This document shows, in pieces, positions 1-64,000 of a DNA stretch of 64,000 nt (position 1 is its first letter; each line of letters opens with the position of its first letter). The stretch comes from Thermoproteus sp. (GTDB lineage: Archaea > Thermoproteota > Thermoprotei > Thermoproteales > Thermoproteaceae). The translations under genes and the position numbers were made by a program. The notes under the pieces were generated by a model, which was not told the origin of the DNA, ran no database searches, and worked only from the letters and a program-made list of their open reading frames with translations. The stretch covers positions 32,001 through 96,000 of the forward strand of contig JBMFIG010000002.1 in NCBI GenBank assembly GCA_049976425.1, given 5' to 3'.

Positions 1-1022
1 ACAAGGTCGGCGATCCAGCTCTCGACGCCCTTTACGTCGTATAGGGCGTCGTGGAACCTCTTCGTCTTCCCGTACAGGTACTCGAAGTTGTCCAAGACGT
101 ACCGGGCCACGGAGCCTGCGTCCGAGAAGAAGTTCTCGTAGTAGTGGCCGAGCCGCTCGCCGAACTGGTCCACGTGGTTGGGGAAGAACCAGGCCAGCAC
201 CAAGACGACGGACTTCTCCTCGGAGGGCGCCAGCTTGAGAGGCGCCGTGACGACGGCCCAGAGGCCGTCCCCGGAGCGCGCGGCGGGCCCCCTGACCCTC
301 CCCTCCCTTCTGAAATCTATCCAGGCCTGCAACATCTCGAGCGAGTCGTCGTATCTCTGGAATCCGTACTCCTCGTACCCCGGCGCCCTCACTACGGCGG
401 CGTGGACCTCGCCTGCGCGCACGGCCAAAGCCATAGAGCCGTCGCGGAGCGGGCTGTCGCCGGGCTCGCCGCCGTCTTGTAGGACGACGGTGCCGCCCTT
501 GGCCTTGGCCACCGCCTTGCTGAAGGGCGACTTCAACATTGCCCAGAGCGATACGTCCAACGGCTTGTCGGAGCGGTTTCTGAACTTGACGACCGCGATA
601 AACGCCGGCAACGCCGAGTTCTTGAGATCGCCTGGGATGAACGGCGAGAGGAACTCAGCCTCGATCTCCACGGGCAGATCGTCGACGTATTTGAGCAGGG
701 CTAGGGGCGGCTCCCCGCGGTAGTCCACTCCCTTGACCGGCTTGAGCCAAGGAGCCTTATAGGGATCCCCGCCCAGGATGTAGCCGGCCGACTGCAGTTG
801 CCTCACGAGCGGCCCCTCGCCGCCGTCGACCCGCACCGCCAGGAGGAACCCCTTCTCGTCTAGGGGGTAGAGCTTCCTGTGGGCGTCTATCGTGGTCCAA
901 GGCCCGTTGTTGAATATGAGCCAGTCGTGGAGGAGGCCGTCGGCCCTTATCTCGACGGAGCCCGCGCCTATCCCGCCCAGCGCAACGCCCGACGCAATGT
1001 TGTTCGAGTATACATACCTCAT
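1..1022 (-). CDS. GH116 family glycoside hydrolase (GBA2-type beta-glucosidase), N-terminal part; runs off the window start
   Basis: Not in the ORF track. Manual minus-strand translation from ATG at 1022 gives MRYVYSNNIASGVALGGIGAGSVEIRADGLLHDWLIFNNGPW, the GxxLGGIGAGS...WxIFNN N-terminal signature of GH116. Confidence 0.85.
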   Translation of the reverse strand, partial: MRYVYSNNIASGVALGGIGAGSVEIRADGLLHDWLIFNNGPWTTIDAHRKLYPLDEKGFLLAVRVDGGEGPLVRQLQSAGYILGGDPYKAPWLKPVKGVDYRGEPPLALLKYVDDLPVEIEAEFLSPFIPGDLKNSALPAFIAVVKFRNRSDKPLDVSLWAMLKSPFSKAVAKAKGGTVVLQDGGEPGDSPLRDGSMALAVRAGEVHAAVVRAPGYEEYGFQRYDDSLEMLQAWIDFRREGRVRGPAARSGDGLWAVVTAPLKLAPSEEKSVVLVLAWFFPNHVDQFGERLGHYYENFFSDAGSVARYVLDNFEYLYGKTKRFHDALYDVKGVESWIADL

Positions 1023-1080
1023 GGATAGGTGTTATCGCGGAGTTTAAAATTATTGATCTGTTATGTCGGCGATCGGCAAG

Positions 1081-2958
1081 TTATGATACTGTTATACCTA
1101 GGAGCTTGTCCAGCGCTTCCTTGTAGCGGCGCCACCACTCCATGTAGGCCTCGTCGGAGTCGAATTTCCAGTCCTTGGCCCCGAGCTCCCTCGCCATGGT
1201 CGACACCACGTCCATAGCCCTCCTGCTCTCCCATGGCCTCGGATCTGCGCCGGCCTTGATCGAGTACTCGGCGAATCTCTTGTAGAGGCTCCTATCCATG
1301 TCGATCCCCGTCAGCTTGAAGAGATCTCCCAAGATGGGCTCCGCCCACCCTCTGTGGAATCTGCATATTCCGGCGTCTTCCACCAACGACTCCATCACGG
1401 CGCGGTCGTATGCGGTTTTGGCGAACTCCTCGGGCGGCATGTAGGTGGGGTTGTAGTTTGTCCAGTACTTCCCCTGCACGTACATGGGGGCCACCATGCC
1501 GGGCGCCCAGTAGAAGTTGGGCGTCATGTAGCCCTCGTCGCCGTACGCCACGAAGACGGCGAGGTCTCTGAACCTGACGCCGGCCTTGGCCACCCTATCG
1601 GCGTACTTAGCCTCGAAGGCCCTCGCGGCCTTCCTGATGCCCAGCCTCGCGACGTCCTCCACGGCCTCGCCGCCGCCCTCGACGAACGCCCTCAGAAGCT
1701 CGCCCGCCAATCTGGCGTTCTTCTTGGAGTCCGTCTCGGGCTTGAACTTGTAGGGGTCGAAGACGGGGGCGTCGTCTATCCCCACCTCCTCGGGCCTCAG
1801 CAGTCCGTGCTCCACAGCGTCGAAGAGCCAAGCCGTGACGTGGCCCATCTCTATGGCGTCCAGGCCGTAGGCGTCTATCTCGTCGACCAGCTTAACCGAG
1901 TCCTCGAAGGTGTAGACCCCTATGAAGGGGCCCATGGCGTGTAACGGCTCGTAGTCCACCTTCTTCCCCTGCCAGACCTTCTTGCAAGTCACGGGGCAGG
2001 GCTCGCCGCAGTTGTACCAGCTCCTCGCCTTCTCGAAGACCAGCTCGTTGAAGGGCTTCCAGAACAGCCTAAGGATCGCGTCGGCGTGCCTCACCCTCTC
2101 GTCTCTGTCCATATATATCGATTTATACCCGAAGAGCGGGACGAGGTCCCTGTAGTGGACGTAGTTGACGCCGAAGGTGCCGCCGGTGCCGAGGCTCGGG
2201 TCGAAACGGTACTTGATGGTTTTCTCCTGCAAAGACTCTAGGTACCCCTTCTTGAGCCTCACCTTGGCCACCTCGTCGATCTTGTGTATGTCGGCCACCG
2301 CCTGGTACCGCGCCCTCGCCTTGCCGCCCGCTATCAACGCCGCCAGGTTGTGGCCTTGGGCGGCGACCGTGCCGGGCCCTCCTCTCGCGGCGAAATCCTC
2401 GGCGCCTTTAGAGAGCTCGCCTTTCGGCGTCAGGTCTATGGAGGCCAGGGCCCCGTTGTAAGTGCGCCACGCCGCGGGCCCCACCACGACGGCCCGGGCG
2501 TTGTTCCTCTGGAAGAAATCCCTATAGGAGTCGTAGAGGTACTTGGTAAAGGCGTAGACGCCGCGCAGTCCCTGATATTCGTATACGAGCTTCACGGGCT
2601 CTATCTTGACCCCCTCCTGGGATGCCAGCAACGCCACGGGCTCCGGCGCTCTGCCGGTGATCACGTAGGCGTCTATGCCAGCACCCATCATCTTATAGGC
2701 GGCTCCCCCCAAGGCGCTCGAGTGGAGCCCCCTCGTCATGGGGCTTCTGAAGACGGCCACAATCCTGTGCACGCCTATGAGGCGGCCTCCGACGAATCGG
2801 CCCATGCCTATAACCAGCGGCGCCTCCGGCGATAGTGGATCATGGCGCCAGCTCTCCGCCTCCTCGTGCACCTTGAGGCCGAGGCTGACCGGGCCCTGCG
2901 CCTCCACCTCCCTCACCTCCACCGAGGATCTGCCCAAGTCCACGAAAGCGACTCGCAT
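1081..2958 (-). CDS. Tungsten-dependent aldehyde:ferredoxin oxidoreductase family, most likely glyceraldehyde-3-phosphate:ferredoxin oxidoreductase (GAPOR)
   Basis: 625 aa with AOR-family motifs (SALGG, FAARGGPG, GGTFGVNY, CGEPCPVTCKK, DYEP, GICRFHRGW). Confidence 0.85.
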   Translation of the reverse strand: MRVAFVDLGRSSVEVREVEAQGPVSLGLKVHEEAESWRHDPLSPEAPLVIGMGRFVGGRLIGVHRIVAVFRSPMTRGLHSSALGGAAYKMMGAGIDAYVITGRAPEPVALLASQEGVKIEPVKLVYEYQGLRGVYAFTKYLYDSYRDFFQRNNARAVVVGPAAWRTYNGALASIDLTPKGELSKGAEDFAARGGPGTVAAQGHNLAALIAGGKARARYQAVADIHKIDEVAKVRLKKGYLESLQEKTIKYRFDPSLGTGGTFGVNYVHYRDLVPLFGYKSIYMDRDERVRHADAILRLFWKPFNELVFEKARSWYNCGEPCPVTCKKVWQGKKVDYEPLHAMGPFIGVYTFEDSVKLVDEIDAYGLDAIEMGHVTAWLFDAVEHGLLRPEEVGIDDAPVFDPYKFKPETDSKKNARLAGELLRAFVEGGGEAVEDVARLGIRKAARAFEAKYADRVAKAGVRFRDLAVFVAYGDEGYMTPNFYWAPGMVAPMYVQGKYWTNYNPTYMPPEEFAKTAYDRAVMESLVEDAGICRFHRGWAEPILGDLFKLTGIDMDRSLYKRFAEYSIKAGADPRPWESRRAMDVVSTMARELGAKDWKFDSDEAYMEWWRRYKEALDKLLGITVS

Positions 2959-3044
2959 GGGTATACGGGTATTATTCCTCTTATCCTTTTTGGTAAACTC
3001 AATAATAATGATAAAACTTATTATGGTGTGTTATTAGGCCCTTT

Positions 3045-3431
3045 ATGGAGGTCAAAAATATCATGAGCGATCGCGTCATCTACTGCACCACGCGCGACAC
3101 CATAAGGTGCGCCGTCTCTAAAATGTACGCCTACAACATAGGCGCGGTGCTGGTCGTCGACGACGTGGGGAGCCCCGTGGGTATATTCACGGAGAGGGAC
3201 CTCGTCAAGGTCGTGGCCGAGGGGATAAGCCTCGACACGCCTCTCGAGAAGCTGGCGCCTAAGGAGCTGATAAAGGCCTACCCCAACGAGTCCGTGTTCA
3301 TGGCCGCGCAGAAGATGATCGAGCACAACATAAGGCATATACCGGTCGTCGAGGGCAATAGGGTGGTCGGCATCTTGAGCATAAGGGACGCCTTAAGGAG
3401 CTTAATAGCGCTGGAGGGGGCCTACCCCTAA
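3045..3431 (+). CDS. CBS domain pair protein
   Basis: 128 aa with IGAVLVVD...GIFTERD and IRHIPVV...GILSIRD repeats. Confidence 0.9.
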   Translation: MEVKNIMSDRVIYCTTRDTIRCAVSKMYAYNIGAVLVVDDVGSPVGIFTERDLVKVVAEGISLDTPLEKLAPKELIKAYPNESVFMAAQKMIEHNIRHIPVVEGNRVVGILSIRDALRSLIALEGAYP

Positions 3432-3463
3432 TCCTCTATTTAAGGCGATCGTTTTTTGTAGCT

Positions 3464-4144
3464 GTGAAGGAGCTACTGGCTCGCAAGGCGGTCGAGTTCG
3501 TGAGGGATGGGTCGGTCGTCGGTCTGGGCTCGGGCTCCACGGCGAAGGCCTTCATAGAGGAGCTCTCCAGGTTGGTCGCCGAGAAGGGCATAAGGATCAC
3601 CCTTGTCGCCACCAGCGTCGACAGCGAGCTGAAGGCGTTGGAGGTCGGGCTCGGCCCCTATCTGGCGCCGCCTTGGGCTGTCGACAGCATAGATCTAGCC
3701 GTTGATGGAGCCGACGAGATCTCTAGAGACAGGATATTCATAAAGGGAGGGGGCGGCGCGATGGTCCGCGAGAAGGTGATAGACTACAGGGCGTCGACCC
3801 TCGTGATAATCGCCGAGGCCCATAAGCTCGTCGATAGGTTGCCCAGCAACCGCCCGATCCCGATAGAGGTCCTGCCGGCGGCCTGGAGGCTAGTTGCGAG
3901 GGATGTGGAGAGGAGGTGGGGCGGGAAAACCGAGCTGAGGGCCTGCAGATGCGGCGGCAAGCTGGGGCCCCTGATAAGCGACAACGGCAACTTCATACTG
4001 GACTGGGTTCCCCCCGGCCCGGCCTACCCCGAGCTGGAGGACGAGCTGAAGGCCATACCCGGCGTAGTCGACACGGGCCTCTTCGCCAAGAGGAGAGACG
4101 CGGTGGTACTGCTGGCGGACGAGAGGGGAGTCTTTGCTCTATAG
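3464..4144 (+). CDS. rpiA: Ribose-5-phosphate isomerase A
   Basis: GLGSGST, DGADE, KGGGG, REK and SDNGN motifs. Confidence 0.95.
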   Translation: MKELLARKAVEFVRDGSVVGLGSGSTAKAFIEELSRLVAEKGIRITLVATSVDSELKALEVGLGPYLAPPWAVDSIDLAVDGADEISRDRIFIKGGGGAMVREKVIDYRASTLVIIAEAHKLVDRLPSNRPIPIEVLPAAWRLVARDVERRWGGKTELRACRCGGKLGPLISDNGNFILDWVPPGPAYPELEDELKAIPGVVDTGLFAKRRDAVVLLADERGVFAL

Positions 4145-4156
4145 ATCCAAGCGGCT

Positions 4157-5200
4157 CTATAGGAAGACCACCTCGGTCTTGGCGATTATTATATTGTCCT
4201 CGTCCTCGACAACCCTGACTATCGCCTCGGCGCCGGCCCTCAAGGGCCTCTCGGAGACGACTGTCACCGCGCGGTCCGTCAACGGATCGTCGGCAAGTCT
4301 GTTCGGCACCGCCAGATATTCGTTTCTGAAAATGCCGCGCCCCACTATCCTCACCTTTATCCTCTGGCCGGCCTTGACGGTCTTCGGCAGAGCTGGCCTC
4401 CTCTCGACGCCGAACGGGTTCTCCCTGCGCCAGTCCAGCCTCATCCCCAACTGCGCCTCCCATGCCTTGATTCTGCCCCAGAAGACGCCCCAGTCCACCG
4501 CCCTAACGCCTTTGGGGTTTCTGCCTCTCTTATGCGGTATGTACTTCTGTATAAGCACGGGAGGCCACCTCTTGCCCAGACCGGCGGCCCTCGCCCAGCT
4601 CGCGATCTTCGGTATCTGGTCGTCGTTGACGCCCGGTAGCCATACGGGAGAGACCAAGACGTCCATGGAGGTGTTTCTTACAACGTACTCGGCCAGCGCC
4701 ATGGCCTTCCGGGGATCGTAGTAGCTGGCGTTTGCGAGCCTCGCCGCGAGGGAGGGCTCGACGGCGTCTAGGCTGAGGTTTATTCTGTCGAGGCCGGCCT
4801 CGGCGAGCTCCTCTATCTTCCTCTCGGTGAGGGTGAACATGCGGCTCTGCATAGACACGACGGACACGCCCCTTATGGACTTCACGTCTTGGACCAGATC
4901 CACCAGCTCGTTGTAGACGGCCGGCTCGCCCATGCCGTCTATATGCACCTCGACGCCGTCGCCTTTGTACTTCACCACGGCCCTGAGGGCCTCGACAAGG
5001 GCGTCCCTCCTCACCACGAAGTCCGCCCATCTGCGGGGCTCCAGAGGGCCTGCCGCCACGGAGCAGAACACGCAGTTGAGAGGACAGAGGCTCGTCGGCC
5101 TTACCTCAACTACGTTGGTGCCTTGATCCACAATGCCGTAGTAGCGCGTCCCGATCTGCGGAAGCCCGTCGACGAAGTAGATCTCCCTCCGCCGCTCCAC
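4157..5200 (-). CDS. Archaeal radical SAM protein with C-terminal TRAM-like domain
   Basis: CPLNCVFC motif, GIVDQGTNVVEVRP and HIDGMGEP; beta-rich C-terminus. Confidence 0.85.
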   Translation of the reverse strand: MERRREIYFVDGLPQIGTRYYGIVDQGTNVVEVRPTSLCPLNCVFCSVAAGPLEPRRWADFVVRRDALVEALRAVVKYKGDGVEVHIDGMGEPAVYNELVDLVQDVKSIRGVSVVSMQSRMFTLTERKIEELAEAGLDRINLSLDAVEPSLAARLANASYYDPRKAMALAEYVVRNTSMDVLVSPVWLPGVNDDQIPKIASWARAAGLGKRWPPVLIQKYIPHKRGRNPKGVRAVDWGVFWGRIKAWEAQLGMRLDWRRENPFGVERRPALPKTVKAGQRIKVRIVGRGIFRNEYLAVPNRLADDPLTDRAVTVVSERPLRAGAEAIVRVVEDEDNIIIAKTEVVFL

Positions 5201-5283
5201 CGCTACTCGATCTACATAAAAATTAATTCCCGCGGCGCCTCACCGCGCCGGCTCGGCCGGCCCTCGGCGCCGCTAGTCCCGGC

Positions 5284-6012
5284 CTATTTTATAATGTTGA
5301 CGGGTATATAGACGTATATAGCCGTCGAGTTGTCATTGATTGAGAGAGAGGCGTATATGTGCGGGGCGAACGTCTTGTTGAGGTAGTAGCCGAGACACCT
5401 CATCCTCTGCCTCTCCGTTAAGGTTAGAGAGCCGCCTAAGGTTCCCACGAAACGGTCGCCCTGCCGGTACAAGACGCCCTCCAAGTACCCCTCTAGGGAG
5501 AACCCCGGCGGCACGTAGGCCGCCAGCTCCCGCCCGACGTCGTCTAGGCCTCCCCGGACGCTGGCCGTCGAGACGGCCTCGGCGACGCGTAGGAGCGTGA
5601 TGGGCTTGGCCCAGTCTATCCTCCCCTCAACGGTGCGGTTGAGGTAGTGCACGGCGTAGTCGAAGGCCTCCCCCGCGAAATGCGCCCCGCCTCCAAGGCT
5701 CCGCAACGGCGGATAGCGGCTCAGCCCCCTCAATGTGGCGTTGAATGTAGCCGACGCCGAGAGGTATATAGCGGGATCCGACATAGACACCGCCTTGACC
5801 GCATCGGACTCGACCAGACAGATCGTGGCGTTGGGCAGCTGGCTTGCCAGCTCCTGCCAGGCGTCCAAGGCGATTTTGACGGGCAGATATGCGCGGAGGG
5901 CCTCGTCGTAGAGATAATATATGGAGTATATCGCCACGAAGGCCGCTAGAACAATCGCGAAAATCGCCGTGGCCGCTACGGAATACACGCTATATAGTGT
6001 CTTTATCGCCAC
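5284..6012 (-). CDS. Hypothetical membrane-anchored or secreted protein
   Basis: N-terminal hydrophobic helix followed by several N-x-S/T sequons; co-oriented with neighbours. Confidence 0.6.
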   Translation of the reverse strand: MAIKTLYSVYSVAATAIFAIVLAAFVAIYSIYYLYDEALRAYLPVKIALDAWQELASQLPNATICLVESDAVKAVSMSDPAIYLSASATFNATLRGLSRYPPLRSLGGGAHFAGEAFDYAVHYLNRTVEGRIDWAKPITLLRVAEAVSTASVRGGLDDVGRELAAYVPPGFSLEGYLEGVLYRQGDRFVGTLGGSLTLTERQRMRCLGYYLNKTFAPHIYASLSINDNSTAIYVYIPVNIIK

Positions 6013-6033
6013 CTTCGCCGTCCGCCTAGCCGG

Positions 6034-6888
6034 CTATCTGAAGTAGGCCCAGCCTCTGTACTTCAGCTCCTCGCCCTTGTAGTACACCCTCCCCTCGCCC
6101 TCGACGACCTTGGCGAACGCCATATAGCCCTCGGGCACGCAACGGGGATCTACGGCGAAGACGGGGAGGTACTCCTCGCCCGCGTTTAGGACGACCTCCT
6201 CGGGCTCCACGCCTAGATTCAAGGCCTCCGAGATCACCTCCTCCGGCGCCGGCAACCTCTCCAGGATTATGTCGACCCCTCTGGCCATGGTCCACAACAC
6301 GTCCGCGACGCCGTCCGACGAGTCCATGGAGGCGGAGACGCAGTCGGGCGGCGGAGGCCTAGGCCAATCGAGCATGGGCCTCTTCAGCCACGCGATGCCC
6401 CTGGCGATTACGGGCGACCTCTCTCCCTCTCTAGACGCCACGAAGGCGAGGCCGGTGTAGCCGAACAGAGGAGGCGCGATGAGGACGTGGCCGGGCCTAG
6501 GCCTTCTGCCTATCTTTACGGGGACCGCGCCTATTGCCGCTATGTCCACCACGACCTCCCGTCCTTGGTTGAGATCGCCGCCGAGATACCTAACGCCGAA
6601 GTGGGCCGCCGCCTCCCTAATCCCGTCGAAGACCTCCCTAGCTCTTTGGGCGTCCGGAGCCGTTATGGAGCTGAGCAGGGCTTTAGGGACGGCGAACTTG
6701 ACGAACAGATCGCTCAAGGTGGCGGCGACGGCCCTCCAGCCGAGGTCGGCGTAGGTGTGGAACGGCAACTTGGCCCAGCTCTCCGCGAACCCGTCTATCT
6801 TGACGGCGAACCCGTCGACGTAGGATACGTCGTTATCCTCCTCGCCCAGCTCTTTAAGGAAAAGACGGAGGAGTACCTTCTCGTCCAC
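6034..6888 (-). CDS. thiL: Thiamine-monophosphate kinase (AIR synthase-like family)
   Basis: LSDL, LGGDLN, MDSSDG and GEEY motifs; C-terminal GW. Confidence 0.85.
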   Translation of the reverse strand: MDEKVLLRLFLKELGEEDNDVSYVDGFAVKIDGFAESWAKLPFHTYADLGWRAVAATLSDLFVKFAVPKALLSSITAPDAQRAREVFDGIREAAAHFGVRYLGGDLNQGREVVVDIAAIGAVPVKIGRRPRPGHVLIAPPLFGYTGLAFVASREGERSPVIARGIAWLKRPMLDWPRPPPPDCVSASMDSSDGVADVLWTMARGVDIILERLPAPEEVISEALNLGVEPEEVVLNAGEEYLPVFAVDPRCVPEGYMAFAKVVEGEGRVYYKGEELKYRGWAYFR

Positions 6889-7254
6889 CTACTCCACCGA
6901 CCTATAGATTAAATCGGTTACGTCGTCCACCTCCCCGTTCTTCAGAGGGGTCCAGAGAGGCGATCTGTCGCGGCAGATGATATAGCGGATTTTGGATCTG
7001 CTGTCGTCCCTCGTCACGAGGCCCTTGGCGGTCAGCCCCTCCAAAACGTGTTTGACCAAAGTGAGGGCTATAGGCGCCGTTGTGTCTATGCCGGCGAACT
7101 CCAGGACTCTGCGCGGCGTGAACGAGACGCAGTTGCCGCGGGCCTCCGAGACTATCTTGTAGAGCCCCAGTGCGACGGTCTTGGTCACCTCTCTGAAGTC
7201 CGTGATGTTAAACGGCCTCATGTAGGGGGGACTCTCGGCGAAAATAAGACTCAC
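6889..7254 (-). CDS. Hypothetical protein, possible winged-helix DNA-binding protein
   Basis: 121 aa abutting thiL; helix-helix-LTAKGLV-beta hairpin pattern. Confidence 0.55.
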   Translation of the reverse strand: MSLIFAESPPYMRPFNITDFREVTKTVALGLYKIVSEARGNCVSFTPRRVLEFAGIDTTAPIALTLVKHVLEGLTAKGLVTRDDSRSKIRYIICRDRSPLWTPLKNGEVDDVTDLIYRSVE

Positions 7255-7385
7255 AAACCGGATGGGATACCCCTAGATCCATTCTGCCTGTGATACAGGC
7301 CTCGGTCTGCCACGGTGAATGTACGGCTTAAATACGCCGGCCTGAAGACGTACAGGTCTATTACAGGGGTGATAATTGCGAGATA

Positions 7386-8165
7386 CTATAAATAGAGCGA
7401 TATCAAGATATACGTCAAGCCAAGAGATGCTTCAACTATCAAGTTGACAGCTTCATTTGTCAAGTAGCCAGACACCTTGTAGTCGGGACACCTCGGCTCG
7501 TCGTACATATCGGCGCCGCAGAAGAACTTCCTCTGCGCCACGGCGCCCACCACGCTGTCTAGGACATCGCCGGCGAAGCCCAGCCCCCAGACCACGTAGG
7601 GGTTGACGCCGAGGAGCAAGTACGAGAGGAGGGCGACGGAGGCGGCCCCCGCCAGGGAGGCCAACGTCCCGGCCAAAGTGACGCCGCCTGACGTGCCCGG
7701 CTCCACCCGCACCCAGGGCTTGGTTATCAGCCTCGGCCTTCCGCCGTAGGCCACGCCGACCTCGCTGGCCCACGTATCGGCGGTGGCTATAGCTATGGCG
7801 GCTACTGTGGCGGTCAGCGCGGGGCGGACGCCTGCCATGTACAGCAACGCGAAGAGCGCCATCGGGGTCCCCACCCCGACCACTTGAGTTATGGATCTGC
7901 CGGCCACGTCCTTAAGCCCGTGTTGGGCCTTCCAAGACCCCCTCAGCCTCGTCAAGAGGCTCGCAGACACGAAGAAGTATATGAATACTGCGAAGACGGC
8001 GATCCCGGTAGCGGCGAGAGCCCAAGCTATCAACGTACCCGCCACGGCCCCCCTCAGGTTTATGAAACGGGCTCTATACGCCGCGAAGGCGAAGGCCGGA
8101 ACGACCGCGGCTATGGCCAGCTGGGCGAGGTCCACGCCCCCCTCCAGCCTATGGTATATATCCAT
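7386..8165 (-). CDS. DUF92/TMEM19 family membrane protein
   Basis: [27 protein letters not shown] and NEAVN motifs. The start may lie slightly downstream. Confidence 0.9.
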
Positions 8166-8189
8166 TTAAAGAAGGTGTATGACGGCGCC

Positions 8190-9194
8190 ATGGACGTGCT
8201 CGACAGGCTGTCGGAGAAGTACGGCCCCCGCATCGAGGAGGCGTTGGCGAGGTATCTGTTGAGGGACGTGGCGGACGACTTCAAAGACGCGGTGCTCTAC
8301 CAGGTCTCCACAGGCGGCAAGCGCCTGAGGCCGATCTTGACGTTGGCGGTCGCCGAGGCCGTATCTGGCGACTACGAGAAGGCCCTGCCGGCGGCGGCCA
8401 TAGTGGAGCTCATACACAACTACAGCCTCATATACGACGACATAATCGATAGGGGCGAGGTCAGGAGGAACAAGCCGACGACGAGGGCCGCCTTCGGCGA
8501 CTACGCGGCTATCCTCATCGGCATATGGTACCGCGAGGCCATCGAGGAGGCCGTGTTGGACACGCCCAAGCCGCCGGAGTTCGCCAGAGAGGTGGCCAAA
8601 GTGATAAAGGCCATAGACGAGGGCGAGAGGCTCGACATACTCTTCGAGCTGGCCGGCCGGGACGATCCCTATTTCGTCAAGGCCAGATGGCCCTCCGTCA
8701 AGCTCGACGACTATATAAGGATGGTCGGCTTGAAGACGGGGGCCTTGATAGCGGCGGCGGCCAAATGGGGCGCCATGAGCGTCGCCGACGACAGACAGCT
8801 TGCGGACGCCGCGTGGGACTTCGGCATGAACGCCGGCATAGCCTTCCAAATAGTCGACGACGTCCTCGACATATTCGGCGACCCGAAAAAGTTCGGCAAG
8901 GAGATCGGGAAGGACATAAAGGAGCACAAGAGGGGCAACATCGTCGTGTTGCTCGGCCTTGAGGAGCTCGACGAGAGATCGCGCGGCGAGCTCCTCTCGA
9001 TCCTGTCCAAGCCGACGGTGAGCGACGAAGACGCCAGACGCGGCGTCCGTATGCTGGAGGGCACCAACGCCAAGGAGAGGGCCCTGGCCCTGGCCGACAA
9101 GTATCGGGAAAGGGCTCTTGCGAGCCTCTCCAAAATGCCGCACAATAAGGACCTAGAGGAGCTGGCGGCCTTCATAGTACAGAGGCAGTTCTGA
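8190..9194 (+). CDS. Polyprenyl diphosphate (geranylgeranyl diphosphate) synthase
   Basis: GGKRLRP, first Asp-rich DDIID...RR, KTG and FQIVDDVLD. Start set at MDVLD (8190), downstream of TTTAAA. Confidence 0.92.
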
Positions 9195-9913
9195 TGTTGG
9201 TGGTCAAATTCGGCGGCTCCGCCATCACGGACAAGAAGAGGCCCTACACGTATAGGTGGGGGAGGCTGAGGGCGGCCGCGCAGGCGCTTAGGGGGACGCG
9301 CGCTATACTCATACACGGGGCGGGCTCCTTCGCCCACCCACACGTGAGGGCCTTCGGCCTAACGCCGGCCGGCGTGGCCAAGACCAAGGCCGCCTTGAGG
9401 AGACAGACCGCGATGGTGGTGGAGGACTTGGCGGCCGCCGGCATCTACGCCATGCCGATCGAGCCCAGCGAGGTCTTCTGGGGCGCCAAGCTCGTCCGCA
9501 GAGAGCCCATCGACGCGGCTCTGTCGGCGGGGCTGTATCCGCTTCTCCACGGAGACGTGGTCCCGTCCGACGGCGGCTACGTCGTGGTGAGCGGCGACGA
9601 TATGGCCGTGGAGCTGGCCTCGGAGTATAGGCCTCGGGCCGTCGTCTTCTTGATGGACGTCGACGGCATATACACCGCGGAGCCGGGAACTCCAGGCGCC
9701 GTGAAGTTGAGGGAGATCGCGGGCGGCGTGGCGGGAGGGGCCGCCGGCATAGACGTGACGGGCGGCATAGCCAAGAAGGTCGAGGCCGGGCTCGCCATCG
9801 CCGGGCTCGGGATACCGGCGTACTATTGCTCCATCGACGACGTTGCCGCCGTCGCCGACCTGGCGGCGGGCAGAGAGCCGGAGACCTGTAGCGTGGCTAG
9901 GCCTAGCAGGTGA
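9194..9913 (+). CDS. Isopentenyl phosphate kinase
   Basis: KFGGSAITDK, HGAGSFAH, HGD, SGDD and DVTGG motifs; overlaps the stop of the prenyl synthase. Confidence 0.9.
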   Translation: MLVVKFGGSAITDKKRPYTYRWGRLRAAAQALRGTRAILIHGAGSFAHPHVRAFGLTPAGVAKTKAALRRQTAMVVEDLAAAGIYAMPIEPSEVFWGAKLVRREPIDAALSAGLYPLLHGDVVPSDGGYVVVSGDDMAVELASEYRPRAVVFLMDVDGIYTAEPGTPGAVKLREIAGGVAGGAAGIDVTGGIAKKVEAGLAIAGLGIPAYYCSIDDVAAVADLAAGREPETCSVARPSR

Positions 9914-10181
9914 CCGTGGGGGCGTTCGCCGTGAGGTACAACGCCAGCACTACATATATCAGCAACAAGACCACGACCGCGCCCCACAAGAGCGTGCTGT
10001 TCCTATCGCGGGCGTAGAAGACCGCGGTGGCCGTCAAGACGCCGAGGACGGTATACCACAGCAGGCCCCCGCACAGGGAGGGGAAGAGCACTATGGACCA
10101 AAAGCCCTGGAGGAATAGGGCCACTAGGACTGCGGCAACCACCGTTATGACCAAGGCGAGCTTGTCGGTCCCGCGCGGCAT
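9903..10181 (-). CDS. Small hypothetical membrane protein (about 3 TM helices)
   Basis: 92 aa hydrophobic ORF with TTTAAA upstream. Confidence 0.6.
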   Translation of the reverse strand: MPRGTDKLALVITVVAAVLVALFLQGFWSIVLFPSLCGGLLWYTVLGVLTATAVFYARDRNSTLLWGAVVVLLLIYVVLALYLTANAPTVTC

Positions 10182-10248
10182 GTACCCCGCGACGGGGGGC
10201 CCATTTAAATGTTCTTAGTGTTTTTAAACAGGTGCCGGGTTCGGTGCC

Positions 10249-10782
10249 ATGTCTGTTCTGACCCAGACAGTGACGAGGTGCCCGGTGTGCGGCGCCAACA
10301 CGTTCAACTACACGGAGTTCCTCTACGACGCGCCGTATTTCGGCAACATAGTGGTCTCGACCGGCTTCTGCAGGACGTGCGGCTACAGATTCTTCGACGT
10401 GGACTACGCCGAGTCGGGCAACCCCACGCGGGTCGTCTTCAAGGCGGAGGACGGCGACGACGTGTCGAAATCGTTGTTGATCAGGTCGAAGACCGGCAGC
10501 GTCAGATCGCCGGATCTGGGCTTCAGCCTCGAGCCGGGCCCCCAGGCCGAGCCCTTCGTGACTACGGTGGAGGGGCTCCTCTACAGAGCTCTCGACTACG
10601 CAGAGCGTCTGAAGGTTTTGGAGCCCGAGAGCGCGCAGAGGGTGGACGAGTTCATGGAGAGAGTGCGGAAGGCCATAGAGGCGGGCGGCTTCACCTTGAT
10701 AGTGGAGGATCCTCTGGGCAAGAGCGTGGTCGTCCCTAGACGGCCCGAGCTTGTGAGGATAGAGCCCCTCGGCAGTACCTAG
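10249..10782 (+). CDS. ZPR1-like zinc finger protein
   Basis: CPVC...PYFG...CRTCGY, TTVEG and EDPLGKS motifs. Confidence 0.92.
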   Translation: MSVLTQTVTRCPVCGANTFNYTEFLYDAPYFGNIVVSTGFCRTCGYRFFDVDYAESGNPTRVVFKAEDGDDVSKSLLIRSKTGSVRSPDLGFSLEPGPQAEPFVTTVEGLLYRALDYAERLKVLEPESAQRVDEFMERVRKAIEAGGFTLIVEDPLGKSVVVPRRPELVRIEPLGST

Positions 10783-11326
10783 CTAGGTAGGTCTTCAGCA
10801 GGTCGGGGTAGGGCGGCGGGTAGCCGGAGAGCTTCTTGACAAACATCTCGATTAGGTCCCTCGTGTCGTATCCTCTCTCGGCGTAGCGGCACGCCCTTAT
10901 TAGAGTCGCCAGCTTGTCGGCGAAGGAGACCAGAACGCCGAGCTTCCCGTCGGCTTTCCTGTAGCTCTGGAAAAGCTCGTAGAGGTGCGGGTACAAGCGC
11001 CTCATTGCCTCGAGCTCCAGAGACTCCCAGTCCACGACAGCCCGGACCCCGTTGCCGGGATGGCCCAGCTCGGCCTCGGCCAGATCGTGTATGGCCGCCG
11101 CCGCGACCGCCTTGGCGACGTCCACGTCCTCGCCTCTAGACCTCAGCTCGGCCGCTATCTCGCCGGCCAGAAGCGCGGCCAGGAAGGCGTGTTGGCACAC
11201 GGTCTCCGCCGCCTCGACCCCCCTCTGCAACCAGCCGATGCGCTTGATGTTGCAGAGCGTGTCGACGACGCTGACGAGGTCCCTGGCCCCCTCCCCGCCC
11301 TTCGGCATTCCCTCAGGGCGAGTCAT
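10736..11326 (-). CDS. HD-family hydrolase (YfbR/5'-deoxynucleotidase-like); the first ~15 codons derive from the IS right end
   Basis: KRIGW, ETVCQH, HDLAEA and ADKL motifs. Confidence 0.88.
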   Translation of the reverse strand: MTRPEGMPKGGEGARDLVSVVDTLCNIKRIGWLQRGVEAAETVCQHAFLAALLAGEIAAELRSRGEDVDVAKAVAAAAIHDLAEAELGHPGNGVRAVVDWESLELEAMRRLYPHLYELFQSYRKADGKLGVLVSFADKLATLIRACRYAERGYDTRDLIEMFVKKLSGYPPPYPDLLKTYLARYCRGALSSQARAV

Positions 11327-12738
11327 CGGCGCCCTCTACCCCTGCCCGTCTGGGCAGGGGTCATGGGGCTGGCCCGGGCCAGCACGGCGGGCCTTGAGAC
11401 GGGCCTCTCGGCTTGGAGGACTATTCTACTCCATTCCTCCAGCCGTCTCTCGTCCACAGCAGATAGGGCTTTCTTGACGATCTCGGCGAATCTGGGATCG
11501 AGTTTTTCCGCGGCCCTCCTCAACATGTTGAGGACGGAGGCCACATCTCTGTGGACCCAGTGGTTGTGCGGACACAGCCCGATCTTCGGCCCCATCGGGA
11601 AGGAAAGCGGTTCGCCGTGTATTGGACACGTCTTGGAGTTCCTGTACGCGGATACCAGCAGGAGCCTCAGCCCCCTCTCCTCCGCCTTATCGGCGGTCTT
11701 GGCCAGTATCGCCTTCATCGGCGTTTGCTTGACGCGGTGCCTCAACTCGGCGTTTCTAGTCCTCTCAACCATCTCCTCTTGAGGCCTCTCGCCTACATCC
11801 TCTGTGATGAGGACGGCGGGCTCCTTCGTTAATTCGTGGGCAACCTTATTGACCCTATCCCTCTTCCTGTCCCTCTCCCTCAGCCTCCTCACCCGCTTCC
11901 TGTACTCTCTCGTGTGGACGCCGGATGCCCTCTTCCCGTTTATTTCTACTGTCAGCTCCTCGGCCCACTTCCTGCGGATCGCGCCGTAGCGCTTGGCCAG
12001 ACGGCCGAAATCGGTGCGGAACACCTTAATCGAGATCGGCGGAGATATCCACTGACAGTTCTGCCGCGCGACCGTATCGACAGTGGCCTTTAGATCAACC
12101 CTAGCCGCGACGACAGTGTTCTCATTGACGTCGAAGGCGGTTATGGCTACGGGCTCCTTCTCCCCTTCTGGCTCCACCTCGTAGGTGAAGACGGCGTATA
12201 CCCTGTCTCTGACGCGCTTCAGCCTAATCGTGCTGGCGCGTTTAGCCCTCCCCGTCTTGGCAAGCCACTCGAACTTCCAGAAGCGTCTGTGGGGCCAGAG
12301 CTCCACTACATGCCTGCCGGACATGAGGCGGATTGATAGAGCGGTCGCCGAGTCGAAGCGCCAGGCATCGCCTCTTACGTAAGGCGCCACGCGCCCCACC
12401 CTCGGAGGCCTCCTTCCCGCCTCGGCCCAAGAGTTGTACGCCTCCACGGCGTCCTTAACCGCCTGTTGCTGGTAGGCGGCGGGGAGGCCGAACTGCTTGA
12501 CGGAGTCCTTCACCTCGTGCCATACGCGGAAGTAGCTGGCCCCCCGTACTTCTCCACGAGGTAGTCCACCGTCATCTGCTTAGCCTTCCTGTACGCCCTC
12601 TCAAGCTCTAGGTAGTCGAGGAGCTGGTTGCCGTCGAGCAGAAGCGGCACTGCGACAGAGCGCCTAACCACCATAACTAAATTAAGGCCTTGTTAAAAGC
12701 CCTACCCCACCCTAAAGGGCGAGGTTTGCCGCCGCTCT
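11283..12738 (-). mobile_element. IS200/IS605-family element, tnpB only (IS1341-like, non-autonomous)
   Basis: Left-end hairpin CCTCGCCC-TTTA-GGGTGGGG (minus strand, ~12705-12725); right end CTCGCCCT...AGGGCGGGGAGGGGGCCAG; tnpB inside; no tnpA. Joining the flanks restores ATG GAC CTC GTC of the HD gene. Confidence 0.85.
11323..12674 (-). pseudogene. tnpB: TnpB RNA-guided nuclease, frameshifted at a G6 run (12540-12545)
   Basis: 5' part MVVRRSVAVPL...VEKYGG from ATG 12674 continues in another frame as ASYFRVWHEVKDSVK. RuvC-I AFDVNEN, RuvC-II ITEDVG, Zn-ribbon-like CPIH...CPHNH and RuvC-III HRDVASVLN are present. Confidence 0.85.
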
Positions 12739-12948
12739 ATGACGCCCGCCCCGCGTGCACAACAACTGTTCGAAAGACATCCGCCCAGCCGTTGGAGCTC
12801 CCTGTGCCATGGAGCGTAATGCCGTGCATCTGTGGCCGGGTTGCTGCATATGGCTTGGCTTGTTGGTCCTCGTCCAGGAAGCACTTGCCCGTGCCACCTT
12901 ACACTAATGGGCCTTTATCGGACTGGAGTTCGAGGTCATCTCTATATC

Positions 12949-13029
12949 TTTCCTAAACTCTCGTCTACGCTTTCCTAAGTAGGAAAAATATAGGCGAAAG
13001 TTTAGGAAGAATGTATTAGGAAGAATGTA
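12949..13029. repeat. Cluster of TTCCTA/TAGGAA motifs, including inverted repeat TTTCCTA-AG-TAGGAAA and a 14-bp tandem repeat TTAGGAAGAATGTA x2
   Basis: Read directly: 12949-12956, 12971-12986, 13002-13015 and 13016-13029. Confidence 0.7.
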
Positions 13030-13037
13030 GATGGAAG

Positions 13038-13445
13038 CTATTTGACGACTAGGACGCTTACGTCGCTTTCCTGCACAAGTCTGCTCGCCACGCTCCCGAG
13101 GAGAGATCTCCGGATCGTCGAAAGCCCTCTGCTCCCCACCACTACTAAATCAGCCTTGACCTCCTTGGCGAATTTCGCTATCTCGTGCGGCGGATCGCCC
13201 TCAAGCAACCTACTCTCGGCTGTCGGGATCACGCCGAGGGCCTCTCTCAGAGCCTTCTCCCCGCTTTCGCGCAGGCTTTTCACAACGCTTGGGGTCGAGA
13301 AGGCCTCCGAGAGCGACAAAACGGCGGTGTCGACCACATGAACCACGTATACCTTGGAACCGAACTTCTCAGCAATTACCTTTGCAGTCTCGAGAGCCTT
13401 TTTGGCATGTTGAGACCCGTCGTACGCTACGACTATGGTCTTCAT
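13038..13445 (-). CDS. Universal stress protein (UspA family)
   Basis: IVVAYDGS, VVHV, DLVVVGSRG and LLGSVA motifs; start set at MKTIVV. Confidence 0.93.
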   Translation of the reverse strand: MKTIVVAYDGSQHAKKALETAKVIAEKFGSKVYVVHVVDTAVLSLSEAFSTPSVVKSLRESGEKALREALGVIPTAESRLLEGDPPHEIAKFAKEVKADLVVVGSRGLSTIRRSLLGSVASRLVQESDVSVLVVK

Positions 13446-13631
13446 AGAGAGGTGACCGACTCTGGTTTTTAACATTTCCGTCATAGTAATACCTAATTTG
13501 TGAGAATGAGATATATTTATTTATTGATTAATATTATTTAATTATAAATAAAATAAAATTACTATAGGTTGGTTCATCCAAATAATCGTCTTGGTGCGTA
13601 TCTAAGGTGCTTTTATAGGGTCGTTTTCGGC

Positions 13632-14198
13632 ATGGAGCACCTGTCCATATACCGCATGGCTGACGCCGTCCACGCCCTATTTGCGATCGATAGAGAGCCG
13701 TATGCGCTGAACGCGTTTCTGAAGATAGCAAACAGCTGGGTGTTGAGAGCGCTTTCCGACGTTCCGGGCTCGGATCTCAGGAGGCGTGCTTGTGGGGCCT
13801 TTATAAAACTGCTGGACAAAGCACGGAGCGTATTGGAAGCCCCGGCGGTCGTCAGAGCGCCCTGCTCGCCTAGAGGCGCGGCAAAGATAGAATCTATTAA
13901 GTACAGTGGCTGTGCCAAGTTTTTGGCAGAATGGGGGGCCGAGTTTGTCTATAGGTTTGTCTACGACGAAAGGATAAGGGCTAGGGCCGTAAAAGCTGCC
14001 GCGAGAAATTTGGCGGCTTATATGCAATACGGCTTGAGGGTCGAGGGCCCATATGCTGACGACTGGCTTGTCCTCGCCGAGGCTCCGCCGAGCTACGAGC
14101 CCCGCGACGTCGTGTGGAAGCCCTTTATGGCCAGAGTAAAGGTAGACATACTGCCTCAATGCGTGCAACTGTCCGCGGACGTTAGGACATGGATGTAA
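13632..14198 (+). CDS. Hypothetical protein, first gene of the pilus-locus operon
   Basis: ORF after an AT-rich divergent promoter region; overlaps the next gene; start set at MEHLS. Confidence 0.6.
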   Translation: MEHLSIYRMADAVHALFAIDREPYALNAFLKIANSWVLRALSDVPGSDLRRRACGAFIKLLDKARSVLEAPAVVRAPCSPRGAAKIESIKYSGCAKFLAEWGAEFVYRFVYDERIRARAVKAAARNLAAYMQYGLRVEGPYADDWLVLAEAPPSYEPRDVVWKPFMARVKVDILPQCVQLSADVRTWM

Positions 14199-14890
14199 AG
14201 GTCGATATAATAAACGCAGACAATCTCGCCGACTTCTTGAAGGAGCAGGCCGGAGCCACGGTGATAGATCCGTATCCCGAAATCGTGCCGACGGCGTTGG
14301 AGGACAAACTGCTATATCTAGCCTCGTCAATATACGGAGGGATAAGTCCTCTACCGCTGTTCTCGTTTGAGAAGGGAGGGGGCCGTTATTTACTGTCGCC
14401 GAGGCTCCACAAGCTTTTGGCCGACCTAATGCCGGGCCTCAAGGTGCTCCATATAGAGGTTGTCGGCGAGCCGCAGTACCCGTTTACGGCGATCGCGCTC
14501 GTGCTCAGAGATCTCGGCATCAGCGTCGACGAAAAATTCCTCAAGCAGTACATCTGTCCCGAGCTTGCCGCGTTGGAGGAGGACGACGTGCCGCTGGCGC
14601 GCGCCATAAGATCTGCCGTGTCCAAATACCTGACGATGGCGTCGTCGGGCGCCTCGACGCGATCGATAAAGTGTTTCTGCGGGCTCTGCGAGGATCGCGG
14701 CAGTGGACTGGACCTAGACGCGCTGGCGTTGAGCTTGACGAAGAGAGGCGCGTCGAGGGCATACAGCCGCCGCGGGTTAATGGACCTAAACGACGAGGAC
14801 AAGGCCATAATCATGCGCGTCATAAGAGGGCTTTCCATACCCGAATTCAGAAGGGAGCTCATCGATCTGCTCAACCGATATGAGGTATAG
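14189..14890 (+). CDS. Hypothetical protein with CxCxxC motif
   Basis: 233 aa containing KCFCGLC; overlaps both neighbours. Confidence 0.65.
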   Translation: MDVKVDIINADNLADFLKEQAGATVIDPYPEIVPTALEDKLLYLASSIYGGISPLPLFSFEKGGGRYLLSPRLHKLLADLMPGLKVLHIEVVGEPQYPFTAIALVLRDLGISVDEKFLKQYICPELAALEEDDVPLARAIRSAVSKYLTMASSGASTRSIKCFCGLCEDRGSGLDLDALALSLTKRGASRAYSRRGLMDLNDEDKAIIMRVIRGLSIPEFRRELIDLLNRYEV

Positions 14891-15233
14891 ACGCGGCGAC
14901 TTCGAGGCGTCGTTTGTGCGGATAGGCGGGGACAAGTACAGAGTTGAATTAAAGTATAGGGGGAGGCCTCTAAAGATTAAGAAGATTGTTTTGGAGTATC
15001 TCGTCTACGATCGTTACAGATATGCCGTAGATCCCCACAGCGAGGTCCTCTACGTATTTATCTCGCGGACGCCTCCCGTAGTTGTCAAGTCGGCATGGAG
15101 GTCCTCCAAGATAATAGCGAAGGCCAAGGACGGCGCTCTGGCCGCCGTCGCCGACGTTGTCCTCGACTTCGCCGAGGTCTACATGACGGCGTACAGGGCC
15201 AATGCCCTCGATAGATTATTCCATGAGGACTAA
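14880..15233 (+). CDS. Hypothetical basic beta-rich protein
   Basis: 117 aa overlapping both neighbours. Confidence 0.6.
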   Translation: MRYRRGDFEASFVRIGGDKYRVELKYRGRPLKIKKIVLEYLVYDRYRYAVDPHSEVLYVFISRTPPVVVKSAWRSSKIIAKAKDGALAAVADVVLDFAEVYMTAYRANALDRLFHED

Positions 15234-15927
15234 GTTCGCGGTTTTCTTCTCGGTCGACGGCGGCGTGGGCAAGACGACGCTGGCGCTGGCCACCGCTTTT
15301 GAGAAGGAGAGGGTCCTCATAATAGATGCCGATTGGGAGAAGGCTGATCTATCCTCGATCTTCGGCGTTCCCAAAAGGCCCGGATGGCTCGCCGGCCGGT
15401 ACGGCAAGGACGTCTACGTGCATAAAGTTCGCCCAAACCTCTACGTGATACCCGGCTACGAGGCTGCTATGCTGTACCAGTCCGGCAAGATAGGCGACTC
15501 CGAGCTCTTCGAGGCGCTCTACGATACCCTAGTCGCGCTTCCCGACGCCTTGGCCGAGGAGCGTCTTCCGGTGGATACCGTGATTGTCGACACGCCGAAG
15601 GCGCTACAGCTGACGTGGATTGAGGCCTTGCAGAGGAAGCTCAAGGCGCTTATGTACTTCGTAGCCGATAGGCGGCTCGTCACGAGGATAGCCGATGTTA
15701 AGATGCAGATATACGGCAGATACATGCGCTACGCCTCGCTTATAGTGGCCAACATGTTGGAGAAGGGCGACGAGAAGGCCCCCGGTATAAAGATGGTAAA
15801 CGCGTTCTTGACGAGGGTCAAGATGCCCTCCGATTACTCAGCCGAGAGGATATACAAGGCGGTCTTAGGGGATCGGCGGAATAGAGAGGCGTTGTCGTTG
15901 TTGGTCAAGTGGATAAAAGAGAAGTGA
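15223..15927 (+). CDS. MinD/ParA-family ATPase (TadZ/CpaE-like)
   Basis: SVDGGVGKTT Walker A, LIIDAD, VIVDTP and IVANM motifs; start set at MRTKF. Confidence 0.85.
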   Translation: MRTKFAVFFSVDGGVGKTTLALATAFEKERVLIIDADWEKADLSSIFGVPKRPGWLAGRYGKDVYVHKVRPNLYVIPGYEAAMLYQSGKIGDSELFEALYDTLVALPDALAEERLPVDTVIVDTPKALQLTWIEALQRKLKALMYFVADRRLVTRIADVKMQIYGRYMRYASLIVANMLEKGDEKAPGIKMVNAFLTRVKMPSDYSAERIYKAVLGDRRNREALSLLVKWIKEK

Positions 15928-15928
15928 G

Positions 15929-17530
15929 ATGTCTTTGGCAGGTGCTCTGTTTGCCAAGGCCGATAACTCGTTGTTGGATAGGTGCGTGTTGTTCAAGAAA
16001 GGCGTGATGGTCTACCGCAATTACGCCACCGACATCTGCATAACAGACGACGGAGAGTACGTGGTGGTCGATCCGCAGTTGCCGGATGTTCTCGAGAAGG
16101 CCCTCGCGTTAACTGCGCTTCGTGGCGCCGTGCCGCCCGATTACGGGGAATACGACAAGGCAATAAAAGACGCGTTGCTGGCACTGGCGCCGAGCCGAGG
16201 CGTAGCCGGCTGGCGGTGGTATAGAAACGCCTTGCGGACATATAGAGAGCATAGAGAGCTCGTTCACTACTTCCTGGACAGATGGAGCGGACACGGCGAG
16301 TTCGGCGGCTACGGCGTGCTGGAGGCGCCTATGAGGGACGATCTACTGACCGAGATCGCCGTACCGCAACCCCTGGCGCCTCCAGGCAGGTGGAGCGAGC
16401 TTCCACGCAATCCGTTAGAGCTCTTGGACAAAATATACGCGGAGATGGTCGAGCTGGGGCGCTACCGGCGCGTCGTCGCGATCCGCAACGAGGCGCGAAT
16501 GCCCACTAACGTGGTGGTGCCGGAGGCCTTCATGCCCATATTGGTGAAGAAGCTGGTGCCGAGCTTGACCCTCGAGCGGCCGTTCCAGACCAGAGAGGAT
16601 CCCGTATATCGGCTCAGAATAGCGGCGGATCTGCTCGAGTACAACGTGAATATAAGGAAGATGAGCGAGCCGCCGCGGCCCTCGGCGGGCCTCATTAAGG
16701 TGTACGAGCGCCCGCGCCGTCTCGAGGACTCGGAGAGCCGGCCGAACGTCCAAGACCTCTCTGCTCTAGAGGTCTTCGCGCTGGCCACCATAGCAGCTGA
16801 GGCGAGATGGACGGTGATATTCTCAGGGGCCATGGGCACCGGCAAAACCACCCAGCTGAACCTCTTGCTCTACTTCATCCCGCCGTGGATGCAAGTCGTC
16901 ATCATAGAGAGAGGCGCGCGGGAGATCTGGGCGCCTCTGGAGGGCCAGATCCTCCACATATCGGTCCCCTCGGAGTCGAGGCTCATGGACGCTCTGGATC
17001 AAGCCCTCCGCTACGGCACCATGGCCACCATAGTGACTCTGGCAGAGGCCAGGACCAGCCAGGAACTTAACTTCTTAGTTTCCTACAAGTTGACGGGCCA
17101 CGGCGGGCTGACGACGATGCACGCCGACACCATACACGACGCCCTTCTGCGTATAAAGAGGTCGGGCGCCCCTGTCGAGGCCCTCGCAAACACCATGATT
17201 CTGCAACTAGGAGTATCCGGAGGCGAGAGGTATCTAAAAGAATGGAAGGCGTTGATAGCGCTGGGCGGAGAGGTGGCGGAGGCGCCTGTGGCCGATGTGT
17301 TGGGCCTTCTGAACGCCTACACCAAGTCCACATACGATACCAAGATCCTCGACGAGGTGAGGACGAGGGCCGGTCTACTTAAGGCGATCGCGTCCAAGGA
17401 GCTGGAGCCTCTCGAGGCGCGAGAGGCTGTACTGAAGCTCTTCTCCCGTAGAGAGATATCGGTGGTCGACGACGCCGTAAAGCACGGCTATCAGCTGGAA
17501 GGTAGATATTTCCATGAAGCTCAAGTTTAG
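15929..17530 (+). CDS. Type IV pilus / type II secretion ATPase (TadA/VirB11/ArlI family)
   Basis: GYGVLEAPMRDDLLTEI, Walker A GAMGTGKTT, IIER..REI Asp box, LAEAR Walker B and GHGGLTTMHA His box. Confidence 0.9.
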   Translation: MSLAGALFAKADNSLLDRCVLFKKGVMVYRNYATDICITDDGEYVVVDPQLPDVLEKALALTALRGAVPPDYGEYDKAIKDALLALAPSRGVAGWRWYRNALRTYREHRELVHYFLDRWSGHGEFGGYGVLEAPMRDDLLTEIAVPQPLAPPGRWSELPRNPLELLDKIYAEMVELGRYRRVVAIRNEARMPTNVVVPEAFMPILVKKLVPSLTLERPFQTREDPVYRLRIAADLLEYNVNIRKMSEPPRPSAGLIKVYERPRRLEDSESRPNVQDLSALEVFALATIAAEARWTVIFSGAMGTGKTTQLNLLLYFIPPWMQVVIIERGAREIWAPLEGQILHISVPSESRLMDALDQALRYGTMATIVTLAEARTSQELNFLVSYKLTGHGGLTTMHADTIHDALLRIKRSGAPVEALANTMILQLGVSGGERYLKEWKALIALGGEVAEAPVADVLGLLNAYTKSTYDTKILDEVRTRAGLLKAIASKELEPLEAREAVLKLFSRREISVVDDAVKHGYQLEGRYFHEAQV

Positions 17531-17783
17531 GAACAACAACGATGGAGATCCCGAGATCAGCCTCGACGGCCAGCTAGAGCTAGGGCTGGCCGACCGCGAC
17601 GACCGCGAGGGCGATTGGGCCCTCCAGCTACTCAAGTCCCTACAGAGAGCGCCGCAGGAGATAGTCGACAAGCTAGACAGCGAACTGCTCGGGGCTGTCT
17701 TGAGGGAGGTCGCGAAGTCGGGAGGCGACGCAGGCGCGGTGGCGCGGCTGGCGCTTTCGTTGCTCGAGAGGTGTGGGAAATGA
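17514..17783 (+). CDS. Hypothetical protein
   Basis: 89 aa overlapping the ATPase stop, with an ATGA overlap to the next gene. Confidence 0.55.
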   Translation: MKLKFRNNNDGDPEISLDGQLELGLADRDDREGDWALQLLKSLQRAPQEIVDKLDSELLGAVLREVAKSGGDAGAVARLALSLLERCGK

Positions 17784-18187
17784 AGGACTGCGAGAAGTTG
17801 ATAGAGGACGGATACACGAGGGAGGCCGCCGAGGAGTTATGCGATACGGCTAAGGCCATAGGGATTAAGCCGTCCAGACTAGCCGCCGCTGCGAGGAGGC
17901 TCGAGAAGGAGGGCATAGCGTTGTTGCCCTCCGATTGGCTTGTGGTGAAGGAGGTGTTGGACAAGGGCTTCTCGCTGTCCACTGTCGTGGACTACATAGT
18001 GAAAAGGCATAGGGCCGGCCTATCGCCGTCGCAGATAATCGAGGAGCTACCTATAGCGGCCAACAACTCGGTCAAGAGAAGCCATATCTTGGGCAACTTG
18101 CTTAAGGTGCTGGAGGCGCCCGAATACTTCGTCGTGGAGGAGGACGGCGCTAGGAAGAGCTTGTTGCAGTTGTTGAGGCGTCGATGA
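17780..18187 (+). CDS. Hypothetical all-helical protein
   Basis: Start MKDCEK at an ATGA overlap; ends at an ATGA overlap with the platform gene. Confidence 0.65.
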   Translation: MKDCEKLIEDGYTREAAEELCDTAKAIGIKPSRLAAAARRLEKEGIALLPSDWLVVKEVLDKGFSLSTVVDYIVKRHRAGLSPSQIIEELPIAANNSVKRSHILGNLLKVLEAPEYFVVEEDGARKSLLQLLRRR

Positions 18188-19407
18188 ATAGGGAGGAGTT
18201 CTACATATACATAGCGCCGATCTTTGCAACGTATCTATCCCACATGTCCTCCGTCGAGGCCCTGAGGCGCACGGCGGCCGAGGCGGAGAGCCTAGACCGG
18301 AAGCACTCGCGCGAGCTGTTGCTAGCCAGCTTGACCCCGAACCCCGCCTCGTTGCTCTCGTCAGACGGGCTCGCCGTGGTGAGGCAGTACGGCTTCGCTG
18401 TATCTCAAGAAGAGGCGGGAGTACCCCGCCAAGTCCTCGTGCAGTCCTTCCTGCAGGCTATGAAGTCGATAGCGCTGGGCCGTATAGAGGCCGCCATGCA
18501 ACACTTCGTGGGGCTCTTCTCATCTCTGTCCAGCCTTATGTTCGCGCCGCTGTTACTGCTCTTCCTGTACGCGTACGGCCTTCTGCCTCTCGATCTCTTC
18601 TCGTTGCTGGGCGTAGCGGGAGTCTTCTCGTCTATGATAGGCCTACTGATATACAGATCGATGCCGAAAGATCTATCGCCGACCAGGACCTACGGCCGTT
18701 CTATCTTCCTGGCGGCCTTAGCCGGGGGCGCGGCGATTTATCTATCCATTGTCTGGTCCCTTCCAATATCGCTCGGCGCCGTTGCGGCCGGCGCCGTGTT
18801 GGCCATCTGGCTTCTGGCCACGAAACGCGTGGGGTGGTTTAGGCTAGCCGCCGAGATACCTGCCATGTTGAGAGATTTCGCCTCGCGTATATCCCAAGGC
18901 ATTCCCGCAGACCTCGCGTTGAGGGAGGTATCGGCGACCTACAAGGTGGCCTGGATGATAGCGTACTTCTACGAAATACCGTCCCTCATGTTCTCGTTGG
19001 CCAGAGCCATGTTCAACGCGGTGAGCTGGGCCGGGCCGAGCTTAGAGGCCGTAGACTACGTCCAGACGATCCTTAGCGAAAAGGAAAGGGGGTTGAAGAG
19101 GGTCACCGCGCTCACCGCCATGTTCATAGCCATATATCTGGCGGCGTCGGTGATACTGGTCTATTCACTTGCGGTATCGGTAACGGCGTTGCAAGCCGTC
19201 CCGTCGACGGGACAGTCGTTGATATACCCGCTACCTCCCGACGAGGTGAGGTACGCGGCCGCGCAGTTGCTGTCGGCTATGGTCACAAGCTTTGTCGCCG
19301 TGATGTTGCTCCCCTCGAAAGGCATGTGGGCCGGTCTTCTAGCGGGCGGCCTCGCCGGCATGTCGTTCTTCTACCTAACGACGGCGTTGTGGTCGCTTTG
19401 GGCATGA
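18184..19407 (+). CDS. Type IV pilus membrane platform protein (TadC/ArlJ/T2SF-like)
   Basis: Multi-TM protein with two cytoplasmic repeats (SSVEALRRTA; IPAMLRDFASRISQGIPADLALREV); follows the ATPase. Confidence 0.8.
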   Translation: MNREEFYIYIAPIFATYLSHMSSVEALRRTAAEAESLDRKHSRELLLASLTPNPASLLSSDGLAVVRQYGFAVSQEEAGVPRQVLVQSFLQAMKSIALGRIEAAMQHFVGLFSSLSSLMFAPLLLLFLYAYGLLPLDLFSLLGVAGVFSSMIGLLIYRSMPKDLSPTRTYGRSIFLAALAGGAAIYLSIVWSLPISLGAVAAGAVLAIWLLATKRVGWFRLAAEIPAMLRDFASRISQGIPADLALREVSATYKVAWMIAYFYEIPSLMFSLARAMFNAVSWAGPSLEAVDYVQTILSEKERGLKRVTALTAMFIAIYLAASVILVYSLAVSVTALQAVPSTGQSLIYPLPPDEVRYAAAQLLSAMVTSFVAVMLLPSKGMWAGLLAGGLAGMSFFYLTTALWSLWA

Positions 19408-19922
19408 GGGGCTTCTTGGCCTTGAAACAGATAGTCGTCGTGGCCGCATCGCTCGCGGCGATTGCCGTGATCGCGTTGGCGGTATATAGAGCTACTGTCG
19501 AGGTGAGGGCCGCATATCCCTTAGCCGAAATTGCCGTAGCGATCAAGTCCTTCAAGCCTGTGGCCGTCCCCGACTATGTGCCCGTCTACGTGGTGAAAAC
19601 CCATTACCAACGCTCGGGAGGGCGTTACGTGTTGTTGCCAGGCCCCTCGCCTCCGACGTGTAACGACTGCGTGCCGCCGGCAGGTTGGCTCTATGCCGTC
19701 TCGTTCGGGGCGAACGCATCGCCGATATACGGAGTTTACTACAACGCGGCGAACTACACTGTGTACGTCGGGAGAGCGGTGGTCGTAGCGCCCTATTTTG
19801 ACAACGGCACGCTCTATTATCTATACCCCATGTGCACGGGCGGCTACCGTTTTTCCGAAAGAGCGATCCACATAGATAATGTACCTATATCTATTACTAT
19901 AATTTTACTAGATTGCTCTTAA
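19404..19922 (+). CDS. Pilin-like protein with class III signal peptide
   Basis: MRG|FLALKQIVVVAASLAAIAVIALAV; N-glycosylation sequons; ATGA overlap. Confidence 0.7.
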   Translation: MRGFLALKQIVVVAASLAAIAVIALAVYRATVEVRAAYPLAEIAVAIKSFKPVAVPDYVPVYVVKTHYQRSGGRYVLLPGPSPPTCNDCVPPAGWLYAVSFGANASPIYGVYYNAANYTVYVGRAVVVAPYFDNGTLYYLYPMCTGGYRFSERAIHIDNVPISITIILLDCS

Positions 19923-20017
19923 TAAATATATAATATTAATTAAGAATAAAAATATAATATATTTTTATCATAGATAACACGTCTGTTGTGGTGTGAACTT
20001 GTTGTTGCTGTTTTTCC
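19923..20017 (+). promoter_or_regulatory. AT-rich dedicated promoter region of the putative major pilin
   Basis: Nearly pure A/T stretch with TATA-like boxes and a TTATC-ATA-GATAA inverted repeat upstream of ATG 20018. Confidence 0.5.
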
Positions 20018-20479
20018 ATGAGACGTCTAAAAGGACAGGCAGGCGGTATAGACGCGTTGATAATCATAGCCGTGGTGGTGGCCGTCGCCGCCATAATCGC
20101 GTTAGCCATGATGCGGATGGGCCAGTCGGCCTCTGCCAATACCAGGGCACAGGTGATAGCAACCATAGGTAGCAAGGTCATGACCGTGGAGGTCCAAGTC
20201 CTCAATGGGAAGCTCAACGCGCTCTATCTACAGTACTGGAAACAAGGTGAGTCGCCTAGCCCGCCTATCAACGGCACGTGCTATTACAACGGCACGAGCG
20301 GCTTCGTCAACAGTAGTTCCAGCAACATACAGCTCTACACCGGCCAATCCGCCGTGTGCTACTTTAGCCTTAACAATCTGGCATACGGCACGCAGTACAG
20401 CTACGTCATATACGGCGTCGACTCCAGCGGTAGGACTATCCAGCTGGCCCGCGGCGTGTTTACGGCAGGCGCCACCTAG
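20018..20479 (+). CDS. Putative major type IV pilin
   Basis: MRRLKG|QAGGIDALIIIAVVVAVAAIIALAMM class III signal peptide; 153 aa; own promoter; T-rich tract downstream. Confidence 0.85.
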   Translation: MRRLKGQAGGIDALIIIAVVVAVAAIIALAMMRMGQSASANTRAQVIATIGSKVMTVEVQVLNGKLNALYLQYWKQGESPSPPINGTCYYNGTSGFVNSSSSNIQLYTGQSAVCYFSLNNLAYGTQYSYVIYGVDSSGRTIQLARGVFTAGAT

Positions 20480-20763
20480 AGGCAGACGATCTCCAAAGAA
20501 TCCCCTTTTTCCGGCGGCCTTTCCTCTTTCGGTAGCTCGAGGGTATGCGCCGCCCTCGGCTCTCTGTGGGTCTTCCAAGGCTTTAGGTACAAGACGTCCA
20601 CTACACGCATCTCTTCGTCGAGGAATACTGCCCATATGGGCTCCAGCATGAGGAACGTGTGTATCGAGTTCACTCCAATTAAAAGGATCGGCCTAGGTCT
20701 GCGCAACATCAAGCCCAGCCCGCGCCTCAACCGATCCCTATAGCATTTCGCATATATTTCCAT
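20476..20763 (-). CDS. DUF192 family protein
   Basis: RRGLGLM, NSIHTFLMLEPIWAVFLD, KPW and LELP motifs. Confidence 0.85.
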   Translation of the reverse strand: MEIYAKCYRDRLRRGLGLMLRRPRPILLIGVNSIHTFLMLEPIWAVFLDEEMRVVDVLYLKPWKTHREPRAAHTLELPKEERPPEKGDSLEIVCL

Positions 20764-20790
20764 GGGAATAAGTAGAGGAGGGGGCGGGCC

Positions 20791-21069
20791 ATGGACGTCG
20801 ACGTACTAGCGATGGTGGTCGTTATGGCGCTGGCGCTCGCCGTATTAGCGCTTATACAGCCGGTGGAGCTGTCGTCGCCTTCGCTATCGGCGATCTACAG
20901 ATACTGGCCCCAGTACTACAACTACACTATCCACGGCGACGTAGCCGCCTTGAGGCCTCTGCTGTCCGGGCTGACATGCTGGCTCTACGCAGACGGTAGT
21001 TGGGTAGAGATATCGAGATCGGGAGGCCTTGGTCTATCGATATCGGTGCTGAACTTGACCTGTAGATAA
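20791..21069 (+). CDS. Small membrane-anchored pilus-locus protein
   Basis: N-terminal TM helix, sequons, purine-rich RBS-like sequence upstream. Confidence 0.6.
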   Translation: MDVDVLAMVVVMALALAVLALIQPVELSSPSLSAIYRYWPQYYNYTIHGDVAALRPLLSGLTCWLYADGSWVEISRSGGLGLSISVLNLTCR

Positions 21070-21072
21070 TCC

Positions 21073-21399
21073 ATGGAGGAGCTGGTGGAGCTCGCCTCAG
21101 TGCTGGCCGTGGCCTCGCTGTCCGTTCTATTGATCTTCTTGACATACACCCACTTCACTTCATGGAGTCTGTGCGAGGCGGCGCGGCTCGCCTTGGGCCA
21201 CAACGGCTCTGCGTTTGTAGTCTCGGCATTCGGCGAGATCTCGTGCGATGGGTCCGGTTGCTATCTCGGTTGCGGCTTGTTCGTGCCGTCGTATCGGATA
21301 TACTACGTCGACGGAAAGCCGGCGATAGGCGGCGTGCCCGGCGTCGTGGTGGTCGGCACAACCCCCGACGGAAGGCTGTACATCCTGCCGAGGGGATGA
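21073..21399 (+). CDS. Small membrane-anchored Cys-containing pilus-locus protein
   Basis: N-terminal TM helix and 4 Cys; coupled to the next gene. Confidence 0.6.
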   Translation: MEELVELASVLAVASLSVLLIFLTYTHFTSWSLCEAARLALGHNGSAFVVSAFGEISCDGSGCYLGCGLFVPSYRIYYVDGKPAIGGVPGVVVVGTTPDGRLYILPRG

Positions 21400-21866
21400 G
21401 AGGCCAGATCTCGTCGCCGGTGGCCGCCTCGATCTTCGCGCTCCTAGTGGCCGTACTGACGCTCTTCGCCTTCATGAAGCTTTCGTCGTTGCCTCACGGC
21501 GGCTATCTAGCGCCTCTATCGCCGCCGCAGGGCGGACCTGCCAGGTGGATACACGTTTTCTACCACAACGGAGAACTCTGGATGGTCGATGCGGAGACGC
21601 CGTCTCCTACGCTGGCCGAAATCGCTGTCGGCGTAAACGGGACGTGGGTGGCCACATTCTATCTATGGCCGGGTGGGTACAACTGTACCTATAACTCCTC
21701 CTTCGTGCTGGGCGGCGAACCTATATCCGCCTCGAACCCGTTGAGAATAGGGCCGGATCCCTACTCCGGGCTCTGGTGCCCGCCGCCGTGGAAGGGCGGA
21801 GGCGTCTGTTCGGCTACCGTCGTTGAGTCTAGGGGGAGACTTCTCCTGGCTAGATGTATTCCATGA
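21396..21866 (+). CDS. Minor pilin-like protein
   Basis: MRG|QISSPVAASIFALLVAVLTLF class III signal peptide at an ATGA overlap. Confidence 0.75.
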   Translation: MRGQISSPVAASIFALLVAVLTLFAFMKLSSLPHGGYLAPLSPPQGGPARWIHVFYHNGELWMVDAETPSPTLAEIAVGVNGTWVATFYLWPGGYNCTYNSSFVLGGEPISASNPLRIGPDPYSGLWCPPPWKGGGVCSATVVESRGRLLLARCIP

Positions 21867-22954
21867 GAGGAGTACAGATAACGACTACTCTGATCGCGAC
21901 CGCGGCGCTAGCCGTGGCGGCGACAGTCGCGATCGCCTTAATTGTCGTCGGCGCGGCGTCGGCGGATCTTCCGAGCGCCACGGCGTCGGTGACCGAGCAG
22001 AACGGCGTAGTCGTGGCGTCGATAACCGTGTTGCGGGGCGCCCTATACGGCGTCGCGCTTATGTACAGAGCGCCGGACGGCTCGATGTGGTATGCGAGGC
22101 CGATATACTGTCTCGGCGCCCAGACGCGGACGACGGCGACCTCGGCCCTACTCGGGAGGCCTCTGTACGCAGGCCAGGGGGTAACATGCGCCTTCCAGAT
22201 GTGGTATCCGGCCGCCGGCGACTACGCCTTCGATCTTCTAGGCCTTGGAGAAAAGGGCGCAGTGAGCATCGTGAGGGGAGTCGTGGCCGCGGCGCGGGCC
22301 AACGGCTATTCCGGCCAACTGCCGGCGGGAAATCTCTACGGCGTGGGGCAGACGCCGTCCATAGGACTCACTAAGAACGGGTACAACTTCACGTCTATCT
22401 CGATATATTGGCCAAGTCGCGGATATCTAGCCGTCGAGGTTAAGTGGGGCTATACCAACTCGACGTGTGTAGCTGACGGGCTGTATGTATCCCTATTCGT
22501 CCCTCAGAGCGCCCGTAGCCTCGTCGCGCCTTCTGACGAGGGTCTCGGCGTATTGCCGTTCGGAGGCGCCGACTACGTGCCCGCGGGAGGCCCCCTGCAG
22601 CTCTTCGTACAGCTCAACCCCTACGACTACGGGCGCGAGGACGGATCTTTTGAGTTCGCTGTGATGAACTCGTCGGGAGGCAGAGGCGTTGTAAGGCCGG
22701 CTGGCTTCAACGGCCTCAAGTCGTGGCCGACGGAGATCTGGACCACTTATCTGCTGTACAACTCCTCGAGCAATACTCTGTTTGTCGAATGGGCGGCGCC
22801 CGACGCCTTCAGCGAGGCGTATACCTATAATCTGACTAGCTACGGCTTCGCCAGACCTCCGGCGGGGAACTACGCCGTCGTGATAGGGGTCGCCAACGGC
22901 GGATGTACTGCCGACTGGCGCGTGTACGATTACGCAATAGCGTCAGGGGGGTGA
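21863..22954 (+). CDS. Minor pilin: pilin domain fused to a putative L-type lectin-like domain
   Basis: MRG|VQITTTLIATAALAVAA; N-domain aligns by eye with the 20018 pilin; C-domain has ADGLYVSLF...FVQLNPY...YNSSSNTLFV...VIGVANG. Confidence 0.72.
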   Translation: MRGVQITTTLIATAALAVAATVAIALIVVGAASADLPSATASVTEQNGVVVASITVLRGALYGVALMYRAPDGSMWYARPIYCLGAQTRTTATSALLGRPLYAGQGVTCAFQMWYPAAGDYAFDLLGLGEKGAVSIVRGVVAAARANGYSGQLPAGNLYGVGQTPSIGLTKNGYNFTSISIYWPSRGYLAVEVKWGYTNSTCVADGLYVSLFVPQSARSLVAPSDEGLGVLPFGGADYVPAGGPLQLFVQLNPYDYGREDGSFEFAVMNSSGGRGVVRPAGFNGLKSWPTEIWTTYLLYNSSSNTLFVEWAAPDAFSEAYTYNLTSYGFARPPAGNYAVVIGVANGGCTADWRVYDYAIASGG

Positions 22955-23289
22955 TGGACCTATACATAGTGTCGGCCGCCGTCTCTCTAGCCGTCGCCGC
23001 CGTGATCGCCGGCGCGTTTCTTATGCATGTGGGCGTCCAGGCCGGCGCGCCCAGATGCTCAGATTGCGTATTTTACGTCGAGGGACCCGTTGCGCTGGTC
23101 CAGACGAACGGCTCCGCTTATCTGGTCCGCGGACCGGTGCTCACAAACTCGTCGATTATGGCCCAATACGCCTGGGCCTACGGACCCGACGGGCGTCCTC
23201 TAAGGCCTGGCGAGGAGCTCGTGTGCCCCGTCCTCATGCGCGTCGAGGTGATCGACGGGATAGCCTACGCCTTGTGCGTCGGGCGATGA
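22954..23289 (+). CDS. Small membrane-anchored pilus-locus protein
   Basis: MDLYIVSAAVSLAVAAVIAGAFL TM helix, CxxC; coupled on both sides. Confidence 0.6.
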   Translation: MDLYIVSAAVSLAVAAVIAGAFLMHVGVQAGAPRCSDCVFYVEGPVALVQTNGSAYLVRGPVLTNSSIMAQYAWAYGPDGRPLRPGEELVCPVLMRVEVIDGIAYALCVGR

Positions 23290-23861
23290 GAGGCCAGTGG
23301 TCTCTTGCGTACGCCCTAGTGGCCGTCGCTGTCGTGGCCTGGACCGCGGCAGTCCTGTCGAGCTCGCACCCGCGCTACGTCCCGATAGACTACCCGCAGG
23401 TGCTCTACGAGCTGAAGCTGGAGTCCCTCGTGGCTTCCCAGATCCACTGTATCACGTACAACGCCACGCCGTCCTCGATCTACTGCAACGGCTCTGCCCT
23501 ATACCTCTCGGGAGTCAACAGATCCCTGCTGGTGTATTATCGAGGCGGCCTTGTGGCGGCGCGTCTGTCCAGATCGTGGGGGCCTATAAACTACACCCTA
23601 TATCTGGCCTTGGTAAACTGTACTAAGGCAATTGCGCAAAACGGCGGCGCGGCGCGGGTCTACTACATCGCGCTGTCGTCAACGCTCGACTATATGCCCG
23701 AGCTGTACGTCAACGCCACCGCGGCCGAGATAGCGGCCTTGGGCAAAGACGGCTATTATCTGTCGCCGCAGAGGGAATACCTCGTAGCGGTGTCTAGAGG
23801 CTCCCACATAGAGGTAGTGGACTTCCCTGTGTCGTTGACGATCAGTTGTGATATTCCATGA
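23286..23861 (+). CDS. Minor pilin-like protein
   Basis: MRG|QWSLAYALVAVAVVAW class III signal peptide; several sequons. Confidence 0.72.
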   Translation: MRGQWSLAYALVAVAVVAWTAAVLSSSHPRYVPIDYPQVLYELKLESLVASQIHCITYNATPSSIYCNGSALYLSGVNRSLLVYYRGGLVAARLSRSWGPINYTLYLALVNCTKAIAQNGGAARVYYIALSSTLDYMPELYVNATAAEIAALGKDGYYLSPQREYLVAVSRGSHIEVVDFPVSLTISCDIP

Positions 23862-26731
23862 GGTGGGTAGTCCTAACGCTGGCGATCGCGTTCTTGGCCT
23901 GGGCGGCAGTCCAGGCCCCGAACTGTCAGCTGGTTAACGCCACCCTCATTTCGAGCGGCGAACCGCCCCCAGAAGCGCCTATTTCGATAAGCATAGACCT
24001 CCACTTTCTAGGCATACCGAGGGCCGCGTCGATCCCTGCGATCTACGTGGCGGGCAACACATCGTATATTGCCAGCTCTGGCGGCTACGCCAGCTACGGC
24101 CTCGCGAGAGGATCTATATTTGTAGCAAATAATCCCCTTCCCTCAAATGGAAAATTCAATATAACAATATTTATAAATTATTATACTTATAAATATGATA
24201 TATATTATGTAATATATAATTGTTCAGGAACTATAAAAGAGGGCACTCTAGCGAACGTAACCGAGGTATCGCAGTCGATATATAGTGACGAGGCCGGCGG
24301 AGCGATACCGGGTATTGACTGGAGCTACGCGCGGACCGTGTATCTGCCCGCCCCGTATAGATCTCTGCCGACAGATTGGTACCTCGGGCCCAGCCTAGAC
24401 GACTACGTCGAGATATCTGTGGCCGTCAAAGAGCCGAGCGTCTTGAGCGGGCTCTCCGTCGGGCAGATAAACGAGGGCGCGCTCGGAATAAGCGCGGTCG
24501 TCAACTCGACGTCGCTGGTCTTCGGCGACGTCGCGCGAGGACTGCCGCAGAACAACCCGTTTAGGACGAGGTACTCGCCGAGTAGCTTCAGCTGGAGTCC
24601 TCAAGGATCCGAGGGGTACCTTTCAGGCTATCTCCCGTTGGATAAGGACTTCCCGAGCTCCGTGAGCTTACAGGCATGGCTTGTGCCGGAGTATTGGACG
24701 GCGCCGTTGGAGATAGAGTCGCCGAATGCGCCTGGGATCGTCGCCCTCCGCACCAGCTATATCCTGCTCAACCAGACCGCCGAGGGGCTTGTGGCCCTGT
24801 TTGATCCGACCTACAGAGTCGTGGCCGAGACCTACGTGTCGCAGTGGCCCAACTTCGCGGCCGCGGTCAGCCACCTGCTGGCCGCCGCCTCGTCGGGGGA
24901 GTTGCCCTCTCTCGGCCCGTTCGCGCTGTCGCCGTTGGCCTCCGGCTCGGGCGGATGGGAGTACTACAACCTGTATACTTACGTTGAATGGCCCGCCGAC
25001 GTCCTCTGGGAGCCTTATCTGCGTTTCGGCTCCGCCGAGATCTGGATCGAAGGAGGCTCGGCTAACGTCTACATGCCGGCGGGAGGCGTCGCGGACTTCT
25101 ACGCGTCGTTGCTGGGATATCTGATCTACGGAGGCCGCTACGTAGGGTACTCGCCTAGAGGCTACGGAGGATTTTCAGGCTACGTCGCGGTAAGTCCTCT
25201 GAGCGGCAACGTGGCGTGGGACGGACATTACGGAGGCGTCACGCTCACAGAGGTCGGCGGGTACGGAGCCACGTCGCGGCTGATCCCGTGGTCCTATCCG
25301 GCCCCCTCGGATCTGCCCACTTACGGCCTCGCGATGCTCCTATCGCGTTGGTCCTACTCGACGTCGCCGGACTATATATGGGCCACGCTTGTTGGCGGCT
25401 ATTACCAGTACACGAGCCCGGCCACCGACCCCATCACCGGCCTCACGGGTGTTGCCCAAGGAGCTGTCTTCGCCTCGCCGCCGCCCAAGGGGCCCGCCTA
25501 TCCGGCTGACGTGTACGTCTACGTGCTACAGCCGTGGGGTTCGGCGAGCCAAAGTGCCGCGTCGTATGTGTCGAGCGTAGTGAGGGGGAATAACGGCCAG
25601 CCGATCGGCGCGATTCTGTGGTCGCTGGTGCCTCTGGTCCCATGTAGGTCGCTCTCCTGCGCCGATCCTCAGAAAGCTTGGTGGAACGGCGAGTTCTCAG
25701 GGAACGCGGCGCTGAAGGGAGCGGCCTACGGGCTGGCCGTCATGTGGTTCGGCAAATCCCCCATCAGTGTAACCATATACGTCAACGCGAGCGGCGCGCG
25801 GTACGTCAACGGGTCTTGGGCTGGCTCGACGTGGCCGACGGCCGGGACCTGCAACATTTCCCTCGGCACATTCCAGCTGGAGCCCCATAAGCCGTACTTG
25901 GTAGTGCCGGGCTCTGCGGTCCCCCTCCCCAACTCGTCCGGTTGCGGGCTGGCCCCGACTCCGCCGGGCTGGCTCCTCACGCCCACAGACGATGGCTTCT
26001 TCTGGGTAGAGTTCGTAACCGGCAAAACGGCCAGCTACGGGTACTACTACACGACCGCGCTGGCCGTGAACTATACAGTATCCGACGACTTGGGCCGCCT
26101 CCTCCGCCCCGGCGAGATCTTCGCCGCCACTTTCTGTCTGGCGATAAACGGAACGAGACCATATCCCCCCTCCCTCGCCAACTGGTTCCCGTCTGGTTGC
26201 GCGCCGTTGGGCTGGCTTCCGCTGGACATATCGCATGGCCCCTACGTATATTGGAAGGCGGACTGCTCCGACGGCCAGGCAAGCGTGCGGGGCGATATAG
26301 GGCCCTACGCGGGTTTCGACGTGATGTTGGGGTCCGTGGGGCTGATGCACGGCTCCATATTATATGTATATATAAAGCCATATATTCTTGTAAATAGTTC
26401 TGGTATCTATATATATGTAGACAGTAATCTCAGTAAATATATAAAAGGCTATTATCTATATCTAAATAGAAACGGGACGTGGGTACGTCAATATTTCTGT
26501 CCAGGCGACGTGATACACATGCCGTGGAGCGTGGCCGAGAAGCTGGCCGTATATCCCTGGGATCCCGTCAAGGTACTGCCCGCGCTGAGCCTCACGGCGC
26601 TCGCCAAGTCGGATATAGTGTACCCGATACCTCAGTGGTCCACCCTGGCCAACTGGTGGTCTCTGCCAACCGATGCGGGGATGTACAGCGACCTCTCTGC
26701 GCTCGCCTCGCTCGGCTGTATCCCCGCGTAG
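23858..26731 (+). CDS. Large secreted surface protein / putative adhesin
   Basis: 957 aa, class I-like signal peptide, Y/W/G/S/P-rich with many sequons; last gene of the pilus locus. Confidence 0.7.
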   Translation: MRWVVLTLAIAFLAWAAVQAPNCQLVNATLISSGEPPPEAPISISIDLHFLGIPRAASIPAIYVAGNTSYIASSGGYASYGLARGSIFVANNPLPSNGKFNITIFINYYTYKYDIYYVIYNCSGTIKEGTLANVTEVSQSIYSDEAGGAIPGIDWSYARTVYLPAPYRSLPTDWYLGPSLDDYVEISVAVKEPSVLSGLSVGQINEGALGISAVVNSTSLVFGDVARGLPQNNPFRTRYSPSSFSWSPQGSEGYLSGYLPLDKDFPSSVSLQAWLVPEYWTAPLEIESPNAPGIVALRTSYILLNQTAEGLVALFDPTYRVVAETYVSQWPNFAAAVSHLLAAASSGELPSLGPFALSPLASGSGGWEYYNLYTYVEWPADVLWEPYLRFGSAEIWIEGGSANVYMPAGGVADFYASLLGYLIYGGRYVGYSPRGYGGFSGYVAVSPLSGNVAWDGHYGGVTLTEVGGYGATSRLIPWSYPAPSDLPTYGLAMLLSRWSYSTSPDYIWATLVGGYYQYTSPATDPITGLTGVAQGAVFASPPPKGPAYPADVYVYVLQPWGSASQSAASYVSSVVRGNNGQPIGAILWSLVPLVPCRSLSCADPQKAWWNGEFSGNAALKGAAYGLAVMWFGKSPISVTIYVNASGARYVNGSWAGSTWPTAGTCNISLGTFQLEPHKPYLVVPGSAVPLPNSSGCGLAPTPPGWLLTPTDDGFFWVEFVTGKTASYGYYYTTALAVNYTVSDDLGRLLRPGEIFAATFCLAINGTRPYPPSLANWFPSGCAPLGWLPLDISHGPYVYWKADCSDGQASVRGDIGPYAGFDVMLGSVGLMHGSILYVYIKPYILVNSSGIYIYVDSNLSKYIKGYYLYLNRNGTWVRQYFCPGDVIHMPWSVAEKLAVYPWDPVKVLPALSLTALAKSDIVYPIPQWSTLANWWSLPTDAGMYSDLSALASLGCIPA

Positions 26732-26733
26732 GG

Positions 26734-27366
26734 TCAGCTACCGAACGCCCTATCGCCGGCATCGCCGAGCCCGGGCACAATAAACCCGTTTTTGTTGAGG
26801 ACCTCGTCTATAGCCACAGCGTAAACCTCGGCTTGAGGGTATGTGGACAGCACGCGCTCTACTCCTATCGGCGTCGCTATGACGGAGGCCACCATCAGCC
26901 TTTTAGGCGAGCCTCTGCCCAGCACCTCCCGTATCGCAGAGGCCATAGTGATGCCGGTGGCCAGCATCGGATCCGCCATGAGGACCACCGAGCCCTCCAC
27001 CTCCGGAAGCCTTACGTAATATACGTCGACGCCTATGGCGCCCCCCTCCTCCTTCCTCCTAGCCGCGATGACGCCTATCTTGGCCTCGGGGAAGGCCTTG
27101 AGGAGCCCCTCGACGAGCGGCATGGCCGCCCTCAGCACCTCGACTATCACCACCTTGTCGAGATCCTCGAGCACCAAGCCCCTAGCCTCCCCCAGCGGCG
27201 TCTGGACCACGACCTCCCTTCTGGGAAACCTCTTGGCGATCTCGTACCCCATTATGCGGCCGAGCTTGACAAGGCCCTTGCGGAACTCCAGGCTGTTGGT
27301 GTTCTTATCGCGGAGTTTCGTGAGTACGTGTTGCGCGTATGGATGGTCAATTATATATACCGGCAT
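26734..27366 (-). CDS. upp: Uracil phosphoribosyltransferase
   Basis: [11 protein letters not shown] and [11 protein letters not shown] motifs. Confidence 0.96.
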
Positions 27367-27388
27367 GTGGAGCAGTAGACGCGGGTAT

Positions 27389-27436
27389 ATGAAGATAGGC
27401 CCTTGTCCCGAGAGGTGACGAGAGTTCGCGCTCTGA
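27389..27436 (+). ncRNA. C/D box methylation-guide sRNA
   Basis: C ATGAAGA, 12-nt guide TAGGCCCTTGTC, D' CCGA, C' GTGACGA, 11-nt guide GAGTTCGCGCT, D CTGA; intergenic. Confidence 0.8.
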
Positions 27437-27470
27437 AGGGCAACTTTTAAAGGGATAACACCGCAGGGGC

Positions 27471-28064
27471 ATGGGTTGGCTGTATCGGCCTTATAGATCG
27501 AGCGAGGTCGTCGACTTCGTTCTGGCCATAGCGTCGGTCGCCGTCGCCTACGTCTTCAACATAGCTAACCCGATAGCCGGCGTCTTGTTGCCCACGATAG
27601 CGATAGCCATAGCCATAGTGCCCCATGAGCTGGCGCATAGACAGGTGGCCAGACGCAGAGGTTGCTGGTCGCGTTTCGTCCTCTACCAGCCCGGCTTCCT
27701 CGTCACCCTGATAGTAAACGGCCTCGTCGGCGCCTTCACGAGGGCGCCCGTGTTGTTCATATCGGGATACACGCTCATATCCTGCCACAGCTACACGCGC
27801 GAGGACGACGGCTTGATCTCTCTGGCTGGCCCTCTGACCAACATAGCAGTGGCCTTGCTGTCGCTGGCGCTCCTATCTCTGCCGATAGCCCTCGGCCTTC
27901 TCTCGATCCAGTTCTTGATCTACTTGATGAGGCTCAACGCGTTCGTCGCCTTCTTCAACCTCCTGCCTCTCGGCCCTCTAGACGGCTCAAAGATATTCAG
28001 GTGGAACATAGCCGTCTGGGCGGTCATGTTCCTGGTAGCGATCTACCTCTCGTTCATACTCTAG
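27471..28064 (+). CDS. M50 family site-2 intramembrane metalloprotease
   Basis: HELAH, AGPLTN and [10 protein letters not shown] motifs. Confidence 0.93.
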
Positions 28065-28090
28065 CCAGAGATCGAGAATACGGGGGGAAC

Positions 28091-30562
28091 CTATCTTTCA
28101 AGCCGCGCCAGTCTGTCGAGTAGCTTCCTGTACTCGTCGCGTAGCTTCTCCACCTCCTCCCGCAACCTCTGGTACTCCGCCCCGCGATCCATGGCCTTCC
28201 TGATCTTGTCGGCGGCCTCGCGCGCCATCCTCCTAATCCTCCCGTCCACGTCCCTCTCAGCCCTTTCCTGGAGATCTGGCAGAAGCCTCGCGTCCATTAA
28301 GTCCAAAGCCGCCGTCACCGCGGCTGCCCTTATGCGGTAGTTCTCGTCGCGGAGCGCTCTGCGCAACGTCTCGAGAACCTGCGGCCTGGGGCCGAACTTG
28401 GAGAGCGACTGGACAGCCGTCATCCTGACCCACGTCGGCTTGTCCTCGGCGGCATAGCGCAGGACCACCTCAAAGGCGTTATCGCTCCCGAGCTCGGCGA
28501 GCCCCTCTATGGCGCCTCTAGTCACCACGTCCATATGCCCGCCGTACTCCAAGGCCTTCTTGAGGCTGTGTTCGGCGAACTCCCACTTGATCCTCCCCAA
28601 AGCCCTAGCCGCCTCGTATCTGACGTAGTAGCTCTCGGAGCCGTCGTGAAGCACCTTGTCCAGAAATTCGGCGGCCTCGCGCCGCCTCGCGTTGCCCAGC
28701 GCCTCCATGACGGCGCGGCGGGCCCTCGGGTGGCGCAACTCGCGGTAGGCCTCCATCAACGCCTTGACGGCATCTGCCGTGCCTATGGCGCCCAGCGCGC
28801 GGGCGGCCTCGGCTGCGACGCCCCAGAACTTGTCGCGGAGCGCCTTGGCGAGGAGCTCCACAGCCCTATTGCTCCCGTTCTTCCTCAGAGCCTCCACGGC
28901 TTGTAGCCTGCAGTACAGATGTTCGTCGTCCAACATCGCGCCGAGCACCTCCACCGGGAAGTTGAGCTCCACGACCTTCAACAGCTTGAACTCGGGGTCT
29001 ATGCAAACGTACTTAGGCCTCTCGCCCAGGGGCACCTCCAGGCGCTTCTCCGAGAAGTTCGCCGCGATTCTATCGCGCCGCCCGTCCTCGTAGACGACGT
29101 CGATCTCCAGCGGGAGGGTGTAGACGGGGAAGCTGTCGTCGGGTTGCGTCTGCTCGAGGATCACCCTCACGCCGTTGTTCTTGTTCCAAGACGCCTTGAC
29201 GACCGGGTGGCCGGCGGAGTAGAAGAACTGGCGCCACAGCCACTCGAGATCTCTGCCGCTCGCCTCCTCGAGGGCTTTCCTCAAGTCCTCTATATCGGCG
29301 TTCTTGTACCTGTGGCGCTCCAGAAACAGCTTGAGCCCTCTCCTAAACGCGTCGTCGCCCAGCAAGCTCCTGATCATGTGCAACACCACCGACCCCTTCT
29401 CGTAGGAATGTCTGTCGAAGACCTCCTCGGGTATGGCGTAGAGGTTGGTCACTATGGGCCTGGCGTAGCGCGTGCCGTACTCGTTGAGGTACGCCTTTAG
29501 GTTCAAGTAGATCTCGTAGAGATATTCATCACGGCCCTTGGAGCGCTCGGTCCAGAGAGCCTCTATGAACGTCGCAAACGACTCGTTTATGGATATGTGT
29601 CCCCAGTCCTTTGCCGTGACCAGATCGCCGAACCACTGATGGGCCATTTCGTGGGCCACAAGCGGATCGGAGGAGAAGTCCTCCTCGGCGCAGGGGAAGT
29701 CGCCGTAGGGGCAATGTGCGTGCTTGTCGTGCAGGGTCCAGTCCGTGAGTATAGTAAATGTTGCATTCTCCATACCGCCATATACGAATTCTTGGACGAC
29801 CACTTGGGCGTAGCGCTCGTACGGATAGGGAACTCCCAAATACTCCTCGAAGAACTTCATTATGTTGCAGGTGTTCCTGAAGCTGTACTGCATCGCCCCG
29901 GCGCGTCCCCTAGGTAGCCAGTATTCGAGAGCCACGTCGCCGCACTTATCCCTCACTATCTCGAAGTCGCCGGCCGCCAGCGCTATCAAGTACGGCGACA
30001 TTGGGTGTCTCATCTCCCAGATGAACGTCTGCCGGTCTCCGTCGTCCTTCACCTCGACGAGCACGCCGTTGCTCCCCGCCACGTAGGGCTTGGGGACCGT
30101 AATGGACAGCTTCCAGGGGAATTTTATGTTGGGCGTGTCGGGGAGGGGGAGCCAGTACCTATTGTCCTCGCTCTCTCCCTGCGTCCAGGCCATGGGCACC
30201 CTATAGGGGTGGTGTTTGTCCGGTAGGACGAAGTAGATGCCCTTGCGGGGCCTCGCCCTATACCTTATCTCGAACTCGGCCTCGCGGCCCGCTGGGAGGT
30301 CCAAGTGGAGCGTTATCGTCTCCCCGTCGTAGGAGTAGCTGGTCGAGGCGCCCAGCACCTCGAGCTCCACCGCGTCCAGCGCCACCTTGCGGAGATCCCT
30401 CTTGGCCCTTACCCTATACTTCACGACGCCTTTTACCTCGCGGTTCCAGAGGTCGATCTCTATATCTGCGTCGAGCTTTAGCACGTCGAAGTCGTACTGT
30501 CGCGGGAAGCGGGGGACGTATTCGGGAAAGGCGAAGTCCCTCCCCAACAAATACCTAGTCAT
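28091..30562 (-). CDS. M1 family aminopeptidase with C-terminal HEAT repeats and coiled coil
   Basis: GGMEN, HEMAHQWFG...NESFA and YEKG motifs; HEAT repeats (VRYEAARALG). Confidence 0.93.
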   Translation of the reverse strand: MTRYLLGRDFAFPEYVPRFPRQYDFDVLKLDADIEIDLWNREVKGVVKYRVRAKRDLRKVALDAVELEVLGASTSYSYDGETITLHLDLPAGREAEFEIRYRARPRKGIYFVLPDKHHPYRVPMAWTQGESEDNRYWLPLPDTPNIKFPWKLSITVPKPYVAGSNGVLVEVKDDGDRQTFIWEMRHPMSPYLIALAAGDFEIVRDKCGDVALEYWLPRGRAGAMQYSFRNTCNIMKFFEEYLGVPYPYERYAQVVVQEFVYGGMENATFTILTDWTLHDKHAHCPYGDFPCAEEDFSSDPLVAHEMAHQWFGDLVTAKDWGHISINESFATFIEALWTERSKGRDEYLYEIYLNLKAYLNEYGTRYARPIVTNLYAIPEEVFDRHSYEKGSVVLHMIRSLLGDDAFRRGLKLFLERHRYKNADIEDLRKALEEASGRDLEWLWRQFFYSAGHPVVKASWNKNNGVRVILEQTQPDDSFPVYTLPLEIDVVYEDGRRDRIAANFSEKRLEVPLGERPKYVCIDPEFKLLKVVELNFPVEVLGAMLDDEHLYCRLQAVEALRKNGSNRAVELLAKALRDKFWGVAAEAARALGAIGTADAVKALMEAYRELRHPRARRAVMEALGNARRREAAEFLDKVLHDGSESYYVRYEAARALGRIKWEFAEHSLKKALEYGGHMDVVTRGAIEGLAELGSDNAFEVVLRYAAEDKPTWVRMTAVQSLSKFGPRPQVLETLRRALRDENYRIRAAAVTAALDLMDARLLPDLQERAERDVDGRIRRMAREAADKIRKAMDRGAEYQRLREEVEKLRDEYRKLLDRLARLER

Positions 30563-30677
30563 GGCACGATGAGGAGTCTAGGTTTAAAGCATTCCCTACA
30601 ATGGCGTTGCGGAACCTCGGCGATCTGCGAACTGGGCTCAGGCCGTATACTTTTTAAATCGCGCCTCTCGCCAATGC

Positions 30678-31793
30678 GTGATCGACAAGATAAAGCCGCA
30701 GACGGTGGGACAGGAGCGGGCTCTCAACGCGTTGTCCGATCCGGAGAACGAGATAGTGGGCCTCTTCGGCCCGACCGGCACAGGGAAATCGTTGTTGAGC
30801 ATAGCGTACGGGATCTCCTCGGTGCAGGGAGGCAAGTATAAGCGGTTCGTAATAGCGAGGCCCATCGTCGACGTCTCCACGGGCCGCGCGCTGACGCCTG
30901 AGGATCTCGGCGAGATGTACTACAAGCTGGCGGCCGTATATCTCGAGGATATCTTGGGCGAATACGCCACGCGGGAGGAGATAGAGAAGCTGTTGAGGGA
31001 GGAGACGGTCATAGTGACCGACGTGAACTACCTGAGGGGCAGGACCTTCGACGACACGGTCATATTCCTCGACGATGCCCAGAACGTCCAGCCTGACAGC
31101 GCGGCCGAGGTCCTCATAAGGCTGGGGAGAAACAGCAAGCTCATAGTGGCGGGCGATCCCGTGTTTCAGCGGAGCGAGGACGGCGCGGACGGCGCGACGC
31201 TGTTGAGGGAAGCCTTGCTCGGCGAGGAGAAGGCCGTGGTCGTGGATCTAGGCGTGAAGGACATCGTGAGGCCGGGGGCCAGGAGGGGGATAAAACTAGC
31301 CCTAGAGCTGCGCATGCGTAAGCGCCGCCTCACCGACTCGGAGAGATACGTGCACGACGCTTTCAGGGTCTACGCCCCCGATGCGGATGTCATAACCGCT
31401 ATAGAGTTCAAGGCGGACAAGGAGTCCCTAGGCATAAAGGGCGATGTCCCCGACGCCCTTGTCTTCGTGAAGGAGGGCCACTTGGGCAGGGCGGTGGGCA
31501 GAGGCGGCGAGCGGATAAAAAACGTCGAGAACGACACAGGCCTTAGGTTGCGGCTCGTCGAGATGACGCTCGATTTCAAGAACTGGATAAGGGCGTTGCA
31601 CCCCGCCGGCTGGATATCGAAGCACATACTCGACGTGGACTTCGCCGGCCCCGAGCTACTGGTGACAGTTAGGCGGAACGAATTCGGCGCCTTTGTAGGG
31701 CATAGAGGCGCCTACGTGAGGCTTATGGACCGCGTCTTCAGAAGGCTCCTGTCCATAGGCGTCCGCGCAGTGGAGGCCGAGGAGGAGAAGTGA
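30678..31793 (+). CDS. PhoH-family ATPase with C-terminal KH-like domains
   Basis: GPTGTGKS, YLRGRTF, DDAQN and GD motifs; GRGG and GHRG KH-like loops. Confidence 0.9.
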   Translation: MIDKIKPQTVGQERALNALSDPENEIVGLFGPTGTGKSLLSIAYGISSVQGGKYKRFVIARPIVDVSTGRALTPEDLGEMYYKLAAVYLEDILGEYATREEIEKLLREETVIVTDVNYLRGRTFDDTVIFLDDAQNVQPDSAAEVLIRLGRNSKLIVAGDPVFQRSEDGADGATLLREALLGEEKAVVVDLGVKDIVRPGARRGIKLALELRMRKRRLTDSERYVHDAFRVYAPDADVITAIEFKADKESLGIKGDVPDALVFVKEGHLGRAVGRGGERIKNVENDTGLRLRLVEMTLDFKNWIRALHPAGWISKHILDVDFAGPELLVTVRRNEFGAFVGHRGAYVRLMDRVFRRLLSIGVRAVEAEEEK

Positions 31794-32068
31794 AGATCCG
31801 CCTTCATATATTTATAAAGGGCGAGTTGAACCTGCCCGGCGTGCCGTTTAGGCATATAATGAGGGACGTGGCCAGGAGGAACAACGTAACTGGCTGGGTG
31901 CGTTTCGTCTCGGACGACGTGGCCGAGGCCGTGCTCGAGGGCGAGGAGAGAGACGTCGACGCGGTGCTTAGGTGGGCCTACGCGGGCCCGCAGGGCACCA
32001 AGGTCAGGGAGGTCGAGATATTGAGGGAGGAGTACAGAGGCGAGTACGGCGATTTCAAAATCCTATAG
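31790..32068 (+). CDS. Acylphosphatase-like protein with degenerate motifs
   Basis: GVPFR...GWVR...EAVLEG...GP...F fold pattern. Confidence 0.75.
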   Translation: MKIRLHIFIKGELNLPGVPFRHIMRDVARRNNVTGWVRFVSDDVAEAVLEGEERDVDAVLRWAYAGPQGTKVREVEILREEYRGEYGDFKIL

Positions 32069-32665
32069 CGGCCGCGGGGCTGTCAGAATCCAGTAGAGGG
32101 CTAGGTATAGGGCGAAGCCAAGCGCCATGTGCGCGACGTAGGGCACTCCGTACTTAGCCAACACGTAATCCCCCTCTATCCTCTCCGGCGGCTTGTACTT
32201 CTCGAGGTCTTTGACCTCGCCGATGATGTACCTATGGCTCCGCCTCAAGGCCTCCTCGCGGGGTATGCATATGTGGGTAAGCCTCTGGGCGAGGGTCATC
32301 TTGCAGGGTTTTCCCCTGTTCGCCAGAAATAGCCAGATGGAGGTGCCCAGGATCGATATGCCGGCGCCTAACACCACGACAGCCGGCGTGGGCAGTACGG
32401 GCGAAAACGGCGGGAATAGGGACAACGCGATTATCGTGAGCGAGTCTGCGTATCCGCTGCCGGTCAGCCGCATGGCCAGCGCCAATATGAGGCCCAGTAT
32501 AGGCGACATGAGGTACAGCGGCGTGCCTCGCGAGAAGTACGCGGCGGCGAGAGCCGGCGGGAAGAGGAGGGCGACGACCCAAGCGTCTATCTCCCTCGTC
32601 TTTATGTCCTGGTACGACGCCAGGCCTAGGACGGCCAGCTCCGCCAGGCCGAGCTCCAACATCAC
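32063..32665 (-). CDS. Prepilin peptidase (A24, PibD/ArlK-like)
   Basis: SYQDIKTREID (first Asp), GSGYAD (GxGD-like second Asp) and C-terminal YGVPYV; multi-TM. Confidence 0.8.
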   Translation of the reverse strand: MMLELGLAELAVLGLASYQDIKTREIDAWVVALLFPPALAAAYFSRGTPLYLMSPILGLILALAMRLTGSGYADSLTIIALSLFPPFSPVLPTPAVVVLGAGISILGTSIWLFLANRGKPCKMTLAQRLTHICIPREEALRRSHRYIIGEVKDLEKYKPPERIEGDYVLAKYGVPYVAHMALGFALYLALYWILTAPRPL

Positions 32666-33561
32666 GGAAGCCTCCTCTTCAACTCGTCTATTCTGGGAGT
32701 CCTCAACGGGTCTATTCCTCTGCCCAATGCTATCTTCACCGTGGCTACTCCGACGTGTTTTAAGAACGTCAAAATCCCGCCGACGGTCATAGGCACCTCG
32801 AAGACCTCGCCAGACAGTAGATCGACGGTGAGCTTCACCCTCATCCTGTGCTCGGCCGGTATATCGGGGCTCGTCAGAGCCATTATGGGACCCGAGGCGC
32901 CCTCTATCCAGTTGTGGTGGGCCTCGGGCAAGATCTCCACCAGGGGATCCAGCTTTGCGTTCTCGTTCACCTCGTTCTTGACCCTATAGGCGAGCCCTTG
33001 CATAGAAGCAGGCGCCACTATAGTCGGCCTCGCGCCTAGGATCTTGATCAGCCTGTCGACGAGCCCCTCGTCGTAGGGCAACGAGGAGGGCACGTCGAAG
33101 TCGATCCCGTAGATCCTCTTCAAGACCCATAAGGCCGCGGTCAACATCTGCGGCAGGGCGGCGCGAGGCGCCGAGGCCTTCGGCACCTTGACCACGGGCA
33201 CTCCCATCTCCGCCAGCTTGCCGCCTGTAGTTATGGCGATCACCGGCATGCCCCGCCTCAAGGCGGCGGCCGCGGCCGTGAGGGTCTCGGCAGTGTTTCC
33301 CGAGTAAGACACGGCGAGCATGAGGCCGTCCCTCCCTCTGAAGAAGTAGTCCTTGACGACGACCGCCTCGAAGGGCCATTCCCGCACCGTCGATAGGTCC
33401 CTTATCAGATCCCCCACGACGCCGGAGCCTCCCATCCCCGCCACGTACAGTCTGTCCGCCGGCGCCAGCCTATAGACGCGTCCCTCGTGCCGGTACTCCT
33501 CGGGGAGATCGACCCCGGACCTAATCACGTACCTCTCCCAATTCAGATAGTCGTCCAGCAC
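32662..33561 (-). CDS. Bifunctional phosphoglucose/phosphomannose isomerase
   Basis: GMGGSG, SYSGNT.ET, PRAA, NENAK and PEAHHN motifs. Confidence 0.93.
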   Translation of the reverse strand: MLDDYLNWERYVIRSGVDLPEEYRHEGRVYRLAPADRLYVAGMGGSGVVGDLIRDLSTVREWPFEAVVVKDYFFRGRDGLMLAVSYSGNTAETLTAAAAALRRGMPVIAITTGGKLAEMGVPVVKVPKASAPRAALPQMLTAALWVLKRIYGIDFDVPSSLPYDEGLVDRLIKILGARPTIVAPASMQGLAYRVKNEVNENAKLDPLVEILPEAHHNWIEGASGPIMALTSPDIPAEHRMRVKLTVDLLSGEVFEVPMTVGGILTFLKHVGVATVKIALGRGIDPLRTPRIDELKRRLP

Positions 33562-33599
33562 GTGTCAGTTATGCCTAATTAATATATGCTAGTCTCTCT

Positions 33600-35555
33600 G
33601 TGGAGTTTCGCGTCGTCGTTAACGGCGTGGAGATCGTGAGGGAGTGGAGCTGGGATAGAATATCCAAGGTCAAGGAGGAGTTGAAGAGAATGGGGTTCCG
33701 ATGGACCGGCGGCGGGTGGGTGGGCAGATTGAGGGACCCCGCATCCCTATATGCGCTGAAGGCTTTGCTCGACCTAAAAGACGAGGAGCTGGAGGAGGTC
33801 TTGAAGGCAAGCGGCCTCGACTCGGGCGACGCGATACTGGTTGTAGGCGACATCCCCGACCGCCTGAAGCCCTACGTCGTGGCCTCCTACGGCTCCTCAC
33901 ACCTCGTATCTGCGACTAGGTTCATCAGAGACTTCGTGGCCTCGGACAAGAAGGCTATCGCCGAGGCTCTATCCTACGACGAGTACGTGCGCCGCGCCGC
34001 CGAGGAGTTCAAGGCCTTGGTCGGAGGCATGGAGGTTAAGGGCGATCTGGAGGCCGTCGTGAAGAACGCCGTGGAGATAGCTCTCGGCTCGGAGCGCCTT
34101 AAGGCGCTTTACGAGAAGCGGACGGCGTGGAGGCGCGTGGAGCTCTGGCCTACGAAGGCCGTGCTGAACTTCGCCGGAAGGGAGCTGTTCGCCGAGCTGG
34201 GCAACTTCAAGCTGGCGTACAACATCGTCGGGAAGGACGGCGAAGTGAAACAAGTTTTTATAAAACTTGTTAGAGCATCAAGAGAAAATGATAAAGTAAT
34301 AATAACATATCCAGTATTTATTAGAGATAAAATTTCTGAAGTGTTAAGAAAGTATGGTTATATTGTTGTAAAGAAAGATTTGGAATATAGACAAGTCCAG
34401 TATAAACAGAACATATCGCTCTATGATTTCCAGAAGCGGGCTGTCGACAGCTGGGAGCGGGCGGGCAGGAGGGGCACCATAGCGGTGCCCACCGGCGGCG
34501 GGAAGACCTTCATAGCCATGGCCGCCTTGGCCAGGGCGTCGACCACGGCGCTCGTATTAGCGGTTACGCAGGAGCTGGCCGCCCAGTGGGCGGAGCGGCT
34601 GAGGCGGTATCTAGGCGTGAGCCCCGGCATGTTGGGCGCAGGCAAACACGACGTGAGGGACGTCACGGTGGCCATATACAACTCCGCGGTGAAGTACGTC
34701 GACGAGCTGGTGGGGAAATTCGGCGTGGTTGTGTTCGACGAGGCGCACCACGTGCCCGCCGAGACGTTTAAGGAGATAGCGCTGGCCCTCGACTCGCCCT
34801 TTAGGCTTGCTATATCGGCAACGCCCAAGCGCGAGGACGGCAACGAGCTGTTGATATACGAAGCGGTCGGCCCCTTGGTATATAGAGCTACATACACTGA
34901 GATGATAGAGGCGGGTCTGGTCGTCCCCGTGGAGCACTATAGGATATATATAAAGCCAAGTCCTGAGGAGGAACAAGAGTATAGGTCGGCCCAGGCTACT
35001 ACGGACAACGCCATAGTCTTGCGGAATATAGCGTCTCAGATCTCGCCGAAAATCCCTATAGCCGTCGAGATAGTGAAGAGGGAGGTGGCCTTGGGCCACA
35101 AGGTGCTGGTGTTTACCCAGTTCCTGGAGCAGGCAAAGGCCATATACGATAAGTTGCGCGAGGAGTCGATACGCGCCGAGCTGATAACGTCGGAAGAGCG
35201 CGACAGGAGCTCTGCCTTCTCTCGTTTCCTCTCAGGGATCACGAAGGCCGTGGTAACCACCACAGTGCTTGACGAAGGCGTGGACGTGCCTGATGCGGAC
35301 GTCGCCGTGATAGTCAGCGGTAGCGGCTCCAAGCGGCAGATGTTGCAACGGGTTGGGAGGGTGGTAAGAAAGGCCCCGGGCAAGTCCGTGGCGCGGGTGT
35401 ACGAGCTGATAGCTAGAGGCACCATAGAGGAGGCGCTGTCGGAGGCCCGGCACGTGGACGACGTGATAGAGGAATCGGTATGTAGGAAGTTCTCAGAGCA
35501 GACCTTTAGGGAGTTCCTGCGTTCGACGAAGCTCACGGATTTCAGGAGCTTTTAA
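33600..35555 (+). CDS. SF2 helicase, XPB/Ssl2-like, with long N-terminal extension
   Basis: LYDFQ, PTGGGKT, DEAHH, SATP, DEGVDVP and QRVGR motifs. Confidence 0.9.
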   Translation: MEFRVVVNGVEIVREWSWDRISKVKEELKRMGFRWTGGGWVGRLRDPASLYALKALLDLKDEELEEVLKASGLDSGDAILVVGDIPDRLKPYVVASYGSSHLVSATRFIRDFVASDKKAIAEALSYDEYVRRAAEEFKALVGGMEVKGDLEAVVKNAVEIALGSERLKALYEKRTAWRRVELWPTKAVLNFAGRELFAELGNFKLAYNIVGKDGEVKQVFIKLVRASRENDKVIITYPVFIRDKISEVLRKYGYIVVKKDLEYRQVQYKQNISLYDFQKRAVDSWERAGRRGTIAVPTGGGKTFIAMAALARASTTALVLAVTQELAAQWAERLRRYLGVSPGMLGAGKHDVRDVTVAIYNSAVKYVDELVGKFGVVVFDEAHHVPAETFKEIALALDSPFRLAISATPKREDGNELLIYEAVGPLVYRATYTEMIEAGLVVPVEHYRIYIKPSPEEEQEYRSAQATTDNAIVLRNIASQISPKIPIAVEIVKREVALGHKVLVFTQFLEQAKAIYDKLREESIRAELITSEERDRSSAFSRFLSGITKAVVTTTVLDEGVDVPDADVAVIVSGSGSKRQMLQRVGRVVRKAPGKSVARVYELIARGTIEEALSEARHVDDVIEESVCRKFSEQTFREFLRSTKLTDFRSF

Positions 35556-35569
35556 AGGCGTGATAAGTT

Positions 35570-35839
35570 GTGGAGATCGTCGAGGAGTACCTCTATCTAT
35601 TGCTGGAGGCTGTAGCGGCGGCGGTATTTATGGCTGTAATAACTATGGTAGGCGAAGGGCTAATAAAAGATATTATGTTAATATATAAACAGAGTTTACA
35701 AGATATAAAATATATGCTAAATATAATAAAACATGAGAATATTATATAATATATTGTTAATAATACTAATATTGTTTCTGCTGTGGATTCTTGTGCAGGT
35801 AGGAAATATCGTGAGTACAATGACTATACTTTTTATTAA
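35570..35839 (+). pseudogene. Small membrane-anchored protein with an in-frame TAA at 35747-35749 (or a 59-aa ORF plus a 36-aa ORF)
   Basis: Manual translation from GTG 35570: VEIVEEYLYLLLEAVAAAVF...KHENII*YIVNNTNIV...YTFY*, ending exactly before ATG 35840. Confidence 0.4.
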
Positions 35840-36109
35840 ATGATATCACAAATTGAGGTTATATATGTAATTATTATATTGATCTTATCTTTATTTATAT
35901 TTGTTTTATTTTCAAAAGTTGCTCAATCGTTATCGTTTGACAGGTATATATTTCTTCTCTCATTATATGCTAGATGTGGTAAAATCTATAATTATACATA
36001 TTATTCCAATACATATTTAAATAATACTGTGCTTATTTGTATCAATATTACGTCGATTAATGGGAACCTCACGTATTCGGTCAGTTATCTGGTAGCCACA
36101 CGGCCGTAG
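35840..36109 (+). CDS. Small AT-rich membrane-anchored protein
   Basis: N-terminal TM helix and four N-x-T sequons in 89 aa. Confidence 0.6.
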   Translation: MISQIEVIYVIIILILSLFIFVLFSKVAQSLSFDRYIFLLSLYARCGKIYNYTYYSNTYLNNTVLICINITSINGNLTYSVSYLVATRP

Positions 36110-36111
36110 TT

Positions 36112-36159
36112 TCGGTTCGTCTAGCCTCTTCACCGATCGTCCAGGCCAGACCTCCTCAT
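36112..36159 (-). ncRNA. C/D box sRNA candidate
   Basis: Minus strand: C ATGAGGA, guide GGTCTGGCCTGG, D' ACGA, C' GTGAAGA, guide GGCTAGACGAA, D CCGA; a GC-rich islet in AT-rich intergenic DNA. Confidence 0.6.
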
Positions 36160-36362
36160 CCGCTTTTCGTCTACACCTCTTCATTAAATCTTGATGCGAG
36201 CCGACTCGCATAATATGCTATTATATTGAAAACTTAATATAAAACAGCTAGAACATTTATTAAAAAATAAAATAAGCTCTTTTAGTTACTAAGATATTGT
36301 AAATAGAATACAAATAGTAAAGAGAGCAAGTAAGAATTAAAAAGGTATCCAAGGGAGGGGCC

Positions 36363-36704
36363 ATGGCCGAGCAGAGGGATCTATCCCAATACCAGAGGGT
36401 GGTGATCGACCAAGATCTATGTATATCATGCGGTGCATGCGTTGCCGTATGCCCCTGGCAAGCCCTTGAGCTGGACGAGAACGCGAAGGCGCGCCTGATC
36501 TGGGAGAAATGCTACGACGACTTCAGTTGCGTGGCGGCATGTCCCGTGAAGTGTATATACAAGGCCAGCGAGGCGCCTGACGACGCCAAGAAGAAGCCCA
36601 ACTGGTACAGATTAGGCAGACAGTTGAGCCCCGACGAGCAGAAGATACTGAACGACTGGAAGGCGAAGTTCGGCATACCGGTGGATCCGTTGCCTCCGAG
36701 CTGA
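36363..36704 (+). CDS. Dicluster ferredoxin
   Basis: CISCGACVAVCP and CYDDFSCVAACP motifs. Confidence 0.92.
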   Translation: MAEQRDLSQYQRVVIDQDLCISCGACVAVCPWQALELDENAKARLIWEKCYDDFSCVAACPVKCIYKASEAPDDAKKKPNWYRLGRQLSPDEQKILNDWKAKFGIPVDPLPPS

Positions 36705-36728
36705 AATTTTTAGGCGTGTAGAAGTTCG

Positions 36729-37493
36729 ATGGAAAAGATTTTTCAGATCGCCGATCTGTTAAACAGATCCAACTGCGCGGTAGCCCTTACAGGCGCCGGC
36801 GTGTCCACAGCCAGCGGCATACCAGACTTCAGAGGTCCCCAAGGCATCTGGAGAAGCGTAGATCCCTCCAAGTTCGAGATCTCGTACTTCTACCAAAACC
36901 CCGACGAGGTCTGGAGGTTGTTCATCTCGATCTTCGTGCCTAAGGGAGACGTCGTTCCCAACGCCGCGCATAGGGCCCTGGCGCAGCTGGAATCCATGGG
37001 GAGGCTGTGCGCCGTCATTACTCAGAACGTCGACGGGCTACATCAGGCGGCCGGGTCCGTCAGAGTCGTAGAGCTACACGGCTCGGTCAAGTACGCGGTA
37101 TGTACAAAATGCGGCATGAAGTACACGCTCAGCGAGGTGCTATCGACATATGACGGCTCTGCGCCCAGGTGTAGGGTCTGCGGCGGTGTCTTGAAGCCCG
37201 ACGTGGTGTTCTTCGGAGAGCCTCTGCCCCAGGAGGCGTTCAATGAGGCCGTATTGCTCTCGGAACTCGCCGACGTCTTCATGGTCATAGGCTCCTCGCT
37301 AGCCGTGGCGCCGGCAAACCGACTGCCGTTGATAGCTAAGAGACATGGGGCGAAGATCGTGATCATAAACTCCGGGCCTACCGAGATGGACGAAATAGCC
37401 GACATAGTGATCGAGGGGAGGGCCGAGGAGATACTTCCCAAGATAGTCGAGGCCCTAAGAGCAAGCTATAGCGAAGGGGCTTCTCGACACTAG
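36729..37493 (+). CDS. cobB: NAD-dependent protein deacetylase (Sir2 family)
   Basis: GAGVSTASGIPDFR, TQNVDGLH, HG and two CxxC motifs. Confidence 0.95.
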   Translation: MEKIFQIADLLNRSNCAVALTGAGVSTASGIPDFRGPQGIWRSVDPSKFEISYFYQNPDEVWRLFISIFVPKGDVVPNAAHRALAQLESMGRLCAVITQNVDGLHQAAGSVRVVELHGSVKYAVCTKCGMKYTLSEVLSTYDGSAPRCRVCGGVLKPDVVFFGEPLPQEAFNEAVLLSELADVFMVIGSSLAVAPANRLPLIAKRHGAKIVIINSGPTEMDEIADIVIEGRAEEILPKIVEALRASYSEGASRH

Positions 37494-37994
37494 GGATTTC
37501 GCGAGCTGTTCCCTTAACTTCGGCACGTCTATACAGCCGATCTTCTGAGGAGCGCCTTCGAGGAGCTCGAGCGCCTCCTGTGCCAGAAGGACGAACTTGT
37601 CGGGCGCCCCCTCCTGCAACTTGACGAAGGCGGCAGACATCAAAATCAGGCCCTGTAGAGCCCTATCGCCGCTCCTACGCCAAGCCGGCTCTATCTCAGC
37701 ATGGGCTTCCCAGAACCGCTCGGAGTTGAATAGCTCAACGAATCTGCCTATATCGCCGCTACCCAACGAGTCCTCATCGGTTACGTCAATGACTGCGTAG
37801 ACGCGTCCTACGGCCCCCTCTATCTTACGTCTGGCCTCCTCGGCATCGATGCCGCGCACGAGGATCTCAAGGTGGCGCGAGGCTATCCTTACGTTTAATG
37901 CGGGGAGGATGCCCCTTAGATCGCGCAATAGTTGGGCCCTCTGAGAGGGCGCGAAGCCCGGGTTTTCAGCTATTATAAGATATCGATCTCCCAT
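37455..37994 (-). CDS. DUF309 domain protein
   Basis: FNSERFWEAHAEIEPAW...QGLI motif. Confidence 0.85.
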   Translation of the reverse strand: MGDRYLIIAENPGFAPSQRAQLLRDLRGILPALNVRIASRHLEILVRGIDAEEARRKIEGAVGRVYAVIDVTDEDSLGSGDIGRFVELFNSERFWEAHAEIEPAWRRSGDRALQGLILMSAAFVKLQEGAPDKFVLLAQEALELLEGAPQKIGCIDVPKLREQLAKSLVSRSPFAIACS

Positions 37995-38327
37995 TTATAT
38001 TTTAACAATGACCTTCTTCAAATCAAACTGAATATCAACGATAACTTTTAAATCACCATAACTCTGCTTAATGCGCCTCACGGCGGCAAGTGCTCTGTTT
38101 ATCCTCTCCAACAGTTCTGCGTTATCCGGAAGCTCGCCGCCTGTATAGAGCTCGACCCCCTCTGTCAACTTCAGCTCGACGCCGAACGCCTTGGCCAGCT
38201 CGACGAACTTGAGATATCTCTCCTCCATTGCGGTTAGATTCTCTCTCTTATTCCTGTAACGTTCGGCGTATTCCTTCAACGAAGCGAGGATGTTCTCGAG
38301 CTCGCTGAGGGTGAGGAAGAGCGACAT
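37995..38327 (-). CDS. Hypothetical coiled-coil protein
   Basis: 110 aa; stop abuts the DUF309 ATG. Confidence 0.7.
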   Translation of the reverse strand: MSLFLTLSELENILASLKEYAERYRNKRENLTAMEERYLKFVELAKAFGVELKLTEGVELYTGGELPDNAELLERINRALAAVRRIKQSYGDLKVIVDIQFDLKKVIVKI

Positions 38328-38758
38328 TATCCCTGCCCTCCGTAGTAGTACGCTATCTCCACGTTTCCCACACAGAACTTTATGTAGCCCGGCGTTATGT
38401 CGCGGCAGCCTAGCGTGTTGAGCTCCACCTCGGGCATTTTAAGGGGCTCAACAGGCCTCGCCTTGGGGAACGGCGGGATCACTTCGGGCAGATCCTCCGG
38501 CGTTATGTACGTGCCGGACGGCTCCACGACAATGGAATAGTCCCTTAGCCCCAGTTTGTCGGCCATGTTGCTGGCGGTCACTATGCGCTCCATCAGCTCG
38601 CCGACGGCTCCGTAGAGATGTCCGAGAGAGCCGAGCTGGATTAGGTAGCGCCCCACCTGCCTGCGCGCGAACACTATCGGCGTCGCCTCTATAGAAGACT
38701 GGACATCTCTTAAGGTCCATAATATTTGATCTATATTTCTAGAATTTATAATGATCAT
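38327..38758 (-). CDS. Hypothetical protein
   Basis: 143 aa; TAATG overlap with the next gene. Confidence 0.7.
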   Translation of the reverse strand: MIIINSRNIDQILWTLRDVQSSIEATPIVFARRQVGRYLIQLGSLGHLYGAVGELMERIVTASNMADKLGLRDYSIVVEPSGTYITPEDLPEVIPPFPKARPVEPLKMPEVELNTLGCRDITPGYIKFCVGNVEIAYYYGGQG

Positions 38759-38892
38759 AATATTATCCTAATTTTTTCATTATAAGGATCTATATATACT
38801 ACTTCGTTCTCGCCAAGCACCTCTATCAGTTTTTGCTTTATTGCGGGATCTATGTTGAGCGAGGAGACCCTTACCTTTTTCAGACTCTTCAT
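38755..38892 (-). CDS. 45-aa small protein absent from the ORF track
   Basis: MKSLKKVRVSSLNIDPAIKQKLIEVLGENEVVYIDPYNEKIRIIL*, with ATGA overlaps at both ends. Confidence 0.7.
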   Translation of the reverse strand: MKSLKKVRVSSLNIDPAIKQKLIEVLGENEVVYIDPYNEKIRIIL

Positions 38893-39098
38893 GGCACGAG
38901 CGTAATGGTGTTGCCCCGTAGTATGACGTATGTGCCGGTCGGCATGATCTCCAGAAGGTCGATGGGCAAGTCGGGCGCTCTAGGAGGCCATACGAAATCT
39001 ACGCCTTCTCCCCTTATCACGAGCGGCTCGGCCTTCTTCGTGCCCAATATCTGGAGCGCTTTCCGTAGCAGATCCAGCTGATCTGTATAAATTATCAT
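38889..39098 (-). CDS. Hypothetical 69-aa protein
   Basis: First gene after a TATA-like TTAATATATA; ATGA overlap with the 45-aa ORF. Confidence 0.65.
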   Translation of the reverse strand: MIIYTDQLDLLRKALQILGTKKAEPLVIRGEGVDFVWPPRAPDLPIDLLEIMPTGTYVILRGNTITLVP

Positions 39099-39138
39099 GG
39101 ATCCGTCTAAGGGCGATATATATTAATAGTTTGTCCCT

Positions 39139-40935
39139 CTATGCGTGGGGGCTCCCTCCATCGGCGATCCTATATACCAGATATTGGGCAGAGGGACATG
39201 CCTTGGAACAGATAAGGCATCCTATGCATCTATTCTCGTCGACCACGAAACGGCCATCGGAGTCCCTTCTGAGAGCCTTGGTGGGGCACCAGCTTATGCA
39301 CAGATCGCAATGTCCGCAGATAGAGGCGCGCACCACAAGCGCTGCCGCGTCCAGAGCCGCGCGGCCCTCGATCTTGGAGAAGTTGCCGGATAGCCTCACC
39401 TCGCCGTCCTTCCGCGTCACCCGTATTATGTCGCTCTCCCGGCGCACTTGGCCGAGCATCTTCAGCAACTGTAGCGCGGTGGCGGCGTCGGGATGGACGC
39501 CCGCCAGCTCCAGCCCTCTATCCGTTCGCCTAATCCTCACGGGGTATTCCGCCTTGACGGACAGCTTGACGAATCTCCTGAGATCGCCCGGAATAGCCTT
39601 CCTCCAGCGCCACAGCCCGTATCTGAGATAGGCCTCGTCTTTGTAATGCTCCAAGATCTTCTCCTCAAGCCTCTCGTAGATGCCCGGGTAGCTTATACGC
39701 ACCAGCTCTAGCTCGGCCATTTCGTTGGCGGGGCAGACAACGCAACCAAGCCTGTCGAATCCCCTCTCGTAGGCCTTGTTGTAGGGGAGGTCGTGGAGGA
39801 AGATATAGCCCCAGATCTCCAGCGCTATCCAGTCCTGGAGGGGGGCCACCACTATGGTCCTAGCCACCCAGCGGCTTGAGGAGATCTTGCCGAGCTTGGC
39901 CCTCTGGAAGGACTCCGCCGCCCTCTGGCCGACCACGGATATAATGCCTTGCGGGAAGCGCTCGGCCACCGCCTTGGTTATAGGCGCCAGTTTTATCACC
40001 TTGCAACACCATCGGTAGTCGCGGGCCGGCGGGCCGAACTCGTCCAGCGCCTTCCAGAACCTGTCGCCCGCCGAGGCCACTATCAGCTCCGCCTTATACC
40101 TCTCGACTACCTCCTTCACGTTGTCGTACGTCTCCGGGGCTTCCAAGCCCGTGTCGTTGAACAGTATGGCGTAGGGGTGGCCGGTCCTGGCCACTAGGTC
40201 TAAGGCCACCAAGCTGTCCTTCCCGCCCGAGTAGGAGACCACCACGGGGAGCTTATACTGCGAGAAGACCCTCGAGAGGAACTCGATCGCCTCCTCGGCC
40301 TTCCTCTCTATGTGGGCGCGGTTCAGCTCGGCGAACAGCCTCATATCGCTAGGCCTCCCCTCTGGCAACCTCGGCCTAGCCCTCCACGACTTCACTACGT
40401 GGAGCCGCGCGCCTCTGAAAAGCTTCGCGACGCCGTGTATCTTCCCGTCCTTGGTCGAGATGGCGACGTGCGTATAGCGGCGCTCGGGGAGAGAGCCCTC
40501 GACCACGCGGTCTCTATGTATGTCGTAGCCGACGGGGAGATCTTGGAGATCGACGATTGCCCACCACCCCCGTCTTCTAGCCAAGATCTCGCTGACCCCC
40601 TCATAGAGAGGGCGGAACCTCCACCGTCCCTCCACGACATCGTAGAACCTGTGGCCTATGATCCTCCCCCTGACTATGACCTCGTCGGCTTGATCCGCGT
40701 AGCCCGGGATCTTGTTGAGGAGGACCACCTCGCCGCTGGGCACTAAATCTCTCAGAGAGGCGTCGCCGAGCTCGTACTCCACGGCCCCCCTCACGATCTC
40801 TAGATCGGCCTCGAACGCAGGCCTGACGTCGCCCGGCTCGGTGACGTAGACAGGGCGTATATTGTTGCATCTATCGGCTACGTCGTGGGGATCCAGCACG
40901 GGCACGTTCAGCTCCTCGCACCAATAGATGCGCAC
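39139..40935 (-). CDS. PAPS-reductase-family (PP-loop) protein with C-terminal 4Fe-4S dicluster domain
   Basis: SYSGGKDS, DTG, RWCC...K, RAAES..R, RLGCVVCP, CGHCDLC...CP and CIGCLIC...CP motifs. Confidence 0.9.
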   Translation of the reverse strand: MRIYWCEELNVPVLDPHDVADRCNNIRPVYVTEPGDVRPAFEADLEIVRGAVEYELGDASLRDLVPSGEVVLLNKIPGYADQADEVIVRGRIIGHRFYDVVEGRWRFRPLYEGVSEILARRRGWWAIVDLQDLPVGYDIHRDRVVEGSLPERRYTHVAISTKDGKIHGVAKLFRGARLHVVKSWRARPRLPEGRPSDMRLFAELNRAHIERKAEEAIEFLSRVFSQYKLPVVVSYSGGKDSLVALDLVARTGHPYAILFNDTGLEAPETYDNVKEVVERYKAELIVASAGDRFWKALDEFGPPARDYRWCCKVIKLAPITKAVAERFPQGIISVVGQRAAESFQRAKLGKISSSRWVARTIVVAPLQDWIALEIWGYIFLHDLPYNKAYERGFDRLGCVVCPANEMAELELVRISYPGIYERLEEKILEHYKDEAYLRYGLWRWRKAIPGDLRRFVKLSVKAEYPVRIRRTDRGLELAGVHPDAATALQLLKMLGQVRRESDIIRVTRKDGEVRLSGNFSKIEGRAALDAAALVVRASICGHCDLCISWCPTKALRRDSDGRFVVDENRCIGCLICSKACPSAQYLVYRIADGGSPHA

Positions 40936-40977
40936 AGGTATTACGATTTCTATTTAAATAGGGCCGTTAGCACCTCC

Positions 40978-41667
40978 ATGCGCGCCTTGATTTTGGCTGG
41001 GGGTTTTGGTAAGAGGCTTTATCCGTTGACTAGCGAGGTGCCGAAGCCTCTTCTGTCTGTTGCGGGGAAGCCTATTCTCGTGAGGCAGATCGAGTGGCTT
41101 AGGGGGCAGGGCTTCCGGGATTTCGTCCTCGCGGTTGGGTATCTACGCCATAAGGTCTTCGAGGCTTTGGGCGACGGGAGGAGGCTGGGCGTGAGGATAT
41201 TCTACAGCGTTGAGGAGGAGCCTCTCGGCACAGCCGGCGCGATCAAGAACGCCGCGCCGTTTCTAGACGACGACGTCTTCGTGGCGACTAACGGCGACGT
41301 GGTGACGGACATCCCCGTCAAGCCTCTCCTAGACGCCCTATCCGACGCAGACGCCGCGATCGCCCTCGTCCCTCTGAGAAGCCCCTACGGCGTGGTCGAG
41401 GTAGACGGAGACGGCTACGTCTCGGCCTTCAGGGAAAAGCCCGTCTTGGAAGGCTACCTCATAAACGCAGGCGTCTACGCCATGAGGAGGGAGGTTTTGG
41501 AGTTGTTGCCCGAGAAGGGCAATATCGAGGAGACCACATTCCCGCAACTGGCCAAGAAGAGAAGGCTGAAGGCCGTGGTGTATAGAGACGCCTTCTGGAG
41601 ATCTATAGACACCGTGAAAGACCTGGAAGAGGTCGAGAGGATATTAGGCGGCGATGGAAAGCCTTGA
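40978..41667 (+). CDS. Sugar-phosphate nucleotidyltransferase
   Basis: [13 protein letters not shown]...PKPLL, LGTAG, NGD, EKP and INAGVY motifs. Confidence 0.92.
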
Positions 41668-43384
41668 GGACGTAGTCCTCAAATACGCCCTCCTAAACGC
41701 GGTCAAGTACGGAGGACGTGCCGAGCCTAAGGCGGTTATGTCCAAGATTATGGCCGAGCGGCCGGATTTGAGGTCAAGGGCGCGGGAGATCAAGGCGCTT
41801 GTGGATTCCGTGGTCGAGAAGGTGAACTCCATGGGCCTCGAGGAGCAGAGGGCGTTGCTGGCGTCCAGATGGCCGGAGGCCCTCGAGGAAAGGAAGGAGA
41901 AGGCGGAGAAGAGGCCGAGCGTCGAGGCTCTGCCGCCTCTGCCGGAGGTGGATCAGTCCAAGGGGGTCGTAGTAAGGTTCGCCCCAAACCCCGACTTCGT
42001 GCTCCACCTAGGTAGCGCGCGGCCCGCCGTACTGAACTACGCCTACAAGCTCAAGTACGGGGGGAGGTTCGTCCTCCGTTTCGAGGACACGGATCCCAGG
42101 ATAAAGAAGCCGTTGGTGACCGACGAGGTGAACGCCTACGAGGCCATAAGGGAGGATCTGAGGTGGCTTGGCGTCAAGTGGGACGAGGAGTACATCCAGT
42201 CGTCTAGGATGGAGATCTACTACGAACACGCCAGGAGGCTGATAGAGCTCGGCGGCGCCTACGTCGATCTGTGTAAGCCGGAGGAGTGGCGCAGACTCAG
42301 AAACGCGGGCAAGGCTTGCCCGCATAGAGACGCGTCGGTTGAGGACAATCTGGAGCTGTGGGATAGGATGCTCCGCGGCGACTTCGGAGAAGGCGAGGCG
42401 GTTCTGAGGGTAAAGACCGACCTAGCGCATCCTGATCCCAGCGTGAGGGACTGGGTGGCCTTCAGGATAATAGACACGGACAAGACCCCCCATCCTCTTG
42501 TGGGGTCCAAGTATAGGGTATGGCCCACCTACAACTTCGCCGTGTCTGTAGACGACCACTTGATGGGCATCACCCACGTGTTGAGGGCGCAGGAACACAG
42601 CGTGAACACAGTCAAACAGTCGTTTTTGTTCAAGCACTTCGGCTGGAGGCAGCCTGTCACTATACACTTCGGGAGGCTTAAGATAGAGGGCGGCTCCTTG
42701 AGCAAATCAAAGCTCAAGGCCTTGAGAGTGAGGTTCGACGACATAAGCATGCCGACGCTCTCGGGCTTGAGGAACCGGGGAATACTCCCGGAGGCCATAT
42801 GGGAGCTGATACTGAGCGTCGGCATAAAGCCGTCCGACTCCACGGTCTCCATGGCGAATCTCCTCGCAATAAACAGGAAGATCCTCGACCCCATCGCGGA
42901 TAGGTATATGTTTGTGCCGGATCCGGTGCGGCTATCGTTGGATCTCCCCGCGAAATTCGCCGTGAGGCTTCCCCAACATCCCAGCTTCCCCGAGCGCGGC
43001 CACCGCGTCTACGAGCTGGGGCCCGGGCGCGTGGCCGTCTACATATCCAGAAGGGATGCGGAGCAGGGCGAGTTCAGGCTGATGGAGTTCGTCAACGTCT
43101 CCGCCCGAAAAGTCGGCGAGGACGAATACGTAGGCGAGGTGGTGGGCACCACTATCGATGAAGCGCGCAAGCGGAAGATGCCCATAATACAGTGGGTGCC
43201 CGACGGATCGCCTGAGGTCGTCGTGGTCAAGCCAGTGGCGGTGGGCAAGAAAGTGGAGGAGCGCGGCTTCGTGGAGGCCAAGGCGCTGGAGCTCGGGGAG
43301 GGCTCGGCGGTGCAGTTCGTGCGCTACGGCTTCGTCAAGCTGGCGTCCAGGAAGGATAGGTTGTTCACCTACATACACGAATGA
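41654..43384 (+). CDS. gltX: Glutamyl-tRNA synthetase (archaeal type)
   Basis: RFAPNP...HLGS, RFEDTDP, WPTYNF, THVLR and LSKS motifs. Confidence 0.96.
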
Positions 43385-44355
43385 GGCTCCTCTTCGACGC
43401 ACTCACCCCTAAACAAGCCAGGATAGCGTCTCTGTTGAGGCTTGAGGGAGGGCTCGATCTGGCCATCACCTGCAGGGAGTACTACCACGTCAAGGATATG
43501 CTCGACCGATACGCCGTGGAGTATAGATGTATAGGCAAATACGGCGAGACTCCGTACGAGAAGCTGGTCGAGGGACTACGGCGCCAGCTAGAGCTCGCGG
43601 AGCTGGTGAAGGGGCTCGACGGCGTCTTGTCGTTCCCGAGCCCGGACGCGGTGAGGGTGGCCTTCGGCCTAGGCAAGAAGTCGGTGGTGCTCAACGACAC
43701 CCCACACGCCTATCACGCCAACAGCTTGACGATACCTCTATCCGAGTACTTGATAGCCCCCGCCGCGATACCCGAGGACGCGTGGAGGCCCTACTGCCCC
43801 AAACGCGTCGCGACCTTCGACGGCCTCTTCGAGTACATGTGGGTCTCTCGCCATCGCCCCAACATAGAGACGGTCAGAGGGCTGGGGCTGGAGCCGGGGC
43901 GTTACGTGGTCTTCAGACCGGAGGAGGCAAAGGCCGCCTATTACAGATGGAACAACGCAGAGTTGAGGCGCAAGCTCGTGGACCTGGTCAGAGAGTTGGG
44001 GTACACGGTGGTCAACGTGCCCAGATACGACGACCAGATAATCGAGGGCGCAATTAATTTAACCAAGGCAGTCGACCATCTAGATCTCGCCTACTACGCG
44101 GCGGCCGTGATCACCGGAGGCATGACCATGGCGACTGAGGCGGCCTTGCTGGGGACGCCGGCTCTGTCCTATTTTCCCGAAACCCTCTACGTCGATACGT
44201 ACCTCAAGGACAAAGGCGCCCCCCTGCACAGGTGCAGAGATGTCGACGGATGCGCGGCGGAGCTGAAGAAGGCCCTGGACGAGGGTAGAAAGCCGGCGGT
44301 GAGGCTCGAGGATCCCATAAAGCTAATAGTCGACATCGCGCATGCCGTGTTTTAA
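43381..44355 (+). CDS. DUF354 family protein (glycosyltransferase-like)
   Basis: [22 protein letters not shown] and [12 protein letters not shown] motifs. Confidence 0.88.
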
Positions 44356-44414
44356 AAGCTCCTTATGCCTATATTGAAGCTCAAGCTTTATATGTCCCAA
44401 GCATCTAACAGTCG

Positions 44415-44795
44415 ATGGGCGTGCGGTCTGTGGCTCTTCTGAGAGTCGGCAAGGATTTCGGCGTTGTTATGTTGGAGATGAAGGTGGTGGGGCTGAGAGA
44501 GCTCGACGAGGAGCCCAGAGACGTCGTTGGGGATATGCTCGAGATAGAGAAGGAGGTGCTCCGCATTATGCCCGAGCTGTCGTCCATGTCGCATTCCGAC
44601 GCCGTGGTGGAGGACGGAGGCAGGAGGTTCTACGTGGCCAGGTTCTACCTCAACAATGCCAGAGTTGAGTACGTCCTCCTCATATCGCCTAAGAACAGCT
44701 TGAGGGGCTTGATCCGCAAGTTCGTGGAGCAGGGGTGGTCCGTTAAATTCCTCGTCGAGAAGAAGACCGCCGCAAAGAAGCCCTATTGGAGATAG
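44415..44795 (+). CDS. Hypothetical protein
   Basis: 126 aa with TTTATAT upstream and typical codon usage. Confidence 0.65.
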   Translation: MGVRSVALLRVGKDFGVVMLEMKVVGLRELDEEPRDVVGDMLEIEKEVLRIMPELSSMSHSDAVVEDGGRRFYVARFYLNNARVEYVLLISPKNSLRGLIRKFVEQGWSVKFLVEKKTAAKKPYWR

Positions 44796-45336
44796 ACTCA
44801 AGACGCTCCAGAAATCCGCTCTTCAGCGAATAGGCAAGCCAGTCGACTTCCTCGTCGATGCATGCGCCATTTCTGAGACAGTTGACAACTGCCTCGGCCG
44901 TCTGTAGGCTGGATCTGTTGGTCACGTCTATCTGGTATATATCTCCCCATTTGCCCCTCGCCTCGACGTATATGTAGTCGAGGAGTTCAGCCCAGACGTT
45001 GTCTAGGATCTTGTGGAGGGGCCACCTCCTGTCTGCAAGATCCTTGAAGAGCACGTCAGGCCTCTTCCTGAGGACGAAGACCCGGTCTACGTCATCCACG
45101 ATATCCAACACGTGCGTATCCAGTATGTAGTCGCCCGTTAGCTCCTTCGCGAGCTCCTCGCGGGCGGCCTCCACATCAACTATATCATAGGTCAAGGAAT
45201 GCGGATCCCAAGACGTAAACGGCTTGCCCGCGAGCACCGCGGCGGCCTCGACGCATTTGACGCGCAGTACTTGGGCTACAGCTCTGCAGACTGTGGTCTT
45301 CCCGACCCCAGGGGTGCCGGTGATGAGGACCCTCAA
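44743..45336 (-). CDS. Adenylate kinase, AK6/Fap7 type
   Basis: ITGTPGVGKTT, DTH, R.W...KI.DN..AE and VDW motifs; probable TTG start directly after asnS. Confidence 0.88.
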   Translation of the reverse strand: MRVLITGTPGVGKTTVCRAVAQVLRVKCVEAAAVLAGKPFTSWDPHSLTYDIVDVEAAREELAKELTGDYILDTHVLDIVDDVDRVFVLRKRPDVLFKDLADRRWPLHKILDNVWAELLDYIYVEARGKWGDIYQIDVTNRSSLQTAEAVVNCLRNGACIDEEVDWLAYSLKSGFLERLESISNRASLRRSSSRRGI

Positions 45337-45338
45337 GC

Positions 45339-46634
45339 TTAAGGATACTTCCTCCTTATATCTCTCGGAAACGGCACGGCGTCCCTTATGTGGTCGAGCC
45401 CAGCTATCCACATGACGACCCTATCGACGCCCAGCCCGAAGCCCGAGTGGGGGACGGAGCCGTAGCGCCTGAGGTCGATATACCACTGATAGTCCTTGGG
45501 GTTGAGCCCGAAACGCTCTATCTTGGACACGAGCTCCTTCTCGTCGTATATCCTCTCGCCGCCGCCTATAATCTCGCCGTACCCCTCGGGGGCCAACACA
45601 TCGACGCTTAAAGTGACCTCGGGCCTCTGGGGATCGTTTCTGTGGTAGAAGGCCTTGACCTTCTCCGGAAATCCGTAGAGCTGTATGGGCCTATCGAACT
45701 GAAGAGTCAGTATACGCTCTTCGTCCGCGCCTAGGTCGTCCCCCCACTTTATGTCGACGCCCTTGGCCTTTAGTATATCCACGGCCTCGTCGTACGACAC
45801 CCTATGGAACGGAGGCTTGACCGCCTCCAGAGGCTCCGTCTTCCTGCCCAACAACTTCAGCTCATCGAGCCTCTCCTCCAGCACCTTGGAGACTATATAG
45901 GATATCAGCTCCTCGTTGACCTTCATGAGGTCGTCGAGGTGGTACCAAGCCATCTCGGCCTCTGCATGCCAGAACTCGGTCAGATGTCTCCTGGTACGCG
46001 ACGGCTCGGCTCTGAAGCTCGGCGCGATGGTATAGACCTTCTCCAGGCTGAATATAAAGGCCTCTAGATAGAACTGCGAGCTCTGGGTCAGATACACGAA
46101 GTCGTCGAAGTAGGGCACCTTGAAGAGGGTAGCGCCGCCCTCGACAGCGGCGGTTATGAACATGGGCCCCTGCACCTCGTAGTAGCCCCGCGACCTGAAG
46201 TACTCGTGTATGGCTCCGAACACCGTGTGGCGTATCTTCAAGACGGCCTGCATTTTCCGGCTCCTCAGCCAGAGGTGTCTGACGTCGAGGAGGTACTCGC
46301 TGTCGGCTTGCGCCGCGTCCTCGTTTATGGGGTAGGGCGCGCCCTCGTAGTACCAGTCGACCGACTGGACGTGTAGCTCCTTGCCGCCAGGCGCCCTCGG
46401 CTCGTCCTTGATCAAGCCCGTGGCGACCAGCGACGACTCCAAGTTCAGCCTCTGTGCTACGTTGAAGGCCTCGGTGCCCCGCGCGAACACTAGCTGGAGA
46501 ATGCCGGTGGAATCTCTGAGCACTATGAAGATCTTATCTTTCAACTCCCTTTTCCTGTACACCCACCCTCTCACGGTCACCGTGCCGGAGGATTTAAAGG
46601 CCTCCGCTATACTCACAGCGCGTCTATAGGCCAT
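45339..46634 (-). CDS. asnS: Asparaginyl-tRNA synthetase
   Basis: VRGWV, RHLWLR, EGG, LTQSSQFYLE, FRAE.SRTRRHLTEF and YGSVPHSGFGLG motifs. Confidence 0.92.
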   Translation of the reverse strand: MAYRRAVSIAEAFKSSGTVTVRGWVYRKRELKDKIFIVLRDSTGILQLVFARGTEAFNVAQRLNLESSLVATGLIKDEPRAPGGKELHVQSVDWYYEGAPYPINEDAAQADSEYLLDVRHLWLRSRKMQAVLKIRHTVFGAIHEYFRSRGYYEVQGPMFITAAVEGGATLFKVPYFDDFVYLTQSSQFYLEAFIFSLEKVYTIAPSFRAEPSRTRRHLTEFWHAEAEMAWYHLDDLMKVNEELISYIVSKVLEERLDELKLLGRKTEPLEAVKPPFHRVSYDEAVDILKAKGVDIKWGDDLGADEERILTLQFDRPIQLYGFPEKVKAFYHRNDPQRPEVTLSVDVLAPEGYGEIIGGGERIYDEKELVSKIERFGLNPKDYQWYIDLRRYGSVPHSGFGLGVDRVVMWIAGLDHIRDAVPFPRDIRRKYP

Positions 46635-46635
46635 A

Positions 46636-46902
46636 TTACCTCTGTTGAGGAGCCTCCTTGTAGACGCCCACGATAACTCCGTCAGGGCAGTCGTCGGCCT
46701 TTAGACCGACGTAGTCGCCATCCCTATATTCCCTAGTCTTCTCGCTACCGTCGCCGCACTTCACCACAGTGACCATACGGCCCTCCCGCGGCCCGCCCCC
46801 CGCATCTATACGCTCGCTGGATCTCATGAATAGATACACCATCACGCCCAGTACCACGACAGCGGTTACGAACATGGCAATTAAGCCGTAGTCTATCGGC
46901 AT
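46636..46902 (-). CDS. Small hypothetical membrane protein
   Basis: N-terminal TM helix and REYRDGDYVG motif; abuts asnS. Confidence 0.7.
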   Translation of the reverse strand: MPIDYGLIAMFVTAVVVLGVMVYLFMRSSERIDAGGGPREGRMVTVVKCGDGSEKTREYRDGDYVGLKADDCPDGVIVGVYKEAPQQR

Positions 46903-47009
46903 AGAGTCCTAGAGATCCTAGTATTTAAGCTGAATTCTGCACGCAATACGTTATATGTGTAATTAAAATATTTTGATAATATATAAATTTAAATTCATTT
47001 ATAAATAAT

Positions 47010-47819
47010 CTATTTCCTAGACTCTAAAATACCAGCTTTTATATAATAAGCATCTCCATACCCCAGCACCTCGAGCATCTCGTATAGAGATCTCACCGCG
47101 GAGAGCACTATAGTGCTGGATCTGCCCGCGGCGGCCGCCGTAGCGTATCTCACGTCCTTGCCCGCATGTTTTAGAGCGAAGGTGCCGGGCTCGTCGGAGT
47201 ACATCCTGTCTATATACACCGAGCCTATGTCCTTGAAAACGGTCTGTTGCAGCAGCTCCTTGAACTGGCTCGGCGGTATTCCGTGGGCGGCGGCCAGCGA
47301 GGCGGCCTCGCCTAGAACGGCCACTGTGCCTATTAGTAGGGAGTTGTAGGCCAGCTTAAGCACGACGGCCTTCTCGAACTCGCCGACGTACATGACCTTG
47401 CCCAACTCGGCGAACAGCTTCGAATACCTCCCGTATACCTCCGCGTCGCCTCCTATTATGTATATGGCGTCGCCCCGCTCCACGTTTCCGGGCCCTCCAA
47501 CCACGGGGGCCGCCATGACCTTAATCCCCCTGGCGGCAAGAGCTTTACGTGCCGCGTCGGCGCCCGCGAGGGAATATGTGCCCATCAACGCGACGGCATC
47601 GCCTCCGACCTCGCTCACCAACGATAGGAGGGCCTCGTCGTCTGCGACGAACACGGCGGCAAGTCCCCGGGCCTCCGACGGGCTCGATATAGGCGTGGCG
47701 GGGAGCCCCTCTAGCCTTCTACGCGTCCTGTTCCAGGCGTAGACCTTATGGCCTAATTGGGCCGCCCTTTTGACGAAGGCGGCCCCCATCCTTCCCGTGC
47801 CGATCACCGTCACCTCCAT
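47010..47819 (-). CDS. NAD(P)-dependent oxidoreductase, 3-hydroxyisobutyrate dehydrogenase family
   Basis: IGTGRMG, WNRT, APVVGG, KLAYN and KD motifs. Confidence 0.9.
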   Translation of the reverse strand: MEVTVIGTGRMGAAFVKRAAQLGHKVYAWNRTRRRLEGLPATPISSPSEARGLAAVFVADDEALLSLVSEVGGDAVALMGTYSLAGADAARKALAARGIKVMAAPVVGGPGNVERGDAIYIIGGDAEVYGRYSKLFAELGKVMYVGEFEKAVVLKLAYNSLLIGTVAVLGEAASLAAAHGIPPSQFKELLQQTVFKDIGSVYIDRMYSDEPGTFALKHAGKDVRYATAAAAGRSSTIVLSAVRSLYEMLEVLGYGDAYYIKAGILESRK

Positions 47820-47855
47820 GCAAGGCTTTTAACTAGGCGTAATATCTGTTTCGCC

Positions 47856-48896
47856 GTGGTGAAAATAGTGAGGGTGGATCCGCTGAATCCGCGGGACGAG
47901 GATATAGCCGAGGCCGCCGCCGTTATAAGATCGGGGGGCCTCGTGGCCTTCCCCACAGAGACCGTGTACGGCCTCGGCGCCGATGCGTTCAACGCAGAAG
48001 CTTCGGCGAGGATATTTAAGGCCAAGGGAAGGCCGGCGGACAACCCCCTCATAGTCCACATATCCTCGCTGGACATGGCCCTCGAGCTAGGCGATATGCC
48101 GGAGAGAGCCGTCGAGGTTGCCAAGAAGGCGTGGCCGGGCCCGATAACTTTCGTGGTCAAGAAAAAGGCCGATCTGCCGGCGGTGGTCACGGCAGGCCGC
48201 CCGACGGTGGCGTTGCGCTGTCCCGCCCACCCCGTCGCCCTAAAGCTGATAGAGGCGGCCGGCACGCCTATAGCCGCCCCAAGCGCCAACAAGGCCGGGA
48301 GGCCGAGCCCCACCGAGGCCTCCCACGTGGCCGAAGACCTCGGCGACTCCGTCGACCTTATCTTGGACGCCGGCAGGACGTTCTTCGGCGTGGAGTCCAC
48401 CATAGTCGACGTGACGAGGGAGCCCCCGGTCCTTCTGAGACCGGGCCCATTCACCGTGGAGGAGCTGAAATCCTTATTGGGCGAGGTGGAGATCCCGCCC
48501 TTCGCCAGAGGGCTGGGCGAGGCGGACGTGGCGCTCGCGCCCGGCATGAAGTATAGGCACTACGCGCCCGAGACTCCGCTGATCCTTGTCGACTTCGATC
48601 TGGCCTCTGCCGTGAGGGCGACCCACGAGCTGGGCTTAAGAGTGGCCGTTCTGTGCCTCGCCGGGAGGTGCGCGGATGCCGACGCCGCGATCAACGTGGG
48701 GTCCGATCTGTACGAGATAGCGAAAAACCTCTACGACGCCCTCAGACGCGTCGACAAGGTAAAGGTCGACGTGGCGCTCGCGCCCACGGTGCCGGAGAGG
48801 GGGATAGGGCTGGCTATAATGAACAGGCTGAGGAAGGCCTCCGGCTTCAAGCTCGCCGCGACCGAGGAAGAGTTAAGGAGGCTCTTGAGGGGATGA
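47856..48896 (+). CDS. sua5: Threonylcarbamoyl-AMP synthase Sua5
   Basis: AFPTETVYGL, KGRPADNPLIVH, WPGP, APSAN, EST, PGMKYRHYAP and AIMNRL motifs. Confidence 0.96.
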   Translation: MVKIVRVDPLNPRDEDIAEAAAVIRSGGLVAFPTETVYGLGADAFNAEASARIFKAKGRPADNPLIVHISSLDMALELGDMPERAVEVAKKAWPGPITFVVKKKADLPAVVTAGRPTVALRCPAHPVALKLIEAAGTPIAAPSANKAGRPSPTEASHVAEDLGDSVDLILDAGRTFFGVESTIVDVTREPPVLLRPGPFTVEELKSLLGEVEIPPFARGLGEADVALAPGMKYRHYAPETPLILVDFDLASAVRATHELGLRVAVLCLAGRCADADAAINVGSDLYEIAKNLYDALRRVDKVKVDVALAPTVPERGIGLAIMNRLRKASGFKLAATEEELRRLLRG

Positions 48897-49663
48897 GCTG
48901 GGTCGACGAGTTCTTCGACGATATATATCGCGACTTCATGGAGCACTATAGGGGGCCTGAGATAAGCGCTAAGGAGGCGCGCTTCCTCGCCGAGGCTTTG
49001 GGCATAGAGCGGGGCAAGCGCTTCCTCGACGCCGCGTGCGGCCACGGGAGGCACATGCGGCATATGCCTCCGGACTCGGTGGTGGGCCTCGATATAAACA
49101 TACGGTACCTCTCGGAGGCTAAGAGATACGGCGACGTCGTGGCCGCCGATTTGAGAATGCCTCCCTTCAGACGCCGTGCGTTCGACGGAGCCTACATAAT
49201 GCACAGCACGCTGGGGATGTTCGGGGACGAGGAAGACTTGGAGATATTGATGTGGCTATCCGGCTCCATAAAGCCCGGCGGATCTCTCGCCGTGGATCTG
49301 GCCAACAGAGCGAAGGTGGACAAGGCGTACGCCGCGCTTGGGGAGAGCTGGAATATGTGGATATCCGCCGGCCCGTACAAGGTCCTATCGGTGGCCGCCT
49401 ACAATCCGCTGACTGGGAAGATAAGGGAGACCAGATACCTCTACAAAAACGGGAAGTATGTAGGGACGAGGACCCTGGAGCTTAGGCTGTACTCGCCGAG
49501 CGAGCTGGGCCTCATGTTGCGCAGTGTCGGCATGGCCATCAAGGCGGTCTATGGGGATTTCGACGGGTCGCCGTACTCGGACAACTCTGAGAGGTATATA
49601 GCGATCGCCGTGAAGACCGGCGGCGCTCCGGAGAATTTAAAGGCGGCGATATCCTGGCCGTAG
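48893..49663 (+). CDS. Class I SAM-dependent methyltransferase
   Basis: LDAACGHGRH, GLD, ADLR and KPGG motifs; ATGA overlap with sua5. Confidence 0.9.
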   Translation: MSWVDEFFDDIYRDFMEHYRGPEISAKEARFLAEALGIERGKRFLDAACGHGRHMRHMPPDSVVGLDINIRYLSEAKRYGDVVAADLRMPPFRRRAFDGAYIMHSTLGMFGDEEDLEILMWLSGSIKPGGSLAVDLANRAKVDKAYAALGESWNMWISAGPYKVLSVAAYNPLTGKIRETRYLYKNGKYVGTRTLELRLYSPSELGLMLRSVGMAIKAVYGDFDGSPYSDNSERYIAIAVKTGGAPENLKAAISWP

Positions 49664-49692
49664 CGTTATATTTACCCTCTGCAATTCTCCCT

Positions 49693-50559
49693 ATGCGGCT
49701 CTACTACTTCAAAAACGCCGAGGATTTGGCCAGGCAGATCGCGGGGACGTTGGGCCTAGACGCCAAGCTCGTCGAGGAGAGGGATTTCCCCGACGGCGAG
49801 GTTCTGGTGAGGGTGGAGCCAGCTAGGGAGGCGATTCTGTTGGCCCGGCTCTATCCCGACGTCAACAAGAACTTGGTTAAGCTGTTCCTGGCACTCGACG
49901 CCCTAAGCGACTACGGAGCCGACAGGGTGGTGCTCGTGGCGCCGTATCTCCCATATGCGAGACAAGACAGACGGTTCCGCGAGGGGGAGCCCATAAGCGT
50001 TAAGTTCCTTCTAGGCCATTTGAGGCAGTACCCCGTCTCGCACCTCATAGCCGTCGACCTCCACAAGCCCTATATCGGCGACTACGTGGCGGGCCTACGC
50101 GTCGTCAACGTATATCCAGCGGAGAAATACGCGGCGGCCGTTAGGAGGTGGAACGTGGACGTCGTCCTAAGTCCCGACGCGGGATCCCTCCACAGAGCCG
50201 CGGCGTTGGCCGAGCTGTTGGGAGTGCCCTACAACCACTTCGAGAAGTTTAGGGATAGGGAGACGGGGGAGATCTACATGAAGCCCAGAGGAGACGTGAA
50301 TCTCCAGGGGAAGTCGGTGGTCCTAGTCGACGATATACTGGCCACAGGCGGCACGTTGGTCGATGCGTGTAAAAACGCGAAGTTGTTGGGGGCATCCGCG
50401 GTATACGCCGTGGTTTCGCACTGCCAGTTGTTGGGCAACGCAAGGGAGAAGATCAGAGGTTGCGTAGACGCGCTCTACTGCACCAACACCATACCTTGCG
50501 AGTACTCCAGCGTAGACATCTCGGAGGACCTCGCCAGGAGCATATCGGCAATCCTATAG
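49693..50559 (+). CDS. prs: Ribose-phosphate pyrophosphokinase
   Basis: FPDGE, PYLPYARQD, VDLH, SPDAG and VDDILATGGT motifs. Confidence 0.96.
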   Translation: MRLYYFKNAEDLARQIAGTLGLDAKLVEERDFPDGEVLVRVEPAREAILLARLYPDVNKNLVKLFLALDALSDYGADRVVLVAPYLPYARQDRRFREGEPISVKFLLGHLRQYPVSHLIAVDLHKPYIGDYVAGLRVVNVYPAEKYAAAVRRWNVDVVLSPDAGSLHRAAALAELLGVPYNHFEKFRDRETGEIYMKPRGDVNLQGKSVVLVDDILATGGTLVDACKNAKLLGASAVYAVVSHCQLLGNAREKIRGCVDALYCTNTIPCEYSSVDISEDLARSISAIL

Positions 50560-51564
50560 CCGCCAGTATCTGGACTGGATAGACCTCACCTCGGCCAAGA
50601 TCTTCGCCAACCTCCCCCATACCGAGTGGTCGCTGACGCTGGGCTCCTCGGGCGGGGCGCGGCCTAGGCTGGCCAGCTCCATCGCCAACATTTTAGACCC
50701 CTCCTTGAGCACGGCGTAGTTGTAGCCGCCCTCTAGAAGGAAGACCGCAGGCACGTTTAGGGAGAGCAAGGACCTAACGGCGTACCTATACCCGTTGAGG
50801 GTGAAGCCCATATCGGCGAGTGGATCCTCCTTGTGCGCGTCCCAGCCCAACGACACTATCAAGACGCGGGGGCCGTACTGCCTCAATATAGGCATGACGA
50901 TCTCGTCGAAGATCTTCTTGAAGCCGTCGTCTCCTAGGCCAGGGGGCATGGGCACGTTGACGTTGAAGCCCTCGCCCCTCCCCCTCCCGACCTCGTCGGG
51001 GAAGCCGGTGCCCGGGTATAGGGTCAACGGATCCTGGTGCGTCGAGATATAGAGCACGTCCCTATCGTAGAGGATCTCCTGGGTGCCGTTGCCGTGGTGG
51101 ACGTCTATGTCAACAATCGCCGCGCCTTCTCCATAAAGGGCCCCGACAGCCGCCGTGTTGAATATACAGAAACCCTGGGTGGGAGCCGTCAAGGCCCTTC
51201 CCGACCTGCCGGCGTGATGGCCGGGAGGCCTTGCCAATATGTAGGCGTGTTCCCTCGAATCCAACGCGTCGAGTATTGCCGACACGGCCGTAAGGGCGGC
51301 GTTGCACGTGCCGGGGGACACCCAAGTGTCGCCGTCTAGCTCCGTGAGGTTGCCCAAGCTACATAGATCCTCGATATACCTTATGTAGTCTCTGCCGTGC
51401 GCCGCCTCTAGACGTTGGAGAACGTCGTCTCTGGCGCGCGGGGCGACGAGAGGCGCGCCAGCCTCCCTAACCCCTTCTAGGGCGTAGTCGAGGCGGCGGG
51501 GGTTCTCGGGATGTCCGGGCCCGGTCTCGTGTCCCTTGAAGACGTCGTCGTAGTATACCCTCAC
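50554..51564 (-). CDS. Histone deacetylase family amidohydrolase
   Basis: HPE, RPPGHHA, GFC, DIDVHHGNGT, DAH..DPL and LEGGY motifs. Confidence 0.95.
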   Translation of the reverse strand: MRVYYDDVFKGHETGPGHPENPRRLDYALEGVREAGAPLVAPRARDDVLQRLEAAHGRDYIRYIEDLCSLGNLTELDGDTWVSPGTCNAALTAVSAILDALDSREHAYILARPPGHHAGRSGRALTAPTQGFCIFNTAAVGALYGEGAAIVDIDVHHGNGTQEILYDRDVLYISTHQDPLTLYPGTGFPDEVGRGRGEGFNVNVPMPPGLGDDGFKKIFDEIVMPILRQYGPRVLIVSLGWDAHKEDPLADMGFTLNGYRYAVRSLLSLNVPAVFLLEGGYNYAVLKEGSKMLAMELASLGRAPPEEPSVSDHSVWGRLAKILAEVRSIQSRYWRL

Positions 51565-51620
51565 GGGATAGACCTAGCCATCTATTAAAGAGCAGTTGGT
51601 TTTATTTTAGCCGAAAGTAC

Positions 51621-51824
51621 ATGATGTTGAAGAGGAAAAAGAAGGAACTAGACGAGGATGAGGAGATCGAGAAGTTGCTCCGCGACGACGCGACCGCCGA
51701 CGACGCGGCAGAAGGGAACGACGAGGACAGATACCTTAAGATTAAGATAGAGGTGGAGGGCCTCAGAGAATTGACGCAGGCATTGGAGGAGCTTGTAGAG
51801 GCCATAAAGTCGCGGGAGAAATAG
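51621..51824 (+). CDS. Small acidic protein with C-terminal amphipathic/coiled-coil helix
   Basis: 67 aa divergent from the HDAC gene, with typical codon usage. Confidence 0.65.
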   Translation: MMLKRKKKELDEDEEIEKLLRDDATADDAAEGNDEDRYLKIKIEVEGLRELTQALEELVEAIKSREK

Positions 51825-51933
51825 CGCACTGAGGCCCATATCGGCGGTTTGCGATATAAGGCGAGGCCGGGCGCCGGTTTTCTACAAAGGCTTGCTGGCG
51901 GAAATAACATAAAACGCGCTTTAAGCCCTACGC

Positions 51934-52650
51934 ATGGCCGTCGAGCCCTCCGATAAACTGACCGGAGCCGCCGGATCCCGAGGAGAGCTGGCTGACGCCG
52001 GGCAGACCGGCTGTGTGTTGCCCGTCGGGTCCTACGAACAACACGGCCCGTTCCTCCCGCCGACGGTCGACACGGAGATAGCTATCTACGTGGCTCGGAG
52101 ACTCGCCGAGAGGTTGGGCGCCCGGGTGTTGGAGCCTATCTGGTATACGTGTAGCAAAGAGCATCAAGATTTCCCTCCCACTATATACGTCGAGTGCGAC
52201 GTCTTTCTATCGTATATAACCGGCGTTCTGAGAACTGCGGCTAAGTGGTGTAGCTACGTAGTGGTGGTGGCGGGACACGGCGGCGTCGCAGACGTGGGGA
52301 ACCTGGCGGCTTCGCAACTCGACTACGAGTTGGGGCCGAAAATACTCTGGCTGAACGTGTGGAGCCTGGCGGCCGTGAGGGATCACGCCGGCTCCGACGA
52401 GGCGAGCGTGTATCTAGCCATAGGCGGCAGGCTTATCGACACCCCTAGGGAGAGGGTATGCGAGGGCGACGTGCATATGATGAGGTACTTACGGACGGCG
52501 TGGATGTCCCGAAGCGGCGTCGTCGGATGTATAGACCCAGCCGAGATCTCCGCGGAGAGGGGATCGACGTTGCTGGAAACAATAGTTGACAAGGCCTACC
52601 AACGGGCTAATGCTTTTTTATCCACAATTCGGGCCGTCTATCGTGCATAG
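51934..52650 (+). CDS. arfB: Creatininase family, probably FAPy-nucleotide deformylase (ArfB) of archaeal riboflavin synthesis
   Basis: PVGSYEQHG, D, EH, HGG and HAG..E motifs; first gene of the riboflavin operon. Confidence 0.8.
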   Translation: MAVEPSDKLTGAAGSRGELADAGQTGCVLPVGSYEQHGPFLPPTVDTEIAIYVARRLAERLGARVLEPIWYTCSKEHQDFPPTIYVECDVFLSYITGVLRTAAKWCSYVVVVAGHGGVADVGNLAASQLDYELGPKILWLNVWSLAAVRDHAGSDEASVYLAIGGRLIDTPRERVCEGDVHMMRYLRTAWMSRSGVVGCIDPAEISAERGSTLLETIVDKAYQRANAFLSTIRAVYRA

Positions 52651-53305
52651 CGTGATGCAACTAAAGTTGATAGGGTATAGGGAGTGGACGGAGACGTTGG
52701 GCTTCAGGCGGGAGCACGTGATACAGCAAGTACAGGCGGAGCTCCACAAAAGGGCCTGGGCCGAGTACACGTCCATAGACGCCCTCCCGCATCACATGCG
52801 CTACGACTACCTGCTGATATACTCAAACAACGTGCCCGTAAAGGCGTTGGCGGATAAGGTGAAGTCGTTGCAGGAGGTGTCGCCGGTGCCGGTGGAGTAC
52901 TGTATAGGGCGCGGCGGCACTCCGTTGGAGGCCTACGAAGCCTGCGGAGAGGGGGACACAGCGGGGGGCTCGGCCGTCGTGGGCCATATGGACATAGTCA
53001 ACAGCACGAGGCAGACCGAGAGGATGGGGTCCTACGACGTGTATGTAGTGGTGGGCGACCTAATAAACAAGGCCAACACCATCTGTAGGGGGCTGGGCTG
53101 TCTGGCCTTCTACCTAGGAGGCGACAATATAATGATATTCCTCCCCGACGTGAAGACGGGCTACCTCCTCTACGACCAGATATACATAGACGTGCGGCTG
53201 GGCATCGGCATCGCCGAAAGGCCCTATACGGCCTTCGCCAAGGCCACCGAGGCTCTCGACTCTATGAGGAGAGACGGCGTGGTGGGCGTCAGAGTGCTGA
53301 GATGA
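52643..53305 (+). CDS. gch3: GTP cyclohydrolase III (ArfA)
   Basis: YREWTETLG..RE..IQ..QA, RYD, HMDI and YLGGDN motifs. Confidence 0.9.
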   Translation: MHSVMQLKLIGYREWTETLGFRREHVIQQVQAELHKRAWAEYTSIDALPHHMRYDYLLIYSNNVPVKALADKVKSLQEVSPVPVEYCIGRGGTPLEAYEACGEGDTAGGSAVVGHMDIVNSTRQTERMGSYDVYVVVGDLINKANTICRGLGCLAFYLGGDNIMIFLPDVKTGYLLYDQIYIDVRLGIGIAERPYTAFAKATEALDSMRRDGVVGVRVLR

Positions 53306-53955
53306 GGCCTTACGTCTACCTCGCGGCGGCCGTCACCGTAGACGGCAGAATAGCCAGCAAGACGGGCTACTCCCGCCTTTCTTGCCCCGTCGATTTGAGG
53401 AGGCTACACGCGCTCCGCGCCAAGGTAGACGCCGTGCTGGTGGGGGCAAGGACCGTCAAGGTCGACAACCCGAGGCTGACCGTGAGGTATGTCGAAGGCC
53501 GGAACCCGGTACGGGTGATAGTCGACGGGTCGTTGAGCGTCCCGCAGTCTGCCCGGGTCTTCGACGGCTCGGCGCCAACGATAGTCTTGACTACGGAGAA
53601 GGCCCCGCGCGAGAAGGTGGCGGCCTTGAGGGAACGCGGCGTCGAGGTGATCCAGTTTCCGGGGGACGCCGTGCCGCTCCGGGAGGCGTTGGAGAGGCTC
53701 TACGTCTCCGGCATAAGAAGCGTCTTGGTGGAGGGCGGCGGCCGCATTAACTGGCAGATGCTGAGCCAATGCCTGGTCGACGAGCTGGTGATAACGGTGA
53801 CCCCATATGCGTTTGGGGCCGGCACGTCGCTTCTGGAAGGGCCGGGGTACGACGACGTGGAGTCCGCGCCGTTTAGGTTGAGGTTGCTGTCGGCCGAGAT
53901 ATGCGAGTGCGGGCAGGAGGTTGTGTTGAGGTATAGGGTTGAGTGTAAACAGTAG
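53302..53955 (+). CDS. arfC: 2,5-diamino-6-ribosylamino-4(3H)-pyrimidinone 5'-phosphate reductase (RibD C-domain, ArfC)
   Basis: DGRIA, DAVLVGARTV..DNPRLTVR and VEGGG motifs. Confidence 0.92.
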   Translation: MRPYVYLAAAVTVDGRIASKTGYSRLSCPVDLRRLHALRAKVDAVLVGARTVKVDNPRLTVRYVEGRNPVRVIVDGSLSVPQSARVFDGSAPTIVLTTEKAPREKVAALRERGVEVIQFPGDAVPLREALERLYVSGIRSVLVEGGGRINWQMLSQCLVDELVITVTPYAFGAGTSLLEGPGYDDVESAPFRLRLLSAEICECGQEVVLRYRVECKQ

Positions 53956-53973
53956 TTTACACAAGGCATATAT

Positions 53974-54636
53974 ATGGATGAACTTAGGTTGACGATGACG
54001 TTGGAGAAGGCGATAGAGGCCTTGAGGGCTGGCAGGCCCGTGCTCATATACGACGGCGATTATAGAGAGGCCGAGGCCGACTTCGTGGTGAGGGCCGACG
54101 CGGTGACCCCCGGCCTCGTCAGGTGGCTGAGGCAGAACGCAGGCGGGCTCCTATGTTTCGTGACGACGGAGGAGATAGGGAGGGCGCTCGGCCTCGAGTT
54201 CCTCTCCGAATACTACCGCAAGATGGGGCTCTCCGTGTTGCCCAGATACGGCGACGAGCCCGCGTTCATGGGCTACGTCAACCACAAGAAGACCAAGACA
54301 GGCGTCAGGGACTCGGACAAGGCTTTGACCATAAGAGAGCTGGCGAGGGTTGTCGAGATGGCGTTGAGCGACCCCGACAGAGCCAAGAAGACGTTCGTGG
54401 ACGAGTTCTACGGGCCGGGCCACGTGCCGGTGCTCGGGGCCAGGATAGGTAGGAGGTGGGGCCACACGGAGCTGTCGGCCATACTCGCCAAGGCCGCCGG
54501 CCTGCCTCCAGCCCTCGCCATAATCGAGGTCCTAGGCCCCAGCGTAGACGCTATGCCGTACGAGGAAGTAGAGGAGCTGGCGAAGTCCTTGGGCGTGCCG
54601 TTGCTGAGGGGCGAGGAGCTAAAGGCCCTTGCGTAG
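53974..54636 (+). CDS. ribB: 3,4-dihydroxy-2-butanone-4-phosphate synthase
   Basis: [23 protein letters not shown] and GHTE motifs. Confidence 0.93.
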
Positions 54637-55044
54637 CTTGATCACTATCCTGGTCCGTCTCGAGTCCTCGACGAACTTTGCCACGTAGGGGGCGAGCCTC
54701 TCGACCTCTCTGCGCGATACCGTGTGCCAGGTCGGACACGTCTTGTCCACGTAGACCTCGCGCCCGTCGTAGACCAGCGGGTAGAGCCTACAGCCGATGG
54801 GCCTATGCTCGTAGATGGTGCAGCTGGCCGTCGCGGGGTCGTAGAATACGCAGTGCCCGTCCACGTTCTTCAGCCTCAACATATCGCCGTCGGCGACGGC
54901 GAAGTCCTCGAGCCGATACCCCAAGGCCTCGATACGCTCCACGTCCTCCGGCAAGAGCTCCATCTCGGTCCCTACGCAACATATACCGCATTTTATGCAC
55001 TTGAACCTCACCTCGAAGAACGAGGGGTTGGACCAGACGCTCAC
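54619..55044 (-). CDS. YkgJ family CxxCxxCC cysteine-cluster protein
   Basis: CIKCGICC...CVF...[14 protein letters not shown] motif. Confidence 0.9.
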
Positions 55045-56015
55045 TCCACCACGTAGAGAGGTCTCTCCCCTCTGAAGAACCGCACAACGTTCTCCGCGGC
55101 CACCTCGGCCATCTTGATCCTGGTCTCCAAAGCGGCGCTCCCTATATGGGGGGTGAGGACTACGTTAGGCATACTCACAAGCTCGTGAGTGTGGGGGAGC
55201 GGCTCCACTTCATATACGTCCAGCGCCGCGCCGGCCAGAATGCCCTCCCGTAGAGCCCTCAGAAGAGCCTCGGTGTCCACCACGGGGCCTCTGGCGACGT
55301 TGACGAAGTAGGCGCCGCGCTTCATCTTAGAGAACCTCTCCCAGTTCATCAAGTGCCGGGTCTCGGGCGTCAACGCCACCGAGACGATCACGAAATCGCT
55401 GGTCGACAGCAACTCGTCGAGCGGCAGATACCTTATGCCTAACGCGAACTCCACCTGGGGCTTCCTGGTGCGGGACCAGTAGACGACCTCGGCGCCGAAC
55501 GCCAGAAGGCGCCTGGCTATGGCCGCGCCCAAGTTGCCGAGCCCCACGATGCCCGCCCTCTTGCCCCGTATATCAGAACCTATGAGGGCGCCCCAGACGT
55601 CGTACGCCTTGCCCTCCCTAATCAGCCTATCGCCCTCGACTATCCTCCTGACTAGGGCCAGCAAGAGGCCCACGGCGAGATCGGCCGTGGCGTCGACCAG
55701 CACCTCGGGTGTGTTGGTCACCACGATGCCCCTCCGCCTGGCCTCGGCGACGTCTATGTGGTCGTACCCCACCGAGACGGTGGAGATTATCCTGAGGTTC
55801 TTGGCGCTGGACAGCACCTCCCTATCCACGACATCTCCCACGAAGACCACCATGGCGTCGCACTCGGCGGCGGCCCTCTTGAGGGCGTCCTTCGGGATGC
55901 CCGCCGTCAGCCAAGCCGGCTTGCCGTAGGGGTACGCTCTGACCTCTCCCACCTCGGCCAGTTTCCTGTAGAGTATCTCGGGGAACGTATCCCTGCTGAC
56001 GAATATACAGACCAC
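55041..56015 (-). CDS. D-2-hydroxyacid dehydrogenase (glyoxylate reductase-like)
   Basis: [31 protein letters not shown] and TPHIGS motifs. Confidence 0.92.
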
Positions 56016-56021
56016 GGGAAA

Positions 56022-56471
56022 TTACCGGTCTATATTAAGAAGACGTCTTAGCCACTCCGGCATCTTCGGGCTCGGGACCACGTCGAGGGCGTCGTACGGC
56101 TTTATGTCGAGCACGGGGCTCCCAGTCCAGGCGTCCAGATTGCGCAGGCGGAGCCGGGGCGGCTCCACGGCCACTATCTCCGCCACGGTCAGACCTATGG
56201 GGTTCGGCCTCGGCGGAAACCTCGTGGCGAATATGCCGACCTCAGGCGCGTCTGGGAGGCGCTTAGGCCTCACCCTCAACTCTGTGTGCTCTACTCTGTC
56301 CATATACCATATGACGAAGACGTGGCTGTACTCCTCGAGGCCCAGCAAGCCGTCGGCGTACTCGTCGAAAACCCTAACCGTGGATACGAAGCTCCTCCTG
56401 CCGGCCCCTCGCTCCTCTTGGGGGAGCCCCTCCTCGACGTAGCCTATGGGCCTAAGCCTTATCTCCCTCAA
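56022..56471 (-). CDS. TrmO/TsaA family tRNA m6t6A methyltransferase-like protein
   Basis: PIGYV, GIFATR.P.RPNPIGLT and PVLDIKPY motifs. Confidence 0.88.
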   Translation of the reverse strand: MREIRLRPIGYVEEGLPQEERGAGRRSFVSTVRVFDEYADGLLGLEEYSHVFVIWYMDRVEHTELRVRPKRLPDAPEVGIFATRFPPRPNPIGLTVAEIVAVEPPRLRLRNLDAWTGSPVLDIKPYDALDVVPSPKMPEWLRRLLNIDR

Positions 56472-56956
56472 GAGATCACTTGCGCCGTGATGGACGGGCT
56501 GATTATTATCTGTCCGTTGGCGTACGTCACGTGGGGGAACGATATGAGCAACTTCTCCGTGGAGCCCCCGCTGAGCCTCATCCCGCCCGTTATGTGTACC
56601 TTGAACACTCCGCTGGGGATGCGGGCAGTGATGTTGACGCCCCCTATCTCGATCGTGGCGCTGGATACCGTGAAGAACACCTCGTTGTACTCGCCGGCTG
56701 GCGCCGAGGCGGAGACGAGCAACTGCGGCGTGTGCGTCAGCGCTATGGTCCTGCTACCGTTGAAGATCACGACCCAGCCCGAGTTGTTGCCGACCCTATG
56801 AAGCGCCACAGACGTGAAGGTGAGGTATATGGCGAGGTTAGGCGCCGGCGGGTCGGACACATAGACGTCTACGCGGCCCTGGGATAGGTAAAAATAGAGG
56901 AAGGCCACGGCGGCTAGGATCACTACCACGGCCGCTATAGCTGGCCAGACCCGCAT
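56468..56956 (-). CDS. Membrane-anchored protein, DUF4382-like
   Basis: TM anchor, V.VSDPP, PAGEY and IPSG motifs. Confidence 0.7.
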   Translation of the reverse strand: MRVWPAIAAVVVILAAVAFLYFYLSQGRVDVYVSDPPAPNLAIYLTFTSVALHRVGNNSGWVVIFNGSRTIALTHTPQLLVSASAPAGEYNEVFFTVSSATIEIGGVNITARIPSGVFKVHITGGMRLSGGSTEKLLISFPHVTYANGQIIISPSITAQVIS

Positions 56957-56994
56957 GGAGGAATGGATCAGACCGGCTTATAAGCTGTAGCGCC

Positions 56995-57642
56995 TCAGAA
57001 ATGGAGCAGGTCGACTCCGACGAACGCCTTGAGGAATATATTAATCCCGAAAAGCGCCAGCAAAGCCGATAGGGCTATGAGCAGATAGCCGTACCTCCTG
57101 TTGTTCAACACCCTGGACGCGCCTCCGCCGAGCGAGGCCATTAGGGAGAGCCAGAGGTAGTCCATCCAGACGTGGGCGCCGTACATCGCGGCTACGCCCA
57201 GGGGTCCCAGCGCGAAGGCCTCGCCGACTAGAGGAAGGCCGACCGTGGCCCACCACATCAAGAAATATGGGTTGGCCCCAGTGAAGACCAGGCCCGTCAT
57301 GAAAGGCGGCAGGGAAAGCCGCCCGCCGGACATCTGCCTCGTATTGCCTCTTATGGAGGCCAGCCCGTCGCTTGCTGTCAGGTAGGCAAAGAAGAGCGAG
57401 AACGCCAGCGAGACGGCGGCGAGCGGCTTCTGGAAGGAGCCAAGCGCGCCGGCGACCAGCCCGAGCGCCAACACGTAGGGGAGCTCGAACGCCATATGGC
57501 CCGCGGCCACTGCAAGCCCCGACCTCGCCGCCGCCCTAGGACGCAAGGCGCCCGAGACGACGGCCGCCGTCGTTAGAGGACCCGGCGAGAAGGCGCCCGA
57601 CGGCGTCACCATCAATGTCTGTATGATTAAGTCGGCCAGCAT
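56995..57642 (-). CDS. LysE family translocator
   Basis: SPGP, GH...E and NPYFLMWW motifs. Confidence 0.9.
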   Translation of the reverse strand: MLADLIIQTLMVTPSGAFSPGPLTTAAVVSGALRPRAAARSGLAVAAGHMAFELPYVLALGLVAGALGSFQKPLAAVSLAFSLFFAYLTASDGLASIRGNTRQMSGGRLSLPPFMTGLVFTGANPYFLMWWATVGLPLVGEAFALGPLGVAAMYGAHVWMDYLWLSLMASLGGGASRVLNNRRYGYLLIALSALLALFGINIFLKAFVGVDLLHF

Positions 57643-57643
57643 A

Positions 57644-58066
57644 TCACCGCAGGGCCGATAATGCCCGTCTGAGGACCTGCCGGACGTTGGGGTAAGTCCG
57701 TAGCCCGTCCAGCTCGGCCTCGGATACCCACACGCCGTTGTTCAGCCTCCCCCCAACGCGCCTCACCAGGAAGACCAAGTCGTAGTGTATATGGATCTCG
57801 TCCGGGTAGCGGACCGTCTCCCTCAATATCGCGAAGGGCAGAGGCTCCTCGACCACGTCGTCGCTGGAGATCCCGCTGACGGGGCCCACAGGCTCCACCA
57901 CGAGCCCCGTCTCCTCCCGGAACTCCCGGACCACGGCTTCGGACGGGGTCTCGTCGGGCTCGACGTGGCCGCCCGGGTAGAGCCAGACGCCCAGCTTCTC
58001 GTGATACACCACAAGCGCTCTCCCGTCCTCTATAAGTATGCCGGAGGCGACGACGCACTTCCTCAC
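57644..58066 (-). CDS. Nudix hydrolase
   Basis: GGHVEPDETPSEAVVREFREETG Nudix box. Confidence 0.94.
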   Translation of the reverse strand: MRKCVVASGILIEDGRALVVYHEKLGVWLYPGGHVEPDETPSEAVVREFREETGLVVEPVGPVSGISSDDVVEEPLPFAILRETVRYPDEIHIHYDLVFLVRRVGGRLNNGVWVSEAELDGLRTYPNVRQVLRRALSALR

Positions 58067-58101
58067 CGTCGATACGTAAATAGCCCACTAAAAAAATTGC
58101 C

Positions 58102-58881
58102 GTGGACGCGGCCGCGTTGGTGGCGGTAGGCGTGGCCGTCGGGATCTTGATAGGGGTGACAGGCTCTAGCGGCGTCGCGCTGACGGTGCCGGCGCTTTCC
58201 TACATGGGCTACACATATCAACAGTCGGTAGGCGCGAGCCTCTTAGTCGACCTGATAGCGTCGGCCTCGGCCTTACTGATATACATAAGGGCGGGGGACG
58301 TAGATTGGCGGTACGCCCTTGTGCTAGGCGCCGGCGCTGCGGCGGGCGCGCAACTGGGCTCCCACTTGGCCGTTAGGTCGCCCGAAAGGCCGTTGGAGGT
58401 GCTCTTCGCGGCCTCCTCGCTCTATTTCGCCTACACGTCGATAAGAAACAGCGCGTCCAATATCGACAGAGGTCTGCTCCCCCCTGTCCGTCGCTTCTTC
58501 GCCTCTATAGGGCCACGGGCCCGCCGCGCGGTGATCGCCCTATCCAGCATAGCCATCGGAGTCATGTCGGGCCTTGTAGGGGCCAGCGGAGGCATCATGT
58601 TCGCCGTGGCGATAAGCTCGATGAGCGATATGCCGATAAGGAAGGTCGTGGGGACCGCCATGGCGGCCATGGCGCTGTCGGCGCTCAGCGGTGCGTTGGC
58701 CTACATTTATTTAGGGGTCACGGACGTGGTAGCCGCGATAGTCGTAGGGACCTCTGCCCTTCTCGGCGGCTATGTGGCGGCCAGACTCGCCCACAGAATA
58801 TCGCAGAGACATATATACACAGCGCTCGCCGTGCTTTTCGCGGCAGTGGCCGTGCTTGAGCTTGCTAAAGCAATATCGTGA
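58102..58881 (+). CDS. TauE/SafE (sulfite exporter) family permease
   Basis: Two G..G..G.SG repeats; about 8 TM helices. Confidence 0.88.
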   Translation: MDAAALVAVGVAVGILIGVTGSSGVALTVPALSYMGYTYQQSVGASLLVDLIASASALLIYIRAGDVDWRYALVLGAGAAAGAQLGSHLAVRSPERPLEVLFAASSLYFAYTSIRNSASNIDRGLLPPVRRFFASIGPRARRAVIALSSIAIGVMSGLVGASGGIMFAVAISSMSDMPIRKVVGTAMAAMALSALSGALAYIYLGVTDVVAAIVVGTSALLGGYVAARLAHRISQRHIYTALAVLFAAVAVLELAKAIS

Positions 58882-59004
58882 GGACGCCCTGACGATTTAT
58901 CGTAGATAGCAAGGGAGAACGGCCGCGTCCGTGGCGTTTTAGTCCGCGATATAGTTTATGTATGTTTATGGGAGATGCCTTTAAAGGCACACAGTCCGCT
59001 GCGC

Positions 59005-60330
59005 ATGGATCAAAAAACAATTTACGCAATAATAGGAGCTATTGTAATAATAGCAATAGTAGGAATAGCCGCTGTGGCTATGATGGGCGGCGGCAAACAG
59101 CAGACGCCAACAATCACCACGGTGACCCAGGTATCCACAGTTACGCAGGTATCTACGACGACCGTTACTCAATACGCACAACAGCCTACGGCCACCTCGA
59201 CGGTCACTGCAACGCAGACATTAACCGTCACCCAAACGGCTACCCAGCCGGGTCTGCCCAGTTCTTGCGGGGGCTTAAGCGGCCAGATAATTGCCGGAGG
59301 CGCCACGTTCCCGGGCCCCCAGTTCGACTACTGGACTAAGTACCTCTACAACGCCACGGGCGGCAGGATTAAGATAACTTACAACTACGTCGGCTCTGGG
59401 GCGGGCCAGACGTCTCTTATCAAGGGCGAGTACGCCTTCGCCGGCTCCGATCTGCCGCTGGCCCCCGATAGGTACAACCAGTACAAGGGCCAGATAATAC
59501 AGTTCCCCGACATACTCGGTAGCGAGCTGTTGGTGTACAACGTGCCCGAGATAGCATACGTCAAGACCCACATGAGGCTGAACCTAACCGCCGAGATTAT
59601 AGCGGGGATATACATGGGCACCATAAGGTACTGGGACGATCCGGCGATAAAGGCTGTCAACCCCGGCCTCGCGAGCCTCCTGCCCCACAAGGAGATCACG
59701 CCGGTCCATAGATCCGACGCCTCGGGGACGACGGGCTGGTTCACCCTATTCCTGAGCAAGTCCGTGCCTCGGTGGAACCAGACGGTCGGCTGGGGCCTCT
59801 CCGTTAACTGGCCGGTAGATCAGATGGGCGTCTCCAAGGCCGGGCAGGGGAACCCGGGCGTGGCCCAGATAGTGCTGAACACGCCCTACTCCATCGGGTA
59901 CGTGGAGTACAACTATTGGATAACCCAGAAGGATAAGTTCGACGCCGTTGGGGGCTACGCCTATCTGCGCAACGACAACGACGGGAAGTTCTACGACGCC
60001 ACGCCGGAGGCGGTGTCCCAAGCGGCCGCCGCGGGGATACAGCAGGTGGTCCAGAGGCTGGGCGGATTCCCGAGCGCGGCCGACAACTGGTGGCAGGTGA
60101 TACAGGTCTTCGCCAACCCGCCTAGGGGCTATCCGCTGGTGGCCTTCTCCTTCGCCATGTTGAGGACCGACTACAGCTCGTACCCCAACGGACAGACGGT
60201 GGCCGCCGTGGTCAAGTGCTTCTGGCAGTACGCCTTGACGACAGGTCAGGAACAGCTGGTGCCGGGCTACCTCCCGTTGCCCAAGGACATAGCCCAAATA
60301 GGCCTCAACGGCCTCAACCTAATAAAGTAG
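59005..60330 (+). CDS. pstS: Phosphate ABC transporter substrate-binding protein
   Basis: GATFP, GSGAG, FAGSD, WDDP.I..VNP, RSDASGTT and IGYVE motifs; TM anchor plus Thr-rich linker. Confidence 0.95.
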   Translation: MDQKTIYAIIGAIVIIAIVGIAAVAMMGGGKQQTPTITTVTQVSTVTQVSTTTVTQYAQQPTATSTVTATQTLTVTQTATQPGLPSSCGGLSGQIIAGGATFPGPQFDYWTKYLYNATGGRIKITYNYVGSGAGQTSLIKGEYAFAGSDLPLAPDRYNQYKGQIIQFPDILGSELLVYNVPEIAYVKTHMRLNLTAEIIAGIYMGTIRYWDDPAIKAVNPGLASLLPHKEITPVHRSDASGTTGWFTLFLSKSVPRWNQTVGWGLSVNWPVDQMGVSKAGQGNPGVAQIVLNTPYSIGYVEYNYWITQKDKFDAVGGYAYLRNDNDGKFYDATPEAVSQAAAAGIQQVVQRLGGFPSAADNWWQVIQVFANPPRGYPLVAFSFAMLRTDYSSYPNGQTVAAVVKCFWQYALTTGQEQLVPGYLPLPKDIAQIGLNGLNLIK

Positions 60331-60344
60331 TTTTTCCTAGGCCT

Positions 60345-61235
60345 ATGGTCGAGCTCCTCCTATTGGGTTTTGCTCTTTATATAATCTATGTACTATTTTT
60401 GATTTTTATAAAGTTGAGGTGGGGTCTGAGGCTTCTGGCGTTCTTGGTGCCGGCCGCCGTCGCCTCCCTCGTCGTGATGTTCTTCGTGAGGGCGTTGCCG
60501 GCCATAGAGCACGAGGGCCTCGCGTTGTTCACCACTGCGCGGTGGGACGCCCAGCACGAGCAGTACGGCCTACTGCCAGCGCTTCTAGGCACGCTCATAA
60601 CCACTGCGGTGGCCTTGGCCATAGCCCTCCCCCTCGCCGCCTCCTTCGCGGTCTTCGTAAACGAGGTTGTGCCCCAACGGTATAGGGGCCTCGTCTCCTC
60701 CTTCATGGACGCCACGGCCTCCCTGCCCACAGTTGTCTACGGTCTGTGGGGCCTAACCGTCTTGACCCGATACATCTACGAATATTTCGGGACCACGACA
60801 AGCCTCCTCACGGCGTCTCTACTGTTGTCGATCATAATCACTCCCTACGCCGCCGCGATAATCAGAGAGGGCTACGCGTCGATCCCCAGAGAGATCGTCG
60901 AGGCGATATACGCGTTGGGCGCCACCAAGGCCGAGGCCATATACATCAAGTTGAGGTATATCAAGAACTATCTGCTGGGCGGCACCTTCCTGGCAATGGG
61001 CAGAGCCATGGGGGAGACAGTGGCGGTGGCCATGGTGGTGGGCGGCAACTACGTGAGCCTCCCGACAAATCTGCTGAACTCCGGGGTCACCATATCGTCG
61101 CTCATAGCGCTCCAGTTCCCCAACGCGCAGATAGCGAACTACATGGAGCCGGCCTTGATGGCGGCTGCCTTCGTCCTGGCCGCGGTGGGGCTCGCAATAA
61201 ACACCACGGCTGTCTACTTCCTCTTTAGGAGATGA
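60345..61235 (+). CDS. pstC: Phosphate ABC permease
   Basis: LPTVVYGLWG, ALGAT and GRAMGET motifs. Confidence 0.93.
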   Translation: MVELLLLGFALYIIYVLFLIFIKLRWGLRLLAFLVPAAVASLVVMFFVRALPAIEHEGLALFTTARWDAQHEQYGLLPALLGTLITTAVALAIALPLAASFAVFVNEVVPQRYRGLVSSFMDATASLPTVVYGLWGLTVLTRYIYEYFGTTTSLLTASLLLSIIITPYAAAIIREGYASIPREIVEAIYALGATKAEAIYIKLRYIKNYLLGGTFLAMGRAMGETVAVAMVVGGNYVSLPTNLLNSGVTISSLIALQFPNAQIANYMEPALMAAAFVLAAVGLAINTTAVYFLFRR

Positions 61236-62146
61236 ACGTCTTGTTGCGCAGGTTGATAAGCGTCGTCGTCCTTCTGCTCATATCGGCGCTCGCCCTCGCG
61301 TCCATAGCCCCCCTGTTCTTGATAACCCGCGACATCTTGGCCAGCGGCGTTGAGGCGATAGCCAGGATCGGGCCCGCCTTCTTCACGGCGCTTCCTCCGT
61401 CGCCCAACGACGCGACCGGCGGCGTAGGGCCCGCCCTTGTCGGGACGTTGTTCATGTCGGCGCTGGCCTCGCTCTTGGGCTTCGCCGTGGGCTTCCCGGT
61501 CGGCGTCTACATAGGCGAGTATAGACACGAGTTCGCCGCGAAGATTGCGAGGATCAACGTGAACGTGTTGGTGGAGTTCCCCACGATCACCATAGGCCTA
61601 TACGTCTACGCCATCTCCGAGTCGGTGGCCCCCTCGCTGGACAGATCCCTCTCGCCGTTTCTCCAGTGGGCCTCCGGCGTGCCCGTATTGGGCTACTTCC
61701 TCGGCCCCATATCAGTCTTCAACGCATACGCCGGCGCCGCGGCCCTCACGCTCATAATGGTGCCCTACGTGGCGTTGTTCACAGCGTCGGCGTACTCCTC
61801 GGCGGAGAGGAACTTGAGGGAGGCGGCCTACGCCATAGCGGGAGACGAGAGGAAGGCTCTGTTCGTCGTGATGAGGAAGGCGTTGGGCAGATCTGTGCTG
61901 ACCGCGTTCTTGCTGGGCTCGGCCAAGGTAGCGGGGGAGACGGCCCCCCTCCTCTTCACCTCCGCCTTCAACGACTTCTACGGGCCGTTCACTCAATACA
62001 CGGCCTCGATACCTGTCTTGATATACAGGTTCGCGACGACGCCGTTTCCAATATACAAGGAAGTCGCCTACGGCGCCGCCGCTGTGCTTCTGCTGATAGT
62101 GTTCGCCCTCTTCATATCGGCGAGGGCTCTGTCGAGACATGCCTAG
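61232..62146 (+). CDS. pstA: Phosphate ABC permease
   Basis: GGVGPALVGT, LREAAYA and AGETAPLLFT motifs. Confidence 0.93.
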   Translation: MNVLLRRLISVVVLLLISALALASIAPLFLITRDILASGVEAIARIGPAFFTALPPSPNDATGGVGPALVGTLFMSALASLLGFAVGFPVGVYIGEYRHEFAAKIARINVNVLVEFPTITIGLYVYAISESVAPSLDRSLSPFLQWASGVPVLGYFLGPISVFNAYAGAAALTLIMVPYVALFTASAYSSAERNLREAAYAIAGDERKALFVVMRKALGRSVLTAFLLGSAKVAGETAPLLFTSAFNDFYGPFTQYTASIPVLIYRFATTPFPIYKEVAYGAAAVLLLIVFALFISARALSRHA

Positions 62147-62179
62147 GCGGGTTGTTTCAGGCCGGGATCCGGAGAGGAC

Positions 62180-62926
62180 ATGAGCCTCGTGGCCGAGGGC
62201 GTCACGGTCTCCTTCGACAAGAACGTAGTGCTTGACGGAGTGAGCCTAGAGGTGCCGGCGAGGACCATCTTCGCCTTGATGGGGCCGTCGGGATCCGGCA
62301 AGTCGACCCTTCTGAGGGTGTTCAACAGGTTGATAGAGATATACCCCAACGCCAAGGTGTCGGGCCGCGTGTACCTCGACGGCAGGGACATATTCAAGAT
62401 GGATGTTGTGGAGCTCAGGACGAGGGTCCAGATGGTGTTCCAGATACCTAACCCCATCCCCAACCTCTCGATATTCGAGAACGTGGCTTTGGGGGTGAAG
62501 CTCAACGGGCTGGCGAGATCCAAGCGGGATCTGCGGGACAGAGTGCGTTGGGCTCTGGAGCGGGCGCAGCTCTGGGAGGAGGTCAAGGACAGGCTCGGCT
62601 CACCGGCGTCGGTCCTCTCGGGCGGACAACAACAGAGGCTCTGCCTAGCCAGGGCGTTGGCGTTCCAGCCGGAGGTCCTCCTGATGGACGAGCCCACCGC
62701 CAACCTCGACCCGGAGAACACCGCCAAGATAGAGTCGCTCATGCTCGACCTCAAGAAAGACACGACGATAGTGCTCGTCACGCACTACCCGCCGCAGGCG
62801 GCGCGCGTGAGCGACTACGTGGCCTTCCTCTACAGAGGCAAGATAGTCGAGGTGGGGAGGACCAGCGAGGTGTTCATGAGGCCCAGACACGAGCTGACGG
62901 AGAGGTACGTGACGGGGAAGATATGA
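62180..62926 (+). CDS. pstB: Phosphate ABC ATPase
   Basis: GPSGSGKST, VFQ.PNP, LSGGQQQRL, DEPT and T..YVTG motifs. Confidence 0.96.
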   Translation: MSLVAEGVTVSFDKNVVLDGVSLEVPARTIFALMGPSGSGKSTLLRVFNRLIEIYPNAKVSGRVYLDGRDIFKMDVVELRTRVQMVFQIPNPIPNLSIFENVALGVKLNGLARSKRDLRDRVRWALERAQLWEEVKDRLGSPASVLSGGQQQRLCLARALAFQPEVLLMDEPTANLDPENTAKIESLMLDLKKDTTIVLVTHYPPQAARVSDYVAFLYRGKIVEVGRTSEVFMRPRHELTERYVTGKI

Positions 62927-63537
62927 GGCGTCTGCTGGATCTCGCCGAGGCCCAGATAGCCGAGCTCTTGAGGAAGGCGGCCGAGATCGCCACGGGCGCC
63001 CTCGACGTCGCGGCCGAGTGCTTCGGCGGCGTCTGCCAGCCGGAGAGGGCCAGAGCCGCGGCGTCCGAGGTGCGCAGAATACACGAACACATCGCCGAGC
63101 TGGCGCTGGAGGCGATAGCCAGATATTCGCCTGTGGCGGTAGATCTCAGATACCTCAGAGGGGCCATGTTCGCCTCGTACGACCTCTACAGAGTCGCGAG
63201 GTACGGATACGACGTGGCCGACATAGCGTCCCGCCTAGGCTCCGGATGCTCCAGCGAGAAGGTGCGCGAGATATCGCGAGTCGTAAGGCGCATGGTGGCC
63301 GAGTCTGTCGAGATGTTGTTAAGCCATAGGTCAGACAAGCTGGACGAGATCGTGAGGCTCGACGACGAGATCGTCGACAAGTCCTACATGGACTCGGTGG
63401 CGAGGCTCATGGAAAGACGCGAGAAGTGCGACGTGGTCGAGGCCATGGCGTTGAGGCTTCTAGAGAGGGCGTCAGACCACGCCGTCTATATAGCTAGGCA
63501 GGCCAACTTCGTCGCGACCGGCGAGCTCTACCTCTAG
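62923..63537 (+). CDS. phoU: Phosphate uptake regulator PhoU
   Basis: PVAVDLR, DLYR, DD..VD and LERASDHA motifs. Confidence 0.9.
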   Translation: MRRLLDLAEAQIAELLRKAAEIATGALDVAAECFGGVCQPERARAAASEVRRIHEHIAELALEAIARYSPVAVDLRYLRGAMFASYDLYRVARYGYDVADIASRLGSGCSSEKVREISRVVRRMVAESVEMLLSHRSDKLDEIVRLDDEIVDKSYMDSVARLMERREKCDVVEAMALRLLERASDHAVYIARQANFVATGELYL

Positions 63538-63803
63538 GCGTGAATCCGGCCACGCAGTTATTCGCCGGCCATACAGCCCTCCAGCGCTTTCCCAAGCCCG
63601 CCGCCTTACTCTAGGCGGCTCCTCGGCCCCGCCTCAACAACTCAGATAGACGAAGAGCAACCCTCCGTAGGCTTAGAGATACTCCTTGTCGGTATTCGCG
63701 TAATACGTCCTCGGCCCCTGCAGAATCGCCGGTCTATAAACAGACCCGGTCGTTGTCGATTTCGGCGGACTGCCAGCTCCCGCTACGCGTAGCGGTTGAC
63801 GGC

Positions 63804-63817
63804 AAAAAGTTTAAAAA
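63804..63817 (+). promoter_or_regulatory. BRE/TATA promoter of the tRNA gene
   Basis: AAAAAG-TTTAAAAA upstream of the tRNA. Confidence 0.7.
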
Positions 63818-63854
63818 TAGCGAAGTGTATGGGGGACGCCCCGGGCGTCGGGGA

Positions 63855-63975
63855 GCCGTGGCAAGCCGGCCACTCCAACCGGTCGTCTAGTCCGGTCAAG
63901 GATATGGGCCTCTCGGGGCGCCGAAGGCCGCGCCGGAGGGAGCCCAAGACCCGGGTTCAAATCCCGGCCGGGGCA
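63855..63975 (+). tRNA. tRNA-Glu(CTC) with two introns: 63858-63878 (position 3/4) and 63916-63940 (position 37/38)
   Basis: Spliced form has acceptor GCCCCGG/CCGGGGC-A, anticodon stem TGGGC/GCCCA with loop CT-CTC-GA, and T arm CCGGG-TTCAAAT-CCCGG. Both introns show a 4-bp central helix with 3-nt bulges. Confidence 0.92.
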
Positions 63976-64000
63976 TCCAATTCCTATTGATGCTATGGAG

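Follow-up and report, generated by a model that had tools for sequence, protein, structure and literature searches.

How does a gene keep its reading frame when a transposon has split its start codon, and do the two flanks of such a transposon belong together? Both questions are raised by a locus of Thermoproteus sp., where a tnpB element abuts a gene for an HD-domain hydrolase. We analyzed a 64,000-nucleotide stretch of the genome (the window; its coordinates are used throughout, and all features discussed lie on its minus strand). A preliminary description, made from the letters of the window, had proposed that the element inserted inside the HD start codon and supplied a replacement start.

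The tnpB element and its ends

The element occupies 11283..12738 (1456 bp), its ends having been set against 13–14 copies. The window's genome holds one full-length and five partial copies. The minus-strand junctions read ...GGGCGTCAT|AGAGCGGC at 12739|12738 (left end) and ...GGGGCCAG|GGACCTCGTC at 11283|11282 (right end), with no flanking duplication in the sequence at either end. These junctions and the lack of duplication, together with the ATGA overlap, the second ATG and the open HD frame treated below, all read as the preliminary description had given them, and other copies support its boundaries. Ten of 13 distinct copies share the last base of the right end, ...GGRGGYCAG (two end in CGG, one in CAT). 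An AT closes the left flank in 13 of 14 alignment rows, or 11 of 12 distinct sites, with the form YNAT, and TTGAT is the commonest left flank in the family. Empty sites in sister genomes confirmed insertion without duplication at four junctions: TTGAT|GGACC (between gatD and HD), TCGAT|ACGCC, GTGAT|CTGCTCC, and GTGAT|ATGAAT. For copies L091 and L100, the genomes searched held no empty site. Duplication-free insertion has two exceptions, copy L086 and the locus shared by the universal stress protein (USP) gene and contig C84, both flanked by 8-nt duplications.

Subterminal hairpins are conserved at both ends (left CCTCGCCC/GGGTGGGG, right CCGCCC.../GGGCGG), and terminal inverted repeats are absent. 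The left end (12675..12738) combines its hairpin, CCTCGCCC-TTTA-GGGTGGGG, with an A/T-rich box, CTTTTAAC, and is conserved in a 14-row alignment; in L086, the left hairpin is preserved through paired changes. The conserved A/T-rich box lies ∼24 nt upstream of the tnpB ATG and may be an archaeal promoter. The right end is structured and highly conserved: its core (11283..11393) has 24 predicted pairs, most of them invariant in a 13-copy alignment, and the conserved stretch covers the last ∼110–135 nt. In TnpB-omega RNA systems, the right-end transcript is the scaffold, the adjacent flank is the guide, and cleavage requires the motif 5' of the left end. By this analogy, the right-end core is a putative omega RNA scaffold, and its guide segment would be the first 20 nt of the right flank (11263..11282), so that HD codons 1 (third base) to 7 would serve as TnpB guide. 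An Rfam scan of 10500–13600 with E up to 1 gave zero matches.

The tnpB gene itself is split into two ORFs, a point absent from the preliminary description. The N-terminal ORF (54 aa, 12510..12674) is terminated by a frameshift, and comparison with in-frame copies places the loss of frame at a run of six G (12540..12545). This segment measures 98 nt in the window and in L080 versus 105 nt in the in-frame copies L091, L100, L096, L086, and C20, i.e., it is 7 nt shorter. The main ORF (396 aa, 11323..12513) carries the RuvC-like D/E/D residues and a CPxH...CPxxH zinc motif: D183, E293, and D378, as well as the zinc ligands C351, H354, C369, and H373, are invariant among the 18 sequences of alignment A2. 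The NCBIfam profile guided_TnpB matched the window ORF with E 1.1e-16 and the intact relative L091 with E 2.9e-17, over ∼330–350 profile positions and with 61–63 bits (61 for the window), below the curated cut-off of 100 bits. The Pfam TNB domain scored 22.4–22.6 bits, also under its cut-off (26.3). Relatives carry the database label "IS605 OrfB family transposase." A PDB sequence search with an intact relative returned 0 matches, and the sole match of a PDB profile search was Cas12f1, a weak one (E 0.0019). Judged by these profile scores, homology to TnpB is significant, yet the protein belongs to a divergent clade.

A search with PF01797 for a Y1 (HUH) TnpA, the transposase that mobilizes such elements in cis or in trans, gave nothing in the window's genome (96 contigs, 99.4% complete); control genomes were positive. 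The missing TnpA fits a non-autonomous element, and we conclude that the window carries a non-autonomous, IS1341-like (tnpB-only) transposon of the IS200/IS605 type.

The ancestral HD start and the foreign left flank

Pfam and orthologs identify the neighbor of the right end as a YfbR-like HD-domain hydrolase gene (10736..11326, native part 10736–11282), with HD_3 at 40.6 bits (cut-off 22.5), YfbR-like at 29.5 bits (cut-off 25.9), and an intact HDLAE motif. In all eight other genomes of the genus, its native start, ATG GA(C/T), directly follows gatD (Pfam-confirmed), five of them with TGATG at the junction, and the orthologs begin MDL.... Because HD in these congeners begins ATG-GAC after gatD, the right end sits between the AT and the G of the ancestral HD start codon. 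The complete sister genome G007 has the corresponding empty site, TTGAT|GGACC. Insertion inside the start codon and the native start ATG GAC were thus both rightly read from the window.

The left flank tells another story. The sequence to the left of the element ends in GTCAT (12739..12743), which, by the left-flank alignment, is the target motif of whichever copy the left end came from. The preliminary description had taken this flank and the HD flank as the two halves of a single target site, created by one simple insertion at ...GTCAT|GGACC.... Joined, the flanks do read ATG GAC CTC, the native N-terminus MDL of the orthologs. However, the sequence from 12739 on lies upstream of HD in no ortholog, the very outcome that the preliminary description had named as refuting; in G007, as in the other congeners, gatD lies there instead. 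The window's genome has its own gatD end (...TTGAT) on contig C20, adjoining a different left end. In addition, G007 has the counterpart of the window's left flank at a distance of ∼690 kb, and 28 related genomes lack the 297 nt that adjoin the left end. A single simple insertion is therefore highly improbable, and the two flanks are not partners. The ATG appears restored in the window because the family inserts next to AT-ending motifs, and the AT seen there is not the ancestral one. An AT-ending motif stands, as the preliminary description had it, but GTCAT belongs to the distant locus and not to the HD flank.

Where does the left flank come from? The USP gene (13038..13484; Pfam Usp, 118 bits) lies ∼690 kb from HD in G007, in the opposite orientation. 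The flanks of the window element trace to two different loci of that genome. At the first (L008), positions 1–1496 correspond to C20:1937..419 and positions 1497–3540 to window 11282..9240. At the second (L037), positions 1501–4162 correspond to window 13036–15698 and positions 1217–1508 to C84:1–292. All four junctions are exactly at element ends. Two loci ∼690 kb apart and oppositely oriented in G007 are what an inversion between inverted copies predicts.

We therefore propose the following sequence of events. A copy X would have entered the gatD/HD junction on the 3' side of TTGAT. Since the stop of gatD and the start of HD share bases at this place (T-TGA-TG-G), X would split the HD start as AT|G and leave the gatD stop intact. 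A second copy, Y, would have been located 3' of GTCAT, downstream of the USP gene ∼690 kb off and in the opposite orientation. Recombination between X and Y would then have inverted the intervening segment. Its product in the window would be USP-297 nt-GTCAT|left end ... right end|G-GAC-HD, and the reciprocal product gatD-TTGAT|left end (on C20) ... right end|AAATAGCT-next gene (on C84). What looks like the AT of the HD start would be the end of Y's target motif, and the window element is probably a hybrid, with its left-end side from Y and its right-end side from X. Recombination of two inverted copies is the most likely cause of the rearrangement. To the whole reading, in which X inserted in the HD start, X/Y recombination then inverted the segment, and the right end gives HD a possible replacement start, we assign a probability of about 0.65.

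Sequence identity counts against this proposal. Over the shared stretches, the window copy is just 57–81% identical to the partial copies of C20 and C84, so that X and Y could have undergone ordinary homologous recombination only through an unseen, more similar middle part. Sliding-window comparison with eight full-length and four partial copies gave identities of 57–90% throughout, with no clear chimera signal in the window copy.

The assembly also matters, as the genome is a 96-contig draft in which C20, C24, and C84 each terminate inside elements of the family, and the linkage of the element's two ends rests on contig C2. Could C2 be mis-joined inside the element, in a genome that is in fact collinear with G007? 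Copy X would then consist of the C20 left end and the window right end, between gatD and HD, and copy Y of the window left end and the C84 right end, downstream of USP. The three contigs that end inside elements suit this explanation, as does the middle of the C20/C84 copy, which is absent from the assembly. The hot-spring metagenome X1, which was available as contigs and shares 0.40 of words in a word search of sequencing runs (set X2 shares none), points the same way: its contigs on the flanks stop at 11274 and 13036, and its depth is 3.2 over 12744–12977 versus 12–19 on the flanks. The window element is, however, nowhere identical to C20, C24, or C84 (57–81% near their ends), and a search of C20, C24, C84, and C18 revealed no contig-end overlaps, which leaves an assembler without a repeat to thread. 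Moreover, a 158-nt X1 contig bridges the left junction (12696–12853) with 0 differences, although it possibly derives from the same population and is not independent. For the right junction, there is no bridging X1 contig among the matches listed. Exact-pattern searches of metagenome contigs with the end of the 297-nt segment and with the right end/HD junction gave 0 matches each. On balance, we consider an assembly artefact unlikely.

One feature of the left flank stands apart. The 297 nt between the USP gene and the left end (12739..13035), which end in GTCAT, are unique to the window's genome by family comparison: they had no match in 28 other family genomes, and low-stringency BLAST against the compared loci yielded nothing new. 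A palindromic MITE-like unit makes up their first ∼100 nt and has a partial palindromic match to C62:1202–1285. They are preceded by the 8 nt AAATAGCT (13036..13043), which occurs once in G007, at L037 1501–1508, where it matches both C2 and C84, and twice in the window's genome, at 13036..13043 and beside the C84 right end. At the locus that donated the left end, this duplication thus brackets the 297 nt plus the element, an arrangement that is unexplained: neither plain IS200/IS605 insertion nor simple recombination accounts for it. Two copies carry similar 8-nt flanking duplications, AAATAGCT and AAACAACT. We considered the idea that these are staggered TnpB cuts that were filled in, for which no matching guide could be named.

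The HD gene beside the right end

What became of the HD gene? The events proposed above would have stripped it of its own start codon and of its operon partner gatD. Its frame is nonetheless open from 11326 to 10736 (196 aa), the first 15 codons (44 nt) being derived from the right end of the transposon. The frame opens with the ATG of ATGA (11323..11326), which overlaps the tnpB stop, stands downstream of GAGGG across a spacer of 5 nt, and is found in 11 of 15 right-end alignment rows. A second in-frame ATG lies at 11306..11308. That the right end carries an in-frame ATG and keeps the HD frame open was thus correctly described before. Translation would begin at the ATG of ATGA or at the ATG 18 nt downstream and add 15 or 9 residues, and transcription would come by read-through from the putative tnpB promoter at the left end or from the USP gene. 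Because tnpB is frameshifted, translational coupling at ATGA would fail as drawn. HD probably uses the new right-end start.

Alternatively, HD may have been knocked out: with its start codon and operon promoter lost, the open frame would be chance in a GC-rich right end, and the gene would have had too little time to decay. Indeed, in all 15 alignment rows no stop interrupts the stretch between the right-end start codon and the element end in any phase, owing to the G-rich sequence. The exit phase is not conserved, the upstream tnpB is frameshifted, and the right end has no TATA-like box. Selection argues the other way. The dN/dS of HD against G007 is 0.12, and dN to the outgroup G008 is 0.087 for the window's genome and for G007 alike; hence HD has not accelerated on the window's lineage. 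The conserved N-terminal motif VVDTLCNIKRIGW is intact, and in the one other copy whose right end directly adjoins a gene supported by Pfam, the frame is likewise kept. We therefore hold a knock-out to be possible but clearly the weaker reading: by its sequence, HD bears no sign of relaxed selection and still looks functional.

That other copy, L085, is an independent insertion and comes from a Pyrobaculum-like genome. It splits a 6-O-methylguanine methyltransferase gene (PF01035) at codon 2, GTG AT|C, and its right-end ATG is in frame with the methyltransferase, giving a 163-aa ORF. Both verified gene-start cases, HD and the L085 methyltransferase, are thus in frame. Across 13 distinct copies, the right-end ATG exits in phase 2 in 6–7, in phase 0 in 5, and in phase 1 in 1–2. 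Pfam assigned no family to the other co-oriented frames that leave right ends, namely those of C19 (183 aa), C31 (106 aa), L091 (221 aa), L101 (96 aa), L086 (87 aa), and L080 (80 aa). The L091 frame, tried as a start-codon insertion, was rejected: it is a fragment of a multi-copy family with frames of 440–500 aa elsewhere.

These results bear on two wider suggestions of the preliminary description. The first, that the element end may rescue genes whose start it splits, gains a second in-frame case in L085, but the right-end frame is not conserved across copies; any rescue therefore looks opportunistic. The second, that start codons would be hit repeatedly, finds little in its favor: a split ATG was verified in just 1 of 13 right flanks.

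A bolder version can nevertheless be formulated. The motif (T/G)TGAT overlaps both stop-start junctions (TGATG) and start codons (GTG-AT) and might favor insertion within the first two codons. The right end, with a possibly conserved Shine-Dalgarno-like box and an ATG (GAGGGCGCC-N-ATGA), might then act as a portable start, with survival only when in frame; separately, the 8-nt duplications might hint at a second, TnpA-independent route. We regard this combination as doubtful. If a portable start were real, the host gene would be coupled to tnpB transcription, and TnpB might also bind the host gene's own RNA.

Relation to known elements

A close comparison is ISDra2 of Deinococcus radiodurans, which inserts 3' of TTGAT without duplication; this element and the TnpB homing model were reportedly treated by Karvelis in 2021 and Meers in 2023. 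Like ISDra2, the window family inserts 3' of a pentanucleotide, most often TTGAT, without duplication, has subterminal hairpins and a structured right end that overlaps the tnpB 3' end, and is expected to take its guide from the right flank. Unlike ISDra2, it has a looser motif (YNAT), while the window's genome lacks TnpA and its tnpB is frameshifted. The protein, known here from sequence alone, is distant from ISDra2-type TnpB, with scores under curated cut-offs and the weak Cas12f1 match in PDB.

Inversions arise by recombination between inverted insertion-sequence copies. The window resembles such cases in its four junctions at element ends and in the opposite orientation of the two loci in the sister genome, and it differs in the low identity of the visible copy parts (57–81%) and in the unexplained 8-nt duplication at one locus. 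Insertion sequences can also give their neighbors outward promoters or fusion starts, and the window element end would likewise supply the HD translation start and probably its transcription.

Among archaeal elements, those of Sulfolobus islandicus that carry tnpB alone (solo-tnpB) have TTTAT beside the left end, according to an extract of PMC10640517, and for archaeal IS1341-type tnpB genes, sense-overlapping RNAs are described at the 3' end, according to an extract of PMC4615843. As far as these extracts go, the window element shares with the Sulfolobus elements (IS1341-type) an archaeal thermophilic host, the tnpB-only makeup and an AT-ending motif at the left end, and with archaeal IS1341-type elements in general a conserved RNA-like 3' region. 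It is unlike the Sulfolobus elements, within the same limits, in the clade of its protein, in its insertion in a start codon, and in that the copy is an inversion breakpoint.

On present evidence, the locus shows mostly ordinary transposon biology. Where TnpB elements land and what they do to their neighbors is of practical interest all the same, because these elements are the ancestors of Cas12 and are in use as genome editors. The locus offers a clean, naturally occurring target for which an empty allele exists (TTGAT, then the first HD codons), an AT-ending motif at the level of the family, and a transposon end in the place of a lost start codon. It also warns that joining the visible flanks of an insertion sequence misleads if copies have recombined. 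Among the papers listed by a limited full-text literature search, none dealt, by title or abstract, with IS200/IS605 right ends that donate starts, which does not imply that no such report exists. Should the right-end ATG prove to be in use, IS200/IS605 elements would have a hitherto unreported means of making insertion at gene starts less costly.

Ends and tnpB gene of the element family

The element is of the tnpB-only IS200/IS605 kind, which is already known. On the minus strand, its left junction reads ...GGGCGTCAT|AGAGCGGCGGCAAACC... (12739|12738) and its right junction ...GGGGAGGGGGCCAG|GGACCTCGTC... (11283|11282). In the window's genome, a draft of 1.84 Mb in 96 contigs, the only full-length copy is that of the window, and five others are partial: contigs C20 and C24 each begin with a left end, C84 (682 nt) carries a right end, C19 a truncated copy and C31 a solo right end. 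Full-length copies also occur in G023 and G012, both from a sister genus (proteins 69–74% identical). Across 13 distinct copies, similarity stops on the right at the same base, after CAG (10 copies), CGG (2) or CAT (1). The left flank ends in YNAT, directly before A(G/A)(A/G)GCGG..., at 11 of 12 distinct sites (TTGAT and TTTAT three times each; CTGAT, GTGAT, GCGAT, CTTAT and, in the window, GTCAT once each), the exception being locus L086. Thus, both boundaries proposed in the preliminary description accord with the family.

Two minus-strand ORFs of 54 aa (12674..12510) and 396 aa (12513..11323, with its TGA stop within ATGA at 11326..11323) form a single tnpB gene, broken at a six-G run (12540-12545); the surrounding segment measures 105 nt in in-frame copies versus 98 in the window. 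The 396-aa product matched most of the NCBIfam guided_TnpB profile (E 1.1e-16, under the curated cut-off), and Pfam returned only a sub-threshold TNB match. Its relatives, of 445–460 aa, come from Thermoproteus and Pyrobaculum assemblies under the source name "IS605 OrfB family transposase"; an alignment of 18 sequences shows no variation at the expected D, E, D and C/H zinc positions. Four of nine full-length copies have lost the frame within the same ~20-nt purine-run segment and five are in frame: the window has lost 7 nt, exactly as has L080 of the other genus, whereas L090/L081 has lost 1 nt and L085 has gained 1 nt. Either a hot spot for slippage or a regulated frameshift may lie behind this.

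A profile search found no Y1 transposase (PF01797) in the window's genome, so the element appears to be non-autonomous. Its last ~110 nt are strongly conserved with conserved predicted stems, as expected for a guide-RNA scaffold; Rfam gave no match to this structured right end. Mini-elements of 46–47 nt, consisting of the left-end tip and the right-end terminal hairpin and tip, were seen in G007, a complete sister genome (L061, ~2550-2596), and in G012 (L127, ~1488-1533). Their sites carry a longer copy in the sister genome (C24 of the window's genome and L080 of G023, respectively), and they resemble the products of internal deletion from the left hairpin to the similar right one.

Insertion into the HD start codon and a probable ~690-kb inversion

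Orthologs of the YfbR-like HD hydrolase gene (HD) are present in 39 of the 41 genomes searched, and the upstream sequence was read at 29 loci. All eight other genomes of the genus start HD with ATG GA(C/T) CT. (MDL), directly after the 3' end of gatD (Pfam Asparaginase, Asparaginase_C, GatD_N). Five of them read TGATG there, and the remaining three TAGATG, TAAATG and TAATG. In G007, the closest complete genome (HD 94% identical), the empty site reads ...GGGAAGCTTTGAT|GGACCTC, and the first base of the window's right flank is exactly the G after this junction. Thus, an element of this family inserted 3' of TTGAT, between the AT and the G of the HD start codon, leaving the gatD stop intact.

The preliminary description had also taken the window's two flanks as halves of one site. 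This pairing fails: the orthologous HD gene is not preceded by the sequence from 12739 onward. In the window's genome, the gatD end lies on C20 (...CCCCGGGGGGCTTTGAT|ATAGGCGGCGGCAAACC), joined to a left end only 79% identical to that of the window. BLAST of two G007 loci against the window's genome placed the breakpoints exactly. At L008, positions 1-1496 correspond to C20:1937..419 and 1497-3540 to window 11282..9240; at L037, 1501-4162 correspond to window 13036-15698 (the universal stress protein gene, USP, and beyond) and 1217-1508 to C84:1-292, adjoining the C84 right end. Because the left flank comes from this other locus, the AT at 12740-12739, formerly read as the ancestral start-codon AT, is the end of a different target motif, GTCAT. 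Joining the HD flank to any of the family's left flanks would "restore" an ATG. A motif ending in AT was correctly proposed, but the one used at HD was TTGAT. On the whole, the earlier observation holds for the boundaries and not for the flank pairing, and its interpretation is borne out for the start-codon insertion.

The two G007 loci lie ~690 kb apart in opposite orientation relative to the window, and element ends coincide with all four junctions. This is the pattern of an inversion between two inverted copies, and we estimate the probability that the inversion is real at roughly 0.7. A mis-join inside the element in the draft assembly, with no real inversion, seems rather improbable. Three contigs do terminate within elements, the assembly lacks the middle of the C20/C84 copy, contigs of a hot-spring metagenome (X1) end at 11274 and 13036, and the right junction is unbridged among the X1 matches listed. 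Recombination of copies so divergent would also need a more similar, unseen middle part, and the identity profile of the window's copy carries no chimera signal. However, the pieces on C20, C24 and C84 have no identical stretch in common with the window's copy (57–81% identity near their ends), no overlaps were found at these contig ends, and a 158-nt X1 contig spans the left junction with zero differences, although it may stem from the same population and is not independent support.

The truncated C19 copy (11431-11975, L002) marks another synteny breakpoint, versus G007 1101934-1103304 and 683424-684920. To its left, the sequence corresponds to one G007 locus, at which G007 has a truncated copy of its own; beyond its right end, the sequence corresponds to a second G007 locus ~420 kb away, where G007 reads TTTGT, not AT, just before the junction.

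IS200/IS605 insertion should make no duplication. Similar 8-nt direct duplications surround two insertions of the family: AAATAGCT on both sides of the element plus a genome-specific 297 nt downstream of USP (window 13036-13043 and C84:285-292, L004), and AAACAACT on both sides of the G012 copy L086 (counterpart L123 in G023), which lacks the YNAT motif. Each 8-mer is single in the sister genome (G007 and G023, respectively). A palindromic MITE-like unit of ~85–100 nt, with ends CCATCTACATT.../...AATGTAGATGG, adjoins the USP stop (window 12936-13035, minus strand) and recurs at C62:1202-1285.

A possible replacement start in the right end

As originally described, the ATG of the ATGA overlapping the tnpB stop opens the HD frame (196 aa, 11326 to 10736, minus strand), with a second in-frame ATG at 11308. 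The product matches Pfam HD_3 (40.6 bits) and YfbR-like (29.5 bits), both over the cut-offs, and GAGGG precedes ATG 11326 by a 5-nt spacer. Since the conserved N-terminal motif lies downstream of the junction, a full-length HD protein needs a start inside the right end. Translational coupling at ATGA is doubtful because the upstream tnpB is frameshifted. HD dN/dS versus G007 is 0.12, like other pairs, and the window's genome and G007 are equally distant from the outgroup G008 (dN 0.087 each); these rates point either to continuing selection on HD or to a recent event.

The copy L085 (G023:217542-218687) is a second, independent in-frame case; the gene it interrupts encodes a 6-O-methylguanine-DNA methyltransferase DNA-binding domain (PF01035, 77.6 bits). 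In G012 (L108, gene 99% identical), the empty site reads ...GGTGAT|CTGCTCC, and 11 other orthologs start with GTG or ATG two codons before a conserved Cys; thus, the insertion split codon 2 (GTG AT|C). The right-end ATG is in frame and yields a 163-aa ORF. The start codon stranded on the left flank is GCG in G023 versus GTG in the empty allele.

Among 13 copies, only these two have a co-oriented gene with Pfam support immediately adjoining the right end. The right end is open in all copies owing to its G-rich sequence, and its start codon stands in phase 2 to the element end in 6–7 distinct copies, in phase 0 in 5 and in phase 1 in 1–2. Rescue of split genes by element ends would fit HD and L085, but these phases speak against a designed property. 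Nor are start codons hit repeatedly: one right flank in 13 splits a verified ATG, and that of L100, which starts with G, opens just a 7-codon frame. Another copy (L096 in G023, L130 in G012) sits at GTGAT|ATGAAT, directly before an ATG; the frame that follows, a candidate gene only, is open in G012 and stops after 12 codons in G023. In our reading, rescue would be opportunistic, gene-start insertions surviving when the frame happens to fit. A joint scheme, in which the right end provides a portable start and a second insertion route leaves 8-nt duplications, appears unlikely.

Relation to known elements

Motif-directed insertion without duplication, hairpin ends and a structured right end overlapping the 3' end of tnpB are all shared with ISDra2-type and archaeal IS1341-type elements. 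ISDra2 reportedly uses TTGAT. Under the TnpB homing model, said to be that of Meers, the guide of the copy beside HD would be the first ~16–20 nt of HD, and its natural target the empty gatD/HD junction (TTGAT plus the first HD bases). Of the few HD changes confined to the window's lineage in comparison with G007 and G008, three (I3V, N4S and A8T; window 11258-11282) lie within the first eight codons, the presumed guide segment; this clustering may mean nothing, since the same positions vary across the genus. One report describes TTTAT beside the left end of Sulfolobus islandicus solo-tnpB elements and cleavage by a tested TnpB 15–28 nt from the motif, leaving 5' overhangs (PMC10640517); another describes sense-overlapping RNAs at the 3' end of archaeal IS1341-type tnpB genes (PMC4615843). 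Among the matches listed in a full-text literature search, no title or abstract concerned a right end replacing a start codon, a thin basis for "unreported". Taken together, these results describe an element that lies inside a start codon, at the breakpoint of a probable ~690-kb inversion, and that would leave the gene it interrupts with an in-frame start.
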